From positions 30,613 through 94,612 of IMG/VR virus record IMGVR_UViG_3300036985_002287: a stretch of 64,000 nucleotides of DNA. The stretch is one strand, 5' to 3'. The notes beneath the pieces were generated by a model. It searched no databases and had not been told where the DNA came from. It was given only the letters and a program-made list of their open reading frames with translations. The stretch is from a virus (lineage: Duplodnaviria > Heunggongvirae > Uroviricota > Caudoviricetes). Every line of letters starts with the position of its first letter. Position 1 is the stretch's first letter. This document shows positions 1 through 64,000 of this stretch, in pieces. A program made the translations under genes and the position numbers.

Positions 1-109
1 TCTTGGCATTGAAGATAGCTTGTGCAAGTGATTTCTTGCTTGGTGCCTTCGGAGCGGCAACAACAGCTTCAACTTCAGTGGTAACAGCGGTATCTTTAGT
101 CATTTTCAT
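1..109 (-). CDS. hypothetical protein (5' part only; gene runs off left edge)
   Basis: ATG at 109 (or 103) just downstream of AAAGGAA; frame MKMTKDTAVTTEVEAVVAAPKAPSKK... stays open to position 1. Confidence 0.45.
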   Translation of the reverse strand, partial: MKMTKDTAVTTEVEAVVAAPKAPSKKSLAQAIFNAK

Positions 110-204
110 TTCCTTTGTGTGTGTTTAATTGACTCTACTTACTCTACAGTTAACAAACCTCTTTTGCTAACATGTCCTTATTATGCAGGAAGATTACATC
201 CTTG

Positions 205-450
205 TCAAGCCTCCGTCACAACCATTACTTCAAAATCTGCATCTAAATTTACTTTGATCCAGCGTGATGCCTTATGCATATGGCCTTCGCCTTCAGGAGC
301 AATAAATAGCCAAGGACCAAATACGCCAGGTGCAAATAGGATGGTATCGGTCTCTGCCAATACAGTCCATTCATTACCGTGTTCACGCACTCGGTTCTTA
401 CCTTTTTGGGTAATACCCTTTAGCTTGATTTTACTTCCGAGCAAACTCAT
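205..450 (-). CDS. hypothetical protein
   Basis: 81 aa ORF on dominant strand; 4-nt overlap with upstream ORF; opposite-strand ORF 119-475 judged a shadow. Confidence 0.5.
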   Translation of the reverse strand: MSLLGSKIKLKGITQKGKNRVREHGNEWTVLAETDTILFAPGVFGPWLFIAPEGEGHMHKASRWIKVNLDADFEVMVVTEA

Positions 451-644
451 ATTGGGCTCAGACTTTCCGATCTAGGAGATATCTTATTAAGAGTATCTTC
501 GAACGATCCTATCACACTGAAACTATTAGTTTGCAAGTGTATGATACAATTCGACCAATCCGGCGCTATCTCTTCAACCATTGCCACATTTTCAGGTCTG
601 ATGGCAATTTTAGTGCCCATTACAGTTGTAAACGTAAGTAACAT
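447..644 (-). CDS. hypothetical protein
   Basis: 65 aa ORF; junctions overlap both neighbours (644 and 447-450). Confidence 0.5.
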   Translation of the reverse strand: MLLTFTTVMGTKIAIRPENVAMVEEIAPDWSNCIIHLQTNSFSVIGSFEDTLNKISPRSESLSPI

Positions 645-874
645 TATTCGTCCTCCTCATCTTCCAATGCATCTACCAAAGCATCGATGTCGGCATTGTC
701 GGTTTTAATTTTCCTGTTCACATTAACTGTGGCTACAGTGATAGGGCGATAAGCCCATAGTGGACACGACTTGACACTTGTGCAGGCCTCGACCTGTTCC
801 CGCCATGTACCGGGTGTTTTCGGATCGTATATACACATCTTGCACATATCGTTGATAGCTTTGGTGCGACTCAT
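644..874 (-). CDS. small Cys-rich protein
   Basis: 76 aa; CKMC...C...C pattern; AAGGA SD; consensus promoter 899-926 upstream. Confidence 0.55.
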   Translation of the reverse strand: MSRTKAINDMCKMCIYDPKTPGTWREQVEACTSVKSCPLWAYRPITVATVNVNRKIKTDNADIDALVDALEDEEDE

Positions 875-898
875 GTAATTCCTTGTTGCGTTCTATGT

Positions 899-926
899 AT
901 TATAGCAGATGTAGGAAAAATGTCAA
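899..926 (-). promoter_or_regulatory. sigma70-type promoter TTGACA-N16-TATAAT
   Basis: minus strand reads TTGACA (926-921), 16 nt, TATAAT (904-899); 24 nt leader with SD before ATG 874. Confidence 0.7.
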
Positions 927-931
927 TAGGA

Positions 932-1318
932 TTAAGACTTAATCTTATTTAACCGTTTCCACGATGGATAAAAAGTAGGACCCACATCCATAGAAACGTA
1001 ATCTTCTCCCTGCATGTCTTTTTCACCATACTTTATATTTCGTACAGAATTAGCACTGAAGCCAATAATCTGAAGACCTTTCTTAAATTCTTTTATCCAC
1101 AACTTATCTGTACAGATAAGGCCGTGGCCATCCACATTCCGGGAGCCCTGTGTGAACCCGTGTGGCTCGTAGTATGCACGAAGTTCACCAGTGAAAGGAT
1201 CTTCAGGATAGTATTTTAGGCTCGAGTATCCAATTTCGAGTTTGGTAATAAGGACCTCTCGCACTTCTTGCGACCAAAGACCTTTACCATTTGTGAGTGT
1301 GACAATATTAGTTTTCAT
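932..1318 (-). CDS. hypothetical protein
   Basis: 128 aa ORF; 4-nt overlap with upstream ORF. Confidence 0.55.
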   Translation of the reverse strand: MKTNIVTLTNGKGLWSQEVREVLITKLEIGYSSLKYYPEDPFTGELRAYYEPHGFTQGSRNVDGHGLICTDKLWIKEFKKGLQIIGFSANSVRNIKYGEKDMQGEDYVSMDVGPTFYPSWKRLNKIKS

Positions 1319-1656
1319 ATTTGCTTGATAGGCCTCTTCGAAACACGATACCCCATCCTTGCTGCCAAGTCCTTCAGCAAGGCAAGATTGACATCGCCGA
1401 CCTGCTGGTGGCGATTCCAGTGCGTATATGCTACAGGCCTTCCACCATATCCGTCCAATACCGCTAATGTTTGTGTATCAGCATGAACTTGTTCAACAAT
1501 CTGCCCGTATTGAAAGTTTTCAAATCCGTATGATACCGATGATGCCGACTCCCAAATCTTGCGACCTAGTTCGGCGTCTTTTTCCCATACGTGGGCAAGA
1601 TCGTTTGATAATACAACTACAGTTCGAAAGCCCATGTTAGCCAACCTTTCCAACAT
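1315..1656 (-). CDS. hypothetical protein
   Basis: 113 aa ORF; overlaps neighbours at both ends. Confidence 0.55.
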   Translation of the reverse strand: MLERLANMGFRTVVVLSNDLAHVWEKDAELGRKIWESASSVSYGFENFQYGQIVEQVHADTQTLAVLDGYGGRPVAYTHWNRHQQVGDVNLALLKDLAARMGYRVSKRPIKQI

Positions 1657-1843
1657 ATTCCGCTCTCATATACCAGTCCGGAACTGTGGTTGCTGTGTTG
1701 TATTTGGCATTGTATGCACGAGCATATTCTTTTGCTTCGGCCCCATTATCGAAATAGATTGTTTCATCAATCTTGGAACCCCATCCGCGTTCGCTTTCGA
1801 TAATGTCTACACGGAAAGCTGTGTTAAGTTGAACTCTTGCCAT
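1637..1843 (-). CDS. hypothetical protein
   Basis: 68 aa ORF on dominant strand. Confidence 0.5.
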   Translation of the reverse strand: MARVQLNTAFRVDIIESERGWGSKIDETIYFDNGAEAKEYARAYNAKYNTATTVPDWYMRAEYVGKVG

Positions 1844-1853
1844 ATCTTACTCC

Positions 1854-2024
1854 TTATTTTACTATTTCGATTTGGATACACCGTGAACGGGCACCGCTAT
1901 CTTTAGCCATTTCCTGCATACGTTGGCAACTAGCTAGGTCAGCCACAGGCGGGGAATAACTGAGCTGATTACCATTGTGTCCACCCGAAGTGATGAGCAC
2001 CCAGACTAAGAAGATCGATTTCAT
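1854..2024 (-). CDS. small secreted protein (signal-peptide-like N-terminus)
   Basis: Track ORF 1854-2147 trimmed to internal MKSIFLVWVLITSGG... because promoter 2050-2077 and terminator 2092-2120 lie inside the longer version. Confidence 0.45.
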   Translation of the reverse strand: MKSIFLVWVLITSGGHNGNQLSYSPPVADLASCQRMQEMAKDSGARSRCIQIEIVK

Positions 2025-2049
2025 TTTGCTTCCTTGTTGCAATACACTC

Positions 2050-2077
2050 ATTATAGCATAACGCAGCATAAGGTCAA
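2050..2077 (-). promoter_or_regulatory. sigma70-type promoter TTGACC-N16-TATAAT
   Basis: rev-comp of ggtcaa (2072-2077) and attata (2050-2055). Confidence 0.6.
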
Positions 2078-2091
2078 TAGGATATGTACTC

Positions 2092-2120
2092 AAAAGAAAA
2101 GCCCGGGCGATAGGCCCAGG
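2092..2120 (-). terminator. intrinsic terminator of the ncRNA unit
   Basis: minus strand CCTGGGC-CTATC-GCCCGGG (7 bp incl. one G-U) followed by CTTTTCTTTT. Confidence 0.7.
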
Positions 2121-2451
2121 CTTCAATGTCTTTATCACTGACGGCACCAGGAACCCCTAGAACCGCTCTTCGTCACCACCCTCTACGGCGCTGTGTGACT
2201 ACCTATTTTCTAACTTCTCTTTATATTATTGACATTATTATCTCTCCAATGAGCTGATAATAAGCGGCCGGGGTTCTACCCCATCTATATTAGTTTTATC
2301 ATTTTAGTTCTTTGGATATATCTCCTCTGCGAGTGGATAATCGCTCAGTTACCTTTAGCCCTTATTTCATATATCATCTCGACAATTCCTACCACTGGTT
2401 AATAGGCTGTGGAGAGAGGATTTGTGTAGCGTACCGGTGCCATTGCTTCTA

Positions 2452-2577
2452 ACACAATACCATAAAACGAGAAGTCCTTTCTTAGTCTCAGCTACTCCAT
2501 AAATTTAAGCGAGTTAAAAAGTTCCCAACGCTTCTACAAGTCTTACAGTTTCGTCCTTCCGGACTCATCAGTTGTGT
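2452..2577 (-). ncRNA. hammerhead self-cleaving ribozyme (type I topology, long stem III insertion)
   Basis: CUGAUGA-GUCC-GGAA-GGAC-GAAA at 2571-2549; stem III ACUGUAAGAC/GUUUUAUGGU; GUA cleavage triplet (cut 2458|2457); stem I ACACAA/UUGUGU. Confidence 0.75.
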
Positions 2578-3103
2578 AATACTATTTATATCAACTACCC
2601 TTGCTCCGGTCTTGAACCGGACACCGAATGGTCACTAAGGCATGCTTGCAGGACCCGATGACAAAACTCATTCAATGCATCCCCATTTCAAGAGTGTATC
2701 AAAAATTCCTAAGGGGACTCGAAACCCCAAACTGATATATTAAAAGAATACCAGCGCGGCCGTTTAAGACGTAGGATGCAGGCCCACTGTCTCATACAGG
2801 AACTTATAGAAACAAGCTAAAAGGTGAAATAACACTACGGTGCCCTAAGTCAGCGAACCAACATTAGAACCAAACCGGGCCAGGGGACACCTCTCTAGCT
2901 GCAACAAGACTTGACAGAATCCACTTGCAGGTGGTAATCTTTCTCGTCAGCTTGCTTCTATAAATTCCCTACAATAACTAAAGTGAAACACATTATGACC
3001 GGGCTGTTATACTCTCTACTAATACCACCAGGGTATTCGGGTCGTTAGTCCGACTTAGTTACCTATCAACTAATGTATCTCACTTTAGCTATCGTATGTG
3101 TTT

Positions 3104-3132
3104 ATTATAATGCCGTTTACTTACACTGTCAA
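3104..3132 (-). promoter_or_regulatory. perfect consensus promoter TTGACA-N17-TATAAT
   Basis: tgtcaa 3127-3132 and attata 3104-3109 on plus strand; overlaps stop of HD gene; drives the ORF-free unit. Confidence 0.75.
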
Positions 3133-3723
3133 CGGTTGTTCCTTACAATACCGTTCTATGTTTGCCCTTGCCTGTTGCTCCCACCTTTCCCGAGCAAAGT
3201 CGGTATGGTAGATGAATTCACGACAGGTTAGAAACTGCTTTAGGAAGGTAGCACTTTTCGATTGATCTGCTGGATAAGAACCGCCATTCTCTTCAATAAT
3301 GTTTATTTGGTTCTGGATAAAGTCTTCATATGGAAGACAGAGTGAAAAGAGATCAGCATCGAGCAAGGTTCCCAGATCACCTCCTAGATCATCTACCATT
3401 CGCTTATTACTTAGATGAATTTCTATACAAGTATATAGAATCAGTTGTGCAGCCTTATCCACCGCTACCATATTATCGGGCGTCATATCACGCCCTGTCA
3501 GTAGAAGTGCAGCAGCAGAGCATCGTTCGTTAGCATCGGATCCAGCACCCGGAATATAGATAGCATCGTGCCAGTATGCTGCCAGTATCAGTTCAGGTGA
3601 TGCTTTCTCATCGATGATCTGAACACCTTTTACAACATTGAGAGCGTGGCCCCAATTATGATAATGACGACTCTTCCAATTGATATCATACCAATACTGT
3701 GCAGAAGTAGCAATGTCTTTCAT
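3121..3723 (-). CDS. HD-superfamily metal-dependent phosphohydrolase
   Basis: RHYHNWGHALNV...AAYWHDAIY (H..HD pattern); start moved to MKDIATS (ATGA overlap with upstream stop). Confidence 0.65.
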   Translation of the reverse strand: MKDIATSAQYWYDINWKSRHYHNWGHALNVVKGVQIIDEKASPELILAAYWHDAIYIPGAGSDANERCSAAALLLTGRDMTPDNMVAVDKAAQLILYTCIEIHLSNKRMVDDLGGDLGTLLDADLFSLCLPYEDFIQNQINIIEENGGSYPADQSKSATFLKQFLTCREFIYHTDFARERWEQQARANIERYCKEQPLTV

Positions 3724-3938
3724 TTTATTTTCCTTGCTGCCTGTGTTTTCCATCCCTCCAACCAGGCACACCATCTTGCTTGAGTCATTACATCTACAAA
3801 ATTTCTCAACAACTTCGGACCACCGTCTGGGCGTGGATCAACTATTAGTCTATCAGGAAACATAGAGCAATACTCGTTAAATGCCTTGCGGCATACCCTG
3901 AGTTCCTTTAATGATAAATCTGGAACATCTTCTTTCAT
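3720..3938 (-). CDS. hypothetical protein
   Basis: 72 aa ORF; ATGA-type overlaps on both sides. Confidence 0.5.
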   Translation of the reverse strand: MKEDVPDLSLKELRVCRKAFNEYCSMFPDRLIVDPRPDGGPKLLRNFVDVMTQARWCAWLEGWKTQAARKIK

Positions 3939-5332
3939 TCTTCAATCTCCACTTTTTCCGGCTTGATAGCAGCAGCGAACTGAGCTTCAACTTCTGCGAA
4001 ACTATCGGCAACCGTTTTGTCATCGCGGACCTCAATCAATCGTGGTAGGAACAGCGAGTGCTTCTTACCGGCCTTAGTGGAATACATAATACCATTAGAA
4101 CGAATGACAGCAATCTTGTTCATGTATTCGGCGCGGTTGTTATGTATTTCGTTCCGCAAATCATCTGGAATACCCGAAGCATTGACCAAAAGCAGGCCGC
4201 AGCTACTCTCACAGATAAGCGAACCAAATAAGTGAGCAAACTTATTTTTACCTGGTGTAAATCCTTTAATTTCAAGGTCGACGTCAACAACTTCCTTCTG
4301 CTTAACTTGATCTTTGCTTGTACCATCCTTCCAGATTGCGTGACGACTCTTACATACTGTGCCTTCCAACTTACGCCGACGAGCATCACGATAATGTGCA
4401 AGTGCTTCATCGGGAGAATAAACAATCTTTGTTTCAATCAGCTGGATCTGAATAACATCTGTACCTTGTAAGACAGGCTTCATTACCTGTTTTTCAAGCG
4501 AAATAAACCGTTCATGATAAGGAATATTATATTTGCCCTTAGAAACAAATTCTTCTAGCGGAATCTGATCCCAACAATCAAAAACGACCACCTCACCTTC
4601 GCCGAGCGACCCACCTTTGGAAACAGAATTCAAAATCCCATTTCCAATTTGGCGTTCCAACATCACACCGTTACGATACACAGTAAGTTCGCCATGTGTG
4701 CTCGTTCCGTGTGTAAATGTTTTCGCAGCATAATCTTCAATGCCGAGCGCATCCTGAGGCATTACTGTACCACCACGTGAGGTGATTTGAACAAATCCAT
4801 CCTTGCCGACATTCACATAAGCAAACATTCCGTCTGCTTTGATTTGTGAATACACACCTTCGGAATAGTCCCACTCTTCCATATTAGAAGATTCGGGCAA
4901 AGAGCAGCGCATATAAGGAGTGACAGGAATTTCGTAATCCTTGTTTACACCTTTGACAGCTTTGTTTACTGTGGATTCACTAAATCCAGAACCCAAGTCT
5001 TTGATAAGAATCTTGCGATACCAACCATTCCATTGATCATTAGTTGATCGCAGCATGGACATATTGATCGCATCCAGCGCCGCGTGACCTGTTAATACCC
5101 GTTTAGTCAAGCCAACAGCCAGCAGCTTAAACATGTCGAATGGCAATCCTGCTCCATCTGCACCGCTGCGGATAGGAACCTTCTTCACACCAAATGTATC
5201 GATGTTATCCAGCGCATAGCGCAAGCCGGCAAAGAATTCGGTATTGCCTGCCTTAGCTTCACGAGCAATAACACCCTGTTTGAAGAGTTTGCCATTGTCG
5301 GATGCGATTTCTGTAAGTAGTTGGTGTGTCAT
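3935..5332 (-). CDS. ATP-dependent DNA ligase
   Basis: Adenylation motif I KADG (SQIKADGMFAY), EGTVCK (motif IV-like), later K-rich motif; 465 aa. Confidence 0.8.
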   Translation of the reverse strand: MTHQLLTEIASDNGKLFKQGVIAREAKAGNTEFFAGLRYALDNIDTFGVKKVPIRSGADGAGLPFDMFKLLAVGLTKRVLTGHAALDAINMSMLRSTNDQWNGWYRKILIKDLGSGFSESTVNKAVKGVNKDYEIPVTPYMRCSLPESSNMEEWDYSEGVYSQIKADGMFAYVNVGKDGFVQITSRGGTVMPQDALGIEDYAAKTFTHGTSTHGELTVYRNGVMLERQIGNGILNSVSKGGSLGEGEVVVFDCWDQIPLEEFVSKGKYNIPYHERFISLEKQVMKPVLQGTDVIQIQLIETKIVYSPDEALAHYRDARRRKLEGTVCKSRHAIWKDGTSKDQVKQKEVVDVDLEIKGFTPGKNKFAHLFGSLICESSCGLLLVNASGIPDDLRNEIHNNRAEYMNKIAVIRSNGIMYSTKAGKKHSLFLPRLIEVRDDKTVADSFAEVEAQFAAAIKPEKVEIEE

Positions 5333-5333
5333 A

Positions 5334-5768
5334 TTAAACCTTTAGGTATGCGATTTGTTCTTTGATTGCGTGTTTTTGGTCAGGCGTCAGCTTATCCCAT
5401 ACCATATTCGCAACAATGCGGCGATCATTGTATTCGTCTTGTGCTTTCTTAAGCTCGTTTAGCTTTCGTTCAAGTGATTCGAGTTCCCATTCTTCTGTAT
5501 TGTATGTAATGATATCATCAATATAGATTTTATTGGTATGATCTTCACACTCAAATCTAACAGAAGGTCCTGTCTCAGTCAAAGATACATGCGTAGATAC
5601 ACCGAGGTGGCATGCCATTGCTTGAGCATCCATCAACCGTTTAGGAATGGTTGCTTTATACATTGCGATATGCTCGGCCTCATTTAATTCGTATTGTCTA
5701 CGAGTCTCAGCTTCTTCAGCTAAACGCTTTGCTCTGCGGCCGGAAGGGTCGATTACTTTTGTTGCCAT
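5334..5768 (-). CDS. hypothetical protein (probably leaderless mRNA)
   Basis: 144 aa ORF; ATG 6 nt downstream of TATAAT. Confidence 0.6.
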   Translation of the reverse strand: MATKVIDPSGRRAKRLAEEAETRRQYELNEAEHIAMYKATIPKRLMDAQAMACHLGVSTHVSLTETGPSVRFECEDHTNKIYIDDIITYNTEEWELESLERKLNELKKAQDEYNDRRIVANMVWDKLTPDQKHAIKEQIAYLKV

Positions 5769-5774
5769 GTGTAT

Positions 5775-5803
5775 ATTATAGTTGATTCGCTATAAAGAGT
5801 CAA
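5775..5803 (-). promoter_or_regulatory. promoter TTGACT-N17-TATAAT, 6 nt from ATG
   Basis: agtcaa 5798-5803, attata 5775-5780; ATG at 5768. Confidence 0.7.
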
Positions 5804-5808
5804 CAGGA

Positions 5809-6015
5809 TTATTTTAATAATTCCAATCCAAGCCGTCTAATTTCAGCAATGTCTTCGTCACTGTATTTGTCTTCGTCAAACCAACCATAGAAACCCTGAT
5901 GTGTTACTTCATTATCCATCCAGCGTTCTATCTGACCATTTAAGAACACCCTGAAACAACCTTCGTCTGTATCGATATACGCAATCTTTTCTACAAACTT
6001 ACTAATAATTTTCAT
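5809..6015 (-). CDS. hypothetical protein
   Basis: 68 aa ORF; 4-nt overlap upstream. Confidence 0.5.
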   Translation of the reverse strand: MKIISKFVEKIAYIDTDEGCFRVFLNGQIERWMDNEVTHQGFYGWFDEDKYSDEDIAEIRRLGLELLK

Positions 6016-6218
6016 TTTACTTTCCTCGGTTTCGGGAAATATCCTTCGGCAAGGTCGTCAGTGATAGAATTCATAAAGCGTGTCATACTTTCGACATCGC
6101 CGTGTGCCTGGAAAAATTTCTTCTTGGCACCGTCGGCAAACCGTGTAACAGTGATATGAAGATACTTATCGATGTCTTCAGTAACTTCAAAATCAAACAG
6201 TGTCATTAATTTCTGCAT
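6012..6218 (-). CDS. hypothetical protein
   Basis: 68 aa ORF. Confidence 0.5.
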   Translation of the reverse strand: MQKLMTLFDFEVTEDIDKYLHITVTRFADGAKKKFFQAHGDVESMTRFMNSITDDLAEGYFPKPRKVK

Positions 6219-6651
6219 CTTCGGCCTTTAGTTTTCTAAGTCTCAGAACTTCTTTTGTTTCGCCCTTGCTCTTCTTACCATTGCAGGGAGAGCACATAAT
6301 TTGCGTATTGGTAAGATCGTCTGCACCACCCAATGCCCTTGCTTTGATATGATCATGAGTGAATAGAATCTCCTCACCATCACGTACACCATATAGGTTG
6401 AGGTGCCAGGAATCTTGTCCAGGAGATTGCTCCACAGCGAAGAATGTAGCTTCCAAATCGCAGCATACGCACTTCATACCTTTAGCACTCAATCCAGCAC
6501 GAGCAAATGTTCTCATACGGCGAGAGGATACACCTACCCAAATGCCGGATGATCGTTGGATACGGACTCGCTTTTCTTTCCAATGTGTTTTCACATAAGG
6601 AATAATTTCAGAAATGGGTATTACTTCGGATCGAAGGTATCTTTGTGTCAT
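6193..6651 (-). CDS. HNH endonuclease
   Basis: FTHDHIKARALGGADDLTNTQIMCSPCNGKKS = HNH motif; Cys pairs upstream. Confidence 0.8.
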   Translation of the reverse strand: MTQRYLRSEVIPISEIIPYVKTHWKEKRVRIQRSSGIWVGVSSRRMRTFARAGLSAKGMKCVCCDLEATFFAVEQSPGQDSWHLNLYGVRDGEEILFTHDHIKARALGGADDLTNTQIMCSPCNGKKSKGETKEVLRLRKLKAEDAEINDTV

Positions 6652-6657
6652 GCTACT

Positions 6658-6685
6658 ATTATAACATAAGATATAGAAAAGACAA
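6658..6685 (-). promoter_or_regulatory. promoter TTGTCT-N16-TATAAT, 6 nt from ATG
   Basis: attata 6658-6663; weaker -35; ATG at 6651. Confidence 0.5.
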
Positions 6686-6692
6686 ATAGGTA

Positions 6693-6730
6693 GCAGTCGC
6701 GAATGAAAAATTGTTAATCATTCCACTGCC
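6693..6730. repeat. GGCAGTGG...TTCGCGACTGC hairpin element, copy 1
   Basis: gcagtcgcgaa...ccactgcc; related copies at 12314-12362 and 12156-12177. Confidence 0.45.
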
Positions 6731-6809
6731 TGTGCTTTGGTTCTTATGGGTTTAGGATGCTATTTTATAGCAGACGCCCGTAATCCTTTCGGATACCTGC
6801 CCTCACACC

Positions 6810-7697
6810 TTAAATTATATTCTTTGCAACAGAGTCCACGATTACTTTCATATGCTTCGGACCTATATCTACACTCTCCGAAAAATCAATTACGAAGTCT
6901 TTTCTTGTTAGTGGATCTTCGAGATATTCTTTAACTAATTTGTTCCAAAATACTAAATTTTCTTGTCGAGCATCTTTAGGAAGCACAATACAATACCCAT
7001 CTGCATCTTGCCATAGTGGATAAACTTTATTTAGAATAGGAACGAATTCCGAATCGTGTAAAGGTTTTCTATTGCTCAAAGCAAGTAATCGTAACTTTCC
7101 TGCATCTATCATCGGCTTTGCAAGTATCAACGGAAGTATAGCAACGTCGACATGACCACCCATTACATCTGTCATTAACGGTGCACCACCTTTATATGCG
7201 ACCAATGTGGGTGGCCGCCTTCCATTTTTAAGATCTGTAAACTTGAATAGTTCTTCCATTAGAATCTTTTGTGCTGGTGCTCCATAGCCAAATGATTTTT
7301 TGGTGTCTACTTTGCTCAACTCGTTTTGAACTTCTGACAACGATTGTAGGCTATTAGCAGACCCAGTTACAAGTGCAAAGATCGACGTTCTTATCATAGA
7401 TACATATTCAAATTGATAATTAGGGTTCTTATTTTGATAGACTGCTACAGTAGCCACAGTACCAAAACCGATTGTGCTGTCGTCGGCAGAAGCAACTTCT
7501 CCCATCCCTATTAAGCCGTCTGCACCACTTTTATAATTTGCAATAATATTGATTCCTCGTGAATCGGCATATTTTTGAAAATGTCGAAAGGCAATATCGG
7601 CGCCGCCGCCTGGCGGAAATGGTATAATGGCTTTATATGGGTCGGCGTGAGCAATGGCGCATATTAAAATTAACGCTGCGATTATAATTTTTCTCAT
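6810..7697 (-). CDS. TctC/Bug-family periplasmic solute-binding protein (tripartite tricarboxylate transporter receptor)
   Basis: Signal peptide MRKIIIAALILICAIAHA; PFPPGGGADI..., YKGGAPLMTDVMGGHVDV, AGKLRLLAL family signatures. Confidence 0.8.
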   Translation of the reverse strand: MRKIIIAALILICAIAHADPYKAIIPFPPGGGADIAFRHFQKYADSRGINIIANYKSGADGLIGMGEVASADDSTIGFGTVATVAVYQNKNPNYQFEYVSMIRTSIFALVTGSANSLQSLSEVQNELSKVDTKKSFGYGAPAQKILMEELFKFTDLKNGRRPPTLVAYKGGAPLMTDVMGGHVDVAILPLILAKPMIDAGKLRLLALSNRKPLHDSEFVPILNKVYPLWQDADGYCIVLPKDARQENLVFWNKLVKEYLEDPLTRKDFVIDFSESVDIGPKHMKVIVDSVAKNII

Positions 7698-8866
7698 GGT
7701 GTCTTATCGAACTGTCCTATGTTATAAAATCGAGAAAATATCGATTTTGTTGCAATTTTGTTACCTAGCGGATCTAAATCACAATACATGGCATCAATAT
7801 CATCCATCTCGGATGAATAATTATGGCGCCACGCTGCGATCGAATCTTTCAATTCTGGATGAGAATATAACCAGTAGTCCTTATCTTCTCTAAATACACT
7901 CTTAGGCTTCTCAGCCTGAAAGCGACTAAAATCCCAATCTTTATATATTATAGTACGAATAGCATGTTGCGCCAATTCTGCGGCAGCATGGGCTTGATCT
8001 TTTGTTTCTGTATCCCATTTTCTTTGAATGAGAGGTCTCATAGCAGGATTATTATTAAAATATTGGAATACTTGATAGGCCTGCTCGTACACTAATTCGG
8101 GCATATTGGGTGCCCAATAAAATAATTCTAATCCCTCTGTATTCTCGTGATAAGGTGTACTGACTGCAATTATACCATCATTAAATACCATACCAACATC
8201 ACCTTCGTCGTCGGCTACTACAATCGGTTTATCGACCCCCCATATCTCTGCAACCCGCTTACCTGCAGATAACCACTTTTTCTCGTTTTCGGAGAATGTC
8301 TGCATACGCATAAGATTTGCTGCCGAGTGCAGATGCTGTTGTGTTTCAAATAGTGAATCCTTAAAGTATTCAGGACTACATTTATCGACCCATTCGGCAA
8401 CTTCGATTTTTATTTCTGGATGATTTTGTGCAAGCCATTCCAGATCTTTTTTAATCACAAGATCCCATTCACTCATGAAATTGTAGGCGCTCTTGTCATC
8501 TGATCTGACCCGGTGTAGTGGTTGCGCCTTCATGGGCCAGCGAACAAATATACAATCCAGTTTTATATTATTTTTTAAGAAAGTATTCAGAACAGTCCAG
8601 CTATCGCTACCTCCACTGTAATATAACACGAGGTAATCATATGAATCCCTTATCTGTTGAGCTCTTTCTTTATATAATGTTTCTAACGGAGTTTTTCCTA
8701 ATATAGATTTATCGAAATTTAACCATGTATTAAAGAAATAGGAATAGTGTACCCGAGTTTTACTTTTCGATGCCTGCACTAATGCTTCGATCTTATTATA
8801 GTATTTTACATACTTCCCGGCATCATTCTGTGCCCACCATTCTCCATTCTTGTATAAATGTTTCAT
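7694..8866 (-). CDS. PP-loop (SGGxDS) ATP pyrophosphatase-family protein
   Basis: LVLYYSGGSDSWTVL PP-loop motif about 85 aa from N-terminus; 390 aa; ATGA overlap with downstream TctC gene. Confidence 0.55.
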   Translation of the reverse strand: MKHLYKNGEWWAQNDAGKYVKYYNKIEALVQASKSKTRVHYSYFFNTWLNFDKSILGKTPLETLYKERAQQIRDSYDYLVLYYSGGSDSWTVLNTFLKNNIKLDCIFVRWPMKAQPLHRVRSDDKSAYNFMSEWDLVIKKDLEWLAQNHPEIKIEVAEWVDKCSPEYFKDSLFETQQHLHSAANLMRMQTFSENEKKWLSAGKRVAEIWGVDKPIVVADDEGDVGMVFNDGIIAVSTPYHENTEGLELFYWAPNMPELVYEQAYQVFQYFNNNPAMRPLIQRKWDTETKDQAHAAAELAQHAIRTIIYKDWDFSRFQAEKPKSVFREDKDYWLYSHPELKDSIAAWRHNYSSEMDDIDAMYCDLDPLGNKIATKSIFSRFYNIGQFDKTP

Positions 8867-10050
8867 TACGGTATAATCTCCACAAAATCGTATATTGATG
8901 CAGTAGTTACTAATTGTTTATCTTCTACCGATAATTTACTGAACCATTTTACTGGATCACCTTCTGCCATCCGTCTGCCTAAATATTTAACTAATTCGCA
9001 AACGGGCTCGACTACTTCTGTACGATAGCTATCATTCTTAAGGACATAAGCTATATGCAAATTCTTCATGCAGTTACCACGACACCATTCCACGGCTTCA
9101 CATCTATGGCATGGCATATCTGGATGCATCTGCAAAGGGCTATGTGTTAAAGTATTATCGGTAATGGAACCATGCTGCATATCGGGCACCCATGTCATAT
9201 CTGTACACGCAAATATTTTTCCATCAGGGCTTATATTAACTGCATTAGTTGAAGACCGACACTGTGCTTTACCCGAACATTGTGCAGCAGCCGCACCAGG
9301 CACCGCCATGTTACGCGCAATGCCCATTAATGGTACAATAGGGTAGACACCGTCATAGGAATAGAATCTATCTACCAATTGGTCGATCACTCGTTTTTTT
9401 GCTTCCATATGTTCGGGGTAATATACACCTTTTTGTTGAGCAAATTGAAAATGCACCCAATCAAATGTTTCTAATAATTTATCGAAAGCTTCAGAAGGTA
9501 AGTCTGGATCACACCAAGTAACTCTTGCAGTCAGTGTACCTGTTACCCTGGACTGTATTGCTCCTACATTTTTCATAATGTTAGCAAATACATTCTTACC
9601 ACGATACTTATTCGTTATTTGTTCGGTACCATCTATCGATATAAGGAAATTTGTAAAGCGTGATAGCACATCGTCATCTATTTTATTCAATAGTGTGCCA
9701 TTTGTTATAATTTGATATTCCGCAAAAGGAAACCGATCCATAACTTCTGTTATGAACGGCCTGTTCATTAACGGCTCGCCGCCAAAGAATGTGAAATAGA
9801 TATCCTTATCAGACAAGTGAGTATCAACAAATGTCTCTAATTCGTCTAAAGAATATGTAGGTTTTCCTTGAGATGAGAGAATATCTCCTTCGCCTAACAC
9901 ACAGTAAGAACAACTAAGATTGCACTTCAGTGTAGTAGATATCTGGATTTCAACTCTGTTACCACTAATTGCTGGCAGAATTACTGTATCCATGCTCTTT
10001 CTATTATCGATCAACTTCTGTTTTAATAAAATTTGCAAGTTTTGCAGCAT
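8866..10050 (-). CDS. radical SAM enzyme with C-terminal SPASM-like Cys cluster
   Basis: CNLSCSYC (CxxxCxxC), FGGEPLMN, ITNGTLL, C-terminal CxxC...C...C (CHRCEAVEWCRGNC); start may be ATG 9993 (MDTVIL). Confidence 0.8.
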   Translation of the reverse strand: MLQNLQILLKQKLIDNRKSMDTVILPAISGNRVEIQISTTLKCNLSCSYCVLGEGDILSSQGKPTYSLDELETFVDTHLSDKDIYFTFFGGEPLMNRPFITEVMDRFPFAEYQIITNGTLLNKIDDDVLSRFTNFLISIDGTEQITNKYRGKNVFANIMKNVGAIQSRVTGTLTARVTWCDPDLPSEAFDKLLETFDWVHFQFAQQKGVYYPEHMEAKKRVIDQLVDRFYSYDGVYPIVPLMGIARNMAVPGAAAAQCSGKAQCRSSTNAVNISPDGKIFACTDMTWVPDMQHGSITDNTLTHSPLQMHPDMPCHRCEAVEWCRGNCMKNLHIAYVLKNDSYRTEVVEPVCELVKYLGRRMAEGDPVKWFSKLSVEDKQLVTTASIYDFVEIIP

Positions 10051-10216
10051 CCTCGGGAGATAGAATAAGTTCGGTCATCACCCGTTCATTAGTTGGATCT
10101 AATGCTGTATCGAATGTAGATAGGAATCGTAGTTGATATTCATTTGATCGAGGATTAGCATCACGCATCTCTACATAGACTGAATACGATCCGTTTGTAC
10201 TAAGAAGTTGTTTCAT
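10004..10216 (-). CDS. hypothetical protein
   Basis: 70 aa ORF immediately upstream of radical SAM gene. Confidence 0.45.
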   Translation of the reverse strand: MKQLLSTNGSYSVYVEMRDANPRSNEYQLRFLSTFDTALDPTNERVMTELILSPEDAAKLANFIKTEVDR

Positions 10217-10413
10217 CGATCGCCTTCGAATGCGGCCTCCGCCGCCATTACTAAATTGTCATAACCGATGTCATACAATTCGGCAGGATCTAATTCATTC
10301 AGCTCTTCTTCTGTCATATCAAGTCCGTCGTCCCAGCAACCTTCTGTAGCATAGAAGCCATCATCCATGTCGCCTTCGACTACAACGCTATTCCAATCAA
10401 CTTCTTTACTCAT
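10213..10413 (-). CDS. small highly acidic protein
   Basis: 66 aa, D/E-rich (EGDMDDGFYATEGCWDDGLDMTEEELNELD); AGGAG SD. Confidence 0.5.
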   Translation of the reverse strand: MSKEVDWNSVVVEGDMDDGFYATEGCWDDGLDMTEEELNELDPAELYDIGYDNLVMAAEAAFEGDR

Positions 10414-10757
10414 GTTTTACTCCTGTGTATTATATTGAAATACACTGGCAATACTGAGGAGCCAGTTCCGCAGGCAAATACGAGTTCTCGTAGATGAATG
10501 CACCTGGAGCCATTTTCATACCAATATACTTCAATATGATCACAAATAAAAGTGTTCTGGCGACTCCACCACAAAGTCCCAGAACCGGGCTATTAATCCA
10601 TTCATCTAATATCTGTCACGTTTGGCCAAATTAGAACTGACCTACGATTTTTCCAGGCTCCCCTACAAGGGGACTATGAGGCTGATCGTATGCGTACCCG
10701 GCAACTATGGTCTCTTGCCTAACCCACTTCACATAACGGAAAAGTGTACTCCGGGTC

Positions 10758-10961
10758 CTATTTTGAAGAACTTGTATCTTGTTCTAATAATCGTTCTTCA
10801 TATTCTTCTTCGGTCAACGAGTGACTACCATTACAATAACCTGTGGTACTACGACCACATCCGCATGGTTGTTTGTGGTCTGTGCCAAAAATCATATCCC
10901 ATCTCTGCGAGTATTCCTCGTTAGAAACACTCCGGGGTCTTTGCTTACTTCCCTTACTCAT
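10758..10961 (-). CDS. hypothetical protein
   Basis: 67 aa; CGCG...GYCNGSH Cys/His cluster. Confidence 0.5.
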   Translation of the reverse strand: MSKGSKQRPRSVSNEEYSQRWDMIFGTDHKQPCGCGRSTTGYCNGSHSLTEEEYEERLLEQDTSSSK

Positions 10962-11053
10962 TATTATCTTATCCTTTTAAAATTGCGATACTGTGCTTCA
11001 TCCTGATCAGGGCCTATACACAGTGGTGCTCCCGTCTTTCAACATCGCAAACT

Positions 11054-11138
11054 TGGTGCGGCTGGCCGGACTCGAACCGGCACACCTTTCGGCGAGAGAT
11101 TTTAAGTCTCTTGTGTCTACCAATTTCACCACAGCCGC
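11054..11138 (-). tRNA. tRNA-Leu (anticodon TAA), CCA encoded
   Basis: GCGGCTGTGGTGAAATTGGTAGACACAAGAGACTTAAAATCTCT-long variable arm-GCCGGTTCGAGTCCGGCCAGCCGCACCA; class II cloverleaf. Confidence 0.9.
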
Positions 11139-11168
11139 AGTATTCACTAATAAGTATTTATTATATAC

Positions 11169-11501
11169 TTATTCATAGTATATGTCAATATAGGCCAAGG
11201 CATCCATTTCTTCTTGCAGTGCAGTGGCAACGGATTCCTTCACACGCAGCGGATCATTAATCACAACTTCGCGAACCTTATTTGCGATCGAGTCGCGACC
11301 ATTTAGGTACGCAATTAGTCGACCGGATGCAATCGCTCGGCCAACCTTCTTATTGAATACATCAGTTGTATTACACCGAGCAATGGAAACAAGAACCTTA
11401 TTGTTATCGGCTGGCAGAATTGCAATTGTGGCGCCACCACGCGAACTCATTTCCATGTCCATGTTGAAGTACCGATAATGCATAAATTCTAGCTTATTCA
11501 T
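11169..11501 (-). CDS. hypothetical protein
   Basis: 110 aa ORF; AAGGAA SD. Confidence 0.55.
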   Translation of the reverse strand: MNKLEFMHYRYFNMDMEMSSRGGATIAILPADNNKVLVSIARCNTTDVFNKKVGRAIASGRLIAYLNGRDSIANKVREVVINDPLRVKESVATALQEEMDALAYIDIYYE

Positions 11502-11538
11502 TGTGTTCCTTTGTGTGTTAAAGCGTTTATAAGTTTAT

Positions 11539-11567
11539 ATTTTACAGTAAGGCAAGCTGCCTGTCAA
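11539..11567 (-). promoter_or_regulatory. promoter TTGACA-N17-TAAAAT
   Basis: tgtcaa 11562-11567; atttta 11539-11544. Confidence 0.55.
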
Positions 11568-11574
11568 CTATCTT

Positions 11575-12102
11575 TTACTTTGGCCTGTAAAATTTGTGAT
11601 TGTCGATTATTGCCATCACCTCAAATTGTTTTGACCAGATAGGATATTTGTAACCTTTAGCTTTCATCACTTTGTCAGCAAGGTAAAATGTTGCGCCACC
11701 GGTCGGATCGGGTACTGTTCGGTGTGCCACTTTATGTGCTACCTGCATGGCCATTTGCCAACTTTGCTTGTCGATTTCGTTCTTTTGATTCGGTATTTTG
11801 TTTGGGCTAACTGCTATATTTCTAAGTGTAGCGTTATTATTAAATACGCTATACTGCTTAGGCTGTAATACGACCTGGCATAACGTCTTTTTAACCGCCC
11901 TATTTAATGCTGTGTATGCCACAGCTACCTGACCACGCTCCGGCTCGCTACGAGCTTCGCCGTATATAGCAGTAGCCAAACACTTGATCTGCTTCATATC
12001 AACCTTAACTACTTTCGGAGTATGATGCGGTTTAAAACACATTGTCGGCTGACCCAGACCTAATGTGGTAGGCACTAATGCTAGTAAGAGTAATTGCTTC
12101 AT
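11575..12102 (-). CDS. SleB-like cell-wall hydrolase, secreted
   Basis: Signal peptide; AIYGEARSEP...VAYTALNR...PKQYSVFN signature of SleB/Hydrolase_2 family. Confidence 0.7.
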   Translation of the reverse strand: MKQLLLLALVPTTLGLGQPTMCFKPHHTPKVVKVDMKQIKCLATAIYGEARSEPERGQVAVAYTALNRAVKKTLCQVVLQPKQYSVFNNNATLRNIAVSPNKIPNQKNEIDKQSWQMAMQVAHKVAHRTVPDPTGGATFYLADKVMKAKGYKYPIWSKQFEVMAIIDNHKFYRPK

Positions 12103-12109
12103 ACTTCCT

Positions 12110-12138
12110 ATTATATCTTAAATAGGAGTATGAGTCAA
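12110..12138 (-). promoter_or_regulatory. promoter TTGACT-N17-TATAAT, 7 nt from ATG
   Basis: agtcaa 12133-12138; attata 12110-12115; ATG 12102. Confidence 0.65.
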
Positions 12139-12155
12139 TAGGAATTAGAATAAGC

Positions 12156-12177
12156 GGCAGTCACGAAAAGTAGTGCC
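12156..12177. repeat. GGCAGT...hairpin element, short copy
   Basis: ggcagtcacgaaaagtagtgcc; shares TTCGYGACTGCC half with the other copies. Confidence 0.3.
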
Positions 12178-12313
12178 GAACCAGAACCCAATCCGGTCGA
12201 GATGCTTTTCTACTGTCTGTTCCGACATGTATTAGGAACCTTTATAAGAAGTTTACAGCCCTTTCGGGATTGGCTCCACTTATGCCGTGGTGAGCATTCT
12301 TATATTAAAAATT

Positions 12314-12362
12314 GGCAGTCGCGAAAGTAACGATCTTTAACTATCTTGATACTACCACTGCC
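12314..12362. repeat. GGCAGTGG...TTCGCGACTGCC hairpin element, copy 2
   Basis: ggcagtcgcgaaag...ccactgcc, immediately downstream (minus sense) of tRNA 12401-12477. Confidence 0.45.
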
Positions 12363-12400
12363 GGTAATGTTTCTTGACTATCCACATCACCTTTTAAAAA

Positions 12401-12477
12401 TGGTAGGCCGGGTGGGAGTCTAACCCACGATCAACGGTTTATGAGACCGCTGCTTTAGGACACTAAGCTACCAGCCT
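12401..12477 (-). tRNA. tRNA with CAT anticodon (Met or lysidine-dependent Ile2), CCA encoded
   Basis: AGGCTGGTAGCTTAGT...GCGGTCTCATAAACCGT...GTGGGTTAGACTCCCACCCGGCCTACCA; A1-U72 and acceptor resemble E. coli ileX as I recall it. Confidence 0.85.
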
Positions 12478-12482
12478 AAATT

Positions 12483-12674
12483 TTATTTCTTGGTTTTTCT
12501 TGGGTCATCATCCATTAACCCTTGCGCCAATAAGGCATCGCATACACCATTCATGATGATCCACAATTTCCAGTCGGTAGCGCCGCCTTGCTTAACCATT
12601 TCTCTCAATTGTGTATTTGTTTCCTGCAATTCTTGCAGAATTGCATCTAATACTTCTTCTTTACTCTTAGCCAT
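12483..12674 (-). CDS. hypothetical protein
   Basis: 63 aa ORF. Confidence 0.5.
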   Translation of the reverse strand: MAKSKEEVLDAILQELQETNTQLREMVKQGGATDWKLWIIMNGVCDALLAQGLMDDDPRKTKK

Positions 12675-12698
12675 TATATCGCCTTTGTTTGTTATTTA

Positions 12699-12971
12699 CT
12701 ATTTCTTAAACCAAATCTTTGCAATCGCGGTAGCAACTATTAGTGATAAATGGTTGCTACAGAGAACATTTTCGCGTCGTGCAATCTTCGAAACTTCGTG
12801 GCTAAGATAATACCTAACCCAGCTCAACAGACCTTTCGCCTTAGCAAAACTGTCGTGTACATCTTTTCTGCTGTTAAATTCCGCATCACATATTTCGAAT
12901 AATGTATCAACTGCCCCTATCTCAGAGTTCATACAATGATACAATTCGATATGATTTCTTGGAGACAGCAT
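12699..12971 (-). CDS. hypothetical protein
   Basis: 90 aa ORF; 1-nt overlap upstream. Confidence 0.5.
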   Translation of the reverse strand: MLSPRNHIELYHCMNSEIGAVDTLFEICDAEFNSRKDVHDSFAKAKGLLSWVRYYLSHEVSKIARRENVLCSNHLSLIVATAIAKIWFKK

Positions 12972-13273
12972 TATTTGGCCAAACTAATGAAATGTCGTGG
13001 TGTTTTGAACTCTGCATCACCTTTTGCTCGCCATTGCGCCGGTGTCTGAGCTACCTTGGCAATCTTTGCGGCTGGCTTAACCATTTCGCGATTGATATAC
13101 CATGTAAGCATTTTGGCCTTAACTTGGTCTGCTACACTGCCATATTCGGGATCGTGGCTAAATCTAATCGGCGAATCCGCCCATGCATTGCGCGTCATGA
13201 AGGATGCCACTGCCTTCCTGTGCAATTTATTATTCGCATCAAATGCAACTGTGTTCATTTTATGAAGAATCAT
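12971..13273 (-). CDS. hypothetical protein
   Basis: 100 aa ORF; AAGGAAAC SD. Confidence 0.55.
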   Translation of the reverse strand: MILHKMNTVAFDANNKLHRKAVASFMTRNAWADSPIRFSHDPEYGSVADQVKAKMLTWYINREMVKPAAKIAKVAQTPAQWRAKGDAEFKTPRHFISLAK

Positions 13274-13291
13274 TTTGTTTCCTTAGTGTGT

Positions 13292-13366
13292 TGGTCCGGC
13301 GTACAGGAATCGAACCTGTATTAATAGCTTAGAAGGCTACTGTTCTTTCCATTGAACTAACGCCAG
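13292..13366 (-). tRNA. tRNA-Arg (anticodon TCT), CCA encoded
   Basis: CTGGCGTTAGTTCAATGGAAAGAACAGTAGCCTTCTAAGCTATTAATACAGGTTCGATTCCTGTACGCCGGACCA folds as cloverleaf. Confidence 0.9.
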
Positions 13367-13370
13367 AATG

Positions 13371-13484
13371 TTAAAGCTTTGACAAAACTGGTATTACGGT
13401 GAGAGCAACAAACTGCCAATTGACTACAATGTTTTCTGTAATAAATTCCACTATAAATTCCAAAATAGATTCTATCGTCTTCAT
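13371..13484 (-). CDS. possible 37-aa hydrophobic peptide
   Basis: MKTIESILEFIVEFITENIVVNWQFVALTVIPVLSKL; AAGGA SD and promoter 13509-13537 upstream; below ORF-track cutoff. Confidence 0.3.
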   Translation of the reverse strand: MKTIESILEFIVEFITENIVVNWQFVALTVIPVLSKL

Positions 13485-13508
13485 ATAGTCCTTTGTTGCT
13501 ATGTATTT

Positions 13509-13537
13509 ATTATATATAGATTAAGGCTCTCTGTCAA
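13509..13537 (-). promoter_or_regulatory. promoter TTGACA-N17-TATAAT
   Basis: tgtcaa 13532-13537; attata 13509-13514; upstream of small ORF and tRNA-Arg. Confidence 0.7.
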
Positions 13538-13763
13538 TGTCTTTCCAAATATGCAATTCACACATACCATGCTCGGTCCAGCCCGAGTATGCTCGGCCTT
13601 CCAGCCCGATGCATATGAATCCTTTTGGTACACTACATACACAGCCTTTATGATTTTCACTACCTACTGTAGTACAATGAAGATAATCTGTAAGACGAAA
13701 CTCACAATTACAGCAACATCGTCCTGCCGAACTCTCGGGCCAGCCTTGAAAACATTTATTCAT
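13521..13763 (-). CDS. Cys-rich small protein
   Basis: 80 aa with 11 Cys (CCCNC, HCT, CVC, CIG, CELH). Confidence 0.5.
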   Translation of the reverse strand: MNKCFQGWPESSAGRCCCNCEFRLTDYLHCTTVGSENHKGCVCSVPKGFICIGLEGRAYSGWTEHGMCELHIWKDIDREP

Positions 13764-13773
13764 TTCGGATATT

Positions 13774-13798
13774 AAAAAAGGGCCCAGGGACCCTTTTT
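13774..13798 (-). terminator. intrinsic terminator
   Basis: AAAAAGGG...CCCTTTTT GC hairpin with flanking T run after stop of 13814-14014. Confidence 0.65.
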
Positions 13799-13813
13799 AC
13801 TGTTTAGCTGATA

Positions 13814-14014
13814 TTACTTAGCAGCTGAAGCAGGAGCGGCCTTCTTTGCAGCAACTTTCTTTGCTGGCTTCTTAGCAACCACAGTCTTCGTAGCTGCTGC
13901 TGGTGCTGCCGCTGCTGGTGCTGCCGCTGCTGCTGGTGCTGCCGCTGCTGCTGGTGTGGCAGCGAAGGCGCTGAATGCAAATGCCGTAACGATAAGGGCG
14001 ATAACATGTTTCAT
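13814..14014 (-). CDS. secreted Ala/Pro/Lys-rich low-complexity protein
   Basis: Signal peptide MKHVIALIVTAFAFSAFA then (AAAAP)n and KK-rich tail; own promoter and terminator. Confidence 0.55.
   Translation of the reverse strand: MKHVIALIVTAFAFSAFAATPAAAAAPAAAAAPAAAAPAAATKTVVAKKPAKKVAAKKAAPASAAK
13893..13956. repeat. imperfect tandem repeat (about 18-nt unit) inside coding sequence
   Basis: gctgctggtgctgccgct reiterated about 3.5 times; encodes the AAAPAA repeats. Confidence 0.7.
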
Positions 14015-14096
14015 AATTTTTCCTTTTAAAAACGTGAATTACTATTTACAATCTTTATCCGGCAACCTAGCCGAAGATTGGGTGATTTAAGCTACT

Positions 14097-14125
14097 ATTG
14101 TATTATCTTTAACAATTTTTGTCAA
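14097..14125 (-). promoter_or_regulatory. promoter TTGACA-N17-TACAAT
   Basis: tgtcaa 14120-14125; attgta 14097-14102. Confidence 0.65.
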
Positions 14126-14137
14126 CTAATCCTTTTA

Positions 14138-14491
14138 TTAATGCAAAATATGTGGTTCGGAAGCATTGTCTTTTTCTATTATATGATTAATTGCTACATT
14201 CATCATATCACGCATCTTACGCTCATTACGAATGATCATTCGGACAATATTTCTGCAATGTTCGACTGAGATATCCTGTACTTGAAGCATTTCACCTGCC
14301 TCAGTGAACCAAATTTCTTCAGGGAATACTTCACCATCTTGTGCCGTGTAGGTTTTATGTTCTTGCCACTGTACCTTGTACCCCGCACCGTTAGGTAGTT
14401 CCTGAATGTCGATTGCGTATTTGCCTTCGAGCATTAACGGTGCTATAAATTTCTCGAGTTCTTCGGGAGTTTTAATTTCTTTATTCATCAT
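14138..14491 (-). CDS. hypothetical protein
   Basis: 117 aa ORF directly abutting upstream gene. Confidence 0.55.
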   Translation of the reverse strand: MMNKEIKTPEELEKFIAPLMLEGKYAIDIQELPNGAGYKVQWQEHKTYTAQDGEVFPEEIWFTEAGEMLQVQDISVEHCRNIVRMIIRNERKMRDMMNVAINHIIEKDNASEPHILH

Positions 14492-14731
14492 TTATGCTCG
14501 TGTATTCCATTTTTCAATTGCTTCCTCTTTAGAGTCAGCGGACATTTCACACCCGCAGCCACCGGCGGTTGTGGGACAATTAAAACTCCAGCACCACTGC
14601 TCTTTAGGTACTTCTCTAAATGAGTGATACGATCTGCCAAACTCATTATCCTTCCAGCCAGTACCGCTTGGATATAGTGTGTCTCCATCGTCGAGATCAA
14701 CTTCGTGACCGCAAAACGGGCAGGGTTTCAT
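14492..14731 (-). CDS. Lar-family restriction-alleviation-like protein
   Basis: MKPCPFCG...CP...CGC...EEAIEKWNTRA matches the Lar family pattern; start at internal ATG (ATGA overlap). Confidence 0.55.
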   Translation of the reverse strand: MKPCPFCGHEVDLDDGDTLYPSGTGWKDNEFGRSYHSFREVPKEQWCWSFNCPTTAGGCGCEMSADSKEEAIEKWNTRA

Positions 14732-14955
14732 TTTACTACTTTCATAATTTGCCAACAATTACTTGTACCTTCCACACCGTCGTCATATCGTACACAAACA
14801 TTCCCCCAGAAAGATTCGGATCCGTCGTGATGCAGCACTTGTTCGATTATAGTAGCTTCCATCTTTAGTGGTGTAACATATACACGATCACCTTTTTTCC
14901 ACAGTGGCCTTCGGCCCTCGCTGTCAACTCTTTTCATCTTGACGTTCTTTAGCAT
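14728..14955 (-). CDS. hypothetical protein
   Basis: 75 aa ORF. Confidence 0.5.
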   Translation of the reverse strand: MLKNVKMKRVDSEGRRPLWKKGDRVYVTPLKMEATIIEQVLHHDGSESFWGNVCVRYDDGVEGTSNCWQIMKVVK

Positions 14956-15064
14956 CTCTCTTCTGAGCTTGCCGTTCAGACTTCCAGAAAATGCGTTTCC
15001 AGTCTCTTAAATGCTTCCACCATTGCGGCGCAGGCGTGAGCTGCCCTTGTCTTTTTTGTGCCAT
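14924..15064 (-). CDS. possible 46-aa basic Trp-rich peptide (leaderless)
   Basis: MAQKRQGQLTPAPQWWKHLRDWKRIFWKSERQ...; ATG 5 nt after TATAAT of promoter 15070-15098; below track cutoff. Confidence 0.3.
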   Translation of the reverse strand: MAQKRQGQLTPAPQWWKHLRDWKRIFWKSERQAQKRDAKERQDEKS

Positions 15065-15069
15065 AGTAT

Positions 15070-15098
15070 ATTATAGTTGTAATTAAGTTTAATGTCAA
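15070..15098 (-). promoter_or_regulatory. perfect promoter TTGACA-N17-TATAAT
   Basis: tgtcaa 15093-15098; attata 15070-15075. Confidence 0.7.
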
Positions 15099-15304
15099 TG
15101 TCTGAATTGAGGTTTATCGAATTTAGCTAAACTTGCCGCCACAATATCTTTTGCATCACTCTCTGACAAACTGTTTGTTTCTTCCCATTGTTCATTATCT
15201 TCGTTCCAAATAAGAATGCCACCTAGGTTATTGATTTTGTAGAAACCCGAAATAGTATGAACCAATACATATTGAAGAATGATTGCTTTGTGTGCTTGCA
15301 TCAT
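15095..15304 (-). CDS. hypothetical protein
   Basis: 69 aa ORF; ATGA overlap with GGDEF gene. Confidence 0.5.
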   Translation of the reverse strand: MMQAHKAIILQYVLVHTISGFYKINNLGGILIWNEDNEQWEETNSLSESDAKDIVAASLAKFDKPQFRH

Positions 15305-15978
15305 CTATTTATTACTTCTGGAGGTATTCCATGATATAGGTCGATACCGGACTTCTTAGCATAATACATGGCGCAATCAGCGTGATACATCAATGAAGTA
15401 TAATCTTCACCGTGAATTGGGTAAGTAGTCACTCCTACACTGAGACCAACACTAAGATTAGTTCCAGAAATCTCCATTGGCAATTCGACACTCTTTATTA
15501 GATTAATATATTCCACATCAGATAATTCGCCCTTGACTAATATAACAAATTCGTCGCCGCCCAGCCTAGCTGAAATATCACCTTTTCTTAAAGAATCCTG
15601 CATTCTTTCAGCTATGATCTTTAATACGTCGTCGCCCACACGATGCCCGTAGGTATCGTTTATGTATTTGAATTTACATAAATCTATCAATACTAGTTGA
15701 AATTTATCTCCTCGCTTAATAAATTTCTTAAATTCCTTATTAAAGGAACTTCGATTGAATAACCCTGTGAGTGCATCATATTTTGCAAGAGTGACCATTT
15801 CGGACCAGGAAGAATATTGTATAACCATAGGGATAAGTAATAAACATGATACCACAGCATCTACTAAATAATGTAGAACATGTGGCAACACGATTAGTTC
15901 ATGCATAAGATGGATGATAGATATACACCCGGAGAATGCTAGGCATAATACCGTAGCATGAATGATATTTGCTTTCAT
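15301..15978 (-). CDS. membrane-anchored GGDEF-domain diguanylate cyclase
   Basis: Two N-terminal hydrophobic helices; YDALTGLFNR, HRVGDDVL, RLGGDEFVIL (GGDEF) motifs. Confidence 0.8.
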   Translation of the reverse strand: MKANIIHATVLCLAFSGCISIIHLMHELIVLPHVLHYLVDAVVSCLLLIPMVIQYSSWSEMVTLAKYDALTGLFNRSSFNKEFKKFIKRGDKFQLVLIDLCKFKYINDTYGHRVGDDVLKIIAERMQDSLRKGDISARLGGDEFVILVKGELSDVEYINLIKSVELPMEISGTNLSVGLSVGVTTYPIHGEDYTSLMYHADCAMYYAKKSGIDLYHGIPPEVINR

Positions 15979-15989
15979 CTAATATTTAT

Positions 15990-16193
15990 TTAAGATCCAA
16001 TAATTTTAACACGAGATAGGTATGATCGAGCACCCACTAATTCAATCTCTAACTGATCAAGTGCCTTTACAAAGTGCCCACGCATATGCTTTTCGTGAGT
16101 TATCTTTCTAACTTGATTTCCTAACGACCTGACAGAGTCGAATGCCTCTTGTGTTAATCGAAATGCTTCCTCTGCCTTTTCGAGTTCAGTCAT
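15990..16193 (-). CDS. hypothetical protein
   Basis: Track ORF trimmed to MTELEKAEE (8-nt overlap with upstream stop). Confidence 0.45.
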   Translation of the reverse strand: MTELEKAEEAFRLTQEAFDSVRSLGNQVRKITHEKHMRGHFVKALDQLEIELVGARSYLSRVKIIGS

Positions 16194-16371
16194 TTTGAAA
16201 TTCTCTATCTCTTGTTTGATCAGCAAGCCATTCTCCGTATGCAGCCCACCGTTCTGGGATTGGATTACCGCCTATGTCGTAACGTCCGCTGGCAGAAATA
16301 TTCCCTCTTGCATCATAATATTCGTCGTCATATTCATCATCAAGCTCTAGAGCTTCAATCTGTTTTCTCAT
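16186..16371 (-). CDS. hypothetical protein
   Basis: 61 aa acidic ORF. Confidence 0.45.
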   Translation of the reverse strand: MRKQIEALELDDEYDDEYYDARGNISASGRYDIGGNPIPERWAAYGEWLADQTRDREFQND

Positions 16372-16433
16372 ATTGACTCCTGTAAAGTTTATTCTTCAGC
16401 TAACTTAGGAACTCCAGTAGGTACCGGGTCGAC

Positions 16434-16907
16434 CTACGGCTCAGACTCTTCGTGTCTTTCGCGATGATGCCTTTCGCATAATGTCTTAGTCCAACCGTCG
16501 CTGCGTGGCTCACCCGGTGCACCGCACATTTCGCATACGCGGAAAGACATAGATTCGGCAAAATCTATATAATTATGCACTTCATCTGATGCACCATTGA
16601 CATAAAATCGCAAGCCACCAAATTTTTCCTTGACTTGCATAATAGTAGGGAGATCCTCTAATGCATCTGCTACTTCCTTTTCGAGTTTAGGAATGTATTC
16701 GGGATCACCCGAAGGAGTTGGGCACTCTAGTGCAAATTTTAGTCGTCTCTTAGCACTTTCTACCCTGTGTGATATTAAACTGCATAAGGTATCAATTATG
16801 CCGGTCCATCCTATCTCTACGCCGAAATAATCGACATTAGCTTTTTCGTATAGGTCGGGCCAGCGTTTAGCTAAATCTTCAAAATGTTGGTCAATATCTG
16901 GAGTCAT
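16434..16907 (-). CDS. hypothetical protein (leaderless)
   Basis: 157 aa; KEKFGGLRFY and CEMCG motifs; ATG 6 nt after TAAAAT. Confidence 0.55.
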   Translation of the reverse strand: MTPDIDQHFEDLAKRWPDLYEKANVDYFGVEIGWTGIIDTLCSLISHRVESAKRRLKFALECPTPSGDPEYIPKLEKEVADALEDLPTIMQVKEKFGGLRFYVNGASDEVHNYIDFAESMSFRVCEMCGAPGEPRSDGWTKTLCERHHRERHEESEP

Positions 16908-16913
16908 GCTATT

Positions 16914-16942
16914 ATTTTAATACCTTATTATGTAACTGTCTA
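16914..16942 (-). promoter_or_regulatory. promoter TAGACA-N17-TAAAAT, 6 nt from ATG
   Basis: tgtcta 16937-16942; atttta 16914-16919. Confidence 0.5.
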
Positions 16943-16997
16943 TACCTTCATACGCTTATATGCGCGAATTTTGTACGCGATTTTGGTGCAGGATTTC

Positions 16998-17032
16998 TAT
17001 TTTAAAATCCAAATCCCAAATTTAAATCTGAG
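16998..17032. promoter_or_regulatory. 35-nt conserved intergenic element, copy A
   Basis: tattttaaaatccaaatcccaaatttaaatctgag; 31/35 identical to 43391-43425. Confidence 0.6.
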
Positions 17033-17034
17033 AT

Positions 17035-17283
17035 TCAAATCTCGGATTCGTAATTAGGATCGTTGGTCTTACCTTCTTTACAATGTAGCCGACTAATTCT
17101 CTCTGCTGTTGCTGCTAGGCGAACAAAGAGTAATTCATACTTAGATAAGGATACAATATACCCTAATTTATTCTCTCGATCACTTTTCACAACCGATTCT
17201 ATCTTCATGTTCGCTCTACTAAGAAAGCTATGTAATTCTTTTTCCTGATCTTGTGTGATGTCTATTCTATATTTATTTCTCAT
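17035..17283 (-). CDS. hypothetical protein
   Basis: 82 aa ORF. Confidence 0.5.
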   Translation of the reverse strand: MRNKYRIDITQDQEKELHSFLSRANMKIESVVKSDRENKLGYIVSLSKYELLFVRLAATAERISRLHCKEGKTNDPNYESEI

Positions 17284-17633
17284 CGTAACTGGATTCCTTT
17301 TAGTTTTTCAGCCAGCACGTTAGGGTCCGATAAGTCTTCACTACCAGTATGTACTGTAATCTTAATCGTATGCTGATCATTTATTCGTTTTTCTTCTGCT
17401 AACTCTTCTTCAGTGCGTTCACGCCGAATCTTTACCGTCTTCATACCTAACCGGAATGTCAGTGCAGATTCCGCATCCATATCTATAATAGTCTGCCTAT
17501 TTGATGTCCGTAAATTTTCAGTGTCGACTGGATGAATTTCTTCTACCACACTGTATTCGTCGTCATCCAATCTTCCTAAGATTCTACGGAATTTAGTTTC
17601 TTCTTCTGCATCTATTGTAAATGTATATTTCAT
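17280..17633 (-). CDS. hypothetical protein
   Basis: 117 aa ORF; ATGA overlaps. Confidence 0.5.
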   Translation of the reverse strand: MKYTFTIDAEEETKFRRILGRLDDDEYSVVEEIHPVDTENLRTSNRQTIIDMDAESALTFRLGMKTVKIRRERTEEELAEEKRINDQHTIKITVHTGSEDLSDPNVLAEKLKGIQLR

Positions 17634-17869
17634 GTTATTTCCTGTTCGTTATTAACTATGCCCATTATAGGACAAGACAATTTTAGTGCAACCAAGTCAT
17701 TCCTGGTTGCTTTTATCGAATACATTGCTGTCAGCATTCCTGATCCGGAGCCTTCATGCCCTGGTATAAGATCGTAAGATATTGCCTTATGAATTATATC
17801 ATTAGCAGTCAAATATTCCTCTAGCACTGTCGAGTCTTCAAATTTTATTCTAACAAATGATCCACTCAT
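17630..17869 (-). CDS. hypothetical protein
   Basis: 79 aa ORF. Confidence 0.5.
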   Translation of the reverse strand: MSGSFVRIKFEDSTVLEEYLTANDIIHKAISYDLIPGHEGSGSGMLTAMYSIKATRNDLVALKLSCPIMGIVNNEQEIT

Positions 17870-18084
17870 ACCATGTGATCCCTGAAGGTTCCTGCGGGGT
17901 ATTTTAATTTAAGAACTATTTCTAATTCCTCATCGTCAACACAGAATACAAATTGTGTAAGCGGTCCTACTCCTCTAGGATCTATCTCTATTTTTCTAAA
18001 TATAGGCACTCCTACCTCTTCTTTTAACCATTTTTCCTTCATCTGCGCTATTGACGAGATGCATGTATAAGACATAATTCGCAT
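17866..18084 (-). CDS. hypothetical protein
   Basis: 72 aa ORF. Confidence 0.5.
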   Translation of the reverse strand: MRIMSYTCISSIAQMKEKWLKEEVGVPIFRKIEIDPRGVGPLTQFVFCVDDEELEIVLKLKYPAGTFRDHMV

Positions 18085-18845
18085 TATACGCCCTTTATTA
18101 GTTGTAGCATATCGGGAATTCTAGTATGTGAATTCTTACTCCCTAACAATATATACATTCGTTTCCCTACATCAGAATTTAATATCATTACAAGACACCC
18201 TCCTGCTGGATTAGTAAATCCAGTTTTAGATAATTGTATATCAAACTGCGATGTTAGTGGATTCGTATTATGTAATTTAATCAATCTCTTATTTGTCCGT
18301 ATTTCGGCATTAGGCTGACCCGATATTTCACTAATTGTATTATTTAATGTAGCCACCATTAACAATTTCAATAAATCATGTGCTGTGCTAACATTGCCTT
18401 TATCTAATCCGGTGGGTTCTTGATATCGGGTGCTTGTCATTCCTAACTCTGCTGCCTTATCATTCATTTTCTCTACACAAGATGGCAAGTTGATACATAA
18501 TATTTGTGCTGCGAAATTATCCGATCTAACAAGTGCTAGTGTCAATAATTCACGTCTAGATAGATTATGTGTTGTCCTCGGTATGCTACTTTGTACTTGA
18601 CGCTTATTGGGTATAGATAAAGCTTCGGTCAAGTCTTGTTCGGACGAAAGAAGCGCAACCATTAATTTACTGATACTTGCTATAGGGCGTATTGTATCGC
18701 CGTCTTGTTCTTTCAGTATTGTGCCATCCTCTGTAGCCACAATATAACTTTTCGAACTAAAGGGTATTACTCGATGATTGCCTTTGGCCGCAGCATTACT
18801 TATGAGAAGAGCAGATGCACATATAGCTAGAATAAGAGTCTTCAT
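18084..18845 (-). CDS. secreted D-alanyl-D-alanine carboxy/endopeptidase (S11, PBP5/7-like)
   Basis: Signal peptide; SISK (SxxK), SDN, KTG active-site triad motifs in correct order. Confidence 0.75.
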   Translation of the reverse strand: MKTLILAICASALLISNAAAKGNHRVIPFSSKSYIVATEDGTILKEQDGDTIRPIASISKLMVALLSSEQDLTEALSIPNKRQVQSSIPRTTHNLSRRELLTLALVRSDNFAAQILCINLPSCVEKMNDKAAELGMTSTRYQEPTGLDKGNVSTAHDLLKLLMVATLNNTISEISGQPNAEIRTNKRLIKLHNTNPLTSQFDIQLSKTGFTNPAGGCLVMILNSDVGKRMYILLGSKNSHTRIPDMLQLIKGV

Positions 18846-18851
18846 CTCTTT

Positions 18852-18880
18852 ATTATACTACATATATTATTTAATGTCAA
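18852..18880 (-). promoter_or_regulatory. perfect promoter TTGACA-N17-TATAAT, 6 nt from ATG
   Basis: tgtcaa 18875-18880; attata 18852-18857; ATG 18845. Confidence 0.7.
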
Positions 18881-19260
18881 CCTGTGTTCAGGCCTACTGC
18901 CGGTGCCGTCCATAATGGACCTACAGAGGTTGGGCCGTATGTTACGACAGGGAAAGATATTGTACTACCATCATTTATTTGGAAACTAATGCGGCCACCG
19001 CGATCAGTAATATCTAAAAGGTTATCTGTTACCTTAACCATACAGGTGCCTATCGTATCATCTACAGGAATGAATTGTCGAGTTTCGAATATTACGCTTG
19101 CTCGATTTTCGGGATACCAATTAAAGGAGATAATGTTACTTAGTTCCGATCCTACGACCTTAAAGTAACTGGGAACTCCACTTGTTATAACTATCGCTAC
19201 TAGGCCGGAACCTGCAAATGGGCTGGTCGGTAATGCTTGAACTTCGTCTATGGTTGTCAT
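18877..19260 (-). CDS. hypothetical protein
   Basis: 127 aa ORF. Confidence 0.5.
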   Translation of the reverse strand: MTTIDEVQALPTSPFAGSGLVAIVITSGVPSYFKVVGSELSNIISFNWYPENRASVIFETRQFIPVDDTIGTCMVKVTDNLLDITDRGGRISFQINDGSTISFPVVTYGPTSVGPLWTAPAVGLNTG

Positions 19261-19272
19261 CCACTATTTATC

Positions 19273-19530
19273 TTATCGCCGATACTTATTTTTAAGGTCG
19301 TCAGAAATATAGGATATTCGCATATGCTCTGCAAAATATGAATCGCGTAATTTTATAACAGATGCATATGAAGAATTGATTTTACCCCACACTGTGGCCT
19401 GCCCGCTTTCTACATCAGTAAAAAGATGTACAATTTCAAACTCATCCTTATCTAATGCATGAACTTTTTCTAGTAAAATAGACCCGCCGTCTACATCAGA
19501 CAAGAATTCTACCAATATCAGTTCGTTCAT
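19273..19530 (-). CDS. hypothetical protein
   Basis: 85 aa ORF. Confidence 0.5.
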   Translation of the reverse strand: MNELILVEFLSDVDGGSILLEKVHALDKDEFEIVHLFTDVESGQATVWGKINSSYASVIKLRDSYFAEHMRISYISDDLKNKYRR

Positions 19531-19829
19531 ACGCTAATTGATTTTTTAAATATAATACGAAGCAGAGATGGTTTTAATTTAGTGCATAGTGGTTTATACA
19601 CTTCGCCTTCTATCACAAATTCTTGAACATCTAGTTCTTTTATAGCATTGATACAGGATAGTTCTTTATTAAGATGAACGTCAAGATATATTGTATCGTC
19701 AGTTGTCTTTATGACTATTTCGTCTATCGATTGCCTGTTGGTTTCGATTATGGAACGTTCGTTAACAAGCCCATTTACTGATAGAATAGACAGCACTAGA
19801 ATAATTACAATTAAATATTTCACCGACAT
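19527..19829 (-). CDS. hypothetical secreted/membrane protein
   Basis: 100 aa; N-terminal hydrophobic segment YLIVIILVLSILSV. Confidence 0.5.
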   Translation of the reverse strand: MSVKYLIVIILVLSILSVNGLVNERSIIETNRQSIDEIVIKTTDDTIYLDVHLNKELSCINAIKELDVQEFVIEGEVYKPLCTKLKPSLLRIIFKKSISV

Positions 19830-19832
19830 TCC

Positions 19833-19861
19833 TTGATATTGAACATATTATAGTATATAAT
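19833..19861 (+). promoter_or_regulatory. plus-strand promoter TTGATA-N17-TATAAT
   Basis: ttgata 19833-19838, tataat 19856-19861; interdigitated with divergent minus-strand promoter. Confidence 0.55.
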
Positions 19862-19875
19862 ATTATTTTAATCAA
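19847..19875 (-). promoter_or_regulatory. promoter TTGATT-N17-TATAAT
   Basis: aatcaa 19870-19875; attata 19847-19852; AAGGA SD before ATG 19829. Confidence 0.55.
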
Positions 19876-19915
19876 CAGAAGTAAGATAAATAAGTACATA
19901 CTTAACGGAATTCAG

Positions 19916-21055
19916 ATGAGACAGAATGTTTATATAATTTACGATAAGCAGACAGAATATGTTTGTGACAAGATTTGCAAGAAGTTAGATGTAGATGGAA
20001 AATTCATGTCTGAAAATTCCGAATTAACAACCGAAATTTTAGTATCGATAGCAAAGAATTGTAGCAGTAGATACTTCTATATTATTAAAACAGATAAAGA
20101 AATTATATTCGATAAATTTGATTTTTCATATATACCTAAGGTCGTAAAATGGGACAGAAATTATATTCATGTATGGAATAATGATACATCTGTGAGATTA
20201 TATGACTCTGTCGAAGTATTAGACGAACCCGAAATATTTAACGACACTGCACTAAAGAATGGTACAATTAAGATTAAAAATATTGCCGATAAGATATACA
20301 CATATCCGTATTTTGATATAATATTTTTAAGCTACGACGAAGAATATAGCGATGCAAACTATAAGAAATTATTAGATAGATTTCCTAAGGCAAAAAGATT
20401 ACACGGAGTAAAAGGTATCTTGAAGGCTCATAAGATGGCGGCCCGTCTGGCAGAGACCGATATGTTTTATATTATTGATGCCGATGCTGAAATCGTATCT
20501 ACATTTGATTTTTCATACCAACCACAGTCACTCGAAAGGCAATCTGTTCATGTCTGGTACTCGCATAATCCAGTTAATGATTTGGAATATGGGTATGGTG
20601 GCGTAAAATTATTTCCCACACTTGGATTAATAAGATATATAGGTTCTCCCGTAGACTTTACTACCACCGTATCTAAGAGTCTTGTTGTAAAAGAGGAAGT
20701 TAGCAATATCACCCGATTTAACACAGATCCTTTTTCAGCCTGGAGAAGTGGTTTTAGAGAGTGTGTGAAATTAGCATCTAAGATAATACCTAATCATAAT
20801 AATGAAGAAACGGAATACAGATTAAATGAGTGGTGTACTAAGGGAGCAGATAGAGAATTTGGAGAATTTACTATTAAGGGTGCAGTCGAAGGTGCTGTAT
20901 ATGGTAAAATGTTTAGCACTCGCCCTGAACGGCTCTCGATGATAAATGATTTTGCATGGTTAGAAGATAGATTTAGTAGAAATATTAAAATTGTTAAATG
21001 GGATTGGTCCCGTAAAACAAACAAAACATTGACAAAAGACTGTTCCGATTCTTAA
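19916..21055 (+). CDS. hypothetical protein, AT-rich plus-strand gene (possible DxD glycosyltransferase-like)
   Basis: 379 aa; IIDADAE motif; K/I/N/Y/F/D-rich composition; one of only three plus-strand genes. Confidence 0.55.
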   Translation: MRQNVYIIYDKQTEYVCDKICKKLDVDGKFMSENSELTTEILVSIAKNCSSRYFYIIKTDKEIIFDKFDFSYIPKVVKWDRNYIHVWNNDTSVRLYDSVEVLDEPEIFNDTALKNGTIKIKNIADKIYTYPYFDIIFLSYDEEYSDANYKKLLDRFPKAKRLHGVKGILKAHKMAARLAETDMFYIIDADAEIVSTFDFSYQPQSLERQSVHVWYSHNPVNDLEYGYGGVKLFPTLGLIRYIGSPVDFTTTVSKSLVVKEEVSNITRFNTDPFSAWRSGFRECVKLASKIIPNHNNEETEYRLNEWCTKGADREFGEFTIKGAVEGAVYGKMFSTRPERLSMINDFAWLEDRFSRNIKIVKWDWSRKTNKTLTKDCSDS

Positions 21056-21387
21056 CAGTAACTACCTAAGTATCTTTCTACTGTATTATTGATATCGTCT
21101 TCTAACTTATCAGCCTTTATAAAGATTTCTATATCTTTCATTTGTTTAAAGGGATGATCTAGCATATTACATAATGCAGATTTATCTATTAGGACAGGAT
21201 TAAGTAAGTCATCACCTGTCAATTCTACTATATTACCATCTGTATAGAGTACAAGAATCTGATCTATATATTCTAATGGAATTTCTTTAGCATCTATCTC
21301 CCTGACTATACGATCGAATACAGATGGTTTACTTGTTCTACTAATAGCCTTATTAATACTAAAGCTTGTCACTGTTTTCTTTGCCAT
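21052..21387 (-). CDS. hypothetical protein
   Basis: 111 aa; 3' end overlaps convergent plus-strand gene by 4 nt. Confidence 0.5.
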   Translation of the reverse strand: MAKKTVTSFSINKAISRTSKPSVFDRIVREIDAKEIPLEYIDQILVLYTDGNIVELTGDDLLNPVLIDKSALCNMLDHPFKQMKDIEIFIKADKLEDDINNTVERYLGSYC

Positions 21388-21413
21388 ATTATCTCCCGTA
21401 TAGTATATTTATA

Positions 21414-21440
21414 CAAAAATAGGTCGAATGATCGACCTAT
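21414..21440 (-). terminator. intrinsic terminator
   Basis: 9-bp stem ATAGGTCGA/TCGACCTAT, 4-nt loop, followed by TTTTG on minus strand. Confidence 0.6.
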
Positions 21441-21460
21441 TACTCGATGGGATAATATTA

Positions 21461-22186
21461 TTATCTAGCAGCATCTCTCTTTAATTTTGCCGCAACTTTG
21501 GTGCTAATTGCAGAATCCACCTTATCTACTTTGGCCGCTGCTGCTTTAGCTCTGTCACGTTCTCTACGCTTAACCTTTTGTTCTTCTAGCTTTACGGCCT
21601 TTACATCCACCGGTAAAGCTGGTCTTCCTTTACCTGGTCTTGAGCTGGGATCTAATGCGTAAGCCTCCTCGCGCTTTGCTGCTGCATCTTTCTCTAGTAA
21701 CTCTGCTTGAAGAAGTAATCCTTTAGCAATTGCCGATGTATCTATACCTGGAACTGCCGGTATTGTAGGAAGTACAACTGGCTCAACTACTTGCTGACCT
21801 GCTTGTTTAGCCTTATATTCGTCAACCTTCTTATCGATAGTTGCATTAATAAGTGCTAAAGGGACCATGTGTCCTGGTAAAGGAATCATTGTGATATTAG
21901 ATACAGGCTCCTTCCTTAAGAATCCACGTTGATGCAATGCAGTTAAACAATTCTGCCCGTCTGGGAATGTTCTTCGATTCAGAACTTCATAGAATTCATT
22001 TGTTTCGGCTGCTTCTTTGCTGTTAGCACATTGTATCATGTAATCATGATAACTATCCGGGATACGCTCTGTTTCAACAATTAAGCAATTTGTTTCGTCG
22101 TTTGGTAGTTTTCTAAATACAACTGCAACTCGTACACCTGTATTATTTAATGTTCCTACATGCTTTTTTAAATTTTCGATAGCCAT
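21461..22186 (-). CDS. hypothetical protein with Lys/Ala-rich C-terminal tail
   Basis: 241 aa ORF; C-terminal KRRERDRAKAAAAKVDK... basic tail. Confidence 0.55.
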   Translation of the reverse strand: MAIENLKKHVGTLNNTGVRVAVVFRKLPNDETNCLIVETERIPDSYHDYMIQCANSKEAAETNEFYEVLNRRTFPDGQNCLTALHQRGFLRKEPVSNITMIPLPGHMVPLALINATIDKKVDEYKAKQAGQQVVEPVVLPTIPAVPGIDTSAIAKGLLLQAELLEKDAAAKREEAYALDPSSRPGKGRPALPVDVKAVKLEEQKVKRRERDRAKAAAAKVDKVDSAISTKVAAKLKRDAAR

Positions 22187-22195
22187 ATTATCTCC

Positions 22196-22471
22196 TTATT
22201 GAGCCTTCGGCTCTTTTTTCTTTTCTTCGTTCTCTACCCAGGCAAGAAAGCCTGTGAGCTTGTTAAATGCTGTACCTACATCAGCCAACTCAACCGCCTG
22301 AAATGCTCCCCTTCGAGATGCCAAATCAATAATTCGGGCAAGTAGTTGAAGGTCGTTTACTGTTAGCTGCACCGGCTGCGGCTCTTTTTCGGGTAATTGT
22401 AATGAATCATCGGGTAATCCCGACAGTGTTTTTTGTGATAATTTATCAGCATTTACCATTATTGTCTCCAT
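22196..22471 (-). CDS. hypothetical protein
   Basis: 91 aa ORF. Confidence 0.5.
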   Translation of the reverse strand: METIMVNADKLSQKTLSGLPDDSLQLPEKEPQPVQLTVNDLQLLARIIDLASRRGAFQAVELADVGTAFNKLTGFLAWVENEEKKKEPKAQ

Positions 22472-22554
22472 AAAATTAAATACATACTATTCTATATGTA
22501 TTTTATTTATCTCTTCGTGGAGGAAAATGGTATTTTATTGGACGAAAAGTCAAT

Positions 22555-22579
22555 AAAAAGGACCCGAAGGTCCCTTTTT
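22555..22579 (-). terminator. intrinsic terminator
   Basis: AAAGGGACC-TTCG-GGTCCTTTTT on minus strand directly after stop of HNH gene. Confidence 0.65.
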
Positions 22580-23165
22580 AAGTGGCATGCCCAGTTGGCT
22601 GTGGCAGAACAGTTACTAAGTGATCCGGCCAATCCACATAAAACTTCCATTCTTCATCTCTAATATGCAAGGGCAAAGTTTTGCGCTTTGCAAGAATTTC
22701 GTAGTATGTGGGTTTAACAGGCTTCTTTTTTGGCACAATAGTATGATCATCACCCTTATCGCTATTACACGCCTTGCAGGATGTACATACATTGTTCCAA
22801 ACAGTCTTACCACCATGCGAACGCGGAATAACATGGTCGAGTGTTAAGTCGACAAACTTTACCTTACCTGCACGATCCCTGCACCTGCTTGTTGTCTGTA
22901 ACTGGCAGGTAAAATCGTCTCGCAGATACACATTGGCGCGGCTGTACTTCAATGTCTTAGCCCACTTAACCTGTTCTGTCATGATAATGATAGAAGGGAT
23001 AGCCATATCTAAATATTGCGATCTGGCAGTCCAGCTATCGTATGACTTCAATACCTTCACTTTATCAGTGAAAACTAATCTCATAGCGACTTGCCAGCTC
23101 ACAACAGAGAGCGGGATAAGCGATAAGGGCATGCCATTGGCATTTAAAAGTAAGGTATCCGACAT
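22578..23165 (-). CDS. HNH endonuclease
   Basis: LTLDHVIPRSHGGKTVWNNVCTSCKACNSDKG. Confidence 0.8.
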   Translation of the reverse strand: MSDTLLLNANGMPLSLIPLSVVSWQVAMRLVFTDKVKVLKSYDSWTARSQYLDMAIPSIIIMTEQVKWAKTLKYSRANVYLRDDFTCQLQTTSRCRDRAGKVKFVDLTLDHVIPRSHGGKTVWNNVCTSCKACNSDKGDDHTIVPKKKPVKPTYYEILAKRKTLPLHIRDEEWKFYVDWPDHLVTVLPQPTGHAT

Positions 23166-23205
23166 ATTATTCTTAATTTAAAGGATCATTGTGATCCAAT
23201 AGTAC

Positions 23206-23234
23206 ATTATACCGCAGTATAACGTAATTGTCAA
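23206..23234 (-). promoter_or_regulatory. perfect promoter TTGACA-N17-TATAAT
   Basis: tgtcaa 23229-23234; attata 23206-23211; leader contains inverted repeat GGATCA-CAA-TGATCC. Confidence 0.7.
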
Positions 23235-23240
23235 CTCGTC

Positions 23241-23501
23241 TTAAGCAACAAATTCGACATAGTGTTGTAGTTCGGATGGGACACCTTTTAATCTAAGTGC
23301 TACAGCATCTTCTCTTCTATCAAAATCCACTATATATGTTTCTTCGACAATGCGCGGAGTCACAGTTGTTCTTTCGAGTCTGTAACTAACTTCATTATTA
23401 CAAGAATCGTCTATCCAAGCTTTAAAGAAAATATCTAAAAGAGGATGTTTATTTAAAGATTCAGGATTTTTAAGCTTGAATAATAATGAGGTCGAGGACA
23501 T
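23241..23501 (-). CDS. hypothetical protein
   Basis: 86 aa ORF. Confidence 0.5.
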   Translation of the reverse strand: MSSTSLLFKLKNPESLNKHPLLDIFFKAWIDDSCNNEVSYRLERTTVTPRIVEETYIVDFDRREDAVALRLKGVPSELQHYVEFVA

Positions 23502-23544
23502 TAAAAGTATTTATCTATACTTTTAATGTTTGATGAAATTACTG

Positions 23545-23793
23545 TTACAGTACGGGTGTTTTCAGAGGAGTTTTTGTTCCGACGGGACAAAACGTCTCAT
23601 CAACCAATACAAAGATAGGCACAATGATTGTTTCTGAAAATACAATTGCCAAGAATGTATTCCATACACTTAGTTTATAAACAAGTTCTGGATTCTTATC
23701 ATCGGCAATACCAACACAGTGACCAAACTGAGTGGTAGATGTGCAGCCAGAAAGCATAGCGGCTGCTAAGATAATAGCAATAAGTTTTTTCAT
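23545..23793 (-). CDS. small lipoprotein
   Basis: MKKLIAIILAAAMLSGC lipobox; start trimmed to this ATG, 1 nt after VWA gene stop. Confidence 0.6.
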   Translation of the reverse strand: MKKLIAIILAAAMLSGCTSTTQFGHCVGIADDKNPELVYKLSVWNTFLAIVFSETIIVPIFVLVDETFCPVGTKTPLKTPVL

Positions 23794-23794
23794 T

Positions 23795-24997
23795 TCATTT
23801 TTTCCTGTTTTGCGGTGAATGGCTATCTGCCTCATACCAAGCTGTCATACCGAACGGCGCAACCAATTTGCGACCGGGGTCTCCGTGAATAAGAAAGAGT
23901 GTATCACAGTAATCCGGGTCTCCCCAGGATCCGCATGGATATCCATCGGTCATCATAATGAATCTTTCAGGACAAATACCTTTCTCCTTCATGAATTTCC
24001 AATTACACATGAAGTCAGTCCCGCCTCCGCCCTTTATATCATACTGGTCGATATCGTCGAGCGTATCTGGCGTAAACTTTTGATAGTTATAAACCTTTGT
24101 ATCAAAAGTCCAAACTTCTAACTCAAAGTCCATGAACTGTTGCATAATACCTTTTGTTTCGGTTAGTAAATCACGCAGCATATCGTCACTCATAGAGCCG
24201 GAAGCGTCTACGCCTACAGCCGCTTTAACTTTGAAATCGTTCTTTGTAGCAGGCAGATATATGCCGCTTGCTTGCATCTTACGCGAGCAACGATCCCAGG
24301 TAAAATCTGCCTTTACCATAGACTGCAATTTCATATTAAGCACCTCTCTCCAATCCATCTGTGGCTCAACAAGATCCTTCAACAGGCGCCGAACACCTGC
24401 CGGTGTATGTCCGGCGCCTGCAGCCTTAGCCGCTTGCATAACAGCATTGCGAATTTCATCTGACAGAACACGTTGTTCTTCTTCTGTCATCGGCTCACCT
24501 TTGCCATCACCTGGTTCCAAGTGAATATCGAACTCGGGCCAATTGGAGTTAGGATCCTTAAGAAGCAGTTCATACACTTCTTCTGTACACATTCCTTTGT
24601 ACTTTTTATCGAAACATGCAGTTACCCCGGATGTTTTTGGATTAGGTAAAACACCGATGTGATGTTCGTCCAACTCGCAATTAATGACATAGTCAGCAGC
24701 AGCATTCCACATCTTTGGTTTGCGGCTACCTCGTCTGTCCATGTGGTCATATACGCAGTGTTCTACTTCGTGTCCTACCAGGAAGATGCACTCGGGTCGA
24801 TCGAGCTTGCTAATGAAGTCTCTGTTGTAATAGAAGTATCTACCGTCCGTCGCCGCGGTTTTACACCAAGGATCGTCTGTAGCATCCCTCAGAATCAGTC
24901 GTGTTGCAAGTGTTCCCCAAAATGGTTGTTGGAGAAGTAATGAGATTCGAGCCCTTGTCAATTGCTCCAATACTGCTTCGGCACTATTGTTAATCAT
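23795..24997 (-). CDS. VWA-domain protein with N-terminal HExxH metallopeptidase-like domain
   Basis: GHEVEHC (HExxH); MIDAS-like DASGSMSD; standard partner of MoxR ATPases. Confidence 0.7.
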   Translation of the reverse strand: MINNSAEAVLEQLTRARISLLLQQPFWGTLATRLILRDATDDPWCKTAATDGRYFYYNRDFISKLDRPECIFLVGHEVEHCVYDHMDRRGSRKPKMWNAAADYVINCELDEHHIGVLPNPKTSGVTACFDKKYKGMCTEEVYELLLKDPNSNWPEFDIHLEPGDGKGEPMTEEEQRVLSDEIRNAVMQAAKAAGAGHTPAGVRRLLKDLVEPQMDWREVLNMKLQSMVKADFTWDRCSRKMQASGIYLPATKNDFKVKAAVGVDASGSMSDDMLRDLLTETKGIMQQFMDFELEVWTFDTKVYNYQKFTPDTLDDIDQYDIKGGGGTDFMCNWKFMKEKGICPERFIMMTDGYPCGSWGDPDYCDTLFLIHGDPGRKLVAPFGMTAWYEADSHSPQNRKK

Positions 24998-25017
24998 TTA
25001 ATTCCTTTGTTGTATGT

Positions 25018-25046
25018 ATTATACATTTATACAGTTAAACAGTCAA
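25018..25046 (-). promoter_or_regulatory. promoter TTGACT-N17-TATAAT
   Basis: agtcaa 25041-25046; attata 25018-25023. Confidence 0.65.
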
Positions 25047-25050
25047 GTGG

Positions 25051-25072
25051 AAAAGGCCCTTGCGGGCCTTTT
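25051..25072 (-). terminator. intrinsic terminator (weak T tract)
   Basis: AAAAGGCCC-GCAA-GGGCCTTTT hairpin abutting MoxR stop. Confidence 0.5.
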
Positions 25073-26167
25073 TTAATCTTCCAGGATGTATTTACCGTAT
25101 TTTTCTTGGAATGTCTTGAACGTCTTCAGTTGCCGGTGACGAATAGGCAGGTTGTAATCACGTAGTGCAGTCTTAGCACCGAGCACAATCATTTCTGTCT
25201 GGAAATTGCTCATCATGTATGCAAAGAAGTGATCGATGCACTCATGCCATGTGTCCATATTGAACCCGTCTTCTTTTGCATTAGCCTTCGCAACCCATTC
25301 GTTCAGTGTGTAACACATAGAAATAGTCAGCGAATACATTGCGCTCAAGTCCTTAACATTAAGGGACTTTTCCTTACCCATCAGCACATCTTCCGACTTA
25401 GGCATGCGAGCCGAAATCTTTCTATGAGCACTAAACTCTGTTGCCAAGCCATCACCGACAGTGCCAGCAACCAGCGCCGTATTCATCGACTCAGGAATAT
25501 CATCGCTAATCAGTTGCGAAACGAATACCCAAGTACGCGGGGTAGCGAATGCCTTGTCCGGGCTCTTGCTGTCGAAGTTAAACAATTTTTGTTTGTGATG
25601 CGACAAGAAACCTACCACGTCTGGATGGATGCGGTTAGCGATTGCCCATTTTTGCCAATCTTCAAAGTTGGCCGCCATTTCCATGTGAACCAAACGATTA
25701 GCCAACGGACTTGGCATACGATATGTCACACCCTTGTCGCTATCCCTATTCCCTGCACAGACGATAGATACACCTTTTGGCAAGTGATATTCGCCGACGC
25801 GCCGATTAAGAATAAGCTGATATGCAGCAGCTTGAACGCTGGGCGGTGCAGCATTGATTTCGTCCAAGAAGAGAATGGCATTTGCCATATATGTGTCGGT
25901 AGGCAAGTCAGCAGGCTGTGCCCACTTCATTGTCTTTGACTCGGGATCGAAGTACGGAATACCTTTAATATCGGTAGGTTCCAATAACAGCAGACGCATA
26001 TCAATCACAGGGCGACCAGTTTCTTCACCGATCTCTGCAATCAATTCAGATTTACCAATACCAGGCGGTCCCCAAATCATTGCAGGACGACCTACCTTCA
26101 TACAACGAGTAAGAAGGGTGCGTACATCACGTGGACGTTCGACGCGGGAGGTATCAAGTGTAGCCAT
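25073..26167 (-). CDS. MoxR/AAA_5-family AAA+ ATPase
   Basis: Walker A GPPGIGKS, Walker B LFLDEINAA; 364 aa. Confidence 0.8.
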   Translation of the reverse strand: MATLDTSRVERPRDVRTLLTRCMKVGRPAMIWGPPGIGKSELIAEIGEETGRPVIDMRLLLLEPTDIKGIPYFDPESKTMKWAQPADLPTDTYMANAILFLDEINAAPPSVQAAAYQLILNRRVGEYHLPKGVSIVCAGNRDSDKGVTYRMPSPLANRLVHMEMAANFEDWQKWAIANRIHPDVVGFLSHHKQKLFNFDSKSPDKAFATPRTWVFVSQLISDDIPESMNTALVAGTVGDGLATEFSAHRKISARMPKSEDVLMGKEKSLNVKDLSAMYSLTISMCYTLNEWVAKANAKEDGFNMDTWHECIDHFFAYMMSNFQTEMIVLGAKTALRDYNLPIRHRQLKTFKTFQEKYGKYILED

Positions 26168-26207
26168 TTAAATTATTCTCCAAGGGTTAAAAAGTTGCTA
26201 TCTGTAT

Positions 26208-26236
26208 ATTATACGTTTATTGGCAGTATGTGTCAA
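26208..26236 (-). promoter_or_regulatory. perfect promoter TTGACA-N17-TATAAT
   Basis: tgtcaa 26231-26236; attata 26208-26213. Confidence 0.7.
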
Positions 26237-26240
26237 TTGG

Positions 26241-26570
26241 CTACTTTACGTGGCCTGCTAACAATTCCATAATCAATTTGCCTTCCATGTCTTCTTTGAA
26301 GGTTGGCCAAATTTGGTAGAGTCTATCTTCAGTGATAGGCACATAGCCTTTCTTGCGTTTGGAATTAACGAGCTTGTCCAACTCATACCCGGTGACGTCG
26401 GCCTTAAACTGCATAGCTTTGCCACGCGCTGCCCAAAATTTAGCACAATTCCAGCCGACACGCTTGGTCGCCCACTTGCGGGCATTGGGCGTCGGACGGT
26501 ACAAATATCCCCAGATTTTGTCATGATTATCTTCATTGCACCAGCCAATCCAGCCAAATTCAGCAGCCAT
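26241..26570 (-). CDS. hypothetical protein, possibly WGR-domain-like
   Basis: HDKIWGY...AKFWAARGKAMQFK...KLVNSKRKKGY loosely resembles the WGR pattern. Confidence 0.5.
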   Translation of the reverse strand: MAAEFGWIGWCNEDNHDKIWGYLYRPTPNARKWATKRVGWNCAKFWAARGKAMQFKADVTGYELDKLVNSKRKKGYVPITEDRLYQIWPTFKEDMEGKLIMELLAGHVK

Positions 26571-26598
26571 ATTGCACTCCTATCTATTGTATGCCTTA

Positions 26599-26627
26599 AT
26601 TATAGCACTAATAGTGGAACCTGTCAA
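26599..26627 (-). promoter_or_regulatory. perfect promoter TTGACA-N17-TATAAT
   Basis: tgtcaa 26622-26627; attata 26599-26604; AGGAG SD. Confidence 0.7.
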
Positions 26628-26634
26628 CAGGATA

Positions 26635-27099
26635 TTACACGGGCATTTTGCCGTCAATTAACCAAACATAGGTAGGATATGTTACCGTCTCTTCAATAAT
26701 GGTAGAAATAATATTCCAATTGCCGCCACCTAATCCGGCGCCAATTAAAGGGATATGTAATTCGGACACAACATCTTCTAAGAATGACACAGCATGATTG
26801 ATTTGCTCGAAGCAGGACTGTATTGCATCATAACTACAATTTCTTGTAGGCATGCCAAATCCGTCCTGCGTAATTGCATTCCATATGACAAGCTCGGCGG
26901 TAGGACAGAAAGGGTATGCAAAACCTAAATCGAGTCCTTCCTCTTCGTGGATAGTGACATAGTCGGTATACGCTCCGGGATATTTCCTCTTTACTGCTAA
27001 GGCAACACCGGAACCCATAACACCTTGTGCATTGCATCCGTGAACAATATGACCGGATGTCACATCAAGTAAATTGCCAGTTCTATAAATAAGTTTCAT
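26635..27099 (-). CDS. macro-domain protein (ADP-ribose binding/hydrolase)
   Basis: TGNLLD...HGCNAQGVMGSGVALAVKRKYP...IGAGLGGG; start at MKLIYRTG (1-nt overlap with upstream stop). Confidence 0.75.
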   Translation of the reverse strand: MKLIYRTGNLLDVTSGHIVHGCNAQGVMGSGVALAVKRKYPGAYTDYVTIHEEEGLDLGFAYPFCPTAELVIWNAITQDGFGMPTRNCSYDAIQSCFEQINHAVSFLEDVVSELHIPLIGAGLGGGNWNIISTIIEETVTYPTYVWLIDGKMPV

Positions 27100-27395
27100 T
27101 AAATCTTCCTTGTTGTATTTCGAAAATTGTTGTCCCAAACCGGATCAAGTAAAGGTTTAAATTTGGGATAGTATGCATCATGCAAATCGACGAGCGCATC
27201 TATTGCCAATACCGCATCAAATGGAAAACCTTGCCTATTTGGTCGATCAGAATATGTTAAGCTAGTTAATAACTCTCTGCCTGCCTTGTATCCCCAATGT
27301 AAACGCAATTTATTTTGTATATGCGGAAATTTTTCCAAACGCTCAATCAAATTGATTACTTCCTCGTTTTGATTCTTGTTTTGATCTTTTGTCAT
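27099..27395 (-). CDS. hypothetical protein
   Basis: 98 aa ORF. Confidence 0.5.
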   Translation of the reverse strand: MTKDQNKNQNEEVINLIERLEKFPHIQNKLRLHWGYKAGRELLTSLTYSDRPNRQGFPFDAVLAIDALVDLHDAYYPKFKPLLDPVWDNNFRNTTRKI

Positions 27396-27406
27396 ATATC
27401 ATATAT

Positions 27407-27658
27407 TTATTTCTGCTTCAATAATTTACTTATATCACGCAGTTGAACTATCTCATGTGCTGCCTCTTCCAATAGGTCTGCTATGCGATCCGGTTTGTTT
27501 TCCTGAACACTCTTTCTACCCGGAATCTGCCGGCGTATGCGGGCTCGCTCCTTCAGGCGATATACGATGTCCTGTTCCGGCGCCAGCTGTTGTTTGTCAT
27601 AGATTGACACCAGCCGTTCATTGTCGTATACTGATTCTGGGTTAATTTTCTTATTCAT
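27407..27658 (-). CDS. hypothetical protein
   Basis: 83 aa ORF. Confidence 0.5.
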   Translation of the reverse strand: MNKKINPESVYDNERLVSIYDKQQLAPEQDIVYRLKERARIRRQIPGRKSVQENKPDRIADLLEEAAHEIVQLRDISKLLKQK

Positions 27659-27848
27659 CTTCTTGTATACTTTTCAGTATGCTAATTAGTTGTGGGATTG
27701 CTTTGCGGTCCATGTGAAACACACTATTAAATGGCATTCCTTTAACCTGCATCTTCAACACAGTATCGGACGCCCACACATCAGCATACCAAGACGGTTC
27801 AAACTTTCCCTGATGTGTAGTGTCATACTGAGTGATTGTGTGTTTCAT
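27651..27848 (-). CDS. hypothetical protein
   Basis: 65 aa ORF. Confidence 0.5.
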   Translation of the reverse strand: MKHTITQYDTTHQGKFEPSWYADVWASDTVLKMQVKGMPFNSVFHMDRKAIPQLISILKSIQEDE

Positions 27849-28627
27849 TTTATATTACAAGTATTGTTTAAATTTTGCATATCGGCGCATGTATATGCTT
27901 GATAAGAATCTTTTAAAATATCCGGCATATCGATGTACTCGACTCTTGCATTATACTCCTTTGCAATTGTACGAGCAACCAACTCAAAAGATGATGCCTG
28001 CCCTGTTCCCAGATTCCATAATCCACTTTTATTAATATTCAAAAAATCCAGATGAGTTTTTATTACTTTCTGGACTTGAATAAAATCTCTCATAAAATTT
28101 TCACTATTTTTAAATAACTTAATTACACCAGTTTCCTTAGCCTGCTTTGTAAATTTAAAATGTGGGCTTGCTTGATCGCCTTTATGTTCTTCACCTTCGG
28201 GCCCATAGACATTAAAATATCTAAATCCTTGAATAATATTGCCACCGGGATGATCACGCACATATCGTTCAAATAAGTATTTACTCCATGCATACGGAGT
28301 GCGAGGATCCAATCGGGCATCTTCCTTGAATGTGCTGTTTAGTCCGTAAACGCTTGCACTACTCGAATATTGAAAATTAACTCCGTATGTTTTACAAGCA
28401 TTATACAATTGACGACTAAAATCAAAATTTTGTCTCATTACCTTTTCTATATCTCTATCAGTTGTGCTACTGATTGCACCAATATGTATAACCCAATCTT
28501 GTTCCATAACACTAGGGAGATTACTCTCGCCCCATTCATAAGTTGACACAGAATGTCCTGCAGATTCTAGTGCGGTCAACATATGACCGCCTATAAATCC
28601 TTTATAACCAGTTAATATAATATTCAC
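27845..28627 (-). CDS. NAD-dependent sugar epimerase, HldD (ADP-glyceromanno-heptose 6-epimerase)-like, short form
   Basis: ILTGYKGFIGGH Rossmann; GAISSTT...FQYSSSASVYG resembles the HldD pattern GACSSTTE...YASSAATYG. Confidence 0.6.
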   Translation of the reverse strand: MNIILTGYKGFIGGHMLTALESAGHSVSTYEWGESNLPSVMEQDWVIHIGAISSTTDRDIEKVMRQNFDFSRQLYNACKTYGVNFQYSSSASVYGLNSTFKEDARLDPRTPYAWSKYLFERYVRDHPGGNIIQGFRYFNVYGPEGEEHKGDQASPHFKFTKQAKETGVIKLFKNSENFMRDFIQVQKVIKTHLDFLNINKSGLWNLGTGQASSFELVARTIAKEYNARVEYIDMPDILKDSYQAYTCADMQNLNNTCNIK

Positions 28628-28980
28628 TTCTGGCTATCTCCCGGCATAACACGATAATTATCTTCTACACTATCCGGTGTACTAACTTCCAGAATAGTGC
28701 CTGCTTCAAGACAGATAACTTGATGCGGAGATAGTGGTGGATTATGGTGTATCATCCCTGCTTCTAAAGTACATTCAAATATCTGTGCATTACTTGTCTG
28801 AATATATCTGACTAAGAACTTGCCACTCATGATACGCCATGTTTCTTCTTTAACTGAATGAAAGTGCATACTGAATCTAGAATCTTTATCGAAATGCATT
28901 AGTTTACTACAATATTTGTCATTAGATATCCAAATTTCTTCCGATCCCCAACCTTTTTTTACTCGGCCATTTAATCTCAT
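28624..28980 (-). CDS. cupin-fold protein (sugar isomerase/epimerase-like)
   Basis: WGSEEIW...MHFHSVKEETW...G pattern of small cupins; ATGA-coupled to the epimerase. Confidence 0.5.
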   Translation of the reverse strand: MRLNGRVKKGWGSEEIWISNDKYCSKLMHFDKDSRFSMHFHSVKEETWRIMSGKFLVRYIQTSNAQIFECTLEAGMIHHNPPLSPHQVICLEAGTILEVSTPDSVEDNYRVMPGDSQK

Positions 28981-29186
28981 ATATTACCTCTTCCTATTCT
29001 GCTGTAACCTAACTCACTCATTGTGTCACGCCGACCTTCTCGCTTGTCGTTTTCGTATTGTTGAATGACAAGCATGGCAAACTTTTCCAATTCTGATTCA
29101 CTAAAATTCCAGGGCTGTTTATGGTACTTTTCATAATCTCTTTGCCCGCCGGCCTTAAGAGTAAGTTGTCGAATTCGTTCATTCAT
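28977..29186 (-). CDS. MNE-paralog family member (divergent)
   Basis: MNERIRQLTLKAGG...KFAMLVIQQ; ATGAATGA junction with upstream paralog. Confidence 0.5.
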   Translation of the reverse strand: MNERIRQLTLKAGGQRDYEKYHKQPWNFSESELEKFAMLVIQQYENDKREGRRDTMSELGYSRIGRGNI

Positions 29187-29397
29187 CACTAACTCCAAAA
29201 TGTTCTAAAATAGAAGGCCGGACTAATCTTGCCTCACCGTGTGTCGCTGCATGATTACCAATGTCAGCACACTCCTGCACGATAAGTTCGGCAAACTTAC
29301 CAAGTTGGATCATGGCGAACTGATTGTCACCTTCTTGTGTGTGCTTGTCTGCATACGCATAGGCTTGCTTTTGCAGGGCTAAAAGTCGTTCATTCAT
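29179..29397 (-). CDS. MNE / FAELIVRE / HFGV paralog
   Basis: MNERLLALQKQ...FAELIVQECA...EHFGVSDE. Confidence 0.55.
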   Translation of the reverse strand: MNERLLALQKQAYAYADKHTQEGDNQFAMIQLGKFAELIVQECADIGNHAATHGEARLVRPSILEHFGVSDE

Positions 29398-29600
29398 TCT
29401 TCAACTCCGAAATGTTTAAACATCGCAACTACCCCTTCATGATCGTGCCCGCAAAACTCACCACATTCCCGAACAATCAACTCGGCGAACTTTTTCATCA
29501 CAGTAGAGTCCAGAGTATCTTTTGGATCGTACATATACACAGCATCACCCCACACGGCAATACCAGCCTGTTCAGCAAGTAGTCGAATTCGTTCGTTCAT
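29394..29600 (-). CDS. MNE / FAELIVRE / HFGVEE paralog
   Basis: MNERIRLLAEQAGI...FAELIVRECG...KHFGVEE. Confidence 0.55.
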   Translation of the reverse strand: MNERIRLLAEQAGIAVWGDAVYMYDPKDTLDSTVMKKFAELIVRECGEFCGHDHEGVVAMFKHFGVEE

Positions 29601-29770
29601 TCTTCTACTCCAAAGTGTTGTTTAATCACCAACTTATATTCAAGCGCCCGTGGATCAATTGGCGGCTCTACTTTTTCATGAACTAGTTGGTGTCTACCTT
29701 CAGTGTTTGTTACACCAAGTAATACACCATTATGATATACTTCCCATTCGTATCTATTTTCGTCAATCAT
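29597..29770 (-). CDS. 57-aa protein sharing only the HFGVEE tail
   Basis: MIDENRYEWEVYHNG...KQHFGVEE; ATGA overlaps at both ends; below track cutoff. Confidence 0.45.
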   Translation of the reverse strand: MIDENRYEWEVYHNGVLLGVTNTEGRHQLVHEKVEPPIDPRALEYKLVIKQHFGVEE

Positions 29771-29982
29771 TCTTCTACTCCAAAGTGTTCTCTTATAATC
29801 TCTGCACCAGAAATACCGTAATCATTAACACGCAGGTTTTTAACTTGTTCGGCACATTCCCGAACAATAAGTTCGGCAAACTTTTCTTGTTGTTCTACCC
29901 ACGCTTCACAATATTCTCTGCCGTGAAAATCTAAAAACTTAATATCAGCCTGCGTGGCAAGTTCTTTAATTAGTTCATTCAT
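29767..29982 (-). CDS. MNE / FAELIVRE / HFGVEE paralog
   Basis: MNELIKELATQADI...FAELIVRECA...EHFGVEE. Confidence 0.55.
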   Translation of the reverse strand: MNELIKELATQADIKFLDFHGREYCEAWVEQQEKFAELIVRECAEQVKNLRVNDYGISGAEIIREHFGVEE

Positions 29983-30193
29983 GCTTCGGCTCCAGACTAC
30001 CGCGTTCTAACCAAAGCGCAATGGCATTGTTGGATGTGTGGGATACATGTTCAATCCCTTTACTATCCACAAAAATAATGTCTTTACCGTCAAACTTTAG
30101 GTGACCATTCTCTGGTCCGATGATCATGTCATACGAATCATTGTGTGTCAGAAAACCTAACACAACGGGCCGCAGGATTGTATATTCATTCAT
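29975..30193 (-). CDS. small protein with EPKHE tail
   Basis: MNEYTIL...SLEPKHE; ATGAATGA junctions. Confidence 0.5.
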   Translation of the reverse strand: MNEYTILRPVVLGFLTHNDSYDMIIGPENGHLKFDGKDIIFVDSKGIEHVSHTSNNAIALWLERGSLEPKHE

Positions 30194-30425
30194 GCTTCGG
30201 CTCCCGAGGGTCTTTGAAATACAATTTTTGATAATCAGGTGTAGATTTACCCAATGGTTGGATCATTGGTAATGTTCCGCCCAATTCAATTACTTGCCTA
30301 CGCAACTCTGTTATTTCTTCTAAAGAAGCCAGGTATAATGTGTCCCATGGCTTACCGTAGTTCAACGCATTTTCCAATACAGGCACAATGTCCTGGTCTC
30401 TGATTTGTTTTACTTGTTCATTCAT
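30186..30425 (-). CDS. small protein with EPKHE tail
   Basis: MNEQVKQIRDQ...PREPKHE; start trimmed to the MNE ATG. Confidence 0.5.
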   Translation of the reverse strand: MNEQVKQIRDQDIVPVLENALNYGKPWDTLYLASLEEITELRRQVIELGGTLPMIQPLGKSTPDYQKLYFKDPREPKHE

Positions 30426-30624
30426 GCTTCGGCTCCACACCCTCTGGGTTTAACAGTTGAAAACAAAAATACTCCTCGCAATCGCTGCCAGGATCTCTCT
30501 TTTCTTTATGCAGGCGACACCAACCATCGCCGGTGTAGCAACCTTCAGCATCACCGTTGAAGTTATAGTAAGCACAGTGGTCACAGCAAGTGAACCCTGG
30601 AGCGCAATCAGGACATAGTTTCAT
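30418..30624 (-). CDS. Cys-rich small protein with EPKHE tail
   Basis: MKLCPDCAPGFTCCDHCAYY...GVEPKHE; N-terminal extension of track ORF displaced by 30626-30802. Confidence 0.5.
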   Translation of the reverse strand: MKLCPDCAPGFTCCDHCAYYNFNGDAEGCYTGDGWCRLHKEKRDPGSDCEEYFCFQLLNPEGVEPKHE

Positions 30625-30625
30625 T

Positions 30626-30802
30626 TCATTTCCACATTGTGGCTCCGCACTTGGTGCAATCATACGCAGTATCATTATGTCCATGACCAGCAAAACGCCA
30701 ATAGTGTTCACAGGTTCGTTGTTTCTCTTTTAAATCTACTGCTGCTTTAATCTTGGCACGATGATCCAGCACTAGTTGCTTTTCTTCTTCAGTTAGTTTC
30801 AT
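30626..30802 (-). CDS. 58-aa zinc-ribbon-like protein
   Basis: MKLTEEEKQLV...CEHYW...HGH...DCTKCGATMWK; ATGA overlap with upstream stop; below track cutoff. Confidence 0.45.
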   Translation of the reverse strand: MKLTEEEKQLVLDHRAKIKAAVDLKEKQRTCEHYWRFAGHGHNDTAYDCTKCGATMWK

Positions 30803-31275
30803 GTGTTGCCGCCAGCTTCTACAAAATTAATTTTAACACAGAATTTTTCCTTCCAGCTCCTGTAGGCGTGTTTCACAAAACCGTCCGGTCTATTTCGATA
30901 TTCGGTGCTTCTCTTGCGTTCGATATACCATTTAAACAGAAATGTCATCCCGAAGGTCGCAACAACCAGAAGAGTGATAATCATGGTTACTTCCGCCCAA
31001 GAAGAGAAGAACCAAGTACCGAGCATGAAACTGAACCAAACACCGATCAGGACGTGTGCCAGAAGAAAACCGACCAAACCTATTAAGGCAGCGGCTATTG
31101 CCAATAGCAATGCACCGCCCATAACATGCTTGGAGTATGTGCAGATATCTGCACTATCTCCGTATGTATAAAACTCACCGTCGCTATATTCGCAGACGCT
31201 GGGCACCCTGTAGTTGGCTACTTTTGTAGCAAGCAAAAAGTGCCAGCTGTTTACATTAAATGTAAGTGTTTTCAT
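30799..31275 (-). CDS. integral membrane protein
   Basis: Start at MKTLTF (AGGAAA SD; longer track start would include the promoter); three hydrophobic helices. Confidence 0.55.
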   Translation of the reverse strand: MKTLTFNVNSWHFLLATKVANYRVPSVCEYSDGEFYTYGDSADICTYSKHVMGGALLLAIAAALIGLVGFLLAHVLIGVWFSFMLGTWFFSSWAEVTMIITLLVVATFGMTFLFKWYIERKRSTEYRNRPDGFVKHAYRSWKEKFCVKINFVEAGGNT

Positions 31276-31306
31276 TTTGTTTCCTAAAAATAAAGGGGTT
31301 ACACAC

Positions 31307-31335
31307 ATTATAGCGTATAACCCCTAATATTGCAA
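31307..31335 (-). promoter_or_regulatory. promoter TTGCAA-N17-TATAAT
   Basis: ttgcaa 31330-31335; attata 31307-31312. Confidence 0.6.
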
Positions 31336-31357
31336 TAGGTGTTGCCACCTATGTTTC

Positions 31358-32581
31358 TTACTTAGAAGTCTTGCCCTTAGTGACAGACATATCAATACCA
31401 AGTTCTCGCGCAGTCTTAGCAGTGAGCATTTCAACAAGAGCAGCAGCACCGTTTCCGCCTTGGGCACTATTACCCATCACTACACTCGGAACCCAAGCGC
31501 CTTGATATTCACCCATTGCAGTTGCATAAGCCTTTGATACAGTTACATACGCTTCCAGCTTTGCATCCAAAGCACCGTCCGCGTTCATTCGCAGAGACTT
31601 TGCTTGTGCATCACCTTCACCACGAAGAATTTGTTCCTTCTTGTATTGTTCAGCAGCCTTTGCACCTAGCGTTGCCACAGCCACAGCCTTTTCAGCGAAA
31701 GCAATTTCCTTGGCATTCAGTGTTTCTTGTTCCCACTTTGCCTTAGCCGCAGTTGCCTTACCTTGTTGCTCAGTTGTGATCGCATCTTGTTCAGCTTTCT
31801 TTGCGTTGGCGATAGAGATTTGAACACCAGTTGTTGACTGTTGACGTTGCTTGATCTGGTCTTCAACGATCTGGTCGTACTTGATTTCGTTGATTGAGAC
31901 CGGCTGTAAAATGATGCCATACTTCGTAATCTGGGATTCAGATTCACGCATCGGCTGACCCTTGTCATTCATTGCAATCTGCACCACAGCCACTTGCTTA
32001 TCAGCACCAGTGATCGGATCCTTCTGCGTGACTGTGACAGTCTTTGTCAGATACGGACCGTGAATCAACTGATCGTCAATGTACTTCGGAATCTCAGGAC
32101 GCTTTTCAGCCGATGATTCAGTTGAACTCATTGTGGGTCCGACGTTGTAAATAACTTTCTGCATCGCCGGGCGAATCAATTGCTGCTCAATGGCGCCGAC
32201 TGATCCAAAGTCCTTGTGAAGCGCCACGATCTGTTCGTGCTTCAACGGCATCTGCCAGTTCACTGTTCCGGAGATGTTACCGTGACCACCGTCATTGAAG
32301 CGAGTGGAGATTGATTCATCAGTCGTTTTTCCCTGATCTTTCACGGAACTAAACGAGAACTGATCACGCCGTTGATACGTTGTAACTTTGCCGAACGCCT
32401 GGGCTTTCCAACCGGGTTCAGTAAAAGTATTCAGATCGCCGCCAAGTGCCTGAATCACCATGAGGTTCTTCGCATCAAGATTTTCCACCAGCATTGGCAG
32501 ACATATCAGAAGTGCGAAAAATGCAAGCCCTGATAGAGCGCCGACTAGAATTCGGCGCGGGGTAATTGTGGGGGTGTTCAT
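31358..32581 (-). CDS. SPFH/band-7 (prohibitin/flotillin-like) membrane protein
   Basis: N-terminal TM helix, SPFH-like core, C-terminal Ala/Lys/Glu/Gln coiled coil; start at MNTPT (AAGGA SD), alternative ATG 32602. Confidence 0.55.
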   Translation of the reverse strand: MNTPTITPRRILVGALSGLAFFALLICLPMLVENLDAKNLMVIQALGGDLNTFTEPGWKAQAFGKVTTYQRRDQFSFSSVKDQGKTTDESISTRFNDGGHGNISGTVNWQMPLKHEQIVALHKDFGSVGAIEQQLIRPAMQKVIYNVGPTMSSTESSAEKRPEIPKYIDDQLIHGPYLTKTVTVTQKDPITGADKQVAVVQIAMNDKGQPMRESESQITKYGIILQPVSINEIKYDQIVEDQIKQRQQSTTGVQISIANAKKAEQDAITTEQQGKATAAKAKWEQETLNAKEIAFAEKAVAVATLGAKAAEQYKKEQILRGEGDAQAKSLRMNADGALDAKLEAYVTVSKAYATAMGEYQGAWVPSVVMGNSAQGGNGAAALVEMLTAKTARELGIDMSVTKGKTSK

Positions 32582-32604
32582 GTAGTTTTTCCTTGGTAAC
32601 ATGA

Positions 32605-32874
32605 TTAAGATTTGACTATCGATGCTTCGACAATCTTCTGCTCAAGGGCAGCTTGCTCTTGATTTAAATCGAACAGTCGCTTTTGAAGGCGATACAGTTC
32701 GGTCTTTTCTTCCAGTTCGTGTTCAGCTTCCTCAACTGCAACAAGCAGAGGAGTAACCTTACGGAACATAGGAAAGAAAGGGGTGCTGAACAAGAAGGGC
32801 ATCACTATTTGAGTCAGAAACCCAATGAATAGCACCAGTGCCACAAACCCGCCAACCAATTCTAAAAAGATCAT
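32605..32874 (-). CDS. small membrane / coiled-coil protein
   Basis: 89 aa; TM helix then heptad-like acidic helix. Confidence 0.5.
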   Translation of the reverse strand: MIFLELVGGFVALVLFIGFLTQIVMPFLFSTPFFPMFRKVTPLLVAVEEAEHELEEKTELYRLQKRLFDLNQEQAALEQKIVEASIVKS

Positions 32875-32897
32875 ATAAACTCCTTTGTGTGTAGTGT

Positions 32898-32926
32898 ATT
32901 ATATGTAATTGATTATTAATTGTCTA
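32898..32926 (-). promoter_or_regulatory. promoter TAGACA-N17-TATAAT
   Basis: tgtcta 32921-32926; attata 32898-32903. Confidence 0.55.
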
Positions 32927-33152
32927 GTGGATTAAGGTTACTTTTGAAATGGTTGTTTACTACAGAAGCAAAATATTCTCGACGATATCGGTCTTTGGTC
33001 ATAATAACATCGGAGCATTCTTTAACAATTAATCTAGCAAATTCTTCTAATGCTTCTTCAGGGCAAATTACATAAGCAGGTGCTGACCCAGATACTACTC
33101 GAACGAACGGTATACCGGCCTGTTCGGCAAGTTGTTTCAGTTGTTCATTCAT
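32916..33152 (-). CDS. MNE-paralog family member
   Basis: MNEQLKQLAEQAGIPF...FARLIVKECS. Confidence 0.5.
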   Translation of the reverse strand: MNEQLKQLAEQAGIPFVRVVSGSAPAYVICPEEALEEFARLIVKECSDVIMTKDRYRREYFASVVNNHFKSNLNPLDN

Positions 33153-33346
33153 TACCAACCTTCTACGCCGGATACTTCAATCTTAAATTCGCCCTCTTCA
33201 CCCTCGATTGTGGTCCGTATTGTCATAGAAGTGGTTGAACCTATGCCGCTCGAATTATCCTGTTCAATTAAGAAGGTTTCGATATTAGGAAATTTATCCA
33301 TAATCTCTACCATCTTCTTTAAATCATCTCTGTGTATGTACATCAT
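33152..33346 (-). CDS. hypothetical protein
   Basis: 64 aa ORF. Confidence 0.45.
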   Translation of the reverse strand: MMYIHRDDLKKMVEIMDKFPNIETFLIEQDNSSGIGSTTSMTIRTTIEGEEGEFKIEVSGVEGW

Positions 33347-33363
33347 TTAACTCCGAATATTAA

Positions 33364-33807
33364 TTAGATCGAATACTCGTAATTAACGGTATCCGTGTTT
33401 TCCCTAAAAATCGCAGCACCATTCTTTAAATGGAATCGGCGAGCCATAGGCGTTTTAGGACTTAGTGTGACAAATCGTGTTACTGTTGGATATTGTATGC
33501 GAATGCTATCGACAGCCTTTAGTAACAGTTCGGCGCCTGCACCTGGTTTGTAACTCCATATTGTATAAAACACCGCCATAGTTGGATTATCGGTATTAGT
33601 TGATAGTTCGGCAACGTTCTCGGGAATCTCAGAATGGAAGCTGACACATACCATAGCATCAGGCGTACTATTCGATAAATCGTTGGATAGTGCAATAACT
33701 ATACGGCCGTCACTTACTCGGAACTCAGTTGGAATTTCCGGGCGGACAGGATCGTCTTTGATAAAGGATAGAAAGGAATTTAGGGTGTCTTTTATGTAAT
33801 GTATCAT
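33364..33807 (-). CDS. possible GNAT-fold acetyltransferase
   Basis: KPGAGAELLLKAV and ARRFHLKNGA resemble the GNAT acetyl-CoA-binding segment; weak. Confidence 0.45.
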   Translation of the reverse strand: MIHYIKDTLNSFLSFIKDDPVRPEIPTEFRVSDGRIVIALSNDLSNSTPDAMVCVSFHSEIPENVAELSTNTDNPTMAVFYTIWSYKPGAGAELLLKAVDSIRIQYPTVTRFVTLSPKTPMARRFHLKNGAAIFRENTDTVNYEYSI

Positions 33808-33864
33808 GATAATGATATTTATTATCTGCCGCTAAAAAATGAAATATTAGCACGTTATTTGACT

Positions 33865-34062
33865 TCAGTGTATTTTCTTTCTGAATATCTTAGCTTCCAA
33901 AAGTACATAAAAAGCCATAACCAAATTAATCATAGGCACCAAAGAGACGACCGCGCCGATGCAAATATCAACAATAGTGATAGAGCCTCGCTGCTTTCGA
34001 GTGCCGTAGAAAATACACACAAACGAAAGTAATACTGTTAATAAATAAATAGTTCCCATCAT
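33865..34062 (-). CDS. small membrane protein
   Basis: 65 aa, two hydrophobic helices. Confidence 0.5.
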   Translation of the reverse strand: MMGTIYLLTVLLSFVCIFYGTRKQRGSITIVDICIGAVVSLVPMINLVMAFYVLLEAKIFRKKIH

Positions 34063-34200
34063 TTCTTTCCCATCTCATAACGCCACGAATTATACGCATC
34101 GATACCCCAGCGGCGTTTCAACGATTCTTTTCCCATACATTCAATAAGAAGCTGATAATAACAAACTCGGAAATTACTATACTTGCCCAATATAAAATAG

Positions 34201-34452
34201 TCATTCTTCAACTCCAAAATGTCCTTCGAGTGTTCTTATCGCAACGAGTAACCCATCGTCGAATGCTCGATCATACACTTGACCAGCGGTGCCAACTTTG
34301 ATCGCTCTTACTTCTTCAATTTGATTAATACTTTCACGAATGATTAATTCTGCGAATTTTCTGTAGTCAAAATCACGTAACCCCTCGTGATCGCTTCCAT
34401 AAGGGGCAATCAATCCAGCTTTTCTTGCTAGGTCTCTCGTAATATCAATCAT
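34201..34452 (-). CDS. MNE / FAELIIRE / HFGVEE paralog
   Basis: MIDITRDLARKAGL...FAELIIRES...GHFGVEE; start trimmed. Confidence 0.5.
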   Translation of the reverse strand: MIDITRDLARKAGLIAPYGSDHEGLRDFDYRKFAELIIRESINQIEEVRAIKVGTAGQVYDRAFDDGLLVAIRTLEGHFGVEE

Positions 34453-34723
34453 ATACCTTCCAACAGTTGTTGTCATAGTCCCAGTGTCGGGTGTCGTAAA
34501 TCTGCACTTCCACACCGTATCCGAATAAGCATAACTCCAACGACGGTCCGGCGTGGTCGCACCGCACTGACCAATTAAAACTTATCTTGAGTAAGTCATA
34601 CGAATAGCGACAAATTTCAAATTCCCACGCTTTGTGCTCGGTAATCTTACAGGAACGGCAAAACAAGTTTTGGAAGTTTTCCGTGTACCACGGATTGGTA
34701 ATACTAAGTTGTAGATTTATCAT
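34445..34723 (-). CDS. hypothetical protein
   Basis: Start uncertain (ATGs at 34723-34753); track start 34843 would overlap the upstream gene extensively. Confidence 0.4.
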   Translation of the reverse strand: MINLQLSITNPWYTENFQNLFCRSCKITEHKAWEFEICRYSYDLLKISFNWSVRCDHAGPSLELCLFGYGVEVQIYDTRHWDYDNNCWKVYD

Positions 34724-34928
34724 GAAGTTTATTCGCTTCATTTTCATCGCCATCCATAATTTCGAGCGTGCCGTCGAAATTGTAGCCAATGCCTTTGAGC
34801 CAATCCTGAATATGATTAAGCAAGTCCGGCCAAGTCTGTTCACCTGTGATAGTATGCTTTATTTCACGACCTGGGCCAAAGGATGTAACTTCGTCATCCT
34901 CATATATAAGAGTATATTTGCTCGTCAT
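34704..34928 (-). CDS. hypothetical protein
   Basis: 74 aa ORF. Confidence 0.5.
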   Translation of the reverse strand: MTSKYTLIYEDDEVTSFGPGREIKHTITGEQTWPDLLNHIQDWLKGIGYNFDGTLEIMDGDENEANKLHDKSTT

Positions 34929-34929
34929 A

Positions 34930-35478
34930 TTATTTCTCGATTGAAAATTTTGCTATTGCTTCTCTGAGGATATGTTCAACATAGTGGTTGAGAGTCATAT
35001 CAGCTTCGTGAGCTTGCGTCATCAATAACAATTTGGTTTCATCATCCAAATTTAATGTTATCGTTATGCGTGTATCATATTCTTTACCAGCAGCAATGGC
35101 AGTAGCCTTTTTCAAGATATCTTCTTCGACATCTAAATCGATGAACTTACTATCGTCCAGCGATGCTTCAAAATCTACGCCGCGGCAATCTGCCTCTGCC
35201 TTGTGTGCTTCCAGATAGTCCGGATGAATCCAGCGATATTCGCGATGGTTAGCATAGTCCCACGCTTGCATTTCATATACAACTTGAGTCTTTGTATCAA
35301 AGATGACACTTATCGAGCAGCCTGTGTCGTCATGTTTCTGGTTCCAGAAATCCATGTTATAGGCATCCGGACCATAACATGCCCAACCGTAGGTACTACC
35401 TTCAGTAATTTTATACTGAGTGCATTCCATAAAATCTTTAAGAGTAATAATAGTCATTTCGGGTCCTTTATATACCAA
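34930..35478 (-). CDS. hypothetical protein (C-terminal ribbon-helix-helix-like tail?)
   Basis: 182 aa; tail ...MTLNHYVEHILREAIAKF weakly RHH-like. Confidence 0.5.
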   Translation of the reverse strand: MVYKGPEMTIITLKDFMECTQYKITEGSTYGWACYGPDAYNMDFWNQKHDDTGCSISVIFDTKTQVVYEMQAWDYANHREYRWIHPDYLEAHKAEADCRGVDFEASLDDSKFIDLDVEEDILKKATAIAAGKEYDTRITITLNLDDETKLLLMTQAHEADMTLNHYVEHILREAIAKFSIEK

Positions 35479-35642
35479 CCAGTCTTCAACTCTGAGTTCA
35501 ACTTACCTTTTTTCTCATAATGTGTCTTTGTAAATTCAGACATAGTATGAAATTCTGTAATTTTCCGCAAGATTTCTTCAATATTTTTTCCTGCAACTTG
35601 TGTGCTGTATTCTTTGCCCATTTTAATTTCAGCAGTAATCAT
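35454..35642 (-). CDS. hypothetical protein
   Basis: 62 aa ORF. Confidence 0.45.
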   Translation of the reverse strand: MITAEIKMGKEYSTQVAGKNIEEILRKITEFHTMSEFTKTHYEKKGKLNSELKTGWYIKDPK

Positions 35643-36106
35643 TTCGGTTCCTTGGTTAATTTACAAATTAGCATAAATTCTTCATACGCATTTCTCACTG
35701 CCTGGTTATTTAACAGTTTATCAGCTTCTTCCTGCATCGCTTTTACGGCGGCATCGGTTGCTTCTTGTGCAGATGGCCACTGAAGTGCATGTGTTTCTTC
35801 ACCAAACGATGCTGCCAATGCAGCCCATGCAATCCGTTGTTCCTCAGTCAATAGAGTACTTCCTCTAGCTGCTCTTAAATCTGACTCACGCATTATAACA
35901 CGTGAGATAGCATCTTTGCAATATCTACCAGCTGCAATCATCGGTGCAAATGCAGGATCAATGTCGTAATTCCGTTGCTCGCCGTTCTTATATTTCATCA
36001 CTAAGTGATTACCATACGGCATAGCATTATAGAACTTGGTCCTATCGTCATATTCCCTAACAGGAATATATTTACGACCTTCTTTTTTATAGAATATTGT
36101 TTTCAT
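35639..36106 (-). CDS. hypothetical protein
   Basis: 155 aa ORF. Confidence 0.5.
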   Translation of the reverse strand: MKTIFYKKEGRKYIPVREYDDRTKFYNAMPYGNHLVMKYKNGEQRNYDIDPAFAPMIAAGRYCKDAISRVIMRESDLRAARGSTLLTEEQRIAWAALAASFGEETHALQWPSAQEATDAAVKAMQEEADKLLNNQAVRNAYEEFMLICKLTKEPK

Positions 36107-36470
36107 TACCCGTGTATGTTAATGTTATATCTTCAACTTCGGGATTAGCATTCATGGCTAACCAGCGACCCCATACATACATAGCATCGCCATTGTATCC
36201 CGGGTCGCCCGATAATAGATAAACTCGACCGCTACCTGTTACACCTTTGCGTGATTTGACATCAAAGGTTTGGACAGCAGAACAAACACGACCTTCATAG
36301 CCGGCATATCCTACAAAATGGATAGTATCTCCTGTTCCGTGAAAATCCCCCTTAACACGATAGATTCTCCATTGTGTCAGAGTTGTATTTGGTTCCTGTG
36401 TCACATCAGCAGGTTTCCATATGCTAATGCTTTCTAAATGGTCCATAAGTTTTTCAAAATTTGTTGTCAT
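36087..36470 (-). CDS. hypothetical protein
   Basis: 127 aa ORF; AAGGA SD; promoter upstream. Confidence 0.55.
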   Translation of the reverse strand: MTTNFEKLMDHLESISIWKPADVTQEPNTTLTQWRIYRVKGDFHGTGDTIHFVGYAGYEGRVCSAVQTFDVKSRKGVTGSGRVYLLSGDPGYNGDAMYVWGRWLAMNANPEVEDITLTYTGNENNIL

Positions 36471-36487
36471 ATCCGATCCTTTGTCCT

Positions 36488-36516
36488 ATTATAGTACAGA
36501 GTTTAAAACTAGTCAA
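36488..36516 (-). promoter_or_regulatory. promoter TTGACT-N17-TATAAT
   Basis: agtcaa 36511-36516; attata 36488-36493. Confidence 0.65.
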
Positions 36517-37439
36517 TCTTTTAGATCTACCTTGTTCACAACAAAAGGCTCTATTTCCTTAAACTCGGTTTCAGTGGCCTGGTAGAATTTCCATTCATTT
36601 AATTCGACACAAGTTAATCCAGCCCATTTCTTCGGCGCCACACCATGCTGCGAATATCCGCCTGTATTCGACCAGCGACATTGCCATGCGCCGGTATCGA
36701 TACAAGTCTGCCCTACTATAGTAATTGGTTGATGTAATGTTGTATGGCCACAGATGATGTGTGATAGCTCATCATTAAACATACCAGTCATGTCGTTATA
36801 TTTAATTACTCTGACTATCTTATCTCTATTACTTAAATCGCGTTCATACATCTCGTAGAATATACATCTATGCCATGTAAGTGAATCACCTTCATAACAT
36901 GGAACAGTTGCTATTTTTCTTACGTCATCCGGGTCAGATAAAATTTCATCCGAAAGAGGTACCCGTACCTCCGGGAATTCTGCGTGAATGATATGAAACT
37001 TTTTACCATTCTTTACATCTACTGTAATAAGGTAAGGCAATTCCTCTACAAGTGGCAGTAGATCAAACAGGGCAACACTATGATCGGAAGGTATCAGTGC
37101 CGGATTCTTTTTATCGTTTATTGCTTCTATTCCCCATTGTCCACCATTATTAAACCACATACTATCAGTCCCGTGCGGCCAGTGGAATTTTTCAAGCATC
37201 ATCTGTTCATGATTACCTAACACAGCATGAAACCAAGGCTCTCTAATTAGTTCCAAACATTTGAGATGGTCGGGACCTCGGTCGACCAAGTCACCAACGG
37301 AAATCATACGGTCGATGGTAGTATCGAAATTAATATTCTTTAGCAAATTCTGAAGCACATCGTAGCATCCGTGGAGGTCTCCGATCACGAAATCGCGACC
37401 TAATAAATTCGTCTCTAATGTCTTTAATGCATCCTTCAT
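36513..37439 (-). CDS. Ser/Thr protein phosphatase-family metallophosphoesterase (lambda PP / ApaH-like)
   Basis: GDLHGCYD, GDLVDRGP, GNHE motifs in order. Confidence 0.8.
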   Translation of the reverse strand: MKDALKTLETNLLGRDFVIGDLHGCYDVLQNLLKNINFDTTIDRMISVGDLVDRGPDHLKCLELIREPWFHAVLGNHEQMMLEKFHWPHGTDSMWFNNGGQWGIEAINDKKNPALIPSDHSVALFDLLPLVEELPYLITVDVKNGKKFHIIHAEFPEVRVPLSDEILSDPDDVRKIATVPCYEGDSLTWHRCIFYEMYERDLSNRDKIVRVIKYNDMTGMFNDELSHIICGHTTLHQPITIVGQTCIDTGAWQCRWSNTGGYSQHGVAPKKWAGLTCVELNEWKFYQATETEFKEIEPFVVNKVDLKD

Positions 37440-37705
37440 TCTTTAATTCCCCATACTTTCTTTGTAGCTTCTAATGTAAATGCACCACTCGTTGTAATGC
37501 GAGTTAAAAAATCTTCCTCTTCCTGTGTTAGTACGGGAATCGGTCTAATCTCATACCAAAATTCGTAAGAATCGTTTTTACCGAAATCTTCCTCTTGTCT
37601 TGCACACTTATCGCAAAATGGATGATCGCCCGCAAACTGAGTTGAACGAATCCATACAGTGGGAGCATTGCATATTATACAAAATTCCTCTTTTATTTTT
37701 GTCAT
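37436..37705 (-). CDS. small zinc-ribbon-like protein
   Basis: 89 aa; CIIC...CDKC. Confidence 0.5.
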   Translation of the reverse strand: MTKIKEEFCIICNAPTVWIRSTQFAGDHPFCDKCARQEEDFGKNDSYEFWYEIRPIPVLTQEEEDFLTRITTSGAFTLEATKKVWGIKE

Positions 37706-37980
37706 TCTTCAACTCCGAAGTGTTCACTAATGCTATCTCTGATTGTTTGGGCAGTATCATCATTATCCCAATTAAACTCCAATGCGTTCTTATGTTCTTG
37801 GTGGACAATACCCAAACATTCCCGAACAATAAGTTCGGCGAACTTTTCCGGGCTAAACTTAGTTTCGGTAGTAGTTACATAACGATAAGGCGGCCGATCA
37901 TTATCCCATGCACCCGAAATTTCCCGAGTTTCGATTGTGATAATAGATTGTTTTTCAAGTTCTTGCAGTCGTTTATTCAT
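37702..37980 (-). CDS. MNE / FAELIVRE / HFGVEE paralog
   Basis: MNKRLQELEKQ...FAELIVRECL...EHFGVEE; start trimmed (ATGA overlap). Confidence 0.5.
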   Translation of the reverse strand: MNKRLQELEKQSIITIETREISGAWDNDRPPYRYVTTTETKFSPEKFAELIVRECLGIVHQEHKNALEFNWDNDDTAQTIRDSISEHFGVEE

Positions 37981-38303
37981 TTTATTCCTGCTAATACATT
38001 TAACACGTTTTCCTGATCTGCCCATGCTTTTTCCTGATCAACCCTAATCTTCAGATACTCGCGTATGTGTCTGCGATTGCTCCAAATAAACTTTTCGTAT
38101 TTTAACAAACTTTTAGCACACCCTTCGCATCCATAAACAAATAACATACCGGCGAGTTCGATATAACCAAAAGAATCATCGCTATCCTCCGGAAAGCTAT
38201 GATCCTTACCGCAGCCACAATGCACCCACGGGCCACCACCACCCAGGCCAGCATCCCACATCATATCACTGGCTCTATCGGTGGGTTCTGTATAATTTGG
38301 CAT
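37977..38303 (-). CDS. hypothetical Cys-rich protein
   Basis: 108 aa; HCGCG...CEGC. Confidence 0.5.
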   Translation of the reverse strand: MPNYTEPTDRASDMMWDAGLGGGGPWVHCGCGKDHSFPEDSDDSFGYIELAGMLFVYGCEGCAKSLLKYEKFIWSNRRHIREYLKIRVDQEKAWADQENVLNVLAGIK

Positions 38304-38497
38304 TAATCGTCCCCGTATAAAGCATCGCCCAAACTTTGCTCGAGCTCGCTGATTTTATCTTCCAGTCGCTCAACTACTTTATCCTTTTCGTCCTCGAGGC
38401 TAGATAGTTGTTCCTGCAGATATGTTATCTGTCCACGCAGACGAATATTTTCCTGTTGTAGTTCAAATATTCGTTCGTCCTTCAAGTCATCCATCAT
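38303..38497 (-). CDS. small coiled-coil protein
   Basis: 64 aa, heptad-like acidic helix. Confidence 0.45.
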   Translation of the reverse strand: MMDDLKDERIFELQQENIRLRGQITYLQEQLSSLEDEKDKVVERLEDKISELEQSLGDALYGDD

Positions 38498-38973
38498 TTT
38501 ATAAGTCCTTTGCGCTTTCTGCGTTCAATTTCTTTCTTATATTCTTTCGGAGACCATTGCTGCCCGTTGATCCAATATTCTTTTGGATGTCCTGTAGCAT
38601 CAACTGCCGGCCCATCCAGACGATGCAATTTTCCATCTACAAACCAAAACCTACTCTGCTTATGTCTATATGCGGGGCCGTCTTCACGATGAAGTTCACC
38701 GTCTTTATACCAACCTTCGAAATCATACTTTCTACTAATATGTGATGGACCAAAGAGTCTATGAAGTACCTTCTTTTCTGCGAAGGCCGATTCGGGTTGT
38801 GGACTACTCGATTTACGATATATAACATCCATGGCACCTGTGCCAGATCCCCACCAGTCTTCCCACAGCTTACCACGCACATAATAATGCGGTCTAACAG
38901 GGTTCATAAATTCTTTATCGATGGTAAGAGCTTCAATTAGCCGATCACCTTCTCTATCGTCGTGCTTAGTCAT
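38494..38973 (-). CDS. MORN-repeat-like protein
   Basis: Repeats GELHREDGPA / GKLHRLDGPA / WINGQ; start uncertain (38973, 39033 or GTG 39039). Confidence 0.5.
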   Translation of the reverse strand: MTKHDDREGDRLIEALTIDKEFMNPVRPHYYVRGKLWEDWWGSGTGAMDVIYRKSSSPQPESAFAEKKVLHRLFGPSHISRKYDFEGWYKDGELHREDGPAYRHKQSRFWFVDGKLHRLDGPAVDATGHPKEYWINGQQWSPKEYKKEIERRKRKGLIK

Positions 38974-38989
38974 ATTATTGTATTTTACA

Positions 38990-39334
38990 CTATCTGTCAA
39001 AGGTAGAGTATGTCTCCAAGAACCGTTCGACATCGCCACATAATTTTATCGTAATAGCATCACTCTCTGAAAATAATATCAATCTCTTTTTTGTAACAAA
39101 ATAAGGATAATCTATCTTCGACATCGCCCGTTGATGTCTGGATTTAATTGTATCTGGCAATTCGAATGAATAAACAGTAAAGATAGACTTAACAATAATA
39201 AAGCCGGTCAGTGACAATCTCACACCATCAGGATGATGAAATAAGAGTTTATTGAGTTGGTTATCGTCTAACGATGCTGCCGTCTCATGCTTACTCCTGA
39301 CCTCGGTAAATATAGCCGCTTTAAGTGGTAACAT
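38990..39334 (-). CDS. hypothetical protein
   Basis: 114 aa ORF. Confidence 0.5.
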   Translation of the reverse strand: MLPLKAAIFTEVRSKHETAASLDDNQLNKLLFHHPDGVRLSLTGFIIVKSIFTVYSFELPDTIKSRHQRAMSKIDYPYFVTKKRLILFSESDAITIKLCGDVERFLETYSTFDR

Positions 39335-39341
39335 AAACTAT

Positions 39342-39566
39342 TTATAATAACCAACGAACAATACCTACAAGATTTATAACAACAAAGAAATAACTTTGAT
39401 ATATTATAGATTTAGAAGCATCCGAATCTTTTAATAAATAAATTGTTGCTATGTTAGATAAAAGAAATAACAGGAATGCCCAGCCTGACACAGAAATTTT
39501 CAGTGCCATGAGCATCGAGCCTGCGACCGCTCCCCAGAATGATGTGTGATCTAAAAATGATTTCAT
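39342..39566 (-). CDS. small membrane protein (leaderless)
   Basis: 74 aa, three hydrophobic helices; ATG 5 nt after TATAAT. Confidence 0.5.
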   Translation of the reverse strand: MKSFLDHTSFWGAVAGSMLMALKISVSGWAFLLFLLSNIATIYLLKDSDASKSIIYQSYFFVVINLVGIVRWLL

Positions 39567-39571
39567 ATTAC

Positions 39572-39600
39572 ATTATAACACATGATAAGATAAATAGCAA
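39572..39600 (-). promoter_or_regulatory. promoter TTGCTA-N17-TATAAT, 5 nt from ATG
   Basis: tagcaa 39595-39600; attata 39572-39577. Confidence 0.55.
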
Positions 39601-39601
39601 T

Positions 39602-39979
39602 ATGAAGATTAAAGAAGCTATATTAGAACCTGCAATATCTCACTTAATTCAGCTTTGTAAAGAGGAATTAGGTATAACTGAATTGCCACACATCCATCTT
39701 ATAAGTAATCAATCCTTTATTGAATCCGGAGATAAGAAATCTTTCGGTGAGTTCAATGGAAACCACGTTAAGGTAATTACAAAAGGTAGACACCCATTGG
39801 ATGTCATGCGAACACTTGCCCATGAACTAACACATTGGAAACAACAGTTAGAAGGTGACGTGATGGATGGCGAAGACGGCAGTGATGTAGAAAATGAAGC
39901 TAATAGCACTGCCGGGGTAATTATGCGTAAATTCGCAGAAAAATATCCCGACTCTTTCTTAAGTTCTATACCAGATTAA
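39602..39979 (+). CDS. HExxH motif protein (putative small metallopeptidase)
   Basis: LAHELTHWKQQ; start at MKIKEAIL; plus strand. Confidence 0.45.
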   Translation: MKIKEAILEPAISHLIQLCKEELGITELPHIHLISNQSFIESGDKKSFGEFNGNHVKVITKGRHPLDVMRTLAHELTHWKQQLEGDVMDGEDGSDVENEANSTAGVIMRKFAEKYPDSFLSSIPD

Positions 39980-40269
39980 TCATCTGCCTCGGTACACTGT
40001 ACTCCAGTAACTAATTTAAATACAGAAAAATCACTTGTCTTGAACATCTTGTTTAATCTCTCTGCTAGATTAAAAGCATGGCCAGAGTTAGAAAAGGATA
40101 CCTTCTTATACTTAGGACCAGGATAAGAAATTAAGTGGCTTAGTGTACGAAGATTTATAGGCTTTTCTTGATAAAATACAGCATAGATAGCATCAGCATT
40201 CAACACTTGTTCTGCCTTGTATTGTTTGTTAACATTCTCTAAAAGTATGGTGGGTTTTGGTCTCGCCAT
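39976..40269 (-). CDS. hypothetical protein
   Basis: Start trimmed to MARPKPT; 4-nt tail overlap with convergent gene. Confidence 0.45.
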   Translation of the reverse strand: MARPKPTILLENVNKQYKAEQVLNADAIYAVFYQEKPINLRTLSHLISYPGPKYKKVSFSNSGHAFNLAERLNKMFKTSDFSVFKLVTGVQCTEADD

Positions 40270-40353
40270 GTAAGTATTCTCCAATAATATGTATATATTT
40301 ATCAAAAAATACACTTTTAATGAGTTTCTAAAATATCAGATAAATAATAGATT

Positions 40354-40596
40354 ATGAAATTACAAGAATTAATCCGAGAAAACAGATTAGAGCAGGCCCG
40401 ATATAATGCCGAATTCGACAAGGCTAACGGTCAGTGGGAACCTAGCCGTCCCAAAATGATACCTACTTATTCAGTCTTTATAAATGGTAAACACTGGAGA
40501 GATTTTGAATCGGAAGATGCAGCTATGAAATCTGCAAATACAGTGTATAACAAGAAACCCCGTTGCAGGGTAGATGTTATGCCGTATAAAAGGTAA
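40354..40596 (+). CDS. hypothetical protein
   Basis: 80 aa plus-strand ORF ending in the convergent hairpin. Confidence 0.45.
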   Translation: MKLQELIRENRLEQARYNAEFDKANGQWEPSRPKMIPTYSVFINGKHWRDFESEDAAMKSANTVYNKKPRCRVDVMPYKR

Positions 40597-40612
40597 GACC
40601 CGAAGGTCTTAC
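40593..40612. terminator. hairpin between convergent genes
   Basis: GTAAGACC-CGAA-GGTCTTAC (8 bp) overlapping both stop codons; T tract only in minus sense. Confidence 0.5.
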
Positions 40613-40809
40613 TATAGATGCCCGCCGTCTATTATTCGAGTTGTTTCGGCGGGTGCATTGATAACCACTTCGAGTGGTTTTTCTTTTTGTATTAGAAGAC
40701 CCTCAATCTCTTTCAACAATTGCTTCGCTTGTGTCATGGACATCCTGTATTCCACAACATCTTTTTTAACGTTCTGTAAACGTAATTTGAATTTATTTAT
40801 TTCCTGCAT
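40612..40809 (-). CDS. hypothetical protein
   Basis: 65 aa ORF. Confidence 0.45.
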   Translation of the reverse strand: MQEINKFKLRLQNVKKDVVEYRMSMTQAKQLLKEIEGLLIQKEKPLEVVINAPAETTRIIDGGHL

Positions 40810-41299
40810 TGTCTGAATTCTTTTGTTTGCGATTTTTTGTCAAGGCACTTCTCATCTCTAATTCTGTCTTAAATGGGCCTGCATATTCGTATGTTTCTAA
40901 GGTAGAAAATTTAGGACAAAATGCGGGCATCCAATTCTTAGGAAAATGCAAGCAATAATAACCTGCACTATAGTACACATTGCTAGTCGCTTTTTTACTA
41001 AAAAGAGGTAACTTATTGCCTTTTATTAATACCTCGGTAGGACTATCGAAATCTACTGGGTAGCCGTTTATGAAATAATTAGTTACACTTTCTTTCTCTG
41101 TCTTATCAACTACATTTTCAAACACATCTTCATTAAAGAATTTGTTAACTTCTTTTCTATCAACGAATTGTTGTTTTACTCCCTTAACCATTAATACATA
41201 TTGGTTACGGATTTCAGTTAATAATCCTACACGACTATCTTCTGTATCACTAATCACCAGCCAGCTGGTTTCCGTGATCGGTTTTAATTTTACGGACAT
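40793..41299 (-). CDS. hypothetical protein
   Basis: 168 aa ORF. Confidence 0.55.
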   Translation of the reverse strand: MSVKLKPITETSWLVISDTEDSRVGLLTEIRNQYVLMVKGVKQQFVDRKEVNKFFNEDVFENVVDKTEKESVTNYFINGYPVDFDSPTEVLIKGNKLPLFSKKATSNVYYSAGYYCLHFPKNWMPAFCPKFSTLETYEYAGPFKTELEMRSALTKNRKQKNSDNAGNK

Positions 41300-41310
41300 T
41301 CTTTTTCCTT

Positions 41311-42348
41311 TTAAGAAATGTATTTAGCACGAAGCATAGGCATAAAATCTACAGAGTTATCGCCTATCTTCTTTAATCCCCATCTACCACAAAATTTCAT
41401 GAAATGGTGTCCGATCTCAATTGCTGGAACTGCTTTTCTTCCAGTCTCCTCTGCAATGATTTGTAGACATTCTATCTTGATATCGTCCGGTATCTGTGTT
41501 AAGTCTATCAGCATACGATTAAATTCATAACGCTCTCTAACGATTTGTTCTTGTTGGTTATGGTCTACCCATTTCTGCAACATAAAATTATGCCAGCTAA
41601 ATCCTTTGGCTGTCTGATCGCCGAATGCTTCGCGGATACCCACACTCGACTTTGTGCCTTTTTCCCGAACACCGGGGTAGGCACTAAAAATATTGTCTGT
41701 CTTATCCCCGCGGACGCATTTTAAGAACAAAGCATATTCATACCACTTATCTTCACACACAAAGGTAGGATTTCGTTTTCCGGGCTTAATCTTAGCATCG
41801 GATGACAAGATGAATTCGAGTCTCTTCCCGTTATCGTCATAAACTCCATCTTGTTTTATCTGGATGTCCTTGACAGGATCATACAACATAACACCGGGGT
41901 ACCGTAATAACTGAAAGAAATCTGAGTCTGAGCTGATTACTATGTGTTTATCGTCTGGGTGTGCCTCGATAAACATAGCAATCATGTCATCTGCTTCTGC
42001 ATGTTTGTTCTGCAATACAGTTACATTAGTCTTGGTGTCTAAATACTCTACAAGATCATCGAATGCTTCTGTAAGAATGGCATGATCTTCTTGTTCTTTT
42101 TGTGTCAGCAATGCTCTGGCCGCTGTACGATTACCCTTGTAATCGGGGTAGACGTGTTTTCTCCACGAGTGACCTTCTATAAAGAATACAGTATGAGTAC
42201 CATTAAATTTATTGTACTCTTTTTTCATACTGCTAAGAATAAGGTGCAATGCCATCCCTATCATACTATCGATGCCCAATGCAGGATTGGTCATTTTAAT
42301 TTGGCGGTGAAATAGATTTGCGCCGTCTGTATGGATAAATGTGTGCAT
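41311..42348 (-). CDS. 5'-3' exonuclease / flap endonuclease (T4 RNase H / PolA-N family)
   Basis: DGANLFHR, HAEADDMIA, SSDSDFFQL acidic-cluster motifs; leaderless start. Confidence 0.75.
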   Translation of the reverse strand: MHTFIHTDGANLFHRQIKMTNPALGIDSMIGMALHLILSSMKKEYNKFNGTHTVFFIEGHSWRKHVYPDYKGNRTAARALLTQKEQEDHAILTEAFDDLVEYLDTKTNVTVLQNKHAEADDMIAMFIEAHPDDKHIVISSDSDFFQLLRYPGVMLYDPVKDIQIKQDGVYDDNGKRLEFILSSDAKIKPGKRNPTFVCEDKWYEYALFLKCVRGDKTDNIFSAYPGVREKGTKSSVGIREAFGDQTAKGFSWHNFMLQKWVDHNQQEQIVRERYEFNRMLIDLTQIPDDIKIECLQIIAEETGRKAVPAIEIGHHFMKFCGRWGLKKIGDNSVDFMPMLRAKYIS

Positions 42349-42353
42349 GTCTG

Positions 42354-42382
42354 ATTATACTATATTTAAGGGTGACTGTCTA
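42354..42382 (-). promoter_or_regulatory. promoter TAGACA-N17-TATAAT, 5 nt from ATG
   Basis: tgtcta 42377-42382; attata 42354-42359; ATG 42348. Confidence 0.55.
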
Positions 42383-42399
42383 CTGGCTAGATTGTAAAC

Positions 42400-42672
42400 T
42401 TACAACGAGTCGCTTACACTAGGTCGACGCTTAACAACATTGACCTGTTCAAGAAGCGCCTGGTATTCTGCTGGGTGTGAACGCCAATATACTACGCAGG
42501 ATTTCTGGGGGCGTTCGACGTAATGATTGAATAGGATTTCTTGGCGTTTCGGATGGATTTCATGCTGAAGGCACCCGGGGACTGGATAATATTTCCAGCA
42601 GAGTTTCTGATGTTTTGTCATTTTCTCGCCACCTAATCTGGCCTTCATAGCATAGTAGGTCCTTAAGTGCAT
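42400..42672 (-). CDS. hypothetical protein
   Basis: 90 aa ORF. Confidence 0.5.
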   Translation of the reverse strand: MHLRTYYAMKARLGGEKMTKHQKLCWKYYPVPGCLQHEIHPKRQEILFNHYVERPQKSCVVYWRSHPAEYQALLEQVNVVKRRPSVSDSL

Positions 42673-43322
42673 TATTTGTATCCACGTCTACCTTCACCAA
42701 ACGCCTTAGGGGTCGAATTATCGTTTGCATTCCAGCGTCTCATTGCTTCCATGTTGGCATCCGAATCTGCAGTGAAATCACCCGTACCATCGAATTCTTC
42801 TAACGCTACATTTCTGCATACTTCCATAAACCACTGATTAACAATGCTATCTGGAGTCAGCCCTTCATAACCTTCTTTCTTAAGATTCTCTACAAACAAC
42901 TCATTCCAATCTAATTCGAAGCTACCTTCTAATGATTTCTTTCCACCAAAGTCCATGCTTAATACAGTTACCCATGGCTCACCTTTTAATGTAGCAGTTT
43001 GTTTGCCGTGTTCGAGTTCGGTAATCTTTCCTTGTTCCTTTTTAAGGTTCAACAATGCTTGTTTTCTTTCACCGTCGTCTTTAATGAGTGTTAGAAGTAA
43101 GTGATCATATTCGTCCTTGTCTATTACACCTCTTCTTAATTCCAGATCATTAAATCGTTTAAAATAAGTATCCTCGTCGAGCTCGTCTTTGGATAACTCG
43201 AGTAATTTCCGCTCTAATTCGAACCCTGATAATTCATACTCAGCTCTGGCTCGCTCTCTTGTTTTTCCGGCCATCCCCCATGTAAATGGCAATAATGAAA
43301 AGGGTATTAATTTTTTTGACAT
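42672..43322 (-). CDS. hypothetical protein
   Basis: 216 aa ORF downstream of palindrome-rich control region. Confidence 0.55.
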   Translation of the reverse strand: MSKKLIPFSLLPFTWGMAGKTRERARAEYELSGFELERKLLELSKDELDEDTYFKRFNDLELRRGVIDKDEYDHLLLTLIKDDGERKQALLNLKKEQGKITELEHGKQTATLKGEPWVTVLSMDFGGKKSLEGSFELDWNELFVENLKKEGYEGLTPDSIVNQWFMEVCRNVALEEFDGTGDFTADSDANMEAMRRWNANDNSTPKAFGEGRRGYK

Positions 43323-43341
43323 CGTTATTCCTGTGTATAGG

Positions 43342-43365
43342 TAGAAAATTTACGTAAATTTTCTA
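43342..43365. promoter_or_regulatory. 24-nt perfect palindrome (operator-like)
   Basis: TAGAAAATTTACGTAAATTTTCTA equals its own reverse complement. Confidence 0.7.
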
Positions 43366-43368
43366 GGT

Positions 43369-43384
43369 TCAGATTTTAATCTGA
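43369..43384. promoter_or_regulatory. 7-2-7 inverted repeat
   Basis: TCAGATT-TT-AATCTGA. Confidence 0.6.
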
Positions 43385-43390
43385 GAATGA

Positions 43391-43425
43391 TATTTTAAAA
43401 TCCAAATCTGAAATGTAAATCTGAC
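43391..43425. promoter_or_regulatory. 35-nt conserved intergenic element, copy B
   Basis: tattttaaaatccaaatctgaaatgtaaatctgac; 31/35 identical to 16998-17032; carries AATCTGA repeats. Confidence 0.6.
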
Positions 43426-43437
43426 TTTGATATTCCA

Positions 43438-44340
43438 TTATGCCATGCTTACATATAAATGCTGTTGTAGGTTCAGCTTGAATCCATGATCAAGACAGTA
43501 TTTACCTGTGTATTCGTGATTACGTTGATTTTCTACTAAGTTTAATAATCCAGGTTCCCAGAAAGAAATTACCTCATCTACTGTAGATCGTTCTGCCATT
43601 GTGATCTCACCTTTCTCTGCTCGAAGTAATTTAATCTTCTGCGGAAAGTCATTATATACATTCATAGGGGAACAATAGATTTCTTTCTCCGGATTAAGTC
43701 TTTTCCATTCGTGTGCCCATTCCGGGACTGTGCTATATGGACTTACCGGGTCCGCACTCATTACAAACTTAAGGCAGTCGGCCCGCTTAAGAATCATATC
43801 AGTCGGTGCTAAATACTTTGTTGCTACACCGTTCTTTTCCGAACACTTGGGAGAACATACAACAGTGACGTGACTGGCTATATATGGATTGCTTATTGTG
43901 CCATTAGTTTCGATTTGAATTGCCTTAAATACCGGTTCAACACTATCCATAAAACCTAATAAATTAGATTGCAACATCGGCTCGCCACCCGTGATAACTA
44001 AGACAATGTTCGGCCAATGGAAGCTTGGCTGTGGCCGAGGGAAACGAGTCATTGCCCACTCCGGCGGCACTTCTGGCGGTGTCCGTGTAGCCCAATAATT
44101 ACGAATAGTATCAAATGCCTTATGCTGAATTTCATCATATGTCATCCATGTACCGTCATCAAAGAAAGTATCGCAGAAAGAACATGCTAGGTTACACTTT
44201 GCTAATCTGATGAATAGTGCAGGTAGACCAGCATAGGGTCCTTCTCCTTGCAACGTAAAGAACATACTTGTAACATACAAGCTGCCTTTAGGTGCTTTAT
44301 CAAAAAATTTCTTGCCAATTATTGTATTAGTTCCGAACAT
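43438..44340 (-). CDS. queE: 7-carboxy-7-deazaguanine synthase (QueE-like radical SAM)
   Basis: LQGEGPYAGLPALFIRLAKCNLACSFCDT is the QueE N-terminal signature. Confidence 0.7.
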   Translation of the reverse strand: MFGTNTIIGKKFFDKAPKGSLYVTSMFFTLQGEGPYAGLPALFIRLAKCNLACSFCDTFFDDGTWMTYDEIQHKAFDTIRNYWATRTPPEVPPEWAMTRFPRPQPSFHWPNIVLVITGGEPMLQSNLLGFMDSVEPVFKAIQIETNGTISNPYIASHVTVVCSPKCSEKNGVATKYLAPTDMILKRADCLKFVMSADPVSPYSTVPEWAHEWKRLNPEKEIYCSPMNVYNDFPQKIKLLRAEKGEITMAERSTVDEVISFWEPGLLNLVENQRNHEYTGKYCLDHGFKLNLQQHLYVSMA

Positions 44341-44516
44341 TATTCTTTATCCTCGAATTTAACAAGTTTAACTCTGACGCCTTCAAATTCATTATCGAAC
44401 GCAACAGTGACAACTTCCAAAACTTCTTCACAGCCTGTTACGCCACGATCATTTATGTCATTCCAGAACTCATCATCGCCTTCTTCTATAACAAATTCGA
44501 ATATGTATCTTTTCAT
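44340..44516 (-). CDS. 58-aa acidic protein
   Basis: MKRYIFEFVIEEGDDEFWNDINDRG...; AAGGA SD, own promoter, TAATG junction with queE; below track cutoff. Confidence 0.5.
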   Translation of the reverse strand: MKRYIFEFVIEEGDDEFWNDINDRGVTGCEEVLEVVTVAFDNEFEGVRVKLVKFEDKE

Positions 44517-44534
44517 ATATAGTCCTTATCTGTT

Positions 44535-44563
44535 ATTATAGCGATTTTCGATATGTAAGTCAA
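44535..44563 (-). promoter_or_regulatory. promoter TTGACT-N17-TATAAT
   Basis: agtcaa 44558-44563; attata 44535-44540. Confidence 0.65.
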
Positions 44564-44576
44564 GTCACCTATCGAA

Positions 44577-44900
44577 TTATACACCAGATGAGTCGCCCCA
44601 TGTATGCATATATTTAGATAGTCTTATCATCTTATTAACACGGGCTTTTTCTATACCAGAAGCGGTAACACCGAGATTCGCGTTAGTAACCATATCTACC
44701 AACGCCAATACATCTCCTAATTCCATTTCTAAATTTTCAAGATTAGTTGTTGTAGAAGCAGGGTTCTTACCCACTACACCAAATCGTTTAATTTTAGATG
44801 CTGCCTGAATTACTTCGGCACATTCTTCCTGAAGAATATTAAGACATTCTTCCTGATGATCATTTACTTGTTTCAAATTTTTTCTCCCAATTCCATGCAT
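44577..44900 (-). CDS. MazG-like nucleotide pyrophosphohydrolase
   Basis: CLNILQEECAEVIQAASKIKRFG...ELGDVLALV: EExxE/D helices of the small all-alpha MazG family. Confidence 0.6.
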   Translation of the reverse strand: MHGIGRKNLKQVNDHQEECLNILQEECAEVIQAASKIKRFGVVGKNPASTTTNLENLEMELGDVLALVDMVTNANLGVTASGIEKARVNKMIRLSKYMHTWGDSSGV

Positions 44901-45828
44901 GTGATATAATATCTTTTATATTATATTGAGGTTCCCAATGTAATATATTCTTAGCCTTATCTATACATGCCGTCAATATTGCAGGATCTCCTTTGCGAGG
45001 TGCAACATATTCATATATAGGCTCTTTACCAACTACTTCACCTGCATATTTAACTAGCTCTGTTAAACTTATGCCACCGGTACCACCACCTAAGTTAAAT
45101 ATTTCATTACTGAAACCGGCATTAAGGAATTCTATCGCCTGTACGTGACCTTCTGCTAAGTCAGACACATGAATATAGTCCCTAACACAAGTTCCGTCTT
45201 TTGTAGCATAGTTGTTACCGAATATTTGAAATACTTCATTATTCATTATTTTATTACATATAATAGGAATAACATGAGTAGCAGGGCGCTGTGTATATCC
45301 GAATCGACATTCTGGATCAGCACCTGCGGCATTAAAATATCTAAATGTGATATACTTGATACCATATGCTCTTGCATAATCCCTGATCATTAATTCTCCT
45401 GCTGTCTTTGACGATGCATAGGAATTTTCTGGATCATAATACATATCTTCTTTTAGATATAGAGCTCTGCCTTGCCTACCATATAAATTTCCGGTAGAAC
45501 TAAAGACGATATTTTTTATGCCTATAGCGACCATATGATCGAGCATAACCTGCATTTTTACCACATTATTCGTGTAATATTTAGCCGGCTCTGACAGGCT
45601 TTGCGGCACAATATGCTCCGCTGCCAGATGCACTATTGTATCAAATTTAGTTGTATTTGTTTTAATGAAGTCACAATAATCTGATTCAATAACTTCGCCT
45701 GGACCATTCCAGTTCTGTGTATTCTTATCCACAATAGTAATTTTGTGACCTTCTTCGTGTAATTTATATACTACTTGCGTACCTATAAATCCACAGCCTC
45801 CGGTAACTAGAATATTATGTCTTCTCAT
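44860..45828 (-). CDS. NAD-dependent sugar-nucleotide epimerase/dehydratase (GalE-like SDR)
   Basis: VTGGCGFIGTQV Rossmann, YASSKTAGE (YxxxK). Confidence 0.8.
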   Translation of the reverse strand: MRRHNILVTGGCGFIGTQVVYKLHEEGHKITIVDKNTQNWNGPGEVIESDYCDFIKTNTTKFDTIVHLAAEHIVPQSLSEPAKYYTNNVVKMQVMLDHMVAIGIKNIVFSSTGNLYGRQGRALYLKEDMYYDPENSYASSKTAGELMIRDYARAYGIKYITFRYFNAAGADPECRFGYTQRPATHVIPIICNKIMNNEVFQIFGNNYATKDGTCVRDYIHVSDLAEGHVQAIEFLNAGFSNEIFNLGGGTGGISLTELVKYAGEVVGKEPIYEYVAPRKGDPAILTACIDKAKNILHWEPQYNIKDIISHAWNWEKKFETSK

Positions 45829-46202
45829 TAGTTGGGAAAATATTCTAATATTCCACCATTAATATTATCTTCGTAAATCTCTACCTTAATGTATCTACCT
45901 TCATACCTGTATCGAATTTTATCGATAAGCTGTTCTGCTAACATCTCACAGCTCATATAGTCCATTTTTAGTTCTTCCACATATAAGGATTCCAGCCATC
46001 GTCTAAACTGAATGAATTCTATATCACGATTGTTCTGGAATACTTCCACAGTTACAACAAAGTAAAAATAGTGGAAGTGTTCGTGTCCTAAGAAAGATAC
46101 ATCATCCCACTTACCCGTCTTTAAGGTAGGATCTGTTAATGCTTCCGGATACCTATGTGTACCTTCTTTAGTAAATTTTACGTTTATATATCGCTTAATC
46201 AT
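45828..46202 (-). CDS. queD: 6-carboxytetrahydropterin synthase (QueD / PTPS-like)
   Basis: FTKEGTHRYP...LGHEHFHYFYFVVTVE...SCEMLAEQL aligns by eye with E. coli QueD FEAAHRLP...LHGHSFMVRLEI...TSEVLAKW. Confidence 0.65.
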   Translation of the reverse strand: MIKRYINVKFTKEGTHRYPEALTDPTLKTGKWDDVSFLGHEHFHYFYFVVTVEVFQNNRDIEFIQFRRWLESLYVEELKMDYMSCEMLAEQLIDKIRYRYEGRYIKVEIYEDNINGGILEYFPN

Positions 46203-46357
46203 ACAATCTCTTCGATAATACCTAATATCTCTGCAACTACAATCATTGTACCTGCAAAAAACAGATTTCCTGCAGCAAGACTACATCCTGCCACAATGCG
46301 TAATGCGCTCTTAACGAAACTAATTCGTTGATGTAATTTAGGATCTGGCTGTCTCAT
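46199..46357 (-). CDS. 52-aa hydrophobic peptide
   Basis: MRQPDPKLHQRISFVKSALRIVAGCSLAAGNLFFAGTMIVVAEILGIIEEIV; ATGA overlaps on both sides; below track cutoff. Confidence 0.45.
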   Translation of the reverse strand: MRQPDPKLHQRISFVKSALRIVAGCSLAAGNLFFAGTMIVVAEILGIIEEIV

Positions 46358-47142
46358 TTCTTAGCCTTTACTGTTTTCGGTTCTTTCGCAGATAGCGGGT
46401 CTTTCGTAGTACCAGCCGTATATGCTTCAACTGCATCATTAGTAGTCTGAATAGTACTCGTTTTGATGGTCTGGATTTGCGTTTCTTCATCTTCCGGTTT
46501 CAGTTGTGATTTAGCGTCTGGATCAAGTCCTAACTCTGCTTGATTCTTTACATCGCTCAATGGCTTATTTAGCGCCTGTTTGGGCTGCTCTGTTGTAATA
46601 ATAACATCATCTACATATTCACTCCAACTTGTGAAGCGATTGCTATCCGTTACTTCATGATGATTCATACACCATACACCGGGATTTGTTGCACCAAAAT
46701 TAATATCATCAATCTTAATTGTTAAATTAATGTTGGATGTATTTACGTGTGGAATTGCAACACTGAGCACCGGTACAAAGTTTCTGGATTGCCATACATC
46801 CTGATTCAAAATATTAAGTACCATAGCATGTTTATGTGCTGGATAATCTAAAGATACCATAAATCCTGCATTAAGCAAGAACAAGATTTGTTTATCCCAA
46901 TCAGAAGCCAGTGTGTTACCGACCATATACTTTCCGTTTACCATGTCGACAGAATCAAAAGATCTGTTAGCACTCAAGAAGATGTGCTTGACTCCATACT
47001 TTTTAGCATGATCCAAGATAGTTTGTGTATCTTGTAGTCCTACCACAAATAATGTCTTCTTGTTAAATGCAGGTGTCTGCTCAATTTCGGGGCCTACAAA
47101 AAATGTTACGCCTTCATGACCTTTTCTTACAAATTCGCTCAT
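46354..47142 (-). CDS. hypothetical protein in modification cluster
   Basis: 262 aa; no motif recognised; Pro/Lys-rich C-terminal tail. Confidence 0.55.
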   Translation of the reverse strand: MSEFVRKGHEGVTFFVGPEIEQTPAFNKKTLFVVGLQDTQTILDHAKKYGVKHIFLSANRSFDSVDMVNGKYMVGNTLASDWDKQILFLLNAGFMVSLDYPAHKHAMVLNILNQDVWQSRNFVPVLSVAIPHVNTSNINLTIKIDDINFGATNPGVWCMNHHEVTDSNRFTSWSEYVDDVIITTEQPKQALNKPLSDVKNQAELGLDPDAKSQLKPEDEETQIQTIKTSTIQTTNDAVEAYTAGTTKDPLSAKEPKTVKAKK

Positions 47143-47143
47143 A

Positions 47144-48232
47144 TTATTTCCTTAATAATTGGTTTATTAAACCGTATGCTGTGAAGTATTCCTTCAGTAA
47201 ATGCGGGGCCAACCTGCCCTTAGTATCCTTACTAATAATATCATATTGACCCATAGTATTCTTTATCAAAGTTATAATATCGGTCTTATGTTTATAATAG
47301 TTTTCCATGCTACTTGTCCACTCATCTGGATATAAGTATCTTACGTCATACATCTCACTATAACTCAATCTATCAGGTAATAAAGGTATGACACCTAGTA
47401 ATGCACCTTCGAACGGACTTATACCTAATGTTTCTTGTAAATTAGCCGACCACATAATCTTCGACTTAGCTAATAATTTATGATATTCTTGCTTTGTTAG
47501 CTTATTATCCTGGCACACAACAAATTTATACTCGGGTAGTGATTCTGCCAGATCTCTAAATATCTCTACCTGCTTTTCGGGTGCAAGACGATGCGGGAAA
47601 ATAATGATATCTTCTTTTTCGCTAGTATCATATTCCTTAAACAGGTCGGGCATATATTCCATAGGCCATCCGGTGCCTATAATTTTCTTCGACTGAATAT
47701 CATCCAGCATATTGGTACCTAACAGATTCAACATAAACATCTCTATGTGAAAATCCGTAGCAAAATAATTATGATCGAATGAATGGTAGAAGCTACGCTC
47801 TGCATTTCTTACCCACGCAGCAGGTCCTATCAATCTGCCCAGGAAATCGTATGCATCATAACTTCCTGCATGCCACATTCCGTGCAGTGTCCAATTATGC
47901 CCCAACAAGTCATTCATATATCTTAGTTGAACAACAGTGGGATTCCACGCATCTGTAAATAAAAAATGATCGTCGGGTGTTACCTTACCGCTATTATAGA
48001 ATTCTATCCAGTTACACAACTGCGAACTTTTCCAATAATTAGTATCCGAGAAGTTTAAGAACGCACCCGGAGTGACTTGTGTATTTTTTTGAATTCCATC
48101 CACTTGAACAATGTTGAATTTATGTCCGCATTGTTTTTCTAACATAGCAGGAACACGACTGTGCCATTGTCCCGTATATCGCGTCTCTATGGGCTCTATA
48201 CTAAAAATCCAGATTGTCGGTTTTACTTCCAT
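47144..48232 (-). CDS. GT-B-type glycosyltransferase
   Basis: C-terminal QETLGISPFEGALLGVIPLL (E-x7-E-like) and overall two-Rossmann layout. Confidence 0.55.
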   Translation of the reverse strand: MEVKPTIWIFSIEPIETRYTGQWHSRVPAMLEKQCGHKFNIVQVDGIQKNTQVTPGAFLNFSDTNYWKSSQLCNWIEFYNSGKVTPDDHFLFTDAWNPTVVQLRYMNDLLGHNWTLHGMWHAGSYDAYDFLGRLIGPAAWVRNAERSFYHSFDHNYFATDFHIEMFMLNLLGTNMLDDIQSKKIIGTGWPMEYMPDLFKEYDTSEKEDIIIFPHRLAPEKQVEIFRDLAESLPEYKFVVCQDNKLTKQEYHKLLAKSKIMWSANLQETLGISPFEGALLGVIPLLPDRLSYSEMYDVRYLYPDEWTSSMENYYKHKTDIITLIKNTMGQYDIISKDTKGRLAPHLLKEYFTAYGLINQLLRK

Positions 48233-49125
48233 TCAATATATCCTCTAGAATAATTTTGCGGCCTATTAAGCCCCTCATCAAATGCTAGTTTAACTTCTGT
48301 CTCCCTATCATATGACTTTGTCCATAACCCGCTTACATCCAAATCGCCATATCTTAGCAGTTCTTCTGCTAATACCATTGCACTGTAGAATGATTCGTTT
48401 CTCGGACTTGGAAACTTCACATCCACTGCGTTCCAGAGGAACTGTGAGAACGATGTTACTGCTGGCGGATGCTTTTCTGCAGCAAGTACAATTGTAGCAC
48501 GTTCCTTATAAACATTCAAGTTTAGATACTCTGGTTTATCAGATAAGTCTATGATATATTCGAAGCCTTTATTCTGGACATCTTTTAATTGTTTTACTTC
48601 TGCATTATTCTGTTTTGACCAGAAATCTTTGTTGGCTTCGCCGACTACAACTACTTTATTTTCCCAATATCTATCGAGTATTGTATAAACAACTGTTGCT
48701 AAAAATCCTGTACCTAACAATAAAATATCTGCATTTGTAGTCGGCACTATACTCTTTGCAATGTTAATGCCGCAAGCGATAGGTTCTAAAATAAATCTAG
48801 GATTACAATCAGGCACCTTAACAAACATCTTATCCGGGCAGTTATAATAATCAGCAAATGCTGGTTCTCCGCGAGTACCAACATAGTCGCCTTCCTTAAC
48901 AGTTGATATATCTTTACCTACCTTAGTAACTACACCCAGACTTTCGTGTCCTTGTATAGTCTTGGGTAGCATCTGAAATGTACCACAATACATATCGATG
49001 TCAGAACGACAAACACCTGTATAGATAGACTTTACTTCGATCTCATTTGATTTGGGTTCAGGTTTATTCCATTCTTCCTCTATGATGTCTTTGTTGCCTG
49101 TAGTATAGAAAAGTCTTGTCTTCAT
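48223..49125 (-). CDS. zinc-dependent medium-chain dehydrogenase/reductase
   Basis: GVCRSDIDMY (catalytic Cys) and GHESLG motifs. Confidence 0.7.
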   Translation of the reverse strand: MKTRLFYTTGNKDIIEEEWNKPEPKSNEIEVKSIYTGVCRSDIDMYCGTFQMLPKTIQGHESLGVVTKVGKDISTVKEGDYVGTRGEPAFADYYNCPDKMFVKVPDCNPRFILEPIACGINIAKSIVPTTNADILLLGTGFLATVVYTILDRYWENKVVVVGEANKDFWSKQNNAEVKQLKDVQNKGFEYIIDLSDKPEYLNLNVYKERATIVLAAEKHPPAVTSFSQFLWNAVDVKFPSPRNESFYSAMVLAEELLRYGDLDVSGLWTKSYDRETEVKLAFDEGLNRPQNYSRGYIEWK

Positions 49126-49985
49126 TAAAATCTCTCCAAAAATCTATGAATTTCTAAATCCAATGAATAGCTATCGGATGTATTTGTTAACATTTTACCG
49201 TATGCTTCTGCGGGACATAATCCAAACACCCATTCATATGTTGTGCCGTCTTTAAAATACAAAGTGATAGATTGTTTATCATACCCTTCTTTCCATGCGG
49301 CATATAATTTTACAGAAATTCCGTCTATTGTTGCAATTGCAAATGCTGTATCATCTACGTCATATACACCGTTAGGATAAACTGTTCCATAATCTGTAGA
49401 AGAGATTGACGAGAGATCCCATCTCTGATAACTAGATTGTTTAAATACCGATTTCTTTACAGTATCTTCACCAAATAATTTTACAGCAAAACAATACAGG
49501 TGTGGCATTAAATCTCGGGAGATACCTCCAAAGGAAGAATCCTTATCTGTAAACCAACTACCGGGATTAGGAATACGATTATCATTTATCCAATTAATGT
49601 CGACGCCTATTACTTTTTTGCTTCGCATTAATTCCAATACATCGCCATAACTATCTCTGTACAAGTTATTTTTTACTAAATGGAATGTTGTGTTGGTATA
49701 CTTATATTTAAGTCGACTCCATGCCCATGAATCTACAAGGCCCGGCTTCTCTACGAAGATTTGTTTTGTACCTGTCTCTGCCAATCTTTCTGCGATAGGT
49801 CCGTGCGTAAAATTGGGTGTACAAATTACTGCTATATCGTATGCTTTGTTGATTTCCGATGCATCTTTATATATCGCATTATCTGTTCTTGCATCTAATA
49901 CATCTATATCATAACCTAACTTTTGTAATTCGGGCCAATAGACGTTAGCGCCTATTCCACCGAACCCTGCCAATAATGCCTTCAT
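49125..49985 (-). CDS. Gfo/Idh/MocA-family oxidoreductase
   Basis: N-terminal MKALLAGFGGIGANVY Rossmann, ICTPNFTH, FVEKP. Confidence 0.6.
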   Translation of the reverse strand: MKALLAGFGGIGANVYWPELQKLGYDIDVLDARTDNAIYKDASEINKAYDIAVICTPNFTHGPIAERLAETGTKQIFVEKPGLVDSWAWSRLKYKYTNTTFHLVKNNLYRDSYGDVLELMRSKKVIGVDINWINDNRIPNPGSWFTDKDSSFGGISRDLMPHLYCFAVKLFGEDTVKKSVFKQSSYQRWDLSSISSTDYGTVYPNGVYDVDDTAFAIATIDGISVKLYAAWKEGYDKQSITLYFKDGTTYEWVFGLCPAEAYGKMLTNTSDSYSLDLEIHRFLERF

Positions 49986-50231
49986 TTAATCTCCTGAATG
50001 TTTTAATAGATACACTATCATATCTGATTCTTGTAATAGTATTGCTTGTTTTGGATATATAAGATAAGATTTTTTTCCATACGATGATATAGATATAACC
50101 CGTATTAGTTTAGGAGTTACTTTAATTACTGCACCCAATACTAGATTATTGTTTCTACAAAAGGCAACGTGATTTCCTACTGAAATCGCATTGTCTAATA
50201 AATCAGTATGGACTATGCTTTTTGCCGCCAT
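49986..50231 (-). CDS. hypothetical protein
   Basis: 81 aa ORF. Confidence 0.45.
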   Translation of the reverse strand: MAAKSIVHTDLLDNAISVGNHVAFCRNNNLVLGAVIKVTPKLIRVISISSYGKKSYLIYPKQAILLQESDMIVYLLKHSGD

Positions 50232-50499
50232 ACATTGTCTGCAACTCTTTTATTATTTCGTTATCTATTTCTTTGGTTATCTCTGCTGACATAACAGCCA
50301 AGATCTCATCTTCTAAACGCTCGTCGAGTGTTTTATAAGGTTGGCTTAGACGGCGAACAATCTCGTCTGCCCGCTCGTCTTCAGTCATATCTTTGACGTT
50401 CTTAAAATACTCCCGAGGACGGATATCCTGGATGTAATTAATCGATATACTTTCGGATATACCGACAGGCTTTATCTTATCTGTCATAGTCGATAACAC
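50203..50499 (-). CDS. hypothetical protein
   Basis: 98 aa ORF. Confidence 0.45.
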   Translation of the reverse strand: MLSTMTDKIKPVGISESISINYIQDIRPREYFKNVKDMTEDERADEIVRRLSQPYKTLDERLEDEILAVMSAEITKEIDNEIIKELQTMYGGKKHSPY

Positions 50500-50773
50500 G
50501 AATCAACTTATCACCCATCCAATGAGAACAATTTTCATTATCATCTTTTGCTAAGTCTTTGAGCATATTGTCGAATTCTTTCTTAGTGATTTCTCTTCCA
50601 TCAATGATAGTTTCGCCCAAGTGGCGCTGTGTTACTTCTGCGAACATATCAGCTTCACTGCCGGAACTAACCATTGTTACTTCGTCATAAGCATGTTCGA
50701 GCTCATCTGCTTCAATAACATAACGGCATCTAAATGTAGAAATTGTATCTACGATGTATAGTTTCTTTTTCAT
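50477..50773 (-). CDS. hypothetical protein
   Basis: 98 aa ORF. Confidence 0.45.
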   Translation of the reverse strand: MKKKLYIVDTISTFRCRYVIEADELEHAYDEVTMVSSGSEADMFAEVTQRHLGETIIDGREITKKEFDNMLKDLAKDDNENCSHWMGDKLIRVIDYDR

Positions 50774-51000
50774 ATTATTCTCTTATTACTTTTATGCCGT
50801 ATTTTGGCATGTTTTTTTCTTATAGGTCTTATATAAAAATCTGGATCATGCGAATCCGCGAATATTGAGTGGGCACATATAAGCCCGTTCAACATTCCGT
50901 GCATATATTGTACACTAGGGTCGCCGGCAATTACACAATCCGTTTGTATACCGATCATGTTCTCTAGAGTACTAAGATCCTTTTGTAATCTCTCATTCAT
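50770..51000 (-). CDS. hypothetical protein (MNE start)
   Basis: 76 aa; ATGAATGA junction with the DpdA-like gene. Confidence 0.45.
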   Translation of the reverse strand: MNERLQKDLSTLENMIGIQTDCVIAGDPSVQYMHGMLNGLICAHSIFADSHDPDFYIRPIRKKHAKIRHKSNKRII

Positions 51001-52561
51001 CTTCTTCAGCTAAATGTACATCGTCCATATCAGCCATATCTTGCACTGTTGGTAATTCATCAACTGGTTCTGTAGTAGGTTGTCCCCACATATCGACATT
51101 TTCTATAGTAGTAACAGTTTTCTTATCACCAAAACTAATACTTTCCAAGAAGTCCTTATAAGTTTCTAACATTTTATATGGGTCCTTATTATTTGGATCA
51201 AATAATTCCTCAACAAACTTATTAAAATAAATTATATCATTCGGAACAAAATCGCTCTTATTAGAAACCTTACCTTTCTTCCCTCTATACTGATACCAAT
51301 CTCTAAAATCTACACTTGGCAGCGTAGCATGAGCTATGTCTGCCAACCGATTGATTTCTTGAACTGCATGTATATGATTATACACATTGTGGGCCATAAC
51401 AAGAGCATAGCTAGTTGTATCCCAGCTTGTTTTACCTATCTTTTTATTCTTATTTGTATCAGTTGGACCCATAACACAAATGTCACCACTTGTTAATCTG
51501 TCATTAATGGGACTTTGATAAGGCATGGCATATCTTGTATTTTTCAATCCCTTATCATCCAAGCCCTTACCCATAGAATAAGTCAGTCTATCTGACGAGA
51601 AGTGAGTGTAGTCGTAAGATAAAGCATATCCACCTGCTGCAACAAACGGTGATGCAGCATCAAAGCTAATGCTAATGTTAGGATTGTGATACTTCTTAAT
51701 TTGTCTTTCGATGGATGTTAAGTAACAAGCCCAATCGAGTCTGCCAATACCCAAGAAGTGAATCCAGTCTTTACCTTCCAGTAAACCATCATCACGTAAG
51801 TTCAGTAATCGTTCGAGTGTTACTCTCATACGGCGCATATTACAACCTGCAAATGCCCAGCCTTCTAATGTCCTATCACGCGAATAACCCAATGCTTCTA
51901 CTATATCTGGTTGGCTAAACACTTTTACAGATTCGTACCACACTTTGGAATTTTCATTATCGCTACCCGATAATACATTAAGAAATTTTGTAGCACCGGG
52001 AATACGATTCTTCATGAAGTAATGAAGATTACATTCAGTAACATCCAGACATTCTTGAAAACTTGTTAAACCAGTCTTTGCACTAAATGGAGGTTTAGCG
52101 GCAAATGCAGGTACATCTAATGTCATAGACCAATCCGAAGTGTGTTCTAAGTATCGTAGAATTTCTTCTCTTAGCTTATCGCCCTCGGGACCTTTAACAG
52201 TTTTCCAATCTAACTTAATAACACCGGTCGCTACCTGAAACCCGCCCGAATCGCCAACAATAATTGTTTTCTCGCGATTACGCTTATGGATCATCGGCTC
52301 TTTAATATCACATCTATCCAGACGTCTTTCGGCGTGCCCTGCTGAAAATAATCCGTAGCCATAATGATAGTAAGAATTATCAGGTTCTAAAAAGTCCAAA
52401 CCTTGTATACCATGTTCGAATTTTTCCGGCACACGTTCTTTAGGAATAAATGTCGGATCAGAAAGATCCTTTCCTAAGTGAGTAGTATAGAACCCGCTGA
52501 TTGCAGGTAGATACTTAGCCCACTTACCGTCGTCGTGACGCTTTGTTAGATTAATACCCAT
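50993..52561 (-). CDS. tRNA-guanine-transglycosylase-fold protein, DpdA-like DNA transglycosylase candidate
   Basis: IIVGDSGGFQV (TGT catalytic DSGGFQ), WAFAGCNM and IHFLGIGRLD resembling TGT YAIGGL / LMGVG segments; acidic tail. Confidence 0.6.
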   Translation of the reverse strand: MGINLTKRHDDGKWAKYLPAISGFYTTHLGKDLSDPTFIPKERVPEKFEHGIQGLDFLEPDNSYYHYGYGLFSAGHAERRLDRCDIKEPMIHKRNREKTIIVGDSGGFQVATGVIKLDWKTVKGPEGDKLREEILRYLEHTSDWSMTLDVPAFAAKPPFSAKTGLTSFQECLDVTECNLHYFMKNRIPGATKFLNVLSGSDNENSKVWYESVKVFSQPDIVEALGYSRDRTLEGWAFAGCNMRRMRVTLERLLNLRDDGLLEGKDWIHFLGIGRLDWACYLTSIERQIKKYHNPNISISFDAASPFVAAGGYALSYDYTHFSSDRLTYSMGKGLDDKGLKNTRYAMPYQSPINDRLTSGDICVMGPTDTNKNKKIGKTSWDTTSYALVMAHNVYNHIHAVQEINRLADIAHATLPSVDFRDWYQYRGKKGKVSNKSDFVPNDIIYFNKFVEELFDPNNKDPYKMLETYKDFLESISFGDKKTVTTIENVDMWGQPTTEPVDELPTVQDMADMDDVHLAEEDE

Positions 52562-52569
52562 CTTAGATC

Positions 52570-53313
52570 TTACGCCTTGCCAGCTGGCAGAAGATAGGTA
52601 TACTTTCCTATACCACTGTCAATATCAATCTTCAATACGCCCATGTCGGAGAAGCTCATAGTAGCTGTAGCTGTCTCTGTCAATTTCAAGATACTGAGAA
52701 CTTGTGACAAAGGCCACGACCACTGATGCTTCAATGTACCTGTTACATTTTCTGCAAAAGAAATATCCATCTTATCTGCAGGACCCGATCCCACAGCAAA
52801 TACCAATGTACCTTTAGTATTCACACTAACAGTAAATCTCTTTTCTAAAGAACCTAATGCGCCTTGCATATAAGACAGTTCGGTAATTCTCTTCTTCTCT
52901 GGTGTAATAACTACATTCCATGTTGCACCCTTAAATGGTGGAACTTTAATTTGTTCATTAACCATTGACTCGCCCATAAAGCGATAATTTGCAGAAGATT
53001 CGCCGCTGTCAAACTTAACTCCAGTTGGAACAGTAACACCCGCACGAGATTCTGTAACTACTTCCGTAGTTGCCTTTGATCCAGAATATGGTGGAAAGTC
53101 AATAAAGCTCTTTAACACTGGAATGCGAGATAATCCCACAACAGAATCAATACCTGCGATAGGCTGATACATAGTTCCAAAAATAACAACAGTCTTATCT
53201 GCATCTAGTGCTTCAATCTTTGCATCTGTTGCTGTACCTACAATTTTTACCATATCAATAAAGCCTAACGAATTTGTGTGCTTAATGATATCCTTAAATG
53301 AATCTAATAACAT
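52570..53313 (-). CDS. possible sliding clamp (gp45-like)
   Basis: 247 aa, immediately downstream of DNA polymerase; size and loose resemblance only. Confidence 0.35.
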   Translation of the reverse strand: MLLDSFKDIIKHTNSLGFIDMVKIVGTATDAKIEALDADKTVVIFGTMYQPIAGIDSVVGLSRIPVLKSFIDFPPYSGSKATTEVVTESRAGVTVPTGVKFDSGESSANYRFMGESMVNEQIKVPPFKGATWNVVITPEKKRITELSYMQGALGSLEKRFTVSVNTKGTLVFAVGSGPADKMDISFAENVTGTLKHQWSWPLSQVLSILKLTETATATMSFSDMGVLKIDIDSGIGKYTYLLPAGKA

Positions 53314-53333
53314 GTGAGATCTCCCTTTTGTTT

Positions 53334-53362
53334 AGTGTATAATATTTCGTGACTGTTGTCAA
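53334..53362 (-). promoter_or_regulatory. promoter TTGACA-N17-TACACT
   Basis: tgtcaa 53357-53362; agtgta 53334-53339; AGGGAG SD. Confidence 0.45.
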
Positions 53363-53367
53363 ACGTT

Positions 53368-56316
53368 TCAGCAGTTGCTGAAGTCAAACAACGTTTCCAG
53401 GTGTGCATGTTCTTTGTTGGTTCTGCTAAGATCCCATTTAAGCACACCTAATAAATTTTCGACCTTCTTATCGACAATGCCTGCCATCATATCGTCACTG
53501 TCGAATGGCAAACTTAAGAACCATTCCGGTAAATGTGTTTCGTCTACAGGATATGCAATACTAGACAATCTATTTTCGGTTGTTTCTTTTAACTTACAAA
53601 CAATAATCTTTTGGCCGTCGACGATACGCATTGCATGTTGGTCTTGATTAATTTCCTTTAACTTGTTCCATGCAAGACTAGCAGATACATGACCCGGTAC
53701 ATGCAAGTTTCCGGATTCTATACCCTTCAACTTTTTAACACCGGCATCTTCTATCTTTTCTCTATAATGCGTTAATCTATTAACTGCGCGAGGAGTGCCT
53801 TGCTGCCATGGTTTCATGCTTTCGAATGTTTCCTTGAATAGCTTAATCTTTTCTATGACAGCATTCTCGCCCTTACCAGTCAATGTATCCATCAATATTT
53901 CTGATAAGAATTTTTGAACAAACTTAGGTGTATCAGCTCTCTTCAGATCCAGTCCCATTGCCTTTACCTTACCTACTTTGCCACTAGCATCAAGTCGAAT
54001 TCCGTCCTTATCATACATAAGACAAGCATAACGTTTCTTAACAATCCATAATCCTGTTTCGGACACTGTTTCACGAGAACTAGCAATTACACCAGTGGAT
54101 CGCTTAATGGGCACATTTAGTCGTCCTAATAAGAACTCCGGGAATGTTGCAGATACTGCTTTGGCTAAGGAATTGTACAAATCTACAATGCTTTCCTTTG
54201 TCCACTCTATCTCACCCCTGTCAATCTCTTCTTTAAGAATAGGATATGCGGAGAAATAACACGAGTCAGTATCGCCATATACGATGCACTTACCATAATG
54301 ATCATATTCATTTGTTATCATCTCATTAGTCTTAGCAGCCATATGTTTAGTAATTGTTCTGCCAGTTAATGTAGTAGATTGTCCGAGGCGTTGATCAAAG
54401 AATCTGCTTCCAGCATTTAACAAAGCGCCGTATGCGGAGTTCAGGTTAATTTTCTTAACTAACTGCCTCTTGTCCCAGAAACCAATGATAGATTTCAGTG
54501 ACTTCTGGTCACGATGAATTGCTTTACCATCTTTTACCATTAAGTTATGTTGGTTCATATATTGAACAACACGCTTCTTATGACCTTCGGAAATAATTTC
54601 TTTCAGTTTCTTTGGTCTATATGCTTCGGAATCCAGGAAAGGATCTGCCTTTGATTCTACATCACTTATGTCATCGTTCGTAAACAAATCTGCAGAAACC
54701 TTTACGCCGTCGATCTTAGCATTATCTTCTATATCCTGATAATTTACCATGAGACCCTGAAGTATCTTACGCTCGTTATACCAACGAGTTAATAGACTAG
54801 GAATAACACCGTCTGTATCAGTTTTGAATATTGTGCCATTTGCGCTAATGCACCAAGGCTGTCCACTCTCAAATATTAAGTCATGAAGTTCTTTACCTGT
54901 CACTTCAAATTCGGAACCATCTTCCATATCTAATATCATAGATGTGCCGATATCTTGATTATAGAAATCTTCCATCTCTAACACATTAAATCTGTCGTTC
55001 CACCAAGATGCAAATGTATATTTTGCGCCTTTCTTTTCCCAGTCAGCAATTGCCTGATTAGTACGATCCAATCTAATCTGCCCGATAATCATTTCAGGGC
55101 TCATATTAAGAGTTCTAATAACAGATGGATACAGAGACTTCATGTCGGTAGAAGCGATCCATCTATGCAAACCCTTCTTAGGTGTTGCTACCCACCCGCC
55201 TGCTGCTCTAGTTTCTCTATCTTCGCCATGCTTCTTATCCGGGCACACCATATTACGGTTGTGCGCTTCTATAAGAATGTTTTGATCAGTAACTGCCACA
55301 ACACCCATAATTGTCTGAATTAACACACAACTCGAATGTGCAATAGAATTAGCCAAATCAATAAACTGTAATTTTCTATCAAGCTGATCCAGCAGTCGTG
55401 TATCTTGTATGTTATACTCTAAAAACTTCTTAAAATCGTCATTGTATAATTCATCTAGAGTACCTTCATATTGTACTTTAGTTTCGCCTAGTTCAATTTC
55501 TGCAATTGCATTAAGCGCATAACTATGCCGTTCTTCATAGTTGAACTTCTTATAAATTTGCATATAGTCGATAGATATTCTGCCGATCAGATCGTATGTA
55601 AATGCTTCTTTTCCGCCTCTGTCGTATTTTCTTTCTTTAGGCATTTGTTCCCAGAGACATAGCTTTCGGGCCGCTTGTTTTCCTAATACTTTCTTTATAC
55701 GATTAACTACATACGGAATATCATATACTTCCGAATTCCATCCAGATAATACATCGGCATCTTCTACAATGTCCATGAAGGCATTTAACATCTCGCCTTC
55801 ATCTTTGAATAATACAGTATTACCTACCTGATTAGCAATTTCATTTGCTTCTTCCCAGGTATGTGTATCTGGTGGAATAGCCAAACAAATAATTTCATCC
55901 TGCCACTGTAAGTGTACTGATATAGCTGTTATGTAATTATCTGCATCGGCTGGATCAGACCAACCACGTTCTTTATCGAAACTAGTTTCTATATCGAAAA
56001 ATGCTACATTTAATTTAGGTGCTTCGCCACTGTGATAATTATGTTCGAGACATCGAAAGACAGGATCTACGTCAGATTCCCAACTCTTGACATTACTGGA
56101 TAATGTTTTAACAAGTTTTTGTTTTTCGCCAAATGAGCGCGGCGTTACTTTTTTGACTGCGTCGCCAAAAATACTTTTGTGTGAACCACGCGGATCAGTG
56201 ACAAAGAAATGGAAATCAGGTTGGTACTCTTTATAAACACGAGCCCCGTTTATTCTTTCTACTATCCTGATTGTTTCTTCTTCGCCCGATCTCTTGAAGG
56301 AGGCATCAATATACAC
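53368..56316 (-). CDS. family-B DNA polymerase with 3'-5' exonuclease domain
   Basis: FDIETS (ExoI), DMKSLYPS (motif A), KINLNSAYG (motif B), YGDTDS (motif C). Confidence 0.95.
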   Translation of the reverse strand: MYIDASFKRSGEEETIRIVERINGARVYKEYQPDFHFFVTDPRGSHKSIFGDAVKKVTPRSFGEKQKLVKTLSSNVKSWESDVDPVFRCLEHNYHSGEAPKLNVAFFDIETSFDKERGWSDPADADNYITAISVHLQWQDEIICLAIPPDTHTWEEANEIANQVGNTVLFKDEGEMLNAFMDIVEDADVLSGWNSEVYDIPYVVNRIKKVLGKQAARKLCLWEQMPKERKYDRGGKEAFTYDLIGRISIDYMQIYKKFNYEERHSYALNAIAEIELGETKVQYEGTLDELYNDDFKKFLEYNIQDTRLLDQLDRKLQFIDLANSIAHSSCVLIQTIMGVVAVTDQNILIEAHNRNMVCPDKKHGEDRETRAAGGWVATPKKGLHRWIASTDMKSLYPSVIRTLNMSPEMIIGQIRLDRTNQAIADWEKKGAKYTFASWWNDRFNVLEMEDFYNQDIGTSMILDMEDGSEFEVTGKELHDLIFESGQPWCISANGTIFKTDTDGVIPSLLTRWYNERKILQGLMVNYQDIEDNAKIDGVKVSADLFTNDDISDVESKADPFLDSEAYRPKKLKEIISEGHKKRVVQYMNQHNLMVKDGKAIHRDQKSLKSIIGFWDKRQLVKKINLNSAYGALLNAGSRFFDQRLGQSTTLTGRTITKHMAAKTNEMITNEYDHYGKCIVYGDTDSCYFSAYPILKEEIDRGEIEWTKESIVDLYNSLAKAVSATFPEFLLGRLNVPIKRSTGVIASSRETVSETGLWIVKKRYACLMYDKDGIRLDASGKVGKVKAMGLDLKRADTPKFVQKFLSEILMDTLTGKGENAVIEKIKLFKETFESMKPWQQGTPRAVNRLTHYREKIEDAGVKKLKGIESGNLHVPGHVSASLAWNKLKEINQDQHAMRIVDGQKIIVCKLKETTENRLSSIAYPVDETHLPEWFLSLPFDSDDMMAGIVDKKVENLLGVLKWDLSRTNKEHAHLETLFDFSNC

Positions 56317-56568
56317 TTAACCTAAGCCTCCGGCTTTATACAGTTCTTCTAGCTCGTCGAATGCTTCGCGCTGATCATTCATAGTGCCTTTTTGTACAGC
56401 CTTTATCAACTTGTTTAGTTGTGCAGGTTTTACTTCTAACTCTTCTGCTATTGCTTTAACAGTGTCGCTTAAACCTTCCTTCAAGTCCTCACATTCTTGT
56501 AATACTTGAACTCCGTCTGCAACCAATTGTTTCAATCGTGCAATATTTTCTGGTGATAGTTTCGCCAT
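56317..56568 (-). CDS. hypothetical protein
   Basis: 83 aa ORF abutting the polymerase start. Confidence 0.5.
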   Translation of the reverse strand: MAKLSPENIARLKQLVADGVQVLQECEDLKEGLSDTVKAIAEELEVKPAQLNKLIKAVQKGTMNDQREAFDELEELYKAGGLG

Positions 56569-56645
56569 GTTACTCCTTGAATCTTAGTGTTTTACTTAGC
56601 ATTTAAGCTAGTGTAACACCGATCTTTACGAAAGTATAGAGTTTC

Positions 56646-57054
56646 TTAGTTGCAGGCGCATCGGGCAACTTCCTTGCCACGATAATCAGCAATTGCTGCC
56701 TTCACTGCATCCTCTGCAAGAATTGAGCAATGTATCTTAACCGGAGGTAGTGCCAATTCTTCTGCAATTTGCGAATTCTTAATAGTTGCTGCTTCGTCTA
56801 GTGTCTTACCTTTTACCCATTCGGTAACTAAAGAACTCGACGCAATAGCTGACCCGCAACCATATGTCTTAAATTTTGCATCTTCGATGATGCCTGTAGC
56901 GGGATTTACTTTTATTTGGAGTTTCATTACATCTCCGTTAACCGCACGCTGGGGCGCCGACAATGCCGGTTCCAACGTGCGTATTCTCCTTATCTAAATT
57001 CCCGACATTACGGGGGTTTTCATAGTGGTCAATCACTTGTTTACTATAGGACAT
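56646..57054 (-). pseudogene. iscU: IscU Fe-S scaffold gene interrupted by a 7-nt insertion (in-frame TAA after Cys of GAPACG)
   Basis: ATG 57054: MSYSKQVIDHYENPRNVG...GAPACG-stop; removing TAACGGA restores ...ACGDVMKLQIKV...TYGCGSAIASSSLVTEWVKGK...PPVKIHCSILAEDA. Confidence 0.7.
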
Positions 57055-57628
57055 TTTTAGTTCTCCTTCTCTCATGAGCAAGTTTCATGGATATAGATCT
57101 CTTGAGACGTGTTTCTTCGGAGACCTCCTTACCTCTGTTTCCTGCTTGAATCTTTAATTTAGTTTCCGCGGAATGTTGTTTACCTAACATGGGGCCGGGT
57201 TTACCATATCCGTGATGTTTTTCTCCAGAAAACTGTTTTAATTTTGTTTTTTGTTCTTCAGACATAATCCTGCCAAAACAAACATTCTTCTCCCCGAGCA
57301 TAGATTCGCTTTTCTTACGTTTTTCTTCTTCTGTCCAGGCTCTTCCACCCTTAGAATGGCCTATCTTACCCACATTACCTTCGCCGCCATCGGATTTATT
57401 CTGTAATATGCCTGTATTAATATCTTTTCTTCCCCACCACGCAATCATCCTGCGTTCTATCGCCCAGGCACCTATCTCGGATAATTTAGATTCAAGAATC
57501 ACAATTTTCGACTTATCGTTAGGTCTGTTTATGTTTGTGTGCTTTTCCCAGGCTCTCCTGTTTTTACCTTTCCCTATGTAGTAAGGTTTACCGGAGTTAC
57601 CTATATATGCATATACATAGAACATCAT
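57044..57628 (-). mobile_element. GIY-YIG homing-endonuclease gene (Seg-like, NUMOD3-type repeats)
   Basis: YVYAYIGNSGKPYYIGKG (GIY-YIG); repeated G..HSxETKxK motifs; free-standing between sigma-like gene and iscU, overlapping both. Confidence 0.75.
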
Positions 57629-58761
57629 ACACGTCCAAATGCGTTGCCGGTAAGTGCTTCATTTGAGCCTTTATATTGGTGTGGATCGTATCCATGTATA
57701 GGAGAAAAGAGTCCTTTGCGTTCGTTTTCGTCTGCCCTCGGTTGGCCAAAACGATGCATCTGATCCGGCATTACTCTATCTAACCAAGAGACCACGAATG
57801 GACGGATATCTCGATTAGGCTCGGTGTCCTCTAGTGTTCTTATTTGATCATTCAACTCGTCATCATCTATAATTTCTATTAGGTAGATAGATGCTACTGC
57901 TGCTGGAATAGGATTTTCCATTATTCGCTTAACTACTTCGAAATCATCGTCTGTCAACGGTAACTTGTTCACTGATTCATTGACTCTACCTACTGGTCTG
58001 AAATCGTATTTGTCTGGATTTTTATCTTCTCTGCCTAAGAATACGGCGGTGTTACTGGCCTTCCCTGGCGTTTTATATATGTGGCCGGGAACCCTTTTGT
58101 TCGTAGATTTATCGTATATTTCGTAATATTTAACATCTCCGGCAGTAGCATTGTTAGTAATATTAGGTGTAGGAATCTTAGATAACTCCTTAGCCCGGTC
58201 GATATAAGCTGCCTTCATGATTCCCCGTAATCCACTTGCTTCGAGTTGTCTGATTCTTTCTCTGGTGACACCCATTTGTTCCGCAATTTCCTGGTATGTC
58301 ATTTCACCAAATACTCTCATCTTAATTACTTCGGCAATTCTGTCGGGTAGCATTGACATATACTTTTTAATAACCTGATCTCGGGTCATTGGGCTAAGTT
58401 CTTCTTCATATCCGTCGTCAGGTACTGAACTTAGTGGTTCAGCATTATCTGCCGGGTCAGGTCTTAAAGTGGGCATCTGCTCTCCACGATAGGTAGCGCC
58501 ATCCGGATTATATAGACTCATCTGTTGTTTAGGATTTGCTTCAGTTATAGCAATTTCTTTTATTGCTGCTTTGAATTCATCATAGTCTGTCTTCAAATGT
58601 GCTTTTAAGAATTCTTTTCCAGACTTAGATGTTTTAGGATCACATATCTTATCTACATATCCGGTCATGCGCTTTTGCAAGGCATCGATCTTTTTGATTT
58701 TTTGAGGCGATAGACTCTTGTCGGAAGTGCCTTTAGGTAATAGGATTTCTAAAATTCTCAT
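57625..58761 (-). CDS. sigma-70 region-4-like HTH protein (atypical sigma factor or transcription regulator)
   Basis: RIAEVIKMRVFGEMTYQEIAEQMGVTRERIRQLEASGLRGI = region 4.2 signature in mid-protein; no region 2 recognised. Confidence 0.5.
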   Translation of the reverse strand: MRILEILLPKGTSDKSLSPQKIKKIDALQKRMTGYVDKICDPKTSKSGKEFLKAHLKTDYDEFKAAIKEIAITEANPKQQMSLYNPDGATYRGEQMPTLRPDPADNAEPLSSVPDDGYEEELSPMTRDQVIKKYMSMLPDRIAEVIKMRVFGEMTYQEIAEQMGVTRERIRQLEASGLRGIMKAAYIDRAKELSKIPTPNITNNATAGDVKYYEIYDKSTNKRVPGHIYKTPGKASNTAVFLGREDKNPDKYDFRPVGRVNESVNKLPLTDDDFEVVKRIMENPIPAAVASIYLIEIIDDDELNDQIRTLEDTEPNRDIRPFVVSWLDRVMPDQMHRFGQPRADENERKGLFSPIHGYDPHQYKGSNEALTGNAFGRV

Positions 58762-58790
58762 ATTGTATTTATCTTATTTATTGCGTAGTC

Positions 58791-58817
58791 AAAAGAAAAG
58801 GGGCACGAGCCCCTTTT
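58791..58817 (-). terminator. intrinsic terminator
   Basis: GGGGC-TCGT-GCCCC followed by TTTTCTTTT on minus strand. Confidence 0.7.
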
Positions 58818-58832
58818 CAGACATTATCAATA

Positions 58833-59198
58833 TTAGATATTGAATTCTGTAGCAATAGACTTAGGAACTAAGTCGATACTATATTCCTTAGCTTTTCCAA
58901 TGATTGTAGGAAGAGCGAAAATAGCACCTGGCACGGCCACAAGTGCTGCGAATGAAGTTGCCTTCATTAATTCTTTAGCATTTGTATTGGCAGCAGCAAG
59001 TTCTTTTGGAGTTGCATCACCCAACATAGCTTTCTGATAGACACGTGTCATCTCTTGAGCATTGGTAACTTCTGTAGTAATAACAGATTGTACTTTTTCA
59101 AATACAACTTTTGCTGCCTGAGGTGTCTTAGGGATAGATTCAAACATGTCTGTCATAGACTTGATGAAGGCTTGTGGGGTTTTGATAGATGTGAACAT
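58833..59198 (-). CDS. hypothetical protein
   Basis: 121 aa ORF with own terminator. Confidence 0.55.
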   Translation of the reverse strand: MFTSIKTPQAFIKSMTDMFESIPKTPQAAKVVFEKVQSVITTEVTNAQEMTRVYQKAMLGDATPKELAAANTNAKELMKATSFAALVAVPGAIFALPTIIGKAKEYSIDLVPKSIATEFNI

Positions 59199-59321
59199 TT
59201 TTAATTTCCTTATAAAGTGCCATAATTGGCCACTATTGCAATTTACTGCCTCACCATGAGCACAGTTCTTGTAGTGTAACAGTATTTATGTGCGGTCGCA
59301 ACAATTCTGTATAATATCGGT

Positions 59322-59555
59322 TTATAATGTCGGTTTTGGCTCTGTTGATTCTTTAATCTTAACACCAGCACTGCCCGCGCCTAAGAGTGATCCGTATGCT
59401 AGGCCGAAATTTACCATATCAAAAGCACCGCTCTTGTATATTTGGAATCCTGAAAATCCTAAGAAACAAACTACACCAACGATCCATAACCATCTTGCCG
59501 GATCATGCGTCTCGCCGTCCGGGCCTGTGAGTAAATCTTTAATCATTCTATTCAT
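59322..59555 (-). CDS. small membrane protein
   Basis: 77 aa; hydrophobic helices WLWIVGVVCFLGFSGF and GLAYGSLLGAGSAG. Confidence 0.5.
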   Translation of the reverse strand: MNRMIKDLLTGPDGETHDPARWLWIVGVVCFLGFSGFQIYKSGAFDMVNFGLAYGSLLGAGSAGVKIKESTEPKPTL

Positions 59556-59567
59556 TTTTACCTCCTA

Positions 59568-60533
59568 TTATTGCGGAACCTGATAAGAGTATATAATATG
59601 GCACAAACCGCTGCCCGAAGATCCTGCAACAGTTGCTATAACTTGCTCGGAGGCCCCTATTGTGAAGAATATATCGGCCTCATATATACCTGCAGTTTGT
59701 AAATCATTCTCCGTTGTTAACATAAATGCATCTATACCATCTGTAACAGATCCTACGCAAAGTGTAGCTGTAGTGTCGGGTACATCTACTAATACCTTGA
59801 CTGATAGAAGTGTCGAATTCGTAGGAATAAAGGTTCCTATCACAGTTGTGCCATCGACATTTAATGGTACTTCTGTCTGTAAAGATTTCACGGCCCCTGC
59901 TGCTGCGCCTGTTGTTATCGCATTATCTACATAAAATTTATTTGTTAAATCGTTTTCTGCAAGGCCTGTTGCATAGTCAACTGCTGTAGGCCCTATAATA
60001 GACAATTTATTAGTAATTCCTGCCGGCAATGATAGATATAGTGAGCCGAGTATAGAGGTTAATGTTAGTGTAGTATTACCCACTACTTCTAAGGATTCCG
60101 CAGCAGCCGATTCTAATATACCGCCGCCAGTTGTGCCTATTATAACCGACCCATTTCCATTCGGTATGAGTGTTATACTATAATTAGGTGCAATAGATGA
60201 TAGTGTTACACCTAGAGTATCTGTTGCAAGCCTGGCGCCATTTAGCCCGCCTATGAATAATGTACCATTTAGTCCATCCGGTATAAATGCTAATGCAGGA
60301 TCGGTTTGTAAAGGTAGCGTACCTTTGCCAAAAAGAATTTGGTTAGGTTCGAAATAATCGTTTCCAGTACCTCCCGACGGTACATCAAGTATAGTCGTAT
60401 TGCTATTTTGTTCGGCATTAATAAATGCCTTTCTTACCGAATCATATACAAGTGTTTGTCCTTGTTGTATATTCTTTATGAAGAATGTCGGTACATACTG
60501 ATTTAGTAAGGTGTTTTGTCCTACAATTGACAT
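59568..60533 (-). CDS. putative virion / fibre-like protein
   Basis: 321 aa, Gly/Thr/Asn/Ser/Leu-rich beta-type composition; no motif. Confidence 0.4.
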   Translation of the reverse strand: MSIVGQNTLLNQYVPTFFIKNIQQGQTLVYDSVRKAFINAEQNSNTTILDVPSGGTGNDYFEPNQILFGKGTLPLQTDPALAFIPDGLNGTLFIGGLNGARLATDTLGVTLSSIAPNYSITLIPNGNGSVIIGTTGGGILESAAAESLEVVGNTTLTLTSILGSLYLSLPAGITNKLSIIGPTAVDYATGLAENDLTNKFYVDNAITTGAAAGAVKSLQTEVPLNVDGTTVIGTFIPTNSTLLSVKVLVDVPDTTATLCVGSVTDGIDAFMLTTENDLQTAGIYEADIFFTIGASEQVIATVAGSSGSGLCHIIYSYQVPQ

Positions 60534-60545
60534 CGATATTATCCT

Positions 60546-60983
60546 TTATAAACTCAACAGAACACAATCAATTTGTCCATATTGCCATGTACTCCATTGT
60601 GGATTGACAACTACAGGTTGTAAATAATCGCGAGTTAATACTGCTCTCAGAAATACAAAATTTCCAATAAATGTGACTGCCATAGACCCGGTATCTCCAC
60701 CATTATTTCCTGTAGGTGCATAAGGGTCGAGTGGATATGGAATGAAGGGGGTATTAACGTCACCGTTTGGATTTAACTTAATCCAAAACCAATCTTCAGG
60801 TTGCGGATTTATGGCAAGAGTTCCTTGTATGCCAAATCCACCTACAAGATTTTGATATATTACTTGAACTGTGCATACTCCGTTGTCGTACCCGTAATAG
60901 GCATTTCCGCGAATAGGTTCCCCGATAACATTCCAATTTGTGCCTGTATTAGATAGCATCATTATACTTTTTCTGATAGCCAT
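60546..60983 (-). CDS. hypothetical protein
   Basis: Start trimmed to MAIRKS (GAAGGAA SD). Confidence 0.5.
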   Translation of the reverse strand: MAIRKSIMMLSNTGTNWNVIGEPIRGNAYYGYDNGVCTVQVIYQNLVGGFGIQGTLAINPQPEDWFWIKLNPNGDVNTPFIPYPLDPYAPTGNNGGDTGSMAVTFIGNFVFLRAVLTRDYLQPVVVNPQWSTWQYGQIDCVLLSL

Positions 60984-61040
60984 TCTTGTTCCTTCTTGTT
61001 CTCTATTATTTATCATAAGTAGACAAGAATTATAACCCAT

Positions 61041-61066
61041 AAAAAAGCCGCCTACTGGCGGCTTTC
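61041..61066 (-). terminator. intrinsic terminator
   Basis: AAGCCGCC-AGTA-GGCGGCTT followed by TTTTTT on minus strand after ClpA-like gene. Confidence 0.75.
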
Positions 61067-61079
61067 TATATTAGCTTAT

Positions 61080-63296
61080 TTAATTTAATATTTCTTCTAA
61101 GATAGGAGATATAACGTCAATACTCAATGCATCTCCTACAATGTCATAATCGACGTTTGCTCTACCGCCATTTCTTAATTTTCCGAATAAGATTTCTTTA
61201 GACAGTGGCTTTTTAACTTTCTCTTCAAACAACCGTTCAAATGGTCGCGCACCCATCTTAGGATCATATCCATTCTTAGCTAACCAGTCACGTGCTTGTT
61301 GAGTAACATTTATGCTAATATTCTTAGGAGAAAGCATTACGTCAAGCTTCTCTACCTCGGCGTTAACAATTAAGTTCATGCCAGACATAGTTAATTTATT
61401 AAATGTCACTATACCATCTAATCTATTTCTAAATTCCGGAGTAAAGAAGCGTTTAACTTCTGCTTCTACTGCATTACTATTGTCCTGATTGCCAAATCCG
61501 ATTTTTAATTTTTCAGTTTCGGCGGCACCCAGATTAGCCGACATAATAATTATCACATTTGAAAAATCAATTGTCTTACCTTTAGACGAAGTAAGCCGGC
61601 CGGCATCCATAACTTGTAATAATACACTAAGAACGTCCGGATTAGCCTTCTCAATTTCATCTAACAGTAATACACAGTTAGGATGTGTATCAATCGTCTG
61701 GATTAGTTGTCCCTCACCCATCTTACCTTCGCCGTGTCCTACATACCCGGGAGGCGCACCAATAAATTTAGATACAGTATGCTTTTCCATATACTCGGAC
61801 ATATCAAATCTAGCAAAATGTACACCCAATGTTTCGGCAAGTTTACTAGCCGTATAAGTCTTACCAGTTCCTGTAGGGCCAGTAAACAAGAAACTACCGA
61901 TGGGCTTAGATGGATTTCGTAATCCTGCCTTAGACATAAAAATAGCTTCGACTAATTTATCAATTGCTTCATCTTGTTCATATACCTTGTCCTTCATACG
62001 CGGAGCAAGATTCTCGAGTGAAGTATTCTCTTTCATATCAATCATATCAACAGGCATATGTGCAATCTTTGCCGCCTGCTGCACAATAGTATCGATAGTA
62101 ACGACTGTCTGATCCATCAGTTTAGTTATCGCGCCAGCTGAATCCATAATATCGATTGCTTTGTCAGGGAAGAACTTCGACTTCAGATATCGGTCAGCTA
62201 AATCCACGCACATATCTGTGGCACCTTCCTCGAAAGTAACACCATGGAATTTTTCGTATTGATAAGCAATACCTTTAAGAATTAATTTAGTCTCTATTGC
62301 GGACGGTTGTTCAATATCATATTTTTGGAAGCGACGAAGCAATGCTTTGTCCTTCTCGAAGTGTTGATGGAACTCGTCGTATGTGGTCGCACCTACACAA
62401 GTTAATTGTCCTTTGGCAAGCATAGGTTTCAACAAATTGCCTGCATCCATTTGACCACCACCTGCGGCGCCCGCACCTAAGATCATATGAATTTCATCAA
62501 TGAACATAATGCAGTTGCCCATTTTCTTAACTTGCTCTAAAACACCTTTAAGACGTTCTTCAAAGTCTCCACGGAATTTTGTGCCAGCAATCAGTGCGCC
62601 AACATCTAAACTATATACTACTTTGTTCTGTAATGCTTTAGGCACTTCTTTATTAACAATTTTTAATGCAAGTCCTTCAGCAAGTGCTGTCTTTCCAACA
62701 CCGGGTTCGCCCACGTAAACTACGTTATTCTTTCTGCGTCTAGCAAGAATTTCGATAGTATCCATAACTTCTTTTTCTCTACCGATTACAGGATCGATAG
62801 ATCCGTCAGTAGCTTCCTTATTCAGATTACGTGCATATTGATCTAAGAAAGTCTCATTAGGTCCTTGCTTTTCTTCCGACTTACGCAGTTGTCCCATAAT
62901 CTTTTCTCTGGTAACACCGTGTTTACCTAAGTAATAGAATGCATGACTAGTTTCTTCACTAAGGATACTCAGTAGAATACCTTCGTTAGTCAATTCTCTG
63001 CGACCCGAAAATATTACTTGAGTTAATGCACGTTGAAACGTGCGATTTAATACTGATGTACGCTTTGCCGGCACATCTTTGAGTGCATCAGGTTTCTTTA
63101 GTGCAGGATCACCCAAAAATTGGACAGTTTCGACCTTAATCTTAGCCGGTTGTCCGCCTACTGCAAGTATAAGTTCGTTAACTTCTTTCTCATGCAACAG
63201 AGATAATAGCATATGTTCTAAGGTTACATATTCGTGATTATTGTCATTAGCGAGAGTCACTGCTCTCTCGATCATCTTTTCTACTTTTTTAGTCAT
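61080..63296 (-). CDS. ClpA/ClpB-family double-AAA+ chaperone (ClpA-like length)
   Basis: Clp_N repeat; [15 protein letters not shown] and [15 protein letters not shown]alker A motifs; 738 aa, no long M-domain. Confidence 0.85.
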
Positions 63297-63303
63297 GTTT
63301 ACC

Positions 63304-64000
63304 TTAAATATTTATAGATTCTCTGTGATTCAAAGACTTCATAATGTCCTTCTCTGCGTCACTTAAATTTTTAGGAATACTGATATTGATCCTAACCAAG
63401 ATATCGCCCTGCCTATCTATCTCGGGATTGTTCATACCTTTCCCACCTAATTTAACTATTTGCCCGGGCTGAATACCTGCCGGTATTGTAAACTGTAGTT
63501 TAGCACCGTCTATATGATCGAGTATAGCCTCCACGCCCAGAGCAGCTTCAGCGGAATTAATATTTACATCGACTAATAAGTCGTCGTTCGCCCTCTTAAA
63601 TTTATAATGAGGTTGAACATCTATACGGTATAATTTATTATCAGCGAAGAATCGTGTACCCGACCGTACTCCTCTAGGAATAGTCAAAGTAACTGACGAA
63701 TCGACCCTAATTACCTTACCCGAATAAGCATCTGCTAATGAAATATTTATAACAGTTATTTGTTGGCGGCGCTGAGTGCCACTATAGGGGTCGAATGATG
63801 CATTAGTTCCAAAGAATGATTTAAGCATATCTTCGACATCTCGTTGGTTAGTCGTACCATGTGCCCATTGCTGTGCATTTCCACCAGATAGACCTTCGTG
63901 ACCGTGTATATCGTACTGTCGACGCTTCTCGACATCGGCAAGAATTTCGTATGCCTCTTTAACTTCCTTGAAGTTAGCTTCGGCGGTCAGTTTTTCGGGC
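63304..64000 (-). CDS. DnaJ/CbpA-like J-domain co-chaperone (5' end beyond window)
   Basis: Frame stays open upstream of track ATG: ...FKEVKEAYEILADVEKRRQYDIHG (end of J domain), then DnaJ C-terminal beta-domains; no Zn-finger CxxCxGxG. Confidence 0.75.
   Translation of the reverse strand, partial: PEKLTAEANFKEVKEAYEILADVEKRRQYDIHGHEGLSGGNAQQWAHGTTNQRDVEDMLKSFFGTNASFDPYSGTQRRQQITVINISLADAYSGKVIRVDSSVTLTIPRGVRSGTRFFADNKLYRIDVQPHYKFKRANDDLLVDVNINSAEAALGVEAILDHIDGAKLQFTIPAGIQPGQIVKLGGKGMNNPEIDRQGDILVRINISIPKNLSDAEKDIMKSLNHRESINI

What the first reader, a model, noticed from the sequence alone, without database searches (positions are those of the whole stretch)
57625..58761. Protein with only a sigma-70 region-4 module embedded mid-sequence
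Residues around 125-190 read ...LPDRIAEVIKMRVFGEMTYQEIAEQMGVTRERIRQLEASGLRGI. This is a textbook sigma region 4.2 / LuxR-type HTH. I cannot recognise region 2 (the -10 binding and core-binding helix). The HTH is followed by a C-terminal domain of about 190 aa of unknown type. This may be a highly divergent phage sigma factor, a sigma-appropriation or decoy factor, or a plain DNA-binding regulator. Non-sigma70-like conserved elements (findings at 16998 and 43391) could be its targets.
Basis: partly seen in the sequence, partly recalled or inferred. Interest (0 to 1): 0.5.

Follow-up and report, generated by a model that had tools for sequence, protein, structure and literature searches.

The report
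Mobile sigma region-4 cassette in phage protein
This jumbo-phage protein is not a sigma factor: it is a fast-evolving two-part scaffold whose middle slot holds a swappable, strongly conserved copy of the promoter "-35 box" reading domain of bacterial sigma-70, a module that related phages move between different proteins, probably to aim them at host RNA polymerase or its promoters.

Summary
ORF 57625-58761(-) encodes 378 aa with a bona fide Sigma70_r4 domain (Pfam E=1.8e-13) and no region 2.

It is not a sigma factor. About 75% of its roughly 180 detected homologues are ~245 aa proteins with no sigma domain. The family core is residues 1-72 plus 259-378. The segment between them is a slot holding interchangeable cassettes: sigma-4, DUF6934-like, or other unknown types.

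The sigma-4 cassette always carries a conserved ~38 aa leader. It is scattered over the family tree. It is a clean 426 nt indel between proteins 92-94% identical. It lies in a 98.9%-identical recombination tract between phages whose flanks have dS 0.55-0.84. It also occurs in four unrelated protein architectures, and it is under strong purifying selection (dN/dS 0.03).

Its recognition helix (VTRERIRQLEA) matches primary sigma. The window carries 15 consensus TTGAC-N17-19-TATAAT promoters, against 0.39 expected by chance.

Most likely role (inferred, not shown): a trans-acting module that targets or competes for RNA polymerase or -35 boxes, carried on a modular host-takeover protein. The scaffold's own function and fold remain unknown. 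I rate it a new variant of a known kind, of moderate to high interest.

The parts
57625..58761 (-). Whole ORF, 378 aa plus stop: scaffold-family protein carrying the sigma-4 cassette
58546..58761 (-). Conserved N block (residues 1-72): helical hairpin, present in essentially all family members from Met1
   Evidence: Occupancy about 1.0. pLDDT above 90 for residues 20-70. 92.4% nt identity to L008 ends exactly at 58546.
58426..58536 (-). Leader of the cassette (residues ~76-112): QQxSxYxPDGxTYRGExMPTLxxDPxDNAEP motif, always found N-terminal to the sigma-4 module. Nature unknown.
   Evidence: Not aligned to sigma region 3.2 by hhalign.
58177..58425 (-). Sigma-70 region 4 module (residues 113-195; regions 4.1 and 4.2; Pfam match residues 135-179 = 58225-58359)
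   Evidence: Predicted helices 127-137, 140-150, 156-162, 167-176, 178-194.
58234..58269 (-). Recognition helix V165-S176 (VTRERIRQLEAS). The residues that read the -35 box are identical to those of primary sigma.
57988..58137 (-). Optional 'YEVYD' alpha/beta module (residues 209-258). Absent, duplicated or placed before the sigma-4 cassette in other members. Also found as stand-alone 50-70 aa phage proteins.
57628..57987 (-). Conserved C block (residues 259-378): helical domain plus a conserved, predicted-disordered tail (LSPIHGYDP..YKG..TGNAFG). Holds 21 invariant residues.
57848..58632 (-). Recent recombination tract shared with phage L015: 98.9% nt identity (9 mismatches in 785 nt), inside a gene whose ends are 70-81% identical and a genome that is 75-78% identical
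57982..58545 (-). Segment replaced by unrelated sequence in the otherwise 85-92% identical locus L008
58795..58818 (-). Intrinsic terminator hairpin just upstream of the gene, conserved with compensatory stem changes in six loci
58764..58774 (-). Invariant AGATAAATACA box 3-5 nt before the ATG, with no Shine-Dalgarno sequence. Function unknown.

Best explanation
The gene encodes a modular accessory protein of an uncultured clade of T4-like (Rak2/Atu_ph07-type, group 2) jumbo phages. It does not encode a sigma factor. What is shown: a conserved N-terminal helical hairpin (residues 1-72) and a conserved C-terminal helical domain with tail (259-378) form the family core. The stretch between them is a recombination hot spot in which unrelated cassettes are exchanged. 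In this phage the slot holds a 'leader + sigma-70 region 4' cassette plus a small alpha/beta module. The cassette is a self-contained, horizontally mobile, strongly constrained unit that also sits in at least four other phage protein architectures. What is inferred: the sigma-4 module works in trans as sigma-70 region 4 does. It docks on the RNA polymerase beta-flap tip, binds TTGACA-type -35 boxes, or both. It thereby brings its carrier protein to host RNA polymerase or sigma-70 promoters, or competes with host sigma-70 region 4 there. In this phage the -35-reading residues equal those of primary sigma, and the phage's own early genes are driven by consensus -35/-10 promoters. The most likely outcome is modulation, such as shut-off or re-targeting, of -35-dependent transcription during host takeover. 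The biochemical role of the scaffold core is unknown.
For: Architecture. Homologues align to residues 1-74 and 209-378 only, and about 75% are ~245 aa with no insert. Minimal 180-192 aa versions fuse the N and C blocks directly. Synteny is conserved (small TM ORF, family gene, DsbA-like, PolB, clamp), including on a 344 kb contig.

Cassette diversity. The slot holds sigma-4, DUF6934-like or other cassettes. Of the 60 best 50%-identity representatives, 8 have sigma-4, 14 have DUF6934-like, and 2 have both.

Mobility. Sigma-4 members sit at 7 or more separate places on the core tree. P0003 and P0112 are 92-94% identical around a clean in-frame 426 nt indel. Window versus L008 is 92% identical up to codon 72, then non-homologous, then 85%. 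Window versus L015 has dS 0.84 and 0.55 in the flanks but zero synonymous changes in codons 73-258, within a 98.9%-identical tract. The cassette occurs in non-family proteins L010, L012, L013 and L014.

Constraint. dN/dS is 0.03 for the cassette in L013 versus L014.

Sigma-4 identity and target. Pfam, PDB and hhalign all match region 4. Eight of 9 sigma-70 -35 contact positions are kept. The window has 15 exact TTGAC-N17-19-TATAAT sites, all on the coding strand, against 0.39 expected.

Fast evolution typical of host-interaction genes. The scaffold is 48-52% identical where PolB, DsbA-like and ClpA-like are 83-84%.
Against: No experiment or complex model shows binding to the beta-flap or to DNA. 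The recognition helix is not conserved across all cassette copies (P0005, P0010, P0012, P0047 and P0050 differ), so a single shared DNA target is excluded. The AF2 confidence of the insert is only 56-72 pLDDT. The scaffold core has no informative fold or sequence relative, so 'effector carrier' is an analogy. The leader motif, the best-conserved part of the cassette, is unexplained. The timing of expression is unknown: no clear promoter was identified for the gene.
Confidence: 0.5

Rival explanations
1. A plain sequence-specific DNA-binding regulator. The sigma-4 HTH is used like a LuxR/GerE-type HTH to bind operator sites (TTGACA-like here, others in other phages) without touching RNA polymerase, for example as a repressor of early promoters.
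For: Weak secondary hits to GerE, HTH_7, KorA and HTH_3. The recognition helix varies between lineages, as expected for regulators with different operators. The window has 15 TTGAC -35 boxes that could serve as operators.
Against: Region 4.1, which in sigma factors builds the beta-flap pocket and is not needed for a simple HTH regulator, is retained in all copies along with a conserved leader. The best matches are always sigma region 4, not LuxR.
Confidence: 0.2
2. The region-4 half of a split or minimal sigma factor. It supplies beta-flap and -35 binding while a separate phage protein (gp55-like or region-2-like) supplies core binding and -10 recognition, as in B. subtilis SigO-RsoA or T4 gp55+gp33.
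For: Group 2 jumbo phages are reported to encode 'minimal' single-HTH sigma factors and gp33 orthologues (PMC7824862). The gene lies beside the DsbA-like gene and the clamp, as T4 gene 33 does. TIGR02937 is formally passed, 43.7 vs 42.9 bits.
Against: Most orthologous scaffolds lack the cassette, and near-identical phages differ in having it. It therefore cannot be an essential basal factor. The same cassette sits in unrelated proteins. No region-2-like or gp55-like ORF was found in the window or related loci, although these cover only part of the genomes. The core is unrelated to gp33.
Confidence: 0.15
3. A decoy of sigma region 4 that soaks up proteins which bind sigma-4: host anti-sigma factors or activators, or a defence system that uses a sigma-4 domain, such as MzaA of the MZA anti-phage system.
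For: The best specific NCBIfam and PADLOC match of the cassette is the C-terminal sigma-4 of MzaA (P0003: 63 bits, against 44 for RpoD). The locus is hypervariable and fast-evolving, as anti-defence genes are.
Against: The match covers only the generic sigma-4 region and is far below the MzaA cutoff of 800 bits. Retention of the DNA-reading residues under purifying selection is not required of a pure protein decoy. No link to MZA-carrying hosts was shown.
Confidence: 0.08
4. A functionless passenger: a fragment of a captured rpoD-like gene that recombination carried into a tolerant linker.
For: The cassette is dispensable for the family. The slot tolerates many unrelated inserts.
Against: dN/dS is 0.03 in the cassette. 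The cassette is conserved, with intact reading frames, in 5 or more protein contexts and many lineages, together with a conserved leader. In the 6%-diverged variant it changed no more than the scaffold.
Confidence: 0.03

Closest known systems
Sigma-70 family region 4 (Pfam PF04545; primary sigma RpoD/SigA regions 4.1-4.2)
   Same: Clear sequence homology over the whole four-helix domain. The recognition helix VTRERIRQLEA is almost identical to that of RpoD/SigA, and 8 of 9 -35 contact residues are kept.
   Different: There are no regions 1.2-3. The domain sits in the middle of an unrelated protein, is preceded by a novel conserved leader, lacks the 4-residue loop of RpoD, and moves between proteins as a cassette.
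T4 gp33 (late-transcription co-activator that occupies the beta-flap in place of sigma region 4)
   Same: A phage-encoded small module expected to use the same docking site on RNA polymerase. The gene is next to a DsbA-like gene in a T4-like replication/late-transcription module.
   Different: No sequence or profile similarity (hhalign 0.15%). gp33 does not read DNA. In T4, gene 33 lies downstream of dsbA, whereas this gene lies upstream.
'Minimal' single-HTH sigma factors of group 2 jumbo phages (Iyer et al. 2021, PMC7824862)
   Same: Same phage group (PolB closest to Phosso, Atu_ph07, Vibrio 2.275.O and Rak2-like phages), and the same idea of a sigma-derived single HTH that contacts the flap.
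   Different: Those are described as stand-alone basal factors. Here the HTH is an optional, exchangeable insert in a scaffold that usually lacks it.
MzaA of the MZA anti-phage system
   Same: A large non-sigma protein ending in a sigma-4 domain. It is the best specific profile match to the cassette.
   Different: Only the ~65-residue sigma-4 part matches (41-63 bits against a cutoff of 800). MzaA is bacterial and acts in defence, and it has a different architecture.
Polyvalent / domain-shuffled phage effector proteins (Iyer et al. 2017, cited in PMC7824862)
   Same: Small modules are shuffled among different multi-domain phage proteins. Modules are shared between the scaffold family and L010, L013 and L014.
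   Different: These proteins are much smaller. No known toxin or anti-restriction domains were found, virion packaging was not shown, and here the variation is confined to one slot between two fixed blocks.
B. subtilis SigO-RsoA (YvrI/YvrHa) two-subunit sigma (from my own knowledge)
   Same: A polypeptide that has sigma region 4 but no functional region 2.
   Different: No partner has been identified, and the cassette is non-essential and mobile.

Membership tests
Sigma-70 family sigma factor | Region 2 (core binding, -10 recognition and melting) | tested here: not met
   [not shown]
Sigma-70 family sigma factor | Region 4 (4.1 plus the 4.2 HTH) | tested here: met
   PF04545 E=1.8e-13. hhalign 97.5% over 4.1-4.2.
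Sigma-70 family sigma factor | Passes a curated whole-protein family threshold | tested here: inconclusive
   TIGR02937 scores 43.7 bits against a cutoff of 42.9, but only model positions 96-160 of 165 are matched. All specific sigma models (RpoD, RpoS, RpoH, FliA, ECF) fall far below their cutoffs.
Sigma-70 family sigma factor | Binds core RNA polymerase and directs promoter-specific initiation | not testable with these tools
   Needs biochemistry.
T4 gp33-like late co-activator | Sequence or profile similarity to gp33 | tested here: not met
   hhalign of the family profile against T4 gp33 gives probability 0.15%. phmmer with gp33 finds nothing in the window or related loci.
T4 gp33-like late co-activator | Gene adjacent to dsbA in the replication/late module | tested here: inconclusive
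   The gene is adjacent to a DsbA-like gene, but upstream of it. In T4 the order is rnh-dsbA-33-59.
MzaA (MZA defence system) | Full-length MzaA architecture above the curated cutoff | tested here: not met
   41.1 bits against a cutoff of 800, and only the C-terminal sigma-4 is matched.
Two-part scaffold family (new, unnamed) | Conserved N block (residues 1-72) and C block (259-378) with invariant E262, P268, D273, F274, IPA285-287, DD300-301, W326, MPDQ331-334, H356, G357 | tested here: met
Two-part scaffold family (new, unnamed) | Conserved genomic position upstream of DsbA-like, PolB and clamp | tested here: met
Polyvalent (injected multi-domain) phage proteins | Shuffling of modules among different proteins | tested here: met
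   The leader+sigma-4 cassette and other modules are shared with L010, L012, L013 and L014.
Polyvalent (injected multi-domain) phage proteins | Packaged in the virion and delivered with the DNA | not testable with these tools
   Needs virion proteomics.

The most novel reading that the evidence does not exclude
Phages of this clade possess a portable 'leader + sigma-4' addressing module. Recombination pastes it into unrelated carrier proteins (the two-part scaffold, nucleotidyltransferase-like proteins and others) to deliver them to the beta-flap of host RNA polymerase or to sigma-70 -35 boxes. The two-part scaffold would then be a polymorphic host-takeover effector with a single exchangeable payload or address slot. 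This would be a modular RNA-polymerase-targeting system not described before.
Probability: 0.3. Interest if true: 0.75.

Novelty: new variant of a known kind. Interest (0 to 1): 0.58.

Why it matters
First, it corrects an automatic annotation. JGI calls this protein an 'RNA polymerase sigma factor (sigma-70 family)', and the match rests on the region-4 half of one generic model.

Second, it shows that sigma region 4, normally an inseparable part of sigma factors, can exist in phages as an independently mobile, strongly constrained protein cassette with its own conserved leader. That gives a concrete, testable entry point into how large T4-like phages without their own RNA polymerase manipulate -35-dependent transcription.

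Third, it defines a widespread but uncharacterised jumbo-phage protein family with a single hypervariable domain slot: 439 representatives at 50% identity, and none in cultured phages. Exchange in that slot can be dated from synonymous divergence, which makes the family a clean natural system for studying in-frame domain swapping.

Tried and rejected
2. Scaffold is a gp33 homologue: rejected. My recollection of the T4 gene order was checked: gene 33 is adjacent to dsbA but on the other side.
3. The syntenic ~240-250 aa proteins of the cultured relatives are remote homologues: rejected. The Vibrio 2.275.O protein is a tail-collar protein and the Phosso protein is unrelated.
4. The leader is sigma region 3.2: not supported by hhalign. 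A MAFFT co-alignment is only suggestive.
5. An alternative promoter class in the 45-64 kb block: neither TGTTACACTA nor TATAAATA is enriched.
8. GenBank phages: no DNA or protein match to the gene. The cassette gives only weak generic sigma-4 hits.
9. T4 gp55, AsiA, MotA and gp33 as single-sequence queries against the window and related loci found nothing. This is uninformative, since even the DsbA-like gene is missed.
10. The literature search for MzaA was swamped by unrelated strings.
11. Positive selection in the transferred tract (8 non-synonymous, 0 synonymous changes) is not statistically significant and is not claimed.

Full report
**Observation.**
ORF 57625..58761 on the minus strand encodes 378 aa. 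Residues 135-179 match Pfam Sigma70_r4 (E=1.8e-13, 50 bits, cutoff 24) and Sigma70_r4_2. phmmer against all PDB sequences returns only region 4 of SigA/RpoD/RpoS/RpoH, and the Thermus SigA alignment shows the identical recognition helix GVTRERIRQ(I/L)E. No region 2 or 3 is detected at E<=1. NCBIfam explains the public annotation 'sigma-70 family': the generic model TIGR02937 just passes (43.7 vs 42.9 bits) using only model positions 96-160 of 165, and all specific sigma models are far below threshold.

**The protein is an insertion variant of a non-sigma family.**
The large protein database returned 184 homologues. Local BLAST and MAFFT show that they share residues 1-74 and ~209-378 with the query. 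About three quarters are ~245 aa with nothing in between and no Pfam domain. An exhaustive profile search found 439 representatives at 50% identity (60 with E<=1e-30). These include minimal 180-192 aa forms in which the N hairpin is fused directly to the C-domain, stand-alone C-domains, and stand-alone copies of a small 'YEVYD' module. The invariant core is therefore residues 1-72 plus 259-378.
- AF2 models these parts confidently (pLDDT above 90) and the insert less so (56-72).
- The core is unrelated to T4 gp33.

**Genome context.**
The window is part of a large phage genome; close variants sit on contigs up to 240-344 kb. PolB is 38-43% identical to Sinorhizobium phage Phosso, Vibrio phage 2.275.O, Atu_ph07 and Rak2/121Q-like jumbo phages. 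This is group 2 of Iyer et al. 2021, whose members lack their own RNA polymerase and are reported to encode sigma factors and gp33 orthologues (PMC7824862).
- The order 'small TM ORF, family gene, (Fe-S protein or homing endonuclease), DsbA-like, PolB, clamp-like' is conserved in all loci examined.
- No GenBank phage has the gene. The syntenic proteins of the cultured relatives are unrelated.
- Against the related phage L009, PolB, DsbA-like and ClpA-like are 83-84% identical, but the scaffold is only 48-52%. The locus evolves fast.

**The middle is a cassette slot.**
The inter-block segment ranges from about 45 to about 430 residues and contains unrelated modules:
- a sigma-4 cassette;
- DUF6934-like cassettes (one or two copies, some with a zinc ribbon);
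- at least three further unknown cassettes;
- the YEVYD module, which may be absent, duplicated, or placed before or after sigma-4.

Among the 60 best representatives, 8 carry sigma-4, 14 carry DUF6934-like, and 2 carry both.

**The sigma-4 cassette is mobile.**
1. On a tree of the conserved blocks, sigma-4 carriers occupy at least seven separate positions, next to short members or members with other cassettes.
2. P0003 and P0112 are 92-94% identical on both sides of a clean in-frame 426 nt indel that is the cassette.
3. The window and L008 are 92.4% identical at nucleotide level from 61000 down to 58546 (codon 72). They are then non-homologous until 57982, then 85% identical.
4. Against L015, the N and C blocks have dS 0.84 and 0.55 (dN/dS about 0.1), while codons 73-258 have no synonymous difference at all. 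The mismatch map defines a 785 nt tract (gene nt 130-914) of 98.9% identity, inside a genome that is 75-78% identical. This is a recent recombination tract carrying the cassette.
5. A degenerate DNA pattern for the leader motif found the same cassette in proteins that lack the scaffold blocks. L010 has a cytidylyltransferase-like N-terminus and modules shared with other slot cassettes, and lies upstream of a DsbA-like/PolB pair. L012, L013 and L014 have other architectures. There were no hits in 185,579 reference genomes.

**The cassette is functional.**
It always consists of a ~38-residue leader (QQxSxYxPDGxTYRGExMPTLxxDPxDNAEP), an acidic linker, and regions 4.1 and 4.2. Between L013 and L014 it has dS 0.45 and dN 0.014 (dN/dS 0.03), tighter than the preceding part of the same protein (0.24). 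In the 6%-diverged variant P0261, only 5 of 24 substitutions fall in the 123-residue cassette and none in the recognition helix.

**Predicted specificity.**
The residues that contact the -35 element in primary sigma are, in E. coli numbering, R554, R562, T583, R584, E585, R586, R588, Q589 and K593. The window protein keeps 8 of the 9, and P0003 and L010 keep 7 of 9. Other lineages have different recognition helices. hhalign aligns the cassette to sigma-70 4.1-4.2 at 97.5% probability but does not align the leader to region 3.2.

The window contains 15 exact TTGAC-N17-19-TATAAT sites (9 TTGACA, 5 TTGACT, 1 TTGACC). All are on the coding strand just upstream of genes between 0.9 and 44.6 kb; 0.39 are expected by chance, and none lies in the 45-64 kb block. 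The phage therefore relies on host sigma-70 for many genes, and the cassette is predicted to read the same -35 box. The repeats at ~16998 and ~43391 are CAGATTT/GGATTT arrays, not TTGACA-like.

**Mechanism (inference).**
The best-supported reading is a trans-acting sigma-4 module. It either addresses its carrier to RNA polymerase (beta-flap) or to -35 boxes, or competes there with host sigma-70 region 4, modulating -35-dependent transcription. This is conceptually close to what T4 achieves with AsiA and gp33.

The rivals are a plain HTH repressor, the region-4 half of a split sigma, a decoy for sigma-4-binding proteins (the cassette's best specific profile match is the sigma-4 of the defence protein MzaA), and a functionless passenger. 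They are weighed in the rival explanations section above. The split-sigma idea is weakened by the cassette's dispensability and promiscuity. The passenger idea is weakened by the purifying selection.

**What remains unknown.**
- The role of the scaffold core and of its conserved disordered C-terminal tail.
- The nature of the leader.
- The expression class of the gene. It is preceded in six loci by a conserved terminator and by an invariant AGATAAATACA box that abuts the ATG without a Shine-Dalgarno sequence. Neither a T4-late box nor an extended -10 motif is enriched.

**Verdict.**
The feature is real and was correctly spotted, but its nature differs from what was proposed. It is a mobile sigma-4 cassette in the hypervariable slot of a new jumbo-phage scaffold family. 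Known kinds (sigma region 4, sigma-4-only proteins, shuffled phage effectors) cover the parts. The combination and the demonstrable cassette mobility are new.

Noticed in passing
window 899-44563, minus strand: Fifteen exact TTGAC-N17-19-TATAAT consensus sigma-70 promoters lie just upstream of genes, all on the coding strand (0.39 expected by chance). None lies in 45-64 kb, which suggests a boundary between promoter classes or temporal classes near 45 kb.
   Followed up: partly
window 56646-57081 (minus strand), insertion near 56940: The IscU/NifU-like gene is broken by a 7 nt insertion that creates a TAA inside the conserved APACGD motif and splits it into 47 aa and 109 aa ORFs. The gene is intact (133 aa) in L008 and L015. 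This is either a pseudogene or an assembly error.
   Followed up: yes
window 57044-57628 (minus strand): A free-standing GIY-YIG/NUMOD3 homing endonuclease overlaps the stop codon of the scaffold gene by 4 nt. It is absent at that position in L001, L003, L007 and L008 (L008 has a SAM synthetase there). L015 has NUMOD3 endonucleases at two other places in the same module. Endonuclease-induced repair could drive the cassette exchange.
   Followed up: partly
window 58764-58818 (minus strand); same position in L001, L002, L003, L007, L008: A conserved intrinsic terminator with compensatory stem changes is followed by TTGAnT and by an invariant AGATAAATACA box 3-5 nt before the ATG, with no Shine-Dalgarno sequence. 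All five ATAAATAC copies in the window are on the coding strand in intergenic DNA. This could mark a leaderless mRNA, a translational operator or an unusual promoter.
   Followed up: partly
window ~16950-17010 and ~43340-43420 (minus strand): Clusters of CAGATTT/GGATTT-type short repeats lie in two intergenic regions (the other first-stage findings). They do not resemble the -35 box predicted for the sigma-4 cassette.
   Followed up: no
window 15301-15978 (minus strand): A 225 aa protein with a hydrophobic N-terminal half and a clear GGDEF motif (RLGGDEFVILV), possibly a phage-encoded diguanylate cyclase. It matches only PHROGs of unknown function.
   Followed up: no
window 57600-60550: This is a hypervariable island. 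The scaffold, the 121 aa TM protein, the 77 aa membrane protein and the 321 aa fibre-like protein are 43-54% identical to L009, while the flanking ClpA-like, 164 aa, DsbA-like and PolB genes are 83-84% identical.
   Followed up: partly
[not shown]
   Followed up: no
L010 rc 157-1822; L012; L013; L014: These are multi-module phage proteins that carry the same leader+sigma-4 cassette without the scaffold blocks. L010 also has a cytidylyltransferase-like domain and modules seen in the slot of P0059 and P0110. The sigma-4 of L012 keeps the RpoD-like tail RKLRHPDR.
   Followed up: partly
family members P0070, P0073, P0082 and others: The DUF6934-like slot cassettes have a pattern of strands, a GxTGTGN loop, a helix and an E.SR.KLY helix. 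By eye this resembles the core of a GNAT-type fold. It was not tested.
   Followed up: no
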